DNA of 33,391 nucleotides from Rhodospirillales bacterium (GTDB taxonomy: Bacteria; Pseudomonadota; Alphaproteobacteria; Rhodospirillales; JADHTD01). The stretch spans positions 1 through 33,391 of the forward strand of contig JADHTD010000001.1 of the NCBI GenBank assembly GCA_016776525.1. Reading direction: 5' to 3'. The notes below the pieces were generated by a model that was given only the letters and a program-made list of their open reading frames with translations, ran no database searches and had not been told where the DNA came from. Positions 1 to 33,391 of this stretch are shown piece by piece (within the stretch, counting starts at the first letter, position 1; every line of letters starts with the position of its first letter). The position numbers and the translations under genes were made by a program.

Positions 1-570
1 CCCCGTCGTCGGTTCGTCATAGAAAACAACCAGCGGGTTCATGGAAAGGGCCCGGGCGATGGCCAGCCTTTTTGCCATGCCGCCCGAAAGCTCGTCCGTG
101 TCATGGTTCAGGAAACCGTCATCGCCGGGCAAATCGACGGCATCAAGCACCCGGCGGGCAACGGTCTCGATGGTGGCGTCGTCCTGGTTTTTCACCTCGC
201 GGAGCCACAGCGCGATGTTGTCAAAAACGGTGCCCGAGAACAGCGCGTTCCGCTGGAAGACGACGCCCCAGTGCGTATGGATACGGTCTTTCTCGTCATC
301 ATCGATCTTGGCCAGGTCGACCAGCGGTTGGCCGGGAAGTTCGTGGTCGGTAACCAGCACCCGGCCCCGGTCGGGTTCAAGCTGGTTGAGGATCAGGTTC
401 ATCAGCACCGTCTTGCCGCAACCCGACCCGCCGACGATGGCCAGCACATCGCCCCGCTTGATCGCCAGGTCGATGCCGGTCAGTACCCGATGGCCGTCAA
501 AAGCGATGGCCGCGTCCTCGATGAGGATCTCGGGGGGCATTTCGGAGCCTGTGTCACCGGTGGTCGCCAT
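1..570 (-). CDS. ABC transporter ATP-binding protein, MlaF/Mkl-like (N-terminal 190 aa; C-terminus lies beyond the window edge)
   Basis: Absent from the ORF track because it runs off the left edge. Reverse-strand translation from the ATG at 570-568 gives MATTGDTGSEMPPEILIEDAAIAFDGHRVLTGIDLAIKRGDVLAIVGGSGCGKTVLMN...DELSGGMAKRLAIARALSMNPLVVFYDEPTTG. Walker A (GGSGCGKT), ABC signature (LSGGMAKR) and Walker B (VVFYDEP) are all present. Confidence 0.85.
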   Translation of the reverse strand, partial: MATTGDTGSEMPPEILIEDAAIAFDGHRVLTGIDLAIKRGDVLAIVGGSGCGKTVLMNLILNQLEPDRGRVLVTDHELPGQPLVDLAKIDDDEKDRIHTHWGVVFQRNALFSGTVFDNIALWLREVKNQDDATIETVARRVLDAVDLPGDDGFLNHDTDELSGGMAKRLAIARALSMNPLVVFYDEPTTG

Positions 571-919
571 AACGCCAGCCTACAGAACGCCAGCGCCGAT
601 GGATAGTCCCTGGGTGGCGTCAGTACGGGCATCGCCGGACCGCTTAGAAAAATATTCTTTAGTATAAAAAATAATTCTGGCAATTCCCGGGTTTTCGACA
701 ACGCACCTGCGGTAAGGCGTTGATTTTTAGGGACCTCGTTTCCCGGTGTGCGCCGGACTGTGGAAAAGGTGTGCATGAAATGTGAACAGGTGGGAATCTT
801 ATGCACAGATTTCTATAGCTATCCCCCTTATTCCATATTGAATTACGACTCGATACTCTTCACCATACTTCCGCACGCGAAAGCGTCGACGTTACGAATT
901 CTTCAGTGGGGGCTGATTT

Positions 920-1860
920 ATCTTTCGGGATTTTTTGGAACTTGCTTAAGGGTTTGTAGGCCCGGAAACGGGGATGGTATTTGGGGACTTGTTCTTTAGA
1001 TGCCGGAACGGTTTCAGGGCTGGACGTCCGCAAAGGCGGCAGGGCTTCGGCCCGGTCGTGGCGACAGAAGGGCTTCGGCCCGGACGGCGCGGCAAAATTC
1101 GGGTTTCGGCCCGGGTGGCGTTAGAGCGGAAGTCTGCGTAAAGCCCCGTTTCGCCAGCGGGGCGGACCTGATGCGAGGCCTTGGGGTGTTCTTCGGAAGA
1201 CCCGGAGGCGCCGGGGTCCCGGCACCGTCTTCGGACGGTACTGAGACGCCGGAGGCCGCAGAAACTTCTTCGGAAGGGACGGCGGACTCGCAGACCGGAG
1301 GGTTCTCTTCGGAGAGTCCAATGGATTTCAGGGCTGGCGGGGTTCCCTCGGGGATCCCGGGAGTTTTGAAAGGCCGGTGGACCGGTGAAAGGGTTTCGGC
1401 CCGATCACAGGAAAGCCGGGGGAGACGGAGCAGCCGACCGCTTGCGGTAGGCGAGACCGGATCCCGGGAACCAAGTCCTTGAGAAGGACGTTCCTTCGGG
1501 AATGGAATTCAAAAGGGGCCGGGTTTTCCCAAACGGAGTGGGGCCCTTTCGGGGGTTTGGCTCCGGGAGCAATGTCCCGTAGGGGTCACGGCTTTTTGGG
1601 TCCGCTTTGTGAAACAGGATTTACGCCGTTGATTGTGTGTTGGACGGGCCGTCCCGGAAACGGGACTTCCCTCCAGCAGACAGCGGCACCGGAAGAAAAC
1701 GGTTCTCTGCCCAGGGTTCGTTTTCGGAAAGTGGCGCGATGCTGTAGAGGCAACTTTCAAGTGCGCGGAGCCTGGCCGGCTCCAATTCGAGGCGTCAGGA
1801 GCATCCTTGTGATGCGTTATGCAGGTTTCCCAGGACCAGCATACCTGACGCCTCATTTAT
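920..1860 (+). ncRNA. Candidate large structured RNA or hairpin-array element (unclassified)
   Basis: No credible CDS here; ORFs on both strands are Arg/Gly/Pro/Ser-rich and mutually overlapping. About 18 local hairpins have stable tetraloops when read on the plus strand. Examples: 920-931 AUCU(UUCG)GGAU, 961-972 CCCG(GAAA)CGGG, 1042-1053 and 1070-1081 GGGC(UUCG)GCCC, 1224-1239 ACCGUC(UUCG)GACGGU. Further examples: 1300-1319, 1339-1358, 1437-1448 ACCG(CUUG)CGGU, 1651-1666 GUCCCG(GAAA)CGGGAC, and a closing helix 1790-1799/1844-1853. The strand call rests on UUCG/GAAA loops being the stable forms; on the minus strand they would read CGAA/UUUC. Confidence 0.35.
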
Positions 1861-2067
1861 TTAGCAGAGCCGATTCCGCGAAACAACTACATTTTGTATG
1901 TGCTGTCCGTGCTGCATCCATATGCGGATTGTTGGCCCGAATGAACACCGCCTCGTACCGTATCAATCTATAAAATCGGCAGTAAAGCCACTGTGTTCAC
2001 AATATGAACGCAGGTTGGAAACGGGCAACTTTCTATTTATCAGAGTTCCCGGGAAAAAGCCCCGCGG

Positions 2068-3147
2068 TCAGCCGTAGAGCCGCGGCATCAACACCCAGTA
2101 ATCGAGGTCGAGGACGACGGCCGGATCATAGGCGCCGCCCTCATCTTTATAAGGAAACCCGTCACAGGCCTTGTCCTTGACCGCCACCGTCCTTAAGCGC
2201 AGCACCCCGATGTCTTCGTGGGCGCTCAGCGCCGCCTTGTCGAGAACCTCCGACCAGGCATAGATGGTGTCGCCGGCAAAAGTTGGCGCGACGTGGCTGC
2301 CGGCATTGAGGGCGGCCACCCGAAAGGCGTTGGCCAGACCATTGAAGCTTAACGACCGGGCCAGGCTGATGATATGGCCGCCATAGACGATACGCTTAGG
2401 ATAGCGGCCGGCCGCCGCCGCATGCTGGTTGAAATGAACCTTCGCCGTGTTCTGGTAGAGCCGGGTCGCCATCATGTGTTCGGCCTCTTCGATGGTCATG
2501 CCGTCCACATGGTCGATCTTTTCGCCAACGCTATAGGAATCCCACAGGTGCGGACTGCCCGACAGCGACAGGTCGTAATCCTCCATGGACAGGCCTTCCG
2601 GCACGAAAAGGCTCTCGGGCGCGACCACCTCGGCCAATTCCGGCACCAGGTTTTCCACGCACTCGGCTTGCGGATCGCGTTTGCGGACCATCACCCACCG
2701 CACATAATCGAGCACCGTCTCGCCGACCTGATTGACCCCGTGGGTGCGCACATAGACGACGCCCGTCTTGCCGTTGGAATTCTCCTTGAGGCCGATGACG
2801 TCCGAGGTGGCGGAGAGCGTATCGCCCGCCTGCACCGGCGCCTCAAAGCGGCCCATGGCATAGCCCAAATTGGCGATGGCATTGAGCGAGATGTCCGGCA
2901 CCGTCTTGCCGAAGACGATGTGGAAGACCAGCAAGTCATCCAGCGGCACCCCGTCGAAACCCAGGTCACCGGCAAAAACATCCGAGGAATGGATCGCAAA
3001 GCGCGACCCGTAGAGCGCCGTATAGAGCGCCATGTCGCCTTCGCTGACAGTGCGCGGCGTGGCGTGGATGATCTCTTGGCCGAGGCGGAAGTCCTCGAAA
3101 TAGTTGCCGGGATTGGCCTTGCCGGCGGTCTCCGGGGTATCGCTCAT
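2068..3147 (-). CDS. MaoC-family double hot-dog enoyl-CoA hydratase (mesaconyl-CoA or itaconyl-CoA hydratase-like)
   Basis: 359-aa ORF with an ATG at 3147-3145 that overlaps the upstream gene's stop as ATGA. The translation (NYFEDFRLGQ...TPRTVSEGD..., second half ...VYGGHIISLA...) resembles two-domain MaoC dehydratases. Pairing with a CitE-like lyase is typical of malyl/citramalyl-CoA pathways. Confidence 0.85.
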   Translation of the reverse strand: MSDTPETAGKANPGNYFEDFRLGQEIIHATPRTVSEGDMALYTALYGSRFAIHSSDVFAGDLGFDGVPLDDLLVFHIVFGKTVPDISLNAIANLGYAMGRFEAPVQAGDTLSATSDVIGLKENSNGKTGVVYVRTHGVNQVGETVLDYVRWVMVRKRDPQAECVENLVPELAEVVAPESLFVPEGLSMEDYDLSLSGSPHLWDSYSVGEKIDHVDGMTIEEAEHMMATRLYQNTAKVHFNQHAAAAGRYPKRIVYGGHIISLARSLSFNGLANAFRVAALNAGSHVAPTFAGDTIYAWSEVLDKAALSAHEDIGVLRLRTVAVKDKACDGFPYKDEGGAYDPAVVLDLDYWVLMPRLYG

Positions 3148-4022
3148 GGGGCTTCCGCCTCCTTGATCATGGCGGCCATGGCGACAAGTCGCCGGGCGCT
3201 TTCCACATGCAGGTTTTCAATCAGCTTGCCGTCAACCAGGACGATACCCTTGCCGTCCTTTTCGGCCTCGGCATGGGCGGCAATGATTTTTTCCGACCAG
3301 GCGATGTCTTCTTCACTCGGCGCAAAGACCCGGTTGGCGGCCTCGATGGTTTTCGGATGGATCAAGGTCTTGCCGTCGAAGCCCATGTCCGCCCCCTGAC
3401 GGCAGGCGGCTTCGAAACCTTCGTCGTCGGACAGGTCGAGGAGCACCCCGTCGAGGATGGCCAGGCCTTCCGCCTTGGCCGCCAGCACACACAAGCCGAG
3501 GCTGGTCAGCATCGGCAGGCGGTCCGGCGTATGGGCGCAACCCAAGTCCTTGGCCAGGTCCGACGTGCCCATGACGAACCCGCCGAGGCGCGGGCTGGCG
3601 CCGGCGATCTCTTCGGCCCGCAACATGGCCCGGGGCGTTTCCATCATGCACCACAGCGCCATATCGGCTGGCGCCCCGTTATCCGCCATCAGGGCATCGG
3701 CTTCCCGGACATGCTCGGCGCTTTCCACTTTCGGCAGCAACAGGGCATCGGCGCCGCAACCGGCCAGGGCGGCGATATCGTCGCGGCCCCAAGGCGTCTC
3801 CAGGGCATTGACCCGGACCAGGATTTCCCGGTTTCCATAACCGCCCTCGGCGAGGGCGGCAATGATGTTGGTGCGCGCTTCGCCCTTGGCATCGGGCGCC
3901 ACCGAATCCTCGAGGTCCAGGATCAGGCCGTCGGCTGGTAGCGTCCTTCCCTTTTCCAATGCGCGGGTATTGGCGCCCGGCATGTAAAGCACGCTGCGGC
4001 GCGGGCGGACGGTGGTCGGCAT
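3144..4022 (-). CDS. HpcH/HpaI aldolase - citrate lyase beta (CitE)-like CoA ester lyase (malyl-CoA or citramalyl-CoA lyase/thioesterase-like)
   Basis: The ORF track gives 3144..4028 with a TTG start. The ATG at 4022-4020 is preceded by AAGGAGG with 6-nt spacing, so I prefer it. Translation: RSVLYMPGANTRALEKGRTLPADGLILDLEDSVAP...LLLPKVES...MMETP...GTSDL, as in the CitE family. Confidence 0.85.
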   Translation of the reverse strand: MPTTVRPRRSVLYMPGANTRALEKGRTLPADGLILDLEDSVAPDAKGEARTNIIAALAEGGYGNREILVRVNALETPWGRDDIAALAGCGADALLLPKVESAEHVREADALMADNGAPADMALWCMMETPRAMLRAEEIAGASPRLGGFVMGTSDLAKDLGCAHTPDRLPMLTSLGLCVLAAKAEGLAILDGVLLDLSDDEGFEAACRQGADMGFDGKTLIHPKTIEAANRVFAPSEEDIAWSEKIIAAHAEAEKDGKGIVLVDGKLIENLHVESARRLVAMAAMIKEAEAP

Positions 4023-4233
4023 GGTCAACCTCCTTGGTCTTTTATTATTCGTTAGACTTTTATCACTTCGCAGTTGCGAAAAAAGTATCGCCTGGACTGC
4101 CCGCTGGCAAGCCTTGCCGTCGCCTCATTTGCTTCTGCCGGTTGTTGAATGCGATGAGATGGATTAATAATCCATTGTGGGTTTGCCGGGTATGCTCATC
4201 CGGCAACAAAATGGGGCAGGGGCAACGTCCGAT

Positions 4234-4794
4234 ATGGGCCTGAGTCTGGACAACGTCAGCATTCTGGTGGTCGACGACAATACGTTCATGCGGCGTATCG
4301 TGAAGTCGATCCTGAATATCTTCCAGTGCCGGGACGTCAAGGAAGCCGGTGACGGCGCCGACGCCCTGAAGATACTCAACAGCGGTTTCTTGCCCGATAT
4401 CCTGATCACCAACTGGCAGATGCCGACGGTCGACGGCATCGAACTGGCCCGCATGATCCGCACCGGTTCCGACAGCCAGAACCCCTATCTGCCGATCATC
4501 ATGATCACCGGCCATTCGGAACACTCCCGCATCCTGGAAGCCCGCGACGTCGGCATTAACGAATTCCTGGTCAAGCCGATTTCGGCCCGCACCCTTTATA
4601 AGCACATTTCAAACGTCATCGAACGGCCCCGGCAGTTCGTCCGCTCGAAAACCTATTTCGGGCCCGACCGGCGGCGCAAGCGGGCCAACTTCACCTATGA
4701 CGGTCCCGAACGCCGCCAGGATGATCCGCTGGCCGACGGCGACAGCGGTGAAAACGGCGAGAGCACGGAAAAGTCCTGGTCCGACGACGGCTGA
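4234..4794 (+). CDS. Single-domain CheY-like response regulator receiver protein with an Arg-rich C-terminal tail
   Basis: ORF 4177..4794. The internal ATG at 4234 gives MGLSLDNVSILVVDDNTFMRRIV...DILITNWQMPTVDGIELARMIR...ITGHSE...GINEFLVKP, with the receiver acidic pocket, phospho-Asp context and conserved Lys. The tail contains FGPDRRRKR...GPERRQ. Confidence 0.8.
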   Translation: MGLSLDNVSILVVDDNTFMRRIVKSILNIFQCRDVKEAGDGADALKILNSGFLPDILITNWQMPTVDGIELARMIRTGSDSQNPYLPIIMITGHSEHSRILEARDVGINEFLVKPISARTLYKHISNVIERPRQFVRSKTYFGPDRRRKRANFTYDGPERRQDDPLADGDSGENGESTEKSWSDDG

Positions 4795-4839
4795 AGTCCC
4801 TTTCCGCGGTTACCCAAATCCCAGCCCCGCAATGAGGGT

Positions 4840-5892
4840 CTACGGCGACGCCCGATGCGGTACCGGCCAGGCCTGGCCCGGCTTCAGAGTGCGGAAGACG
4901 CCGTCGGCCACGCCTGCCCCCCGAAGCGCTGCCTGTAATCTTTGTTCCGGTTCTTCGCGGGCTTCGTCGGTCAGCGGAAAGGTGCCCAGATGCATGCCGA
5001 GGCTGTGGGACGCCCGTAAATCCTTGTGAGCCTGCACGGCTTCTTCCGGGTTGATATGGGCATAGTGCATAAACCAGCGCGGCGCGTAATGACCGACCGG
5101 CAGCAGGGCCAGGCGGAAGCCGCCGAATTTCTCAGCCGCCTTCCGGAAATGCCCGGAATAGCCCGTATCGCCCGCGTGATAGATGTTGCCGCCCGGCGTC
5201 TCGATGACAAAGGCCCCCCACAGGGCCCGGTTGCGGTCGAACAGGCCGCGGGCCGACCAATGCTTGGCGTATTGGAAATGCACACGCACGCCGGGGGCCA
5301 AGTCCGCCCCGCCCTGCCAATCCAAGATTTCAGACTTCAGGTCGGAACGGTACTTGGCGAGGACGGCGTCGTTGCCGAGGCCGAAGAAAATCCGCGCCCG
5401 GTCCCGGTCGTAAAGCCGTTGCAGGGTCTTCAGGTCAAAATGGTCATAATGATTGTGGCTGACGAGAACGGCGTCGATCTTCGGCAGGTCCTCGAAGGCC
5501 ACCCCCGGCGCGTGCACCCGTTTGGGGCCGTAGAAACTGAACGGGCTGGCGCGCTCAGACCAGTGGGGGTCGGTGAGGATATTAAGGCCCCGGGTCTGGA
5601 TGAGGACGGTGGCATGGTTGACGAAGGTGACCCGCAGGTCATCGCCTTCGATGCGGGCCGGCGGTTTGGCGGTGGGGCCGATATCCACCCACTCGGGCCA
5701 GGGCGCCGGGTCGCGGCCAAAACGCCATTTGAGGAAATCGAGAAAGCCTTCCTGCCTCGGCACCGGGTTGAGGAAAACCTTGCCGTTGAAATGATCAGAT
5801 GTGGGCCCGTCGTAATACACCGTCGAACAACTCCCCAGCCCCAGCACCGCCACCAGGGCGATGGCCATTAAAACAAGGACTGTTTTTTTCAT
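4840..5892 (-). CDS. MBL-fold metallo-hydrolase lipoprotein (NAPE-PLD-like)
   Basis: 350 aa. N-terminus MKKTVLVLMAIALVAVLGLGSC is a signal peptide plus lipobox. The HxHxDH motif is VLVSHNHYDHFD, with later HAGDTG and H residues typical of the beta-lactamase fold. Confidence 0.85.
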   Translation of the reverse strand: MKKTVLVLMAIALVAVLGLGSCSTVYYDGPTSDHFNGKVFLNPVPRQEGFLDFLKWRFGRDPAPWPEWVDIGPTAKPPARIEGDDLRVTFVNHATVLIQTRGLNILTDPHWSERASPFSFYGPKRVHAPGVAFEDLPKIDAVLVSHNHYDHFDLKTLQRLYDRDRARIFFGLGNDAVLAKYRSDLKSEILDWQGGADLAPGVRVHFQYAKHWSARGLFDRNRALWGAFVIETPGGNIYHAGDTGYSGHFRKAAEKFGGFRLALLPVGHYAPRWFMHYAHINPEEAVQAHKDLRASHSLGMHLGTFPLTDEAREEPEQRLQAALRGAGVADGVFRTLKPGQAWPVPHRASP

Positions 5893-6032
5893 CCTGAGTT
5901 TATCTCCGGAATGCCTGCTGCCCCAAAAAAAGCGGCACTCTTTGAATTACGCAAATACGTCGTCGCGGGACTGTGGCCCGCTCGGGATTTTCTCGGGCGC
6001 CGCCTTTAATGTTAGTGCGTTTGAAACGCCGT

Positions 6033-7064
6033 TCAAGCCGCCTTCTTGAGGTGGCTGCGGATCAGTTCCTCGGCGATCTGCACGGTATTGAGGGCCGCCC
6101 CCTTGCGCAGGTTGTCGGAAACCACCCACAGGTTAAGACCGTTCTTCACCGTCGGATCACGGCGGATGCGGCTGACGAAGACGGCGTCTTCCCCGGCGCA
6201 TTCGGCGGGCGTCACGTAACCTTCGTCGGCCCGGTGGTCGACGACGGTGATGCCGGGGGCGGATTTAAGGACGCCGCGGGCCTGCTCTACGCTGAGCGGG
6301 TTTTCGAATTCCAGATTGATGGCTTCGGCATGGCCGATGAACACCGGCACCCGCACGCAGGTTGCCGTGACGTCAATATCGCCATCCAGGATCTTCTTGG
6401 TTTCCACCACCATCTTCCATTCTTCCTTGGTCGAACCGTCTTCCATGAAGCTGTCGATGTGCGGAATGACATTGAAGGCAATCTGCTTGGTGAAGTTTTC
6501 CTGGTGCTTGCTGAACGGCTCATTGACGTAAATGCCGCGGGTCTGGTTGAACAGTTCGTCCATCGCCGACTTGCCGCCGCCCGACACCGACTGGTAGCTG
6601 GAAACGACGACGCGCTTGATGCCGGCAACCTCATGCAGGGGCTTCAGCGCCACCACCATCTGGATGGTCGAACAGTTGGGGTTGGCGATGATGCCGCGCT
6701 TGGCGTAACCGGCAATGGCCTCCGGGTTGACCTCGGGCACGACCAGCGGCACGTCCGGTTCCATGCGGAAATGCGACGTATTGTCGATGACCACGGCCCC
6801 GGCCTTGGCGGCAATCGGGCTGTACTGGGCCGACACCTTGGCGCCAGGCGACGACAGCACGATATCGGTGCCGGTGAAATCGAAGGTCTCCAGGTCCTGA
6901 ACCTTCAGCTCCCGGTCCTCGCCGTAGGAAATCTCGTAGCCGACCGACCGGCTTGAGGCCAGCGCGACCACCTCGTCGGCCGGGAAGTCGCGCTCTTCCA
7001 TGGTCTTCAAAAGTTCGCGCCCGACATTACCGGTGGCCCCGACGACGGCAACTTTGTAACCCAT
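6033..7064 (-). CDS. asd: Aspartate-semialdehyde dehydrogenase
   Basis: 343 aa: MGYKVAVVGATGNVGRELL...IIANPNCSTIQMVVALKPL...SSYQSVSGGG...VRVPVFIGHAEAIN. Classic Asd active-site Cys (NPNCST) and H motif. Confidence 0.95.
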   Translation of the reverse strand: MGYKVAVVGATGNVGRELLKTMEERDFPADEVVALASSRSVGYEISYGEDRELKVQDLETFDFTGTDIVLSSPGAKVSAQYSPIAAKAGAVVIDNTSHFRMEPDVPLVVPEVNPEAIAGYAKRGIIANPNCSTIQMVVALKPLHEVAGIKRVVVSSYQSVSGGGKSAMDELFNQTRGIYVNEPFSKHQENFTKQIAFNVIPHIDSFMEDGSTKEEWKMVVETKKILDGDIDVTATCVRVPVFIGHAEAINLEFENPLSVEQARGVLKSAPGITVVDHRADEGYVTPAECAGEDAVFVSRIRRDPTVKNGLNLWVVSDNLRKGAALNTVQIAEELIRSHLKKAA

Positions 7065-7121
7065 TTTCTTTACTCCAAATTATTTGGCCTGTTGGTCCCG
7101 GCCCTGGTCTTCCCTCAAACG

Positions 7122-7147
7122 AAAAACCCGCGGATCGGTTCCGCGGG
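7122..7147 (-). terminator. Rho-independent terminator closing the leu transcription unit
   Basis: On the minus strand: CCCGCGGA-ACCGA-UCCGCGGG (8-bp GC stem, 5-nt loop), immediately followed by UUUUUCGUUU. Confidence 0.6.
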
Positions 7148-7186
7148 CCTGATTAAACGTCAGCGTATGACGATCCGGCCCGCGTC

Positions 7187-7306
7187 TTACCGCGTGGTGG
7201 TTTTCGTCTTGGTCTTGGTTTCAATGGCGGAGGCGCACGCAACCATCGCCGGGGACTCGATCCCAGCCGCTTGGTCTTGCAAAATTGCGTTCATCAAAAA
7301 AGACAT
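7187..7306 (-). CDS. Small ORF (39 aa), hypothetical, between leuB and its terminator
   Basis: Below the track's length cut-off. GGAGGAAAGACG precedes the ATG at 7306-7304. Translation: MSFLMNAILQDQAAGIESPAMVACASAIETKTKTKTTTR, stop TAA at 7189-7187. It lies upstream of the terminator at 7122-7147, so it would be co-transcribed with leuB. Confidence 0.3.
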   Translation of the reverse strand: MSFLMNAILQDQAAGIESPAMVACASAIETKTKTKTTTR

Positions 7307-7380
7307 CGTCTTTCCTCCATCGGCGGGCAGGAATACTCCTGTCGGCGTTTGATTTCAAGGATTTTCGGCCTTGAAGGCGC

Positions 7381-8490
7381 TTAAACCAGCTTATCGAGTT
7401 CCTCGGTGAGGGCCTTGCCCATGTCGGCGGTGGAGACCGCCGTCATGCCGTCCTGCATGATGTCCAGGGTGCGCAGGCCGCGCGACAGCACGTTCTGGGC
7501 GGCCTGTTCGATGAGGTCGGCGTCATCGCCCATGTCGAAGGAATAGCGCAGGCACATGGCGTAGCTGAGGATGGTGGCCAGCGGGTTGGCCTTGCCTTCA
7601 CCGGCAATGTCCGGGGCGGAGCCGTGCACCGGTTCGTACATGGCGCGGCGGCGTCCGCTTTCGTCCTCGGCGCCGAGCGAGGCCGACGGCAGCATGCCCA
7701 GCGAGCCGGTCAGCATGGCGGCGCAATCGGAGAGGATATCGCCGAACAGGTTGTCGGTGACGATGACGTCGAACTGCTTGGGCGCCCGCACCAATTGCAT
7801 GGCGCAGTTGTCCGCATACATGTGGCTCAGCTCGACGTCTTCATAGCCGTCCTGGTGGGTGGCGGTGGCGACCCGGCGCCACAGCACGCCGGTTTCCATG
7901 ACGTTGGCCTTTTCCACCGAGCACACCCGGTTCTGGCGCTTGCGGGCCAGCTCGAAGGCCACCCGGCAGATGCGGTCGATTTCCGGCGTCGTGTAGACCT
8001 GGGTGTCGACGCCGCGCTCGGAGCCGTCGTCGAGGGTTTCGATGCCGCGGGGCTGGCCGAAATAAACGCCGCCGGTCAGTTCGCGGAGAATGAGGATGTC
8101 GAGGCCCTGGACCAGATCGGTTTTCAGGCTGGAGGCTTCGGCCAGGGCGTCAAAGACGGTGGCCGGGCGCAGGTTGGCGAACAGTTCCAGGTCTTTGCGC
8201 AATCTCAGCAGGCCCGCTTCCGGGCGGTGGTGGCGCTCCACATTGTCCCACTGGGGGCCGCCGACGGCGCCCAGCAAAACGGCATCGACGTTCATCGCGT
8301 CGGCCATGGTCTCGTCGGTGATGGCGCATGTGTGGGCTTCATAACAGGCTCCGCCGACTAGGCCTTCGGTGACGTCGAAGCTGACCGTGCGGTTCTTGGC
8401 CATCCAGTCGATGACGTTACGGACTTCGCCCATCACTTCCGGGCCGATGCCGTCACCCGGCAGGAAAAGCAGTTTCTTGTTGGCAGCCAT
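7381..8490 (-). CDS. leuB: 3-isopropylmalate dehydrogenase
   Basis: 369 aa: [15 protein letters not shown]...[11 protein letters not shown]...NLRP...[10 protein letters not shown]...[10 protein letters not shown]...GSAPDIAG. Confidence 0.95.
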
Positions 8491-8509
8491 TTTTTGGGTT
8501 CCTTGGAAT

Positions 8510-9121
8510 TTAAGCGTAGAGCCAGGGTTCGGCGGCTTTTTGTTTTTCTTCGTAAGAGTCGATCTTTTCTTTTTTCTGCATGGTCAGGCCGATATCGTCG
8601 AGGCCTTCCAGCAGGCATTTCCTTAAGAACGGGTCGAGCTCGAAATTAATCGTTCCGCCGTCGGGCCCGGAGATGGTCTGGGCTTCCAGGTCGACGGTCA
8701 GGGTGGCGTTGGCGCCGCGTTCGGCGTCGTCCATCAGCTTGTCAACGTCTTCCTGGGGCAGCTTGATCAGCAGCACACCGTTCTTGAAGCTGTTGTTATA
8801 GAAAATATCGGCAAAGCTGGGGGCGATGACGCAGGTAATGCCAAAATCCATCAGCGCCCAGGGGGCGTGTTCGCGCGACGAGCCGCAGCCGAAATTCTCA
8901 CCGGCCACCAGAATCTTGGCGTCGCGGTAAGCCGGCTTGTTGAGCACGAAGCCGGGCTTTTCCGAACCGTCGTCGTTGAAGCGCATCTCATCGAACAGGT
9001 TCTTGCCCAGGCCGGTCCTTTTAATGGTTTTCAGGAACTGCTTGGGGATGATCTTGTCGGTATCGACGTTGATCATTGGGAGCGGTGCGGCGACGCCGGT
9101 CAGGGTTTTGAATTTTTCCAT
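8510..9121 (-). CDS. leuD: 3-isopropylmalate dehydratase small subunit
   Basis: 203 aa: [31 protein letters not shown]...[21 protein letters not shown]. Confidence 0.95.
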
Positions 9122-9133
9122 TTTATGTTTCCC

Positions 9134-10534
9134 TTAATCCAGATCACGCACGTCGGTCAGGTGACCGGCGATGGCGGCAGCCGCGGCCATGGCCGGGCTG
9201 ACCAGATGGGTGCGCCCGCCCTTGCCCTGGCGGCCTTCGAAGTTGCGGTTCGATGTCGAAGCCGAGCGTTCGCCGGGCTCCAGTTTGTCGGCGTTCATGG
9301 CCAGGCACATGGAACAGCCCGGTTCGCGCCATTCAAATCCGGCGTCGAGGAAGATTTTGTCGAGGCCTTCTTCTTCGGCCAGTTCCTTGATCAGTCCGGA
9401 GCCGGGCACGACCATGGCGCCGACTGTGTCGGCGACGGTGCGGCCCTTGGCGACGGCGGCGGCGGCCCGCAGGTCTTCGATGCGGGAATTGGTGCACGAC
9501 CCGATAAACACCCGGTCGATGGCAATGTCCTTGAGGGCCGTTCCCGGGGTCAGGTCCATGTAATCGAGCGACCGCTTGATGGCGTTGGCGTTGCCTTCGT
9601 CGGCGGCGTCATCGGGGCTGGGCACGCTGCCGGTGATCGGCAGGGCGTCTTCCGGCGAGGTGCCCCAGGTAACATAGGGCACCAGGTCGGCGGCCTGGAT
9701 GGTGACGTCCTTGTCGTAGTGCGCGCCGTCGTCGGACTTCAGAGTCTTCCAGTGGGCGACAGCAGCTTCCCAGGCGGCACCCTTGGGCACCATCGGGCGG
9801 CCCATCAGGTACTTGAAGGTGGTTTCATCGGGGGCGATCAGGCCGCCGCGGGCGCCGCCTTCGATGGTCATGTTGCAGACCGTCATGCGGCCTTCCATGG
9901 ACATATCGCGGAAAGCCTGGCCGGTGTATTCGATGACATGGCCGGTGCCGCCGGCGGTGCCGATATGGCCGATGATGGCGAGGATCAAATCCTTCGGGGT
10001 GACGCCCAGCGGCAGGGCGCCTTCGACGTTGACCCGCATGTTCTTGGCCGGGGCCTGCAACAGGGTCTGGGTGGCCAGCACATGTTCGACCTCGGACGTG
10101 CCGATGCCGAAGGCCAGCGAGCCGAAAGCGCCGTGGGTGGCGGTGTGGCTGTCGCCGCAGACCATGGTCGTGCCGGGCAGGGTGAAGCCCTGTTCCGGGC
10201 CGATGACGTGGCAGATACCCTGGCGGATATCATCCATGCCGAAAAATTCGATGCCGAATTCGGCGACGCTCTCTTGCAGGGCTTCCACCTGGATGCGGGA
10301 TTCTTCTTCTTCGATACCCTGGCTGCGGTCGGTGGTCGGCACGTTGTGGTCGGCGACAGCCAGCGTCGCGTCGGGACGGCGTACGGTGCGCCCGGAATTG
10401 CGCAGGCCTTCGAAGGCCTGCGGGCTGGTCACTTCGTGCACCAGGTGGCGGTCGATATACAAAAGGCAGGTACCGTCGTCCTGCACGTCGACCAGATGGC
10501 TTTCCCAGATTTTATCAAACAGAGTCTTGGCCAT
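9134..10534 (-). CDS. leuC: 3-isopropylmalate dehydratase large subunit
   Basis: 466 aa: [15 protein letters not shown]...[19 protein letters not shown]...VCGDSHT...[11 protein letters not shown], ending in aconitase-family Fe-S ligand motifs. Confidence 0.95.
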
Positions 10535-10578
10535 GGGGATCCGTCACTCCTTTGTTGTCATCGAAAGGCCGCCGATAA

Positions 10579-10612
10579 GGCAGACGGACGGCACTTAAGA
10601 CCGTCCGCTGCC
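10579..10612 (-). terminator. Hairpin downstream of rplS (possible terminator or attenuator ahead of leuC)
   Basis: On the minus strand: GGCAGCGGACGG-UCUUAAGUG-CCGUCCGUCUGCC, an 8-bp core plus a 3-bp outer stem. There is no clean U-tract, hence the low confidence. Confidence 0.3.
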
Positions 10613-10634
10613 GGCAGCCCGCAAAGAGCGTTAT

Positions 10635-11150
10635 TTAGGACTCAGATTTTTCCTCAGGGGCCGCAGCTTCCTCGGCGGCGGTCTCTTCCGCAGCGTCCTC
10701 AGCAACGTCCGCAGCCTTGGCCTCGGCGGCCTTGGCTTCCTGCTCCGCCTTTTTCAGGGCTTCCGCCTGGGCCGCATCGCGCGGGGCCCGCGGGTCGACC
10801 TTTTCGGCGATCCGGGCCGATTTGCCGGAACGGCCGCGCAGGTAATAGAGCTTGGCCCGGCGCACGTCGCCGCGGCGCACCACATCGATCGAGGCGATGG
10901 CGGTTGAATACAGCGGGAACACCCGCTCGACGCCCTCGCCGTAGGAAATCTTGCGCACCGTGAACGACGAGTTGATGCCGGCGTTCTTGCGGCCGATGCA
11001 GACCCCTTCAAAGGCCTGGATCCGTTCGCGCGATCCTTCGATCACCTTGACGTTCACCTTCAGGGTGTCGCCGGGGGAAAATTCCGGAACCGGGTGCTCA
11101 TCGGTCAGCTTGTTGAGCTGTTCCTGTTCGAGTTCTTCAATAACGTTCAT
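10635..11150 (-). CDS. rplS: 50S ribosomal protein L19 with an acidic Ala/Glu-rich C-terminal extension
   Basis: ORF 10635..11207. The ATG at 11150-11148 follows GAGGAAAAG and gives [12 protein letters not shown]...[29 protein letters not shown]...[15 protein letters not shown]. The tail is ...[37 protein letters not shown]. Confidence 0.9.
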
Positions 11151-11247
11151 CGTACTTTTCCTCTGTCCTTGGAGACGCTTCTTATAGGAAGCGGCCCCAT
11201 CCTTCAACTAAATCTCATTTAACCGGCGGCACCATGCCCCCGGCGTT

Positions 11248-11988
11248 CTATTCCTTCTCTCCGGCAAGCCGGGCCCACAAATCGGGCCGCCGTGCCTGGG
11301 TGATCTTTTCCGCCTGTTGCCGGCGCCAATCCCGGACCCGTTCATGGTGTCCGGAAACCAGCACGTCGGGGACGGTGCGCCCCTGCCAGTCCTGGGGCCG
11401 GGTGTAATGGGGATATTCCAACAGTCCGCTTTCGAAACTTTCTTCCGCCAACGACTGGTCCGACCCCATGACGCCCGGCAGCAGCCGCACGCAGGCGTCA
11501 ATCAAGGCGAGGGCCGCCGGTTCGCCGCCGGAAAGCACGAAATCGCCGAGGCTGATTTCCTCAACGTCCCGGGCTTCCAATACCCGTTCGTCGACGCCTT
11601 CATAACGGCCGCACAGGATAATAACGCCGGGCCCGTCGGATAGCGCCTTGACCCGGGCCTGATCGAGCCGACGGCCGCGCGGGGTCAGGTAAACCAGGGG
11701 CACGTCGGCAGAGCCGCAGCGCGCCTGCACCCCGGCCAGCGCCGCGCCGATGGCGGCATCGACCACGTCGGGCCGCATGACCATGCCGGCGCCGCCGCCG
11801 AAGGGCGTGGAGTCGACGGTCCGGTGCTTGTCGGTGGCGAAGTCCCGCACGTCCAGCGTTTCCAGGGACCAAACTCCGTCCTTCAGGGCCTGGCCGGCCA
11901 AGGACAGGCCGAGCGGCCCCGGGAACATATCCGGGAACAGGGTCAGCACTGTCGCCATCCAGGGGCTATTATCCGACTTCGGCGTCAT
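11248..11988 (-). CDS. trmD: tRNA (guanine37-N1)-methyltransferase
   Basis: 246 aa: ...[13 protein letters not shown]...[11 protein letters not shown]...[10 protein letters not shown]...[13 protein letters not shown]...[13 protein letters not shown]. Confidence 0.95.
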
Positions 11989-11997
11989 TTTATGCCT

Positions 11998-12597
11998 CTA
12001 GTCCTCGTCCTCGTTCGTGTCTTCGTCCGTGCCGTCACCAACCGGTTCCGGCGTTTCCAAAAGTCCCGGCAGCGGGTTGACCAGCAACCGGCCGCCGTCG
12101 ATATCCACCTCCGGCACCGCCACGCGGCTGAACGGCACCATCACCGTTCCCCGGGGGCCGCCGGTGATTTCCAGCGACGCGCCGCCGCCGTAATCGTGGA
12201 CGTCCCCGACCGTTCCCAAGACCTCCGTTCCACCGTCACCAGCGACCAGTTCCGCCCGAAGGCCGATCAGGTCGGCATGGTAGAACTCGTCGTCGTCGGC
12301 CTCCGGCAGAACCTGGCGGGGCAGGAAGAGTTCCGTCCCCTTCAAGGCCTCGGCGGCGGTCCGGTCAGCAATCCCGTCGAGACGGGCAATGACCTGACCT
12401 TTGGACTGGCCGACGACCTTGAGCCGGTATTGCCGCCCGCCGGGGCGGTCGAAAACCGGTCCATAGGCAGCAATAGCGGCCGGATCGGCGGTGAAGCTCT
12501 TGATCCTCACCTCGCCTTTCAGCCCGCGGACCCCGGTGATCACCCCGACCTGGAGCCAATCGCCGTTTGCCGCTGTGCCATCGCCTGTGGCCGTCAT
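11998..12597 (-). CDS. rimM: Ribosome maturation factor RimM
   Basis: The track ORF 11998..12624 starts at a TTG overlapping the rpsP stop. The first ATG is at 12597-12595 (MTATGDG...WLQVGVITGVRGLKGEVRIKSFT...). Either start is possible. PRC-barrel-like C-terminus with an acidic tail. Confidence 0.85.
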   Translation of the reverse strand: MTATGDGTAANGDWLQVGVITGVRGLKGEVRIKSFTADPAAIAAYGPVFDRPGGRQYRLKVVGQSKGQVIARLDGIADRTAAEALKGTELFLPRQVLPEADDDEFYHADLIGLRAELVAGDGGTEVLGTVGDVHDYGGGASLEITGGPRGTVMVPFSRVAVPEVDIDGGRLLVNPLPGLLETPEPVGDGTDEDTNEDED

Positions 12598-12620
12598 CCG
12601 CTTTCGGTCCGGACCGCCGG

Positions 12621-13151
12621 TCAACCGGCGGCCTTTTCCTCCTTATCGTCGGCGGCAGCTTCTTCCGCCGGGGCTTCCTCGGCAGCAGCTTCTTCAGCCG
12701 CAGCTTCTTCCGCCGGGGCTTCCTCGGCAGCAGCTTCTTCCGCCGGGGCTTCTTCAGCCGGGGTTTCTTCAGCCGGGGCAGCCGCTTTTTCAGCAGCGGC
12801 TTCGGCGGCAGCCTTGGCTTTTTCTTCGGCTTCCTTCATGCGTTCCAGGGTCTTGGCGCGCGGCAGGTTCTTTTTGGTCTGCTCCGGAATAGCCGGTTTT
12901 TCGCCCAATCCGGCGTCGGCCATGAAGCGGGCCACCCGGTCGCTCGGCTTGGCGCCGACACCGACCCAGTACTTGATGCGCTCTTCCTTGAGCATGATCC
13001 GTTCCGGGTTGTCCTTGGGCACCATCGGGTTGTAGGTGCCGAGGCGTTCGATATAGCGGCCGTCACGGGGGTTGCGGGAATCCGCCACCACAATGCGGTA
13101 GAACGGCCGTTTCTTGGCCCCGCCGCGGGATAATCTGATTCTAAGAGACAT
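12621..13151 (-). CDS. rpsP: 30S ribosomal protein S16 with a long Ala/Glu/Pro repeat tail
   Basis: 176 aa: [42 protein letters not shown]... followed by about 80 aa of (A/P)AEE(A/T) repeats. Confidence 0.95.
12656..12780 (-). repeat. In-frame 15-nt-periodic tandem repeat encoding the S16 acidic tail
   Basis: A perfect 30-mer, cagcttcttccgccggggcttcctcggcag, occurs at 12656-12685 and 12701-12730. Its first 22 nt recur at 12731-12752, with 15-nt variants in between. It translates to [10 protein letters not shown] pentapeptides. Confidence 0.8.
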
Positions 13152-13230
13152 TTCTTACTTTCGTCCTTTGCTCAATTTAAAACAGTCATAATTGGTTGCC
13201 TTAACTCTAAAATTCATCGCAGGGGCGATT

Positions 13231-13283
13231 CGAAATCCCCTACCGCATGGGCGGTAATCCGAAATCCCCTACCGCATGGGCGG
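13231..13283. repeat. 24-bp perfect direct repeat (period 29) spanning the ffh stop codon
   Basis: cgaaatcccctaccgcatgggcgg occurs at 13231-13254 and again at 13260-13283. The second copy contains the last four ffh codons (PPMR) plus the stop. Confidence 0.85.
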
Positions 13284-14669
13284 CAAAGTGCCGGGAGGCA
13301 TCATTCCGGGCGGCAGTCCGCCGCCGGGCATCATGCCCCTCTTTCCCATCTTGCCCATTTTCTTCATCATCAAACTCATCTGCTTGAATTGTTTGAGCAG
13401 CCTGTTGACGTCCTGCACCGTGGTGCCCGAACCGGCGGCAATGCGCCGGCGCCGGGAACCGTTGAGAACTTTGGGATTGCGCCGCTCGGCCTTGGTCATC
13501 GACAGGATGATGGCCTCCTGGCGGCTGATCATCTTGTCGTCGATGTTGGCCTCGGCGATCTGTTTTTTGACCTTGCCGACGCCGGGCAGCATACCCAGCA
13601 GCCCTTCCATGGAGCCCATCTTCTTCAGTTGCTTGAACTGTTCGGCCATGTCTTCCAGGGTGAACTGGCCCTTCATCATCTTCTTGGCCAGTTTTTCGGC
13701 GTCTTCCTGTTCGACCGTCTCGGCGGCCTTTTCGACCAGACCGACGATATCGCCCATGCCGAGGATACGACCGGCGATGCGGTCGGCCTGGAAACCCTCC
13801 AGGGCGTCCATGGTCTCGCCGACACCCATCAGCTTGATCGGGCAGCCGGTGACCGAGCGCATGGAAAGCGCCGCGCCGCCCCGGGCGTCACCGTCGACGC
13901 GGGTCAGCACGATACCGCTGATGCCGACTTTTTCGTTGAATTCCTTGGCCACATTGACGGCGTCCTGGCCGGTCATGGCGTCGGCCACCAGCAGGGTTTC
14001 CGTCGGCTTGGCCTCGGCACTGACAGCGGTGACCTCGGCCATCAGTTCCTGATCGATGTGCAAACGGCCGGCGGTATCCAGGATAACCACGTCGAAGCCT
14101 TCGAGGCGGCCCTTTTCCAGGGCACGCTTAGCGATGGCCAGGGGTTGTTCGCCCATGACGGACGGCAGGGTAGGTGTTTGCGTCTGCTCGCCCAATACCG
14201 CCAATTGCTGCTGGGCCGCCGGGCGATAGACGTCCAGCGACGCCATCAGCACCTTTTTCTTGTCCCGGTTCTTAAGCCTCAAGGCCAGCTTGGCGCTGGT
14301 CGTCGTCTTGCCCGATCCCTGCAGGCCGACCATGAGAATGGCCGCCGGTGGCGTACCGGTCAGGTTGATGGCCGAAGGATCAACGCCCGGCGTGCCGTCG
14401 GCGCCGCCGCCCAGCATCTCGACCAGATGGTCGTTGACGATCTTGATGACCATCTGGCCGGGGGTGACGGAACGCACCACATCCTGGCCCTGGGCCCGTT
14501 GTTTGACGCCTTCGACGAAATCCTTGACCACGGGAAGCGCCACATCGGCTTCCAGCAGGGCGACCCGGACCTCACGCAGCGCCTCGTCGATATCGGCATC
14601 GGACAGCGCGCCGCGCTTCGTCAGCTTATCGAAGATATCGCCCAGGCGGGTACTGAGGCTGTCAAACAT
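13269..14669 (-). CDS. ffh: Signal recognition particle protein Ffh
   Basis: ORF 13269..14705. The ATG at 14669-14667 gives the canonical MFDSLSTRLGDIFDKL... N-terminus. G-domain motifs are GLQGSGKTTT, DTAGR and TRVDGD. The Met-rich M domain ends ...MMKKMGKMGKRGMMPGG. Confidence 0.95.
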   Translation of the reverse strand: MFDSLSTRLGDIFDKLTKRGALSDADIDEALREVRVALLEADVALPVVKDFVEGVKQRAQGQDVVRSVTPGQMVIKIVNDHLVEMLGGGADGTPGVDPSAINLTGTPPAAILMVGLQGSGKTTTSAKLALRLKNRDKKKVLMASLDVYRPAAQQQLAVLGEQTQTPTLPSVMGEQPLAIAKRALEKGRLEGFDVVILDTAGRLHIDQELMAEVTAVSAEAKPTETLLVADAMTGQDAVNVAKEFNEKVGISGIVLTRVDGDARGGAALSMRSVTGCPIKLMGVGETMDALEGFQADRIAGRILGMGDIVGLVEKAAETVEQEDAEKLAKKMMKGQFTLEDMAEQFKQLKKMGSMEGLLGMLPGVGKVKKQIAEANIDDKMISRQEAIILSMTKAERRNPKVLNGSRRRRIAAGSGTTVQDVNRLLKQFKQMSLMMKKMGKMGKRGMMPGGGLPPGMMPPGTLPPMR

Positions 14670-14794
14670 CAAAAGGGTCCCAGTCGTTAAAAAACAATCC
14701 AGCACAACGCAAAATGCGCCAGTGCGCGAAACTCGCGGACTGGCGGCGCCCCTCAGGACAAACAGAAGTAACGCTTTCTGTGTTGAGCGGGCGC

Positions 14795-14823
14795 ACTCTA
14801 TGAAGGACAGAGCGCCAAGTCAA
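14795..14823 (-). promoter_or_regulatory. Putative sigma70-type promoter for ffh
   Basis: On the minus strand: TTGACT (14823-14818), 17-nt spacer, TAGAGT (14800-14795), about 125 nt upstream of the ffh ATG. Sequence match only. Confidence 0.35.
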
Positions 14824-15049
14824 GGGCTACGGGACCGGGTACAACCCGGACCGGTTTGCGATAGTCGGCAGGTTGCATGCAATTGCAGATTTCGACCGGT
14901 TTGTTGCTTTTTTTGTTTGTCTTTCAAGGGGGAATGGTTCTATAAACTAATAATCGAATTAATAAAAAGTGACACTCTTTTTAAGGGTTATCGCCACTCG
15001 AATATGGGTTTATGTTTCACTTGATGAAAACTTTTGTTAATTTTTCGGT

Positions 15050-15478
15050 ATGCGAAGACATGCCGTAACCGGGACATTAAAGAAGATGCGCAAAAAGCAG
15101 CCCCCCGACCCCATCGATATTTCCATCGGCGACCGCCTGCGCCAACGCCGCCGCCGGATGAGCCTCAGCCAGCAGGAACTGTCCGACCGTTCCGGGGTGA
15201 CCGTGCGCACCCTCAACCGCTATGAAAACGGCAACCGGGGCATCGCCGCCAGCGACCTTTACCGGCTGTGCCAAGCCCTTGAGATCAGCGTCCCCAGCCT
15301 CTTCGTGGGCTTCGAAGACGGTCTCGCCGCCAGCCCCGGCCGTCAGATCCCACCGGCCGACGACATCGAGACCCGCCGCTTTCTCAAGTCTTTTTACGGC
15401 ATTACCGACCTCGGCCTGCGCAAGGACGTGGTCGCCCTGATCAAGGCCGTCGCCGAAGACCAGCAGAACAACCCATAG
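15050..15478 (+). CDS. XRE-family helix-turn-helix transcriptional regulator
   Basis: 142 aa. IGDRLRQRRRRMSLSQQELSDRSGVTVRTLNRYENGNRGIAASDLYRLCQALEISV is a typical HTH_3 domain. Alternative start at the ATG at 15086. Confidence 0.8.
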   Translation: MRRHAVTGTLKKMRKKQPPDPIDISIGDRLRQRRRRMSLSQQELSDRSGVTVRTLNRYENGNRGIAASDLYRLCQALEISVPSLFVGFEDGLAASPGRQIPPADDIETRRFLKSFYGITDLGLRKDVVALIKAVAEDQQNNP

Positions 15479-15556
15479 GCCGGTGGCGGCTGTTGCGGTC
15501 CGGCCGGGCCTCTGCCGACGGTTGACCGCCGCCCCGCTCGGGGGCATTAAGAAGGC

Positions 15557-16246
15557 ATGCATTTACAGACTCTGCAAACGGCCCTCAATGGCTTCGGCCT
15601 GTTGCTGCGCGGCGGCTTCCACCCCGGCCCCGGCGAAGACCTTACCCTGGAAGACGCCCCAGCCGGCCGCCCGTCCACCCTGGTCCTGATCGGCAATGCC
15701 GGTCGGCGGTTCTGGCCGGCCTTCAGCAAACAACGGCGGACGGAAGCGGACCCGCTGGACGCCTGGACCCGCCGGGTGCTGAACCAAGTCGCCGACGGCT
15801 TTGGCGCCCGTCCCCTGTTTCCCTTCGACGGGCCGCCCTACCTGCCCTTCCAGCAATGGGCGCTGCGGGCGGAAGCCGTCTCCCCGTCGCCGATCGGCCC
15901 CCTGATCCATCCCACCTATGGCCTGTGGCATGCCTATCGCGGGGCCTTGCTGTTCGAGACAATGATCGATTTACCGGCATTACAGCCGCAGGCCTCCCCC
16001 TGTGAGAAATGCCCCGACAAGCCCTGCCTCAGCAGCTGCCCGGCCGAGGCCCTGAAAGCCGGCGCCTACGACGTTCCGGCCTGCCTCGATCACCTTGAAA
16101 GCCGGCATGGCGAAAGCTGCCTGAGCGGCGGCTGTCTGGCCCGAAGCGCCTGTCCGGTGGGCCGTGAATATGCCTACGAAGAGGCCCAGGCCCGCTTTCA
16201 TATGGAACACTTCCGGGCCGCCCAACGCACCGAACAACAGGACTAA
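15557..16246 (+). CDS. Cys-rich Fe-S (ferredoxin-like) protein, QueG/RdhA-type cluster motifs at the C-terminus
   Basis: 229 aa, with AAGAAGG before the ATG. The C-terminal part is CEKCPDKPCLSSCP...ACLDHL...CLSGGCLARSACPVG. Specific function is not assignable from sequence alone. Confidence 0.65.
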   Translation: MHLQTLQTALNGFGLLLRGGFHPGPGEDLTLEDAPAGRPSTLVLIGNAGRRFWPAFSKQRRTEADPLDAWTRRVLNQVADGFGARPLFPFDGPPYLPFQQWALRAEAVSPSPIGPLIHPTYGLWHAYRGALLFETMIDLPALQPQASPCEKCPDKPCLSSCPAEALKAGAYDVPACLDHLESRHGESCLSGGCLARSACPVGREYAYEEAQARFHMEHFRAAQRTEQQD

Positions 16247-16296
16247 CCCCTGTTAAAGGTGGACTTACCGCGCCAACAGGCCATATAAGGCCGGTT

Positions 16297-17130
16297 ATGA
16301 ACGGTTTGCCTTTTATAAAAATGCACGGACTCGGCAATGATTTTGTCGTGCTGGACGGGCGCGCCCAGACCATAAGCTTCGATCAGGCCCAGGCCAAAAG
16401 GGTCGCCGACCGCCACACCGGCATCGGCTGTGACCAGCTTATCGTTATCGAAGCGGCCCGCGATTCCCAGGCCGATGCCTTCATGCGCATCCGCAATGCC
16501 GACGGCCATGAGGTCGCCGCCTGCGGTAATGCGGCGCGCTGTATCGCCGATATCCTGATGCAGGAAAAGGGCAGCGACCACGCCATTATCGAAACCAACG
16601 CCGGCCTTTTGGACGCTGAGGCCCGCGACGGCGGCCTGGTGGCTGTCGATATGGGTCTGGTGCGCCACGACTGGCGGGACATTCCCTTGTCAAAAGCCGT
16701 CGATACCCTGCACATGGGCATCGAACACGGACCCCTGAAAGACCCGGTCGGCGTCAACATCGGCAATCCCCACGCCGTCTTTTTCGTCGACGATGCTGAA
16801 GCCATCCCGCTGGATGTTGTCGGACCGGTTATCGAACACCATGAGATGTTCCCCGAATTCGCCAATGTCGGCGCCGCCCAGGTCATCGACAGCGAAACCA
16901 TCCGGCTTCGCGTCTGGGAACGGGGCTCGGGGCTGACCCAGGCCTGCGGCACCGGAGCCTGTGCGGCGCTGGTTGCCGCCCACCGCCGGGGCCTGACCGG
17001 GCGTGTGGCCGATGTACGGCTCGACGGGGGGACGTTGCGCATCGACTGGCTGCCGGACAACCACGTCATGATGACCGGTGCAGTCGCCACCAGTTTCACC
17101 GGCACCCTTTACCCGTCGTTGTTGGAATAA
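16297..17130 (+). CDS. dapF: Diaminopimelate epimerase
   Basis: 277 aa: FIKMHGLGNDFVVLD...NADGHEVAACGNAARC...NIGNPHAVFFV...ERGSGLTQACGTGACA, with both catalytic Cys contexts. Confidence 0.95.
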   Translation: MNGLPFIKMHGLGNDFVVLDGRAQTISFDQAQAKRVADRHTGIGCDQLIVIEAARDSQADAFMRIRNADGHEVAACGNAARCIADILMQEKGSDHAIIETNAGLLDAEARDGGLVAVDMGLVRHDWRDIPLSKAVDTLHMGIEHGPLKDPVGVNIGNPHAVFFVDDAEAIPLDVVGPVIEHHEMFPEFANVGAAQVIDSETIRLRVWERGSGLTQACGTGACAALVAAHRRGLTGRVADVRLDGGTLRIDWLPDNHVMMTGAVATSFTGTLYPSLLE

Positions 17131-17133
17131 GTT

Positions 17134-18369
17134 ATGAGTGCGCCCCAGATCATCACCCTCGGTTGCCGCCTCAACACCTTTGAATCGGAGGTCATGCGCC
17201 AAGGCGCCGCCCAGGCCGGGCTCGAAGACGCGGTGATCATCAATACCTGTGCAGTGACGGCGGAAGCCGAACGCCAGGCCCGCCAGACCATCCGCAAGGC
17301 GCGGCGCGACAACCCGCAGGCCAGGATCATCGTCACCGGCTGCGCCGCCCAGTTGGAGCCGGATAAATTCTCCGCCATGGCCGAGGTCGACCGGGTGGTC
17401 GGCAATCTGGAAAAGCTCGACGCCGCCACCTATGCCGACGATGCCGAAGCGGTGGTCGTTTCCGATATCATGACCCTGCAAGAAACCGCCGGTCACCTGA
17501 TCGGCGGTCTGGAAGGCCGCACCCGCGCCTTCGTCCAGGTGCAACAGGGCTGCGACCATCGCTGCACCTTCTGCATCATCCCCTTTGCCCGCGGCCCCAA
17601 TCGCAGCGTGCCGGCCGGGCGCGTCGTCGATCAGGTGCGGAAATTGGTTGAGGGCGGCCATGTGGAAGTGGTGCTGACCGGTGTTGATATTTCGTCCTAT
17701 GGCGCAGGTGACACCGGCCTGGGCGACTTGGCCCAACAGGTTCTGAGCGCCGTGCCGGACCTGAAACGCCTCAGGCTCAGTTCCCTCGACCCGGCGGCCA
17801 TCGACGACACTATTTTCCGCCTGCTGGCCGAAGAGCCCCGCTTCATGCCGCACCTGCACCTCAGCCTGCAGGCCCTCGATGATACTGTTCTCAAACGCAT
17901 GAAGCGCCGCCACAGCCGGGACGATGCCTTTGACGTGATCCGCCGCGCCCGGCAGGCGCGCGCCGACGTGGTTTTCGGGGCCGACCTGATCGCCGGCTTC
18001 CCGACCGAGACCGGTGAAATGTTCGAGAATACGCTCAGCGCCGTCGGCGAGCTGGACCTCACCCACCTGCATGTCTTTCCCTATTCGGCGCGCAACGGCA
18101 CCCCCGCCGCCCGCATGCCCCAGGACAATGCACCGGCCCGCAAAGAGCGCGCCGCCCGCCTGCGAGACGCCGGCGAGGCCGGATTGCAACGGCACCTCAA
18201 GGCCCAGGTCGGCGGCTTGGCGCAGGTGCTGATCGAACGCGACCGCCGCGGCCTGACCGAACATTATGCCCCGGTTGAACTGGCCGCCGAAAGCCAACCC
18301 GGTCACATCGTCACCGCCCGCATTGAAAGCGTCTCCGAAGGCAAGCTTCTGGGGAAGTTGGCCGCATGA
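17134..18369 (+). CDS. mtaB: Radical-SAM methylthiotransferase, MtaB-type (MiaB family)
   Basis: 411 aa: ITLGCRLNTFESE...INTCAVTAEA...VQQGCDHRCTFCIIPFARG, an N-terminal Cys triad plus CxxxCxxC. The stop overlaps the ftsY ATG (ATGA). Confidence 0.9.
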   Translation: MSAPQIITLGCRLNTFESEVMRQGAAQAGLEDAVIINTCAVTAEAERQARQTIRKARRDNPQARIIVTGCAAQLEPDKFSAMAEVDRVVGNLEKLDAATYADDAEAVVVSDIMTLQETAGHLIGGLEGRTRAFVQVQQGCDHRCTFCIIPFARGPNRSVPAGRVVDQVRKLVEGGHVEVVLTGVDISSYGAGDTGLGDLAQQVLSAVPDLKRLRLSSLDPAAIDDTIFRLLAEEPRFMPHLHLSLQALDDTVLKRMKRRHSRDDAFDVIRRARQARADVVFGADLIAGFPTETGEMFENTLSAVGELDLTHLHVFPYSARNGTPAARMPQDNAPARKERAARLRDAGEAGLQRHLKAQVGGLAQVLIERDRRGLTEHYAPVELAAESQPGHIVTARIESVSEGKLLGKLAA

Positions 18370-19313
18370 ACAACGGCACCTCCGAAGAGAAAAAAAGCGG
18401 CTGGCTGGGCCGCCTGCGTCAAGGCCTCAGCCGTTCGTCGGCGAAACTGGCCGGCGGCATCACCGACCTCTTTACCAAGCGCAAGCTGGACGATGCCGCC
18501 CTCGAGGAATTGGAAGAACTGCTGATCGCCGCCGACCTGGGCGTCACCACCGCCGCCAAACTATCGGCTGGCCTCGCCGCCACGCGCTTTGGCCAGGATG
18601 TGGAAGCCGACGAAATCCGCGGCGTGCTGGCCGATGAGATCGCCGCCATCCTGGAACCGGTGGCCAAGCCGCTCACCGTCGATGGCGAACATCGCCCGCA
18701 CGTCATCCTGGTCAGCGGCGTCAACGGCAGCGGCAAGACCACCACCATCGGCAAACTGGCCCGCCACTTTAAAGACCAGGGCCTTTCCGTCATGCTGGCC
18801 GCCGGCGACACCTTCCGCGCCGCCGCCATCGAACAACTGCAAATCTGGGGCGAGCGCAACAACTGCCCGGTTGTCGCCAGCGCACCCGGCGCCGATGCCG
18901 CCGGGCTGGCCTTCGACGCCTTGGCCCGGGCCAAAGCCGACGGCATGGATATCCTGATGATCGACACCGCCGGGCGTTTGCAGAATAAAAAAGACCTGAT
19001 GGCGGAACTGGAAAAGATCGTCCGCGTCATCAAAAAGCAGGACCCAACGGCGCCCCATGACTGCCTTTTGGTGATGGACGCCACCATCGGCCAGAACGCC
19101 CATGCCCAAGTCGAGGTCTTCAAGGAGATGGTCAACGTCAGCGGCCTGGTCCTGACCAAGCTGGACGGTTCCGCCAAGGGCGGCGTGGTGGTGGCGCTGG
19201 CCGAAAAATTCGGCCTTCCCGTGGTCGCCATCGGCGTCGGCGAGAAGGCCGAGGACATGCGGCCTTTCGAGGCGGATGCTTTCGCCCGCTCTTTATTGGG
19301 TCTAGAAGCCTGA
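18366..19313 (+). CDS. ftsY: Signal recognition particle receptor FtsY
   Basis: 315 aa: ILVSGVNGSGKTTTIGKLA...AAGDTFRAAAIEQL...IDTAGRLQNK...VLTKLDGSAKGG. Confidence 0.95.
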   Translation: MNNGTSEEKKSGWLGRLRQGLSRSSAKLAGGITDLFTKRKLDDAALEELEELLIAADLGVTTAAKLSAGLAATRFGQDVEADEIRGVLADEIAAILEPVAKPLTVDGEHRPHVILVSGVNGSGKTTTIGKLARHFKDQGLSVMLAAGDTFRAAAIEQLQIWGERNNCPVVASAPGADAAGLAFDALARAKADGMDILMIDTAGRLQNKKDLMAELEKIVRVIKKQDPTAPHDCLLVMDATIGQNAHAQVEVFKEMVNVSGLVLTKLDGSAKGGVVVALAEKFGLPVVAIGVGEKAEDMRPFEADAFARSLLGLEA

Positions 19314-19325
19314 CGGCTTCTAGAC
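19300..19325 (+). terminator. 11-bp perfect hairpin whose loop carries the ftsY stop codon (terminator-like, no U-tract)
   Basis: GTCTAGAAGCC-TGAC-GGCTTCTAGAC. The TGA at 19311-19313 sits in the 4-nt loop. Confidence 0.35.
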
Positions 19326-19494
19326 GGGGACTCGACCCCAACCCAAGGGTTTTAAGTTCCCTCAGACGCCGGGCGGGCTGCGCCCTTGGCTCGCGAAACG
19401 GTTCGCGGCCCGCAGTCGCGGGCTGGTTTCCATCTCGCTTAATCCAGGTATTGTTGGGTTGGGGTCAAGCTCCAGAAACATCCCCCCAACCCAA
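19326..19494. repeat. Interspersed repeat element, copy A (MITE/REP-like)
   Basis: GGGGACTCGACCCCAACCCAA (19326-19346) is an inverted match to TTGGGTTGGGGTCAAGCTCC (19454-19473). CCCCAACCCAA recurs at 19484-19494. An internal three-hairpin module at 19357-19422 is shared with 23361-23433. Confidence 0.5.
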
Positions 19495-19585
19495 ATGGGT
19501 GGGTGCACTTCGGCTGAAACTCGGCGTACAATAAAAGTTCAAGAATTCTGGCCCGACCGGGCACCACAGAACAGGGGGATTACCG

Positions 19586-20086
19586 ATGCTGAAAAAAATC
19601 ATTGCCGCCGCAGGCCTGCTCGCTTTCTTGGCCGTCCCGGCCCAGGCCGCCGACGGTCCCACAGCCAGTTTTAAAAGCCTGACCGTTGAGATGGCCCAGA
19701 AACTGGCCAATGCTACATTAACCGCCTGCCGCAAGGCCGACTTCCAGGTGGCCGTCGCCGTCGTCGACCGCAGCGGCGTTTTGCAGGTTCTCTTGCGGGA
19801 CAGGCTGGCCGGACCGCATACACCGGCCGTCGCCAAAGGCAAAGCCTGGACGGCGCTCAGCTTCCGCACCGACACCACGGAACTCAGCGAAGCCACCCAG
19901 GCCGGTAAGGAAGCCTCCGGCATCCGGCAGGTTCCGGGGGCCATCGTCGTCGGTGGCGGCGTCATGGTGCGGGCCGCCGGTCAACTGGTCGGCGCCGTTG
20001 GCGTTTCCGGCGCCCCCAGCGGCACAGCGGACGACGCCTGCGCCCGCAAGGGCATCGAAGCGGTACAGGACGACCTGGATTTTTAA
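19586..20086 (+). CDS. Secreted GlcG/HbpS-like (DUF336) heme-binding family protein
   Basis: 166 aa. Signal peptide MLKKIIAAAGLLAFLAVPAQA, then ...VAVAVVDRSGVLQVLLRD...AKGKAWTALSF...GGGVMV...GAVGVSGAPSGTADDACA. Confidence 0.8.
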   Translation: MLKKIIAAAGLLAFLAVPAQAADGPTASFKSLTVEMAQKLANATLTACRKADFQVAVAVVDRSGVLQVLLRDRLAGPHTPAVAKGKAWTALSFRTDTTELSEATQAGKEASGIRQVPGAIVVGGGVMVRAAGQLVGAVGVSGAPSGTADDACARKGIEAVQDDLDF

Positions 20087-20148
20087 TTGCTTTCATTCGC
20101 ACCCGCCACCGGCCAACCCGGGCGCGAATGAACATATTCCGCCGTCAA

Positions 20149-20186
20149 TTTATCCCGGGTGCGGTTGGGTCGGGGTCGAGTCCCGG
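20149..20186. repeat. Interspersed repeat, copy B
   Basis: TTATCCCGGGTGCGGTTGGGTCGGGGTCGAGTCCCGG aligns with 23462-23498 (TTATCCCGGGTGCGGTTGGGTAAGGATTGAGTCCGGG). The similarity continues into the DUF2141 stop region. Confidence 0.5.
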
Positions 20187-20666
20187 CTAATAATCAATAA
20201 GGATGGTGATCGCTGCGCCCTTGGTGCCGAGGCGCACCTTGGCCTCGGCGAAGTCCGGCGGGCCGAGAAAAGCCCGGGCGCCGTTTGAGAAGCCGTATCC
20301 TTCCAGGGGAATGCCGAACAGCCCCTGGTCGAATTCACCATTACCGTTTTCATCGTGGAAAACGGCCACCGCGTAGTCGCCGGGGTTCAATCCTGCAAAG
20401 CGAGCCTCGACCTGGTTACCAATAACCGCCACCGTTTGACCCGCCAATTTGCCGTCGTCGTCGGGAAAGGCTTCCGCCCGGTCATAAAGGGCGAACCGCA
20501 CGTCGCCCTTAACGGAGCGCAGAGCGTCAACCACCACCCGCAGGTCGGCGGCAGCGGCGTCAAAGGCCGGAATAACGCTCAAGAGCGCCAGCCAGAGAAT
20601 TAATCGGGTCGGAAGAAAACGGAACGGACGGTCCGGCACTACGGCATCAGCCTTCGCCTTCGGCAT
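20187..20666 (-). CDS. DUF2141-family secreted protein
   Basis: ORF 20187..20750. The ATG at 20666-20664 follows GAAGGAG. The translation has a hydrophobic signal segment LILWLALLSVIPAF and then DLRVVVDALRSVKGDVRFALYD...YAVAVFHDENGNGEFD...GIPLEGYGFSN, typical of DUF2141. The start is uncertain; it overlaps the upstream ORF by 20 nt. Confidence 0.75.
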   Translation of the reverse strand: MPKAKADAVVPDRPFRFLPTRLILWLALLSVIPAFDAAAADLRVVVDALRSVKGDVRFALYDRAEAFPDDDGKLAGQTVAVIGNQVEARFAGLNPGDYAVAVFHDENGNGEFDQGLFGIPLEGYGFSNGARAFLGPPDFAEAKVRLGTKGAAITILIDY

Positions 20667-20856
20667 CCCCTTCTTCTCCTTCAGGGATTTCCATTTCCCC
20701 CGTCGGATCGGTTTCCAGAAGCTGGGCGACCGTTTCGAAGGTTTCGGCATTGACCGCCATCTGGTCCTTCAGGGACGGGTTCTGTTCCCCCACATCCCGG
20801 AAGAATACGGCAGCATTTCGCAAAAGGTTGGCGGCAATATCGGCATGGGTCGCCAT
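20647..20856 (-). CDS. Hypothetical small acidic protein (69 aa)
   Basis: AAGGAA lies 8 nt before the ATG, and codon third positions are gene-like. Translation: MATHADIAANLLRNAAVFFRDVGEQNPSLKDQMAVNAETFETVAQLLETDPTGEMEIPEGEEGDAEGEG. No family recognised. Confidence 0.55.
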   Translation of the reverse strand: MATHADIAANLLRNAAVFFRDVGEQNPSLKDQMAVNAETFETVAQLLETDPTGEMEIPEGEEGDAEGEG

Positions 20857-20963
20857 CAGTCAGTTCCTTGTCCGGTACAAATGATGGGGAACCCTAACAT
20901 GCTCGCCAAAACGGGTCACTGGAAACCGTGTGCAATCAGGAGGCCCCTTACAGAGTTCGGCCC

Positions 20964-21188
20964 CTAAACCTGGATATTGAGGTAGAATCCTCTCGGCACG
21001 TCGTCGCGGGGCGCTTTTCCGGCATCCATAAACTGTTCGAGCCGGTCCAGGGCCTTGCGGTTGCGGGGTGTCTCGTTGCTTTCGGTAACCGAAGCACGGG
21101 CTGTCACCTCGCGGGCCGCCTGATACCCCCGGGGGCGTCTGGCTTCCTGAATCATAGCGAGTTGGGTGCTGGAGAGAATCTTCGACAT
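20964..21188 (-). CDS. Hypothetical small protein (74 aa)
   Basis: The ORF has gene-like codon usage but a weak RBS. Translation: MSKILSSTQLAMIQEARRPRGYQAAREV...PRDDVPRGFYLNIQV. No family recognised. Confidence 0.45.
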   Translation of the reverse strand: MSKILSSTQLAMIQEARRPRGYQAAREVTARASVTESNETPRNRKALDRLEQFMDAGKAPRDDVPRGFYLNIQV

Positions 21189-21242
21189 GCCCCCAGCATG
21201 CCCGAAAATGGTTAACGGAATCTCTATCGGGACAAGATTCTT

Positions 21243-21773
21243 TTACAGACTGAAGGCCTGATCGGCAGGAGCCGACTCGACCACCGGGAAAGCGCCGTCC
21301 CGGTAGCGTTCCAGGGCCCAGGTAATGCTCGGAAAAGCCAGCTCCGGCCAGGGGATTTCGTCGAGTCCGAAAAGCGCCACTTCCTGGCTCTCCTCGCCGG
21401 GAGAGAAGTCATCGGTCAACATGCGGGCCCGGAAAATCACGTAGACATGGCTGATGCGGGCGATGTCGTAGATGCCGACCAGGTCACTGACCTCGACCTT
21501 GGCGCCGGCTTCTTCCAGGGTTTCCCGGGCCGCCCCTTCCATGGTGGTCTCACCCAGTTCCATAAAACCGGCCGGGATCGTCCAATAGCCCAAACGCGGT
21601 TCGATGGCCCGGCGGCACAAAAGAATCTTATCGCCCCATTCGCAGATGGTGCCGACGATGACCTTCGGGTTGTCGTATTCGATATAACCGCAATCGGGGC
21701 AGACCAGCCGTGTCCGGTTATCCCCATCGGGCACCGTTTCGACGGACGGTCCGGTAATATTCTTCCCTGTCAT
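21243..21773 (-). CDS. NUDIX hydrolase with an N-terminal zinc-ribbon
   Basis: ORF 21243..21809, with the ATG at 21773-21771 preferred (MTGKNITG...). CPDCGYIEYDNP is the Zn ribbon. The Nudix box is GFMELGETTMEGAARETLEEAGA. Confidence 0.85.
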   Translation of the reverse strand: MTGKNITGPSVETVPDGDNRTRLVCPDCGYIEYDNPKVIVGTICEWGDKILLCRRAIEPRLGYWTIPAGFMELGETTMEGAARETLEEAGAKVEVSDLVGIYDIARISHVYVIFRARMLTDDFSPGEESQEVALFGLDEIPWPELAFPSITWALERYRDGAFPVVESAPADQAFSL

Positions 21774-21856
21774 GACCGCGACTCTGACCCGAGCCCACGC
21801 TGCTGGCAAGTTGGAATTGGGAAAAACCTGTTGGGTTGGGCTGCCCCGAGCCTTCT

Positions 21857-22045
21857 TCAGGCTTCTATATCGACTTGGGTCCCGCGGTCGGGATCAACGG
21901 GGGCCGCGGGCTCATCCTGGCGTTCGGGGGCGGCTTCGGCTTCCTGGACAATGGCCAGGACTTCCTGTTCCTGGGTCAGGGACTGGCGCAAAACCTGCTG
22001 GGCCAGGGCTTGGGAGGTAGCGGCGTGGGTCGGTTTGATGGCCAT
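21857..22045 (-). CDS. Hypothetical small protein (62 aa)
   Basis: Strong AAGGAG lies 9 nt before the ATG, and GC3 is high. Translation: MAIKPTHAATSQALAQQVLRQSLTQEQEVLAIVQEAEAAPERQDEPAAPVDPDRGTQVDIEA. It is co-oriented with and upstream of the NUDIX gene. Confidence 0.55.
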   Translation of the reverse strand: MAIKPTHAATSQALAQQVLRQSLTQEQEVLAIVQEAEAAPERQDEPAAPVDPDRGTQVDIEA

Positions 22046-22268
22046 TTTAGTGGCTCCTTATTCGCGGGGAGAGATTCTTCTCCCTTATATGTTCGCCCTA
22101 TTATGTTGGTTGCTTTGGATGGAATTTCAATGACTAAGCAAAAACACGGATGTATGACTGTGGATTCTCATAGCCGGGTTTCTGTGCTATGTCCTGAAGA
22201 TGGCCATATGGGCGGCGCACGCTTATAAAGGCACCGCCGCGAGTCGCGGACGGCGAACCGAGGGAGCC

Positions 22269-23357
22269 ATGGCGATAAACAATAACCGGACCTTTCTGGG
22301 TGGGCTTGGAATTTCCCTGCGTCTCTACCTGTTGATCGGTATCGCGCTGGTCGGTTTCGTCGGCTTTCTGGCCTTGTTCTTCTTTGCCGACAAGCGGCTG
22401 GAAACGACCCTGGAACGGCTCGAGGCTTTCCGTCAGATCGCCGCGCTGACCGCCGAGGTCGGCGCCGGCACCCTGAAGATGCAGCGCCGGGAATGGGACT
22501 TCACCAACGAAGGCGGCGACAACGCCTCCGAGGGCTATAAGGCGGAGGCCGACAAGGTGCTGAACGCCCTCAATGCCTTGGGCGCCATGCCGGAAGCGTC
22601 GCCCGTGCGCAACCATGTGGAAACTGTCCACGACGGTGTCGTCCAGTATATCGAACAATTTTCCAAACTGACTGCCGCCGATACGCCGCCCGCTGCGGAT
22701 GCCCCGGAGGTAAAGCGGCTCGGCGAAATCTTCTCCTATATGACGCTGGGCATGGAGGCCCTGTCCGGGTTCGCCGCCGATAATGCGACCCAAGCCCGCC
22801 AGCAGGTTATCAGCGCCCGCATCCAGGGCAAGCGGCTGCTGATCATTGACGGGGTGGCCATCGTGCTCTTGCTGATCGTCGGCGGCGTCGCCCTCACCAA
22901 CAGCGTCACCCGGCCCTTGAAGGCGATCCGCGAAACGACCACGCAATTGGCCTTCGGTAACCATTCGATCACCGTTCCGGCCATCGGCAACAAGGACGAG
23001 GTCGGCGACATGGCCCGCGCCCTGCAAGGCATCCGCAACGAACTGGAAGAGGTTCAGGGTTTGCGCGCCGCCCAGGAAATCATCGGTCCGGCCCTGTTGT
23101 CGGAACGCCGCGAAGACACCCTGGAACTGGCCGAGGATTTCCAGTCCCGCATGGCGATCATCGTCGAGGCCATCAATTCGACCCTGTCGGAAGTGCGGGA
23201 AACGGCGTCCAACGTTCCGGAACGGCCGGGCAAGCTGGGCGAGATCACCGCCGCCGTGGCCGCTGCGCGGATCATCGCCTCGTCGGCGGAACTCTCCAAG
23301 CAATCGGAAATCCTGCAAGGCGAGATCGACTGGTTCCTGACCCAGTTGAAGGCTTAA
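22269..23357 (+). CDS. Membrane HAMP-domain protein, MCP-like but lacking the core signalling hairpin
   Basis: ORF 22200..23357. The ATG at 22269 gives 362 aa. Layout: TM1 (LGISLRLYLLIGIALVGFVGFLALFFFA), a periplasmic region of about 150 aa, TM2 (LLIIDGVAIVLLLIVGGVAL), HAMP (TRPLKAIRE...DEVGDMARAL), then only about 100 aa ending ...ELSKQSEILQGEIDWFLTQLKA. Confidence 0.75.
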   Translation: MAINNNRTFLGGLGISLRLYLLIGIALVGFVGFLALFFFADKRLETTLERLEAFRQIAALTAEVGAGTLKMQRREWDFTNEGGDNASEGYKAEADKVLNALNALGAMPEASPVRNHVETVHDGVVQYIEQFSKLTAADTPPAADAPEVKRLGEIFSYMTLGMEALSGFAADNATQARQQVISARIQGKRLLIIDGVAIVLLLIVGGVALTNSVTRPLKAIRETTTQLAFGNHSITVPAIGNKDEVGDMARALQGIRNELEEVQGLRAAQEIIGPALLSERREDTLELAEDFQSRMAIIVEAINSTLSEVRETASNVPERPGKLGEITAAVAAARIIASSAELSKQSEILQGEIDWFLTQLKA

Positions 23358-23360
23358 TCA

Positions 23361-23540
23361 TTTCCCTCAAACGCCGGGCGGGGGCGTTCGCCCCCTTGGC
23401 TTACGCGAAACGGTTCGCGGCGCGCGGTCGCGCTTGCCTCAAACCGCAAGCGGTTTTCGGATTATCCCGGGTGCGGTTGGGTAAGGATTGAGTCCGGGTA
23501 AATAATCAAAAAAGTTCGGTTGGGTTAGGGTCAAGCTCCA
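23361..23540. repeat. Interspersed repeat element, copy C (composite)
   Basis: It contains the three-hairpin module (23361-23433, homologous to 19357-19422). It also contains the TTATCCCGGGTGCGGTTGGGT... segment (23462-23498, homologous to 20149-20185) and GGTTGGGTTAGGGTCAAGCTCC (23519-23540, homologous to 19453-19473). Confidence 0.5.
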
Positions 23541-23546
23541 AGAAAT

Positions 23547-24737
23547 TCAATCCGCCCGCAACACTTTAACCCCCGGCAGGTCTTTGCCTTCCAGCCATTC
23601 GAGGAAAGCGCCGCCGGCCGTCGAGATATAGGAGAAATCGCCGTCCGCCCCGGCATGGGCGAGGGCGGCCACCGTGTCGCCGCCGCCGGCAACGCTGAGC
23701 AGGGCGCCGTCGCGGGTCAGCCGCGCCGCTTCCCGGGCAACGGCGTTGGTGGCCGCGTCGAACGGCGGAATCTCAAAAGCCCCCAGGGGGCCGTTCCAGA
23801 CCACCGTCTTGCATTGGGCCAGACGCTTGTTCAGGTCATCAACCGTGGCCGGTCCGGCGTCCAAGATCATGGCGTCCGAAGGCACCGCATCGACGCCAAC
23901 CGTCTCACTGTCGGCCCCTTCCTTGAATTCGCGGGCGATGACGGCATCGAGCGGCAGCACCACCTCGCAACCGGCCGCCGCCGCCTCGTCCAGAATGGCT
24001 CTGGCCTGGTCCGCCATGTCGTGTTCACAGAGCGACTTGCCGACATCTACACCGCGGGCATTGAGGAAGGTGTTGGCCATACCGCCGCCGATGATCAGTT
24101 GATCGACTTTTTTCGAGAGGTTGCCCAGCACCGTCAGCTTGGTGGAAATCTTGGCACCGCCGACGACGGCGGCCACCGGGTGCTGCGGGTTATCCAAGGC
24201 CCCGGAAAGGGCCTCCAGTTCCGCCTGCATGAGACGTCCGGCAACCGCCGGCAAATGATGGGCGATGGCCTCGGTCGAGGCATGGGCCCGGTGCGAGCAG
24301 GAAAAGGCGTCGCTGACATAAAGGTCGCCCTGGGCGGCCAGCAGTCCGGCGAAAATGGTGTCGTTTTCGGTTTCTTCTGCGTGGAAGCGCAGGTTTTCCA
24401 GCATCGCCACGTCGCCGGGGCGCATGAAATTAATTACCGCCTCGGCGCCGCCGCCGACGCAATCCTCACCGAAAGCCACCGGCATGCCCAGCGTCTCGGA
24501 CAAGGCCCCCGCGACGGGTTTGAGCGACATTTCCGGCACCCGCTGTCCTTTGGGGCGGCCGAAATGGCTGAGCACGATAACCTTGGCTCCTTTGTCGCTG
24601 AGTTCTTTCAGGGTCGGCACGGTGCGGTCGATACGGGTCGTATCGGTGATGCGCCCATCCTGCATGGGCACGTTGAGGTCGGCACGGACCAGGACCCGTT
24701 TGCCGGAAACGTCGATGTCATCAAGGATTTTATACAT
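23547..24737 (-). CDS. pgk: Phosphoglycerate kinase
   Basis: 396 aa: [13 protein letters not shown]...RIDRTVPTL...[10 protein letters not shown]...GGAKISTK...GGGMANTF...[14 protein letters not shown]. Confidence 0.95.
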
Positions 24738-24893
24738 TTACACAATCCATCAAATCATTGGTGGGCCGGTCGGGGCCGCCCTTGTTATATTATATTTTTC
24801 TTATATAGCAAAAGCCTCCTGCCGTCAGGCCCTTATATCCGGTCCGCAGCATGCCGCGGCGGCCCGGATGGTTACCTCTGCTATATTAAGAAT

Positions 24894-26027
24894 TCAGCTT
24901 GCTTGTGCGATGTCTTCATCGTCCGAATATTTTTCCGCGATGGACCGGAACTCGGATTCGATCTCCAGGAAGGCATCGACCATCACCGGATCAAAATGCG
25001 AGCCCCTGCCCTCTTCGATCATAGCAACAGTTTCTTCATGGGTGAAGGGCGGTTTGTAGACCCGGCGGCTGATCAGCGCGTCATAGACATCGGCGACCGC
25101 CATGAGGCGTGCCGACAGGGGAATATCCCCACCGGAAAGGCCTGCGGGATAACCGCTGCCGTCCCATTTCTCATGGTGGCCGATGGCGATCTCGCGGGCA
25201 TAGGCCAAAAAGGCCCCGGCTTCTTCATCGGCGATCATGCCTTCCGCCGCCTCGATGGCTTCCTCGCCCAGGCGGGCATGGGTTTTCATAATTTCGAATT
25301 CATCCGGGTCCAGTCTGCCCGGCTTCAGCAGGATGCGGTCCGGAATGCCGACCTTGCCGATGTCGTGCAGGGGGGCGGACTTGAAAAGAAGCGTGATGGT
25401 TTCCGGGGTCAGTTGATCCCGGAATTGTTCCAGGCCGCCGAGTTTTTCGGCCAGCGCCCGTATATAGCGTTGGGTGCGGCGGATATGGTTTCCGGTTTCA
25501 TTGTCCCGCGTCTCCGCCAACGACCCCATGGCGACAATGGTCGCATCCTGCACCACGTTCAGTTGCCGGGTCCGCTGCTGCACGCGGGCTTCCAATTCGT
25601 CGCCGCGGATTTTCTGGCGGTTGTAGAAAACCCAGGTTTCCAGGAGATTGCGGATCCTCAGCAGGACTTCCCAACGATCGAACGGCTTGTTGAGGAAATC
25701 CTTGGCTCCCAGGGACAAAGCCTGGCGGCGGGTATCGTCGTCGGTCTGGGCGGTCAGCACCAGCACCGGCTGATAATCGTCGATTTGTTTATCTTGCAGC
25801 ATCTGCAAGACGTCGATGCCGCTCATTTCCGGCATATGGATATCGAGCAGGATCAGGTCGAAGCTTTCAATCTTAAGGAAGGTTTCCACCTCGCGCGGGT
25901 CGGTGGTGGTGAAGATATTACGATAGCCTTCGGCTCCCAGGATATCGACCAGAAGGGTGATGTTCACCAGCGTGTCGTCGACGATTAGAATTTTTGAGTC
26001 GAGAATTTTTTCGTCAAGCCGGTCCAT
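24894..26027 (-). CDS. Response regulator with an HD-GYP c-di-GMP phosphodiesterase-type output domain (RpfG family)
   Basis: 377 aa. Receiver: [10 protein letters not shown]...[16 protein letters not shown]. Output: ...[14 protein letters not shown]...[15 protein letters not shown]. Confidence 0.9.
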
Positions 26028-26166
26028 AAGAGCTGCTCAAATCCAAACTGTTTGATTACCCCGATGCGCAGATCAATCCAATCCGCAACCCTATGCATAT
26101 TGGTATGATCCTCTCCAATGTAAAGGAGAAGCAGGGCCCGGATACCGGAAAGGTCCTATATGGGTT

Positions 26167-26811
26167 TCAGGCGACGGTCGTGGCTGTCCCGGAAGCGCTT
26201 TCGGCGGCCGCTTTGCGCCCGGCGTCGAAGGCTTTTTCGTTGGCTTCGGCCACTTCCGGTTTGCGTTCCCGGAAGCCTTTGACGATGATCTCGCGCAGCA
26301 CTTCCGGCTCAAACGGCAAGTGATCGGCAATGGCCCCCAGCATGATGGTGTTGACCATGCGCACGTCGCCCAGCTCACGGGCGATGGCCCCGGCTTCAAA
26401 AGCCGCGACGTTGACCCCGGACTGGCGCATCATACCGACCGGGTCATCCGGATACTCGAACAAGCCGATGGCGACGATCGGCGGGGCCAACCGGTAGGTA
26501 TTGACGGCAGCAACACCGTTCGGCCGCAAGTGCGTGGACCAGCGCATGGCCTCGGCCGGTTCAAAGCCAATGAGAATATCGGCTTCCCCGGCGGGAATGG
26601 CCGGCGACAGGACTTTCTCGCCGAAACGCACGTGAGAGGTCACCACGCCGCCCCGCTGGGCCATACCGGCGACTTCGGTTTTCTTGGCATCATAACCCAG
26701 GGAGATGGCCGTCTGGGCAAGTATCTCGGTGGCTGTCATGACGCCCTGGCCGCCGACGCCGCAAACCAGGATATTGGTAATGGATTTTTTATTGTTCATG
26801 GCCGGCCTCAT
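26167..26811 (-). CDS. iorB: Indolepyruvate:ferredoxin oxidoreductase beta subunit
   Basis: 214 aa: NILVCGVGGQGVMTATEILAQTAI...EVAGMAQRGGVVTSHVRFG. The ATG overlaps the iorA stop (ATGA). Confidence 0.85.
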   Translation of the reverse strand: MRPAMNNKKSITNILVCGVGGQGVMTATEILAQTAISLGYDAKKTEVAGMAQRGGVVTSHVRFGEKVLSPAIPAGEADILIGFEPAEAMRWSTHLRPNGVAAVNTYRLAPPIVAIGLFEYPDDPVGMMRQSGVNVAAFEAGAIARELGDVRMVNTIMLGAIADHLPFEPEVLREIIVKGFRERKPEVAEANEKAFDAGRKAAAESASGTATTVA

Positions 26812-28676
26812 TCAGCAGGGGCGGGTTTAAACAGGTCCGCCGGATCGACGGGAACGATGGCATCCGGGCTACATGTCTGCGGACACAGGTTGCAGCCGGT
26901 GCAGGCAACAGTATCGATGGTCACCCAGGCCTTGGCAATTTCCTTGCCGTCGGCGCGGAATTCCGTGGCCCGCCGCGTCACATGGATGGCCGGGCAGCCG
27001 ACATTGAGGCAGTTGGTGCAGCCGGTGCATTCCTCGTCGATCACTTTGAACGGCGTCTGGCGGCTGAAATCGTCGATCAGCACACAGGGATCGTTGGTGA
27101 TGATGACCGACGGTTCCGGCTGCCTGATTTCCTCGCGGATGTACTTGAACAGGGTCGGCATCTCATAAGGACTGACCGTCTTGATGCGTTCCGGGTTGAT
27201 GCCCAGCGCTTCCACGAGCTTGACGAAATCCACCTGCGGCGCCGGGGCGCCGTGGATATCCTTGCCGGTGCCGGCATGGTCCTGGCCGCCGGTCATGCCG
27301 GTGGCGCTGTTGTCCAGCAGCAGCACGGTGATGTTGCCCTTGTTGTAGGTCATCTCCAACAGGCCCTGCATACCCATATGCAGGAAGGTGGAATCGCCGA
27401 TCACGGCGACGATGCCTTTGTCCTTATCGGCCTCGGCGCGGCCTAAGTCCATACCCAGCGCCATGCCCATGGAGGCCCCCATGCAGGTGGTGGTGTCAAG
27501 CGCATTCCACGGATGCCCGGCGCCCAGGGTATAACAGCCGATGTCACCGCAAATGTTGGTGGTCCGGGTGACCCGGTGCAGGCAGTAATAGACCGGCAGG
27601 TGCGGACAGCCGACACACATGGTCGGCGGCCGCGGGAAAACGGCCATCGGCGGGGCCGGCTCTTCCGCCGCCACATCGTCACCCAGCAGACCGGCGATGG
27701 CCGGACGCAGCACCGAGGGCATCAACTCGCCGCACCTGGGAAGGATATTCTTACCCTGTACGGTGATACCGGCGGCCTTCAGTTCGTTTTCAACCAGCGG
27801 TTCGGTCTCTTCCACCACCACCAGGGTATCGACGGTTTTGGCGAACGTACGGATGCTTTCCACCGGCAGCGGGCAGCTCAGGCCCAGCTTGAAGACCGGC
27901 ATGTCGGGGAAGCTTTCCTTCACATGCATGTAGGCCGGTCCAGAGGTGACAAAGCCGAGCCGTTTATCACTGCCCTCTTCGGTCCGGTTCAGCGGACTGG
28001 TTTCAACATAAGCCGCCAGCTTTTCATCGCGGGCGAACTGCACCTGCTGTTGGTTTTTGGCATTCGCCGGCACCATTACCCAGCGCGACGGGTTGCGCTC
28101 GAAGCCCTTGTTGTCAGGCACCACCCGCTCGCCGGTCTGCACCAGCCCTTTGACGTGGCAGATGCGGGTGGTCATGCGGACGATCACCGGCGTGTTAAAT
28201 TCTTCGGAAAGATCGAAGGCCGCCTTGATCATGTCATGGGCTTCCTGGGAATCCGAGGGCTCCAAAATCGGAATATGGGCGAAGCGGCCCCAGAAGCGGG
28301 TGTCCTGTTCGTTCTGCGAGGAAGAAAAACCGACGTCGTCGGCAACGGCGATGACCAGCCCGCCGCCGACCCCGGCCAGGGTCTGTGACATGAGGGCATC
28401 GGAAGCGACGTTGACGCCGACGTGTTTCATCGTACAAAAGGCCCGCGCCCCGGCCACCGAAGCGCCGATGACGACTTCCAGCGAGGTCTTCTCATTGACC
28501 GACCAGTGGGTGTGGATGTCCGGATACCGGCACAGGTTTTCGAGGATTTCCGTCGACGGCGTACCCGGATAAGCGGCGCCGACGGTGGCCCCGGCTTCCC
28601 AGACGGCGCGGGCGACGGCTTCGTTGCCGCTGAGCAGTTCGGCGGCGGTGTTTTCGGCTTTGGTGAGTACGTTCAC
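26808..28676 (-). CDS. iorA: Indolepyruvate:ferredoxin oxidoreductase alpha subunit (TPP and 2x[4Fe-4S])
   Basis: 622 aa with a GTG start at 28676-28674 after GGAAGGAAAA. Translation: ...LLSGNEAVARAVWEAG...GYPGTPSTEI..., TPP motif GDSTFLHMG...NSATGMTGGQ, and C-terminal CTGCTNCLNVGCP...CTGCNLCPQTCSP. Confidence 0.9.
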   Translation of the reverse strand: MNVLTKAENTAAELLSGNEAVARAVWEAGATVGAAYPGTPSTEILENLCRYPDIHTHWSVNEKTSLEVVIGASVAGARAFCTMKHVGVNVASDALMSQTLAGVGGGLVIAVADDVGFSSSQNEQDTRFWGRFAHIPILEPSDSQEAHDMIKAAFDLSEEFNTPVIVRMTTRICHVKGLVQTGERVVPDNKGFERNPSRWVMVPANAKNQQQVQFARDEKLAAYVETSPLNRTEEGSDKRLGFVTSGPAYMHVKESFPDMPVFKLGLSCPLPVESIRTFAKTVDTLVVVEETEPLVENELKAAGITVQGKNILPRCGELMPSVLRPAIAGLLGDDVAAEEPAPPMAVFPRPPTMCVGCPHLPVYYCLHRVTRTTNICGDIGCYTLGAGHPWNALDTTTCMGASMGMALGMDLGRAEADKDKGIVAVIGDSTFLHMGMQGLLEMTYNKGNITVLLLDNSATGMTGGQDHAGTGKDIHGAPAPQVDFVKLVEALGINPERIKTVSPYEMPTLFKYIREEIRQPEPSVIITNDPCVLIDDFSRQTPFKVIDEECTGCTNCLNVGCPAIHVTRRATEFRADGKEIAKAWVTIDTVACTGCNLCPQTCSPDAIVPVDPADLFKPAPAE

Positions 28677-28812
28677 GGATTTTCCTTCCGCTGGCAGATC
28701 AATTTACAAAAACAAATATTTCCCGCAGAGCGGGGGGTCGTGCCATAACCGTAAATTGTTCGGGGGGCAAACGGTTAAGGGCTTTTTTAGCCGTGATTGG
28801 CAGGGCTGCGCA

Positions 28813-28826
28813 TTGACACGCGTCAA
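28813..28826. promoter_or_regulatory. FNR/FixK-type box TTGAC-N4-GTCAA upstream of iorAB
   Basis: TTGACacgcGTCAA matches the TTGA-N6-TCAA core of CRP/FNR-family sites. Its centre lies about 143 nt upstream of the iorA GTG. Confidence 0.35.
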
Positions 28827-28876
28827 ACCCGGTCCGCCGGGACATTTGCCAGAATCGTCACAAAATCCGGTTGAAT

Positions 28877-29545
28877 TCACTCGATAGCCTGTTTGAGGGC
28901 CCCGGCCGAGGCCCACGGACACAAGGCCAGGGAACCGATCATGAAGGCCCCCAGGATCAGCAATTGCGGCTTGAAGGTGAAGCCGGTGATGGCCGCGTCG
29001 ACGGCGCTGACCCCGAAGATCAGCACCGGGATATAAAGCGGCAGGATCAGCAGCGACAGCAGCACGCCGCCGCGCCGCGAGCCTAATACCAGGGCGGCGC
29101 CGACGGCGCCGATGAGACTGAGTGTCGGGGTTCCCACCAGCAGGGCGCCGATGAGGATGAGGAAACCCTGGGTTTCCATGTTGAGCAGCACGGCCAGCAA
29201 GGGTGCGGCGGCAATCAGCGGCAGGCCCGTGGTCAGCCAGTGGGCGGTGACCTTGCCCAAGACGACGATTTCCAGGGCCATCGGCTGCAAGGCCAGCAAC
29301 TCGAGACTGCCGTCCTCGTAATCGGCCTGAAAGAGGCGTTCCAGGGACAGCATCGAGGCCAGCAGCGCCGCCACCCAGATGACACCGGCCGAAATGCGGG
29401 CCAGGATATTGGGTTCCGGCCCGACCCCGAAGGGAAACAGCACGACGGCAATAACGAAGAAAACCACCACCATGACATTGTCCATGCCCTGGCGGGAAGC
29501 CAGCCGCAGGTCGCGGCGGACGATCTGGGTGAAGCCGGATATCAT
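28877..29545 (-). CDS. ccmB: Heme exporter protein CcmB
   Basis: 222 aa polytopic membrane protein: ...RRDLRLASRQG...FFVIAVVLFPFGVGPEP...PLLAVLLNM.... The ATG overlaps the ccmA stop. Confidence 0.9.
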   Translation of the reverse strand: MISGFTQIVRRDLRLASRQGMDNVMVVVFFVIAVVLFPFGVGPEPNILARISAGVIWVAALLASMLSLERLFQADYEDGSLELLALQPMALEIVVLGKVTAHWLTTGLPLIAAAPLLAVLLNMETQGFLILIGALLVGTPTLSLIGAVGAALVLGSRRGGVLLSLLILPLYIPVLIFGVSAVDAAITGFTFKPQLLILGAFMIGSLALCPWASAGALKQAIE

Positions 29546-30195
29546 GCGCCGCTCCCCGGTAGGCTATGATGGGCGAAATCATCCAGGTCGAGGGTCTGGG
29601 TGTCGTCCAGGGCCATATCCGCATGGGTGGAGATGACCACCATGCCGCCGCCGGCCCGGTGTTTGCCGATGGCGTCCTCCAGCGCCGCGATGGCCGCCAC
29701 ATCCAGCGCCGTCGTCGGTTCGTCGAGCAGCCATAAGGGAGCCTCGGCGGACAGGATGCGGGCCAGGTTGGCGCGGCGTTTCTGACCGGCCGACAGGAAG
29801 CGGCCCGGAATATCGGCCAGATGGGCGATGCCGAGCACCTCCAGGGCTTTCAAAGAGGCTTCCTCGGACGGCTTGCCGCCGTTGCGCATGCCGGACCAGA
29901 ACTGCACATTTTCGGCCACCGTCAGCACCGGCTTCACGGCATCCAGGTGGCCGACGTAATGCAGCCGCCCGCCGTGGGATTCCGGGTCTTCGGAGATCGC
30001 CTCCCCGTCCCAGTCGAGGCCGCCTTCGGCCGGGGGCAGCAGACCCGCCATCAAGCGCAGCAAACTGGATTTACCGCTGCCGTTGGGGCCGACCAGGACC
30101 AGGGCGCCGCCCGCCGCCAGGCCGAAACCGAGGCCGGCAAAAACGATCCGCTCGCCGCGGACGCAGGTCAGGTCGGTGCCGGTGAAAGCAGGCAT
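29542..30195 (-). CDS. ccmA: Cytochrome c biogenesis heme ABC exporter ATPase CcmA
   Basis: ORF 29542..30456. The ATG at 30195-30193 gives MPAFTGTDLTCVRGERIVFAGLGFGLAAGGALVLVGPNGSGKSSLLRLMAGLL...FLSAGQKRRANLARIL...LWLLDEPTTALD (217 aa, the usual CcmA size). Confidence 0.9.
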   Translation of the reverse strand: MPAFTGTDLTCVRGERIVFAGLGFGLAAGGALVLVGPNGSGKSSLLRLMAGLLPPAEGGLDWDGEAISEDPESHGGRLHYVGHLDAVKPVLTVAENVQFWSGMRNGGKPSEEASLKALEVLGIAHLADIPGRFLSAGQKRRANLARILSAEAPLWLLDEPTTALDVAAIAALEDAIGKHRAGGGMVVISTHADMALDDTQTLDLDDFAHHSLPGSGA

Positions 30196-30634
30196 ATTAT
30201 TTCCGTTGCTGGTGACATGACTGTCGGTGCGGCGGAAAGGTATCTTACTTTTACGGAAAGAAAAAGAAGAGCGGCCGGTCGGGGTTTCCGAACCAGCCGC
30301 TAAGGTAAGCATGATAATGCCTGTTTTGGGGGCCAGAGAGGGGAGTCTCTGGCTATGTAGGGTCATATTAAAACGGTTAATTGTGGCAACTTTATGCCCA
30401 AGTTTCCTTTTTTTTCGGGGTCCTATTCCGCCGCCTATGGACGGCCTGCTTCTCAAGTCCCGTTTCGGGACCGGCTTTGTTGGCAGTGGGATACTCCCGT
30501 TCCGGCCCGGAGCGGCAAATCACGATGCGGTGATAGCCGAACCACCATGGCCCAAAGTCTGGACATTCCGACGAATTTGTGGTCTCACAGGCCCCCGAAA
30601 TCAAACCGACCTACCCAAAAAGAGGAGGGATCCC

Positions 30635-33316
30635 GTGTCCTCATTCGGTCAAGACACCCTCAAGACCCGCCGCCAACTCACCGCCGGCGGCAAAACCTAC
30701 GATTACTACAGCCTTGAGGCCGCCAGTGAGGCCGGTCTCGGCGACATCTCCCGCCTGCCCTATTCCCTGAAAGTTTTGCTGGAAAACCTGCTGCGCTGGG
30801 AAGACGGACGCACGGTTACCACCGACGACGTGCAGGCTCTGGCCGACTGGCTGAAAGAGCGCCGTTCCGACAGCGAAATCGCCTACCGCCCGGCCCGCGT
30901 GCTGATGCAGGATTTCACCGGTGTTCCCGCCGTTGTCGATCTGGCTGCCATGCGCAACGCCATGACGGCGCTGGGCGGCGACCCGCAAAAAATTAACCCC
31001 CTGTCGCCGGTCGATCTGGTCATTGATCACTCGGTGATGATCGATTATGCCGGTTCCGCCGATGCCATGGGGAAAAATGAGAAACTGGAATTTGAACGCA
31101 ACCAGGAACGCTATGAATTCCTGCGTTGGGGCGGGTCCGCTTTTGATAATTTCCGCGTCGTGCCGCCGGGAACCGGTATTTGTCATCAGGTCAACGTCGA
31201 ATACCTGGCCCAGGTCGTTTGGACCGGTGGCGAGGACGGCAACGTCGCCTATCCCGACACCGTGGTCGGCACCGACAGCCACACCACCATGGTCAACGGT
31301 CTGGCCGTTTTGGGCTGGGGTGTCGGCGGTATCGAAGCCGAAGCGGTTATGCTGGGCCAGCCGGTTTCCATGCTGGTTCCGGAAGTGGTCGGTTTCAAAC
31401 TGACCGGCAAGCCAAAGGAAGGCATTACCGCCACCGATGTTGTCTTGCAGGTCGTTCAAATGCTGCGTCAATTGGGCGTGGTTGGAAAATTCGTCGAATT
31501 CTACGGCTCCGGCCTCGACAACATGCCCCTGACCGACCGTTCGACCATCGCCAACATGGCCCCGGAATACGGCGCCACCTGCGGTTTCTTCCCGGTCGAT
31601 GCGGAAACCATCAAGTACCTGAAAATGACGGCGCGGGACGACGACCGGGTTGCCCTGGTTGAAGCCTACGCCAAGGCCCAGGGCATGTGGCGCGATGGCA
31701 ATTCCCCGGACCCGGAATTCACCACCACCATAGAACTGGACCTTTCCACGGTCGAAGCCAACATTTCCGGCCCCAAACAGCCGAAAGACCGCATTGCACT
31801 GTCCGACTCAGCGGCTGCTTTCCCCGGCATTCTCAACGATCTGGCCGGTACCAGCCAGCCTCGAACCTCGGTCATTGAGGACGAAGATTACGATTTGCGC
31901 GACGGCGATGTGGTCATTGCTTCCATCACCAGTTGCACCAACACTTCCAACCCGGCGGTACTGATCGGAGCCGGACTTTTGGCCCGCAACGCCGCCGCCA
32001 AAGGCTTGCGTCCAAAACCATGGGTCAAGACTTCGCTGGCACCGGGATCACAGGTGGTCGCCGATTACCTGGAACAAGCCGGTTTGCAGGAACACCTGGA
32101 TACCATGGGCTACAACATTGTCGGTTTCGGCTGCACCACGTGCATCGGTAACTCCGGCCCGCTGGCCGATAACATTGCCGGCGCCATCGAAAGCGGCGAC
32201 CTGGTCGCCACCGCCGTGCTATCCGGCAACCGCAACTTCGAAGGCCGCATCAGCCCGCTTGTGAAAGCCAACTTCCTGGCCTCACCGCCGCTGGTCGTCG
32301 CTTATGCCATCGCCGGTTCAATGACCCGCGACCTGCGCAACGATCCGCTGGGCAAAGATACGGACGGCAACCCGGTATACCTGAAGGACATCTGGCCCAC
32401 CGACCAGGAAATCCAGGACATCATCGCCGACGTCATCACGCCCGAGATGTTCGAGGCACGCTATGCCGATGTGCTCAAGGGCTCCAGTGCCTGGCAGGAC
32501 ATCAAAGTCGATGACAGCGAGACCTATAGCTGGAATGCCGGTTCCACCTATGTACAGAACCCGCCCTACTTTGAAGGCATGAAGGCGGAGCCGGACGAGG
32601 TCACCGATATCAAGGGTGCCCGTCTGCTGGCCCTGCTGGGGGATTCTGTGACCACCGATCACATTTCCCCGGCCGGCGGTTTCGCCAAGGAAAGCCCGGC
32701 CGGCGGCTACCTTCTGGAACGCCAGGTGCGGCCGCAGGATTTCAACTCTTATGGTTCCCGCCGCGGCAACCATGACGTCATGATGCGCGGCACCTTTGCC
32801 AATATTCGTATCCGCAACGAGTTGGCTCCCGGCACCGAGGGCGGCCTCACCCGCCATATGCCGGACGGCGAGCAAATGTCGATCTATGACGCCGCCATGA
32901 AATACCAGCAAGAGGGTACGCCCCTGGTAGTCGTTGGCGGCAAGGAATACGGCACCGGTTCCAGTCGGGACTGGGCGGCCAAGGGTACCTTCCTGTTGGG
33001 TATCAAAGCCGTCATCGTCGAAAGCTTCGAGCGCATCCACCGCTCCAACCTGGTCGGCATGGGCATCATGCCGTTGCAGTTCAAGGACGGCGTAACCCGC
33101 CAATCCCTGAAGCTGGATGGTTCCGAGGTCTTTGACTTCATTGGCATTGCCGACGGCATCACGCCCGGCATGGACATTCCGTGCCGCATCACCCGGGCCG
33201 ATGGCTCGGTTGAAGAACTGCAACTGCTGTGCCGTATCGATACCCTGGATGAGGTCGATTACTATAAGCACGGCGGCATTCTGCAGTACGTGCTGAGGAA
33301 TCTCAACGCCGCCTGA
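30635..33316 (+). CDS. acnA: Aconitate hydratase A
   Basis: ORF 30227..33316. The in-frame GTG at 30635 follows AGAGGAGGGA and gives [27 protein letters not shown]...[15 protein letters not shown]... (893 aa). Motifs: [32 protein letters not shown]. Confidence 0.95.
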
Positions 33317-33366
33317 CGGTGAGACTTACGGCGGCGTTGTCTCTTTTGATAACGCCGCCCTCACCG
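33317..33366 (+). terminator. Compound hairpin just after acnA (terminator-like, no U-tract)
   Basis: Outer stem CGGTGAG (33317-33323) pairs with CTCACCG (33360-33366). Inner 9-bp stem GGCGGCGTT (33330-33338) pairs with AACGCCGCC (33351-33359). AACGCCGCC also occurs at 33305-33313 within the acnA 3-prime end, giving an alternative pairing. Confidence 0.35.
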
Positions 33367-33391
33367 GACTGTGACTGGCGAAATGCTGCCG

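Follow-up and report, generated by a model that had tools for sequence, protein, structure and literature searches.

The segment at 872-1862 (plus strand) of the window, by which we mean the whole 33,391-nucleotide stretch of Rhodospirillales DNA analysed here, probably holds the gene, present there in single copy, of a large structured non-coding RNA that falls in a family outside Rfam and has its promoter beside DnaA-like boxes. The original prediction had proposed a large structured RNA, read from the plus strand, at 920-1860. Such an RNA is supported by homologues, covariation, the single copy of the locus and a predicted promoter and terminator; the segment stands as a structured unit but not in its extent, as the unit runs from 872 to 1862. 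The elements of the locus are as follows.

759-827, no strand assigned: DnaA-box-like array, recognized by consensus matches, with direct 9-mers in 11-bp phasing, TGTGGAAAA (759-767), TGTGCATGA (770-778) and TGTGAACAG (781-789), an inverted box TTATGCACA (799-807) that is a perfect TTATNCACA match, and a weak box CTATCCCCC (819-827)
838-866, plus strand: predicted sigma-70-type promoter, with -35 TTGAAT (838-843), a 17-nt spacer and -10 CACCAT (861-866)
872-1862, plus strand: whole non-coding RNA gene, about 990 nt, with a 5' box and 3' domain homologous to those of syntenic loci, strand-specific G-U pairs and UUCG loops, and a folding z-score of -8.6
872-876, plus strand: 5' strand of helix P1, CGCAC, pairing with 1761-1765 in the unconstrained minimum free energy (MFE) structure
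877-884, plus strand: GAAA mini-hairpin GC-GAAA-GC, stacked directly on P1, in the box GCACGCGAAAGCGTCGA
920-931, plus strand: first UUCG hairpin, AUCU-UUCG-GGAU, the sole tetraloop hairpin of the field common to other lineages
936-1139, plus strand: expansion segment 1, with conservation near zero and direct-repeat families D1, D3 and D4
1143-1163, plus strand: internal hairpin GCCCCG-UUUCGCCAG-CGGGGC, with conserved counterparts in loci L084 and L022
1176-1690, plus strand: expansion segment 2, the principal hairpin field, with UUCG, CUCG, CUUG and GAAA caps and repeat family D2
1695-1725, plus strand: L1 stem-loop GAAAACG/CGUUUUC, displaying the conserved loop GUUCUCUGCCCAGGGUU at 1702-1718
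1761-1765, plus strand: 3' strand of P1, GUGCG, within the conserved UUUCAAGUGCGC
1767-1783, plus strand: hairpin H2, GGAGCC-UGGCC-GGCUCC, almost invariant (n = 26 sequences)
1789-1862, plus strand: predicted three-way-junction intrinsic terminator, outer stem 1789-1799/1844-1854
1801-1819 and 1820-1843, plus strand: terminator arms A and B, the latter displaying GGUUUCCCAGGACC
1855-1862, plus strand: terminator tract AUUUAUUU, a U-tract that is interrupted in the window copy
1858-1899, minus strand: promoter-like module with an A/T tract, -35 TTGTTT (1881-1886), a 17-nt spacer and an extended -10 TGC-TAAATA (1858-1866)
1872-1876: GANTC site (GATTC) within the opposing module

Three blocks of this gene are conserved, namely the 5' end (872-935), the internal hairpin (1143-1163) and the 3' domain (1695-1862). 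In the resulting architecture, the 5' terminus of the RNA pairs with the strand just before H2 to form P1, closing a multi-branch domain that contains the GAAA mini-hairpin and, in about 70% of the measured members, a long stem with the conserved loop UCUCUGCCCAGGGU; 3' of P1 come the near-invariant H2 and then the three-way-junction terminator, with arm B presenting its loop. The presence of P1 means that the transcript must begin at or before 872. The outer stem of the terminator consists of 11 perfect pairs, and a U-rich tract follows the terminator stem in all homologues; a simple terminator scan made no call at 1789-1862 because the loop is large.

The tetraloop hairpins, on which the original prediction was built, present a different picture. 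Their excess on the plus strand is real: between 900 and 1870 the plus strand has 12 UUCG loops with a closing stem of 3 bp or more and the minus strand has none, against 0.81 ± 0.87 (maximum 4) in 1,000 dinucleotide shuffles of the same interval, and TTCG occurs there 16 times versus no CGAA. All seven of the CTTCGG sites that had been claimed lie on the plus strand, between 1045 and 1499. The plus strand folds at -478 kcal/mol (z = -8.6) versus -354 kcal/mol (z = -3.0) for the minus strand, and the MFE structure of 872-1862 contains 19 hairpins, including 10 with UUCG, one with CUCG, one with CUUG and one with GAAA loops. Most of the individual coordinates given for the hairpins recur in that structure (920-931, 1070-1081, 1189-1198, 1224-1239, 1265-1276, 1300-1319, 1338-1359, 1391-1402, 1437-1448, 1489-1504, 1541-1558, 1651-1666 and 1767-1783), whereas 1042-1053, 1101-1112, 961-972 and 1143-1163 hold as local hairpins but give way to other pairing in the MFE structure. 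The UUCG at 1717-1720 belongs to a stem strand and forms no loop. As had been described, the core is GC-rich (0.58-0.68) and its flanks AT-richer (GC 0.45-0.50); the GC skew is about +0.2. Real as they are, these hairpins are not the defining part of the RNA, conservation being lowest there: in a profile against 46 other lineages it is close to zero at 936-1139 and 1176-1690, moderate at 923-935, and peaks at 1144-1175. Expansion segment 1 has no similarity to other loci. The 0.8-kb tetraloop field consists of two lineage-specific expansion segments inserted inside the P1-closed domain, which probably arose in part by tandem duplication of hairpin units of 30-40 nt; segment 1 contains three tandem copies of about 30 nt with GGGCUUCGGCCCGG hairpins (1029-1118), and segment 2 contains three tandem units of about 38 nt (1190-1296). 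Since such units would fold locally under a UUCG or GNRA cap, the core could still form.

Homologues of the RNA were found in at least 36 sequence clusters (at 90% identity), in metagenomes, where 63 loci carry them, and in metagenome-assembled genomes (MAGs) labelled Rhodospirillales or Kiloniellales; every one comes from an uncultured organism. The 3' domain of the window copy (H2 and the terminator with its GGUUUCCCAGGACC arm) was matched by nhmmer at E = 7e-46, and GTDB MAGs carry counterparts of both this domain and the 5' box downstream of mch. The 70-odd homologous loci share one syntenic position; at nearly all loci the RNA lies between sdhC, which is divergent, and the mesaconyl-CoA hydratase gene mch, which is convergent, or mcl. 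In the window, the mch side matches the position of the family, with the mch stop at 2068, and the sdhC side is taken by an ABC ATPase gene, apparently through a rearrangement peculiar to this lineage; the box array has stayed with the RNA despite this replacement. Neither the DnaA-box array nor the sdhC/mch synteny figured in the original prediction.

The 54 RNAs measured span lengths of about 180 to 1275 nt, their median lying near 590, and the shortest members are of about 180-230 nt. The variable part alone spans 27 to 1172 nt among homologues, and the expansions make up to 80-90% of the molecule and are wholly absent in L098, whose RNA is 230 nt long, and in L143. The conserved elements recur across this range. 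L022, L084, L107, L138, L192 and L199 share an identical box GCACGCGAAAGCGTCGA, and others have near-identical versions; YCYUUCGGGR stands at the position of the first UUCG hairpin in L084, L093, L107, L142, L185 and L201; the internal hairpin has the counterparts GCCUCG-UUGACCG-CGAGGC (L084) and GUCUCG-UUAACCA-CGAGGC (L022), and matches L185 in blastn. The L1 loop UCUGCC-AGGG is invariant among 26 sequences. In 16 of the 54 RNAs that were measured no such loop was seen, so not all of the 'core' elements are universal.

The helices themselves show the signature of a selected RNA structure. In the conserved helices, 96.6% of cells are paired and 16 of the 38 pairs change on both sides; none of 500 shuffles reached the observed values, and slid controls gave 30-55% paired. 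RNAalifold reported 11 compensatory pairs. Three of the five pairs of P1 changed on both sides across 17 homologues (GCAC/GUGC, GUAC/GUAC and GCAU/AUGC), and P1 could not be placed in sublineages with a divergent 5' end (L055 type, L018/L041). Pairs of the GAAA mini-hairpin are kept at 97% and those of H2 at 100%, the latter with GC-to-GU and GC-to-AU variants. The outer stem of the terminator has one covarying pair (CG to UA in 5-7 sequences), and five pairs of arm A and six of arm B are changed on both sides. The L1 stem, in which bulges shift the register of the MAFFT alignment, was judged by a duplex test, with cognate flanks pairing at -17.2 kcal/mol versus -9.8 kcal/mol for non-cognate ones (p = 1.7e-15). 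G-U pairs are frequent on the plus strand, which points to it as the RNA strand. A pseudoknot between the H2 loop CCUGG and the CCAGG loops was considered as well; the variants CCGGG (L098/L143) and CUUGG (L114/L167) are uncompensated, and the pseudoknot is therefore not proposed.

Upstream of the gene, one perfect and two one-mismatch DnaA-like boxes fall within 49 bp; only six one-mismatch TTATNCACA matches occur in the 33 kb, three of them at 759-807. The array could be aligned in 47 distinct homologous loci, where its commonest form has four direct boxes (TGTGnAnAn, TGTGGATAA, TGTGnnnnn and TGTGAAAAn) and the inverted TTATGCACA; more than 30 homologues have a perfect TGTGGATAA. The distance from the array to the RNA 5' end is fixed, with start-to-start spacings of 40 and 74 nt: TTATGCACA, starting at 799, precedes the 5' box (873) by 74 nt, and the same holds for L084, L107, L142 and L125. 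Between them, TTGAA(C/T)-17 nt-CA(C/T)CAT is conserved at the same alignment position in many homologues, and some sublineages have other hexamers there. The generic promoter scan made no call at 838-866, the -10 CACCAT being weak, and we therefore infer the start of transcription, which is predicted at about 871-873. Judging from the boxes, DnaA would bind at the array; transcription would begin at a sigma-70-type promoter, with the phased boxes a fixed distance upstream of it, and the level of the RNA would be set by DnaA occupancy.

That the RNA matches no known family, as originally claimed, is borne out by Rfam 15, which was searched with the window, a minimal homologue and 26 other loci, under both gathering and permissive cut-offs. 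With the gathering cut-offs the window yielded only the ffh sRNA at 14709-14760 and nothing for the RNA region, and ten homologous loci gave no match; at E ≤ 10, the interval 560-2100 gave only chance-level matches of at most 17.5 bits. No Rfam match was obtained to GOLLD, ROOL, OLE, HEARO, raiA, RNase P, tmRNA, 6S, SRP or group I/II introns, and ARAGORN found no tRNA or tmRNA. Neither a BLAST search of plasmids with the 3' domain nor one of phages with the complete gene returned a match. The terminator pattern had seven matches in IMG/VR; all of these lack both the 3' domain and the genes that adjoin the RNA, and are thus hairpins that arose by chance. The only Rfam signal is a borderline resemblance of three homologues to the DUF3800-VI motif (RF02915), with 35.0 bits for L098 (equal to the gathering score), 31.7 for L091 and 25.1 for L093. 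Both have a small three-way junction, in which an outer stem is followed by GGAG and then by two hairpins. However, the window copy has no match at E ≤ 10 (560-2100), and most homologues fall below E = 1. The DUF3800 motifs are defined by, and found around, DUF3800 genes (PMC5737381), whereas the neighbours here are an ABC ATPase gene and mch in the window and sdhC and mch/mcl elsewhere, and the Pfam lists contain no DUF3800. We judge this resemblance to be architectural.

A search of the literature for DnaA-controlled sRNAs, sdhC-associated non-coding RNAs and large RNAs rich in UUCG hairpins yielded only CcnA as an analogue. CcnA is described as a 182-nt cell-cycle non-coding RNA encoded in the origin region of Caulobacter crescentus, which acts via exposed loops, among them a CCCC loop, and is linked to cell-cycle regulators (PMC8959179). 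By that description, both are stand-alone alphaproteobacterial RNA genes associated with DnaA boxes; CcnA's 182 nt and its place in the origin region compare with the 180-1275 nt of the sdhC-mch RNA and its place between sdhC and mch, and the promoter of the latter, unlike that of CcnA as described, lies behind a phased array of strong boxes, with no CtrA box seen. ROOL, GOLLD, OLE and raiA, as well as drum, skipping-rope, FuFi-1 and DUF3800-I (Weinberg et al. 2017, PMC5737381), are large structured bacterial RNAs whose functions are not known and whose genes end in intrinsic terminators. With these RNAs the sdhC-mch RNA shares a stand-alone gene, a multi-helix structure, near-invariant loops, a 3' terminator, a conserved neighbourhood and the lack of an obvious mechanism; it matches none of them in Rfam, and differs in its far wider length range, in the conserved transcription-factor array upstream and in its host range, which is uncultured MAGs of the Rhodospirillales/Kiloniellales type. 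Its expansion segments resemble those of rRNA, RNase P RNA, tmRNA and telomerase RNA. In these RNAs lineage-specific helices are inserted at fixed sites into a conserved catalytic or scaffold core; the length of such arms varies greatly, and UUCG or GNRA tetraloops often cap them. Those molecules, however, are universal and have known functions, whereas insertions in the sdhC-mch RNA reach 80-90% of the molecule and may be missing altogether.

The locus could instead serve primarily as a DNA element for DnaA, either an origin or a titrating or reactivating site of the datA/DARS kind, with a transcript that is functionless and merely modulates the DnaA complex. We regard this as unlikely, even though four direct 9-mers 2 bp apart with 11-bp phasing resemble the DnaA oligomerization regions of origins, an inverted box and a weak TTAYCCCCA box lie beside an A/T-rich stretch, and the 20 nt just past the terminator are enriched about 4-fold in GANTC. 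In the three complete MAG chromosomes OZ253533.1, OZ245847.1 and OZ244199.1 the locus is at 43-54% of the record, which would suggest a terminus-proximal or otherwise non-random site only if the records start at dnaA. Yet the helices covary and the loops are near-invariant, so selection acts on the transcript, and the array keeps an exact distance from the promoter and RNA 5' end, as a transcription factor site would. GC skew does not switch sign consistently (mean +0.009 to the left versus -0.010 to the right of 17 loci, a weak test given the short flanks of 3-10 kb), and no DnaA-trio periodicity is visible by eye. The known alphaproteobacterial origin context is of the hemE type; the neighbours here are housekeeping and TCA-cycle genes instead (sdhCDAB and mch-mcl, with rplS, trmD and ffh in the window). 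A second alternative is a role in cis, by antisense or transcription interference on opposite-strand transcripts that start at the opposing module or read through from mch towards sdhC, which would couple sdh or mch expression to DnaA. In many Alphaproteobacteria mcl, mch and sdhC are on one strand, with the RNA gene between them on the other, and the pattern CAAAATATAGTTGnnn-N14-TGnTAAnnA, an opposite-strand extended -10 module overlapping the terminator, is present in 23 of 68 distinct loci including the window. The module is missing, however, at loci whose mch stop is no more than about 50 nt from the terminator, and this candidate promoter may not be part of the RNA gene proper. In addition, sdhC has its own TTGACTT motif near the gene, in genomes without the RNA too; the RNA core in the window is intact though sdhC no longer adjoins it; and a pure antisense RNA would need no conserved loops, P1 or three-way junction. 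The chances of such a cis mechanism therefore appear small.

Two further explanations dispense with a functional RNA. The hairpin-repeat element that the original prediction had offered as its alternative would make the field a REP/BIME-like cluster or another set of dispersed extragenic palindromes, acting as selfish or structural repeats, and many similar, short, GC-rich extragenic hairpins in short tandem arrays do recall such clusters. In the 33-kb window, however, the unit GGGCTTCGGCCCGG is confined to 1042-1404, its other matches at two mismatches being scattered singletons, and the 3' domain is single-copy; all homologous loci occupy one syntenic site, and the hairpins are strictly strand-asymmetric and lie between a predicted promoter and terminator. 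The dispersed-repeat reading is thus largely refuted already, and we give it very little weight. It is scarcely conceivable that the segment is a protein-coding gene or a decayed pseudogene, despite the automatic calls of the ORFs 1000-1482 and 1479-1973 on L001, L005, L006 (one ORF) and L215. The claim that these overlapping ORFs are non-coding holds: Pfam assigned no family to four ORFs, and when the variable part was compared by tblastx with 70 homologous loci, only chance-level fragments emerged. The segment varies from 27 to 1172 nt across lineages, which keep the helices, with compensatory changes, and not the reading frames. A search for transcript-sized contigs carrying the false ORF returned genomic contigs only.

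Our best inference is a DnaA-controlled, trans-acting structured RNA. The conserved upstream boxes point to control by the replication initiator, and the RNA would work in trans, with its conserved single-stranded loops engaging a partner that is a protein or another RNA; both this action and the direction of the regulation by DnaA are inferred. When the L1 and arm-B loops were compared with sdhC leaders, no excess complementarity was seen (z from about 0 to +0.5), and complements of the conserved loops occurred at chance level within the 33-kb window. On a broader and quite tentative view, this may be a hitherto unrecognized class of large RNA wired into the alphaproteobacterial cell cycle, with its synthesis set by a phased DnaA-box array, near-invariant CCCAGG-containing loops that link replication-initiation status to another process, possibly carbon metabolism, CcrM GANTC sites in the opposing promoter in many lineages, and expansions that change its length seven-fold. 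A link with central carbon metabolism is considered because of the fixed position beside sdhCDAB and the genes of the ethylmalonyl-CoA pathway.

Structured bacterial RNAs longer than about 500 nt are rare, and OLE, GOLLD, ROOL and raiA each opened structural and functional work. The sdhC-mch RNA combines three unusual features: a covarying architecture closed by a long-range helix, plasticity from 180 to 1275 nt via tetraloop expansions, and an upstream DnaA-box array. If the DnaA link is true, the coupling to replication status could be tested with a defined RNA beyond the Caulobacter and Rhizobium models. Finally, gene callers place two false proteins (160 and 164 aa) over the RNA; with a covariance model for this family, such calls would disappear and the locus would be marked in MAGs.

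The hairpin field of the window lies within a single-copy, strand-specific RNA gene that is supported by covariation and carries a conserved promoter region, a terminator and, at a fixed distance upstream, an array of DnaA-box-like 9-mers. The original prediction had placed a candidate structured RNA or hairpin-repeat element at 920-1860; the observation stands, but its limits are revised to 872-1862. Negative Rfam searches, covariation and homologues support its main interpretation, namely a large structured RNA that fits no known family, and to it we add the boundaries of the gene, a family with its synteny, a covarying core with a closing helix, the description of the hairpins as expansion segments and the DnaA-box array. 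The elements of the locus, in window positions, are the following.

759-767, 770-778, 781-789 and 799-807: DnaA-box-like 9-mers
~872-1862, plus strand: RNA gene, ~990 nt
872-876 with 1761-1765, plus strand: P1, a long-range helix between the 5' end and the 3' domain
1702-1718, plus strand: L1 loop, UCUCUGCCCAGGGU, closed by a long irregular stem
1789-1799/1844-1854, plus strand: terminator stem, 11 bp, GC-rich, enclosing two hairpins (arms A and B) and followed by a U-rich tract
1858-1899, minus strand: promoter-like module past the terminator, with an A/T tract, a -35 TTGnnn, a 17-nt spacer and an extended -10 TGnTAAnnA

Nearly all coordinates of the predicted hairpin chain were recovered in the minimum-free-energy (MFE) fold of 872-1862, which contains 19 hairpins, 10 of them UUCG-capped, and the seven CTTCGG copies said to mark the region were found, all on the plus strand between 1045 and 1499. 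Counting as a UUCG hairpin any UUCG loop on a stem of three or more Watson-Crick or G-U pairs, we found 12 on the plus strand of 900-1870 and none on the minus strand, against 0.81 ± 0.87 (maximum 4) in 1,000 dinucleotide-preserving shuffles of this stretch and 0-3 per kb in the rest of the window; TTCG occurs there 16 times and its complement CGAA not once. The folding energy is -478 kcal/mol (z = -8.6) for the plus strand and -354 kcal/mol (z = -3.0) for the minus strand. The core is GC-rich, as had been noted (0.58-0.68, against 0.45-0.50 in the flanking DNA), and its GC skew of about +0.2, a G excess, is in keeping with transcription of a strand whose stems are rich in G-U pairs.

A known RNA, a protein and a dispersed repeat were all rejected as identities for this region. 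Rfam 15 gave no family there, either at gathering thresholds or at E <= 10, an ARAGORN scan of the region returned no match, and the overlapping ORFs, already judged non-coding, lack a Pfam match. Within the window the hairpin unit GGGCTTCGGCCCGG is restricted to 1042-1404, and DNA similar to the RNA gene was absent from the plasmid and phage collections searched. False proteins of 160 aa and 164 aa (corresponding to window 1000-1482 and 1479-1973) have been called over the RNA gene in contigs L001, L005, L006 and L215, and are already present in protein databases; with neither a Pfam family nor conservation of frame, they were rejected as real proteins. Three homologues have a terminator junction that resembles DUF3800-VI (scores of 35.0, 31.7 and 25.1 bits; gathering score, 35), but membership was rejected since the window copy gives no score and no DUF3800 gene lies nearby. 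In kind, the window RNA groups with large or ornate bacterial RNAs that stand alone, end in terminators and have unknown roles (PMC5737381); it matched none of their models.

The window's population occurs in several ENA metagenome assemblies, where seven contigs are 99.8-99.9% identical over the region, with 1-2 SNPs per kb in the RNA gene versus ~3.5 per kb in adjacent genes. Homologues were sought at the loci of mch, the flanking mesaconyl-CoA hydratase gene, in one genome per GTDB species; the nearest relatives in this survey share only ~70% protein identity. Clear DNA homologues of window 1704-1861 were found in six MAGs labelled Rhodospirillales or Rhodospirillaceae (L022, L026, L055, L061, L084 and L086), directly downstream of mch and on the same relative strand as in the window, and in L022 and L084 window 873-889 is matched as well, by an identical box of 17-21 nt. 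L064 and, weakly, L041 came from a profile search and L018 from inspection, so that Kiloniellales-type MAGs also carry the element. Scanning JGI metagenomes for the exact terminator-stem pattern yielded 120 stretches, 63 of them with the 3' domain (~1695-1862 in the window); overall, clustering of the 3' domains at 90% identity leaves at least 36 groups. Matches to the terminator pattern in IMG/VR were chance hairpins only.

In this family the RNA ranges from ~180 to 1275 nt (median ~590), and the distance from the 5' box, the conserved sequence at its 5' end, to the 3' domain from 62 nt (L098, L143) to more than 800 nt. The 3' end is a predicted three-way-junction intrinsic terminator. Covariation was assessed in 17 diverse members, aligned over the 5' 20 nt, a linker and the region from 12 nt before H2, the hairpin preceding the terminator, through the terminator. 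In the proposed structure of 38 pairs, 96.6% of cells are paired and 16 pairs have changed on both sides; none of 500 column shuffles reached any of five measures, and sliding the partners by 1-3 columns left only 30-55% pairing. P1 covaries (GCAC/GUGC, GUAC/GUAC, GCAU/AUGC) and is present in the unconstrained MFE fold of the window RNA, while the terminator has five double-changed pairs in arm A and six in arm B; RNAalifold, applied independently to 26 sequences, arrived at the three-way junction as well and reported 11 compensatory pairs. The register of the L1 stem varies among lineages and column counting is unusable; its cognate flanks pair at -17.2 kcal/mol versus -9.8 kcal/mol for non-cognate ones (Mann-Whitney p = 1.7e-15). 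G-U pairs are frequent, which fixes the strand of the RNA. Conserved unpaired or loop sequences comprise UCUGCC(C)AGGG, the entire H2 hairpin GGAGCC-UGGCC-GGCUCC, and GGUUUCCCAGGA in arm B.

The hairpin field between these conserved ends is a different matter. When an E-INS-i alignment of 53 full-length members was plotted on window coordinates, conservation was high at 872-890 and from ~1695 to 1862, moderate at 896-905, at 923-935 (the first UUCG hairpin, common to several lineages) and at 1144-1175 (an internal hairpin to which L022 and L084 have covarying counterparts), and essentially zero at 936-1139 and 1176-1690. The latter two stretches have no nucleotide or protein-level similarity to other lineages, in which other sets of UUCG, YYCG and GNRA hairpins, peculiar to them, occupy the same places. 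Within them fall two tandem arrays, of three ~30-nt units (1029-1118) and three ~38-nt units (1190-1296). Expansion segments within the P1-closed domain, growing through local duplication of self-contained tetraloop-capped hairpins, are thus the best description of the field. The longest form, L121 (1275 nt), has 22 UUCG hairpins, and the window form is second in length. In locus L201 the H2 hairpin GGAGCCTGGCCGGCTCCAAG is tandemly duplicated (~14158-14258, RNA orientation), so local copying reaches even conserved hairpins of the RNA.

The RNA is flanked in nearly all loci by sdhC, on the opposite strand upstream of the box array, and by mch or mcl, convergent with the RNA 0-700 nt past the terminator. 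The one-strand order mcl-mch-sdhC is common in Alphaproteobacteria, and lineages with an mch-sdhC gap of 100-130 nt have neither RNA nor boxes. The remaining window genes are those of an ordinary chromosome (leuBCD, asd, rplS, trmD, rimM, rpsP, ffh, dapF, ftsY, pgk and others). Three MAGs have records that are labelled as whole chromosomes, and there the locus sits at 53.7% (L055, OZ253533.1), 50.4% (L086, OZ245847.1) and 43.3% (L061, OZ244199.1) of the record length; it would be terminus-proximal provided that the records begin at dnaA. L061 also has ~580 nt extra between terminator and mch (7060-7640), with an ~80-nt repeat (…gatcccggcg…ccaaccgggatgacgcaaacttctcaatcgcgtcgtcccggttgg…) at both ends flanking a short ORF-like stretch, which looks like a small inserted element.

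Across 47 distinct upstream sequences, the array consists of four direct 9-mers TGTGnAnAn with 2-bp gaps, the second usually the perfect DnaA box complement TGTGGATAA, followed by an inverted TTATGCACA; counted start to start, intervals of 40 and 74 nt are repeated without change in unrelated lineages. Downstream come the promoter elements TTGAA(C/T), 17 nt and CA(C/T)CAT, with the 5' box a few bases further; many lineages keep these hexamers, and some sublineages have others. Of the six one-mismatch matches to TTATNCACA in the 33 kb, three fall within the window boxes. In the window an ABC ATPase gene takes the place of sdhC, yet array and promoter are still attached to the RNA gene, which argues that the array belongs to the RNA gene rather than to sdhC. 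A TTGACTT(GG) motif, reading AAGTCAA on the RNA strand, occurs upstream of sdhC with or without the RNA (for example in L022, L055, L061, L064, L009, L030 and L077) and is probably the sdhC -35 element, independent of the array. A GANTC site (GAATC, 794-798) abuts the inverted box in the window.

As for function, we infer that DnaA may bind the array, at about -45 to -115 from the predicted start, and modulate transcription of an RNA that would act in trans through its conserved loops. Complementarity of these loops to sdhC leaders was within shuffled controls, and to the window as a whole it was at chance level; natural variants gave no support to a CCUGG/CCAGG loop-loop pairing. In function, the nearest analogue is Caulobacter CcnA, whose ncRNA gene sits amid DnaA boxes of the origin, although, compared by description, its size, location and promoter logic are all different (PMC8959179). 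The 2-bp-spaced boxes resemble an oligomerisation array, and in a minority reading the locus would be an origin or DnaA-titration site; however, GC skew shows no consistent switch over the 3-10-kb flanks of 17 loci, the gene context is un-origin-like and the RNA structure is plainly under selection.

Another minority reading, that the RNA works as a cis-antisense partner, is prompted by the minus-strand module over the terminator U-tract, whose complement forms its extended -10. The module occurs in 23 of 68 distinct loci (the window, L022, L026, L095, L123, L125, L126, L129, L155, L199, L201 and others), is absent where the mch end is near the terminator and, judged from its sequence, would drive transcription antisense to the RNA. 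Its spacer contains GANTC, the CcrM methylation motif of Alphaproteobacteria (GATTC at 1872-1876 in the window), at an equivalent position in ~20 loci. The motif lies 14-19 nt past the terminator stem, and the first 20 nt hold it in 20 of 68 loci, versus 4-5 per 20-nt bin just beyond.

Two further observations concern the surrounding DNA. One strain, L001, lacks, at 2256-3308 (window ~4840-5892), the 350-aa metallo-beta-lactamase-fold gene present in L002-L006 and has instead two short unannotated ORFs, with ~150 differences per kb by positional comparison. The sole Rfam family in the window is the ffh sRNA (RF01793), at 14709-14760 on the minus strand (39.1 bits, gathering score 35), which adjoins the upstream side of the ffh gene (13269-14705, minus strand).
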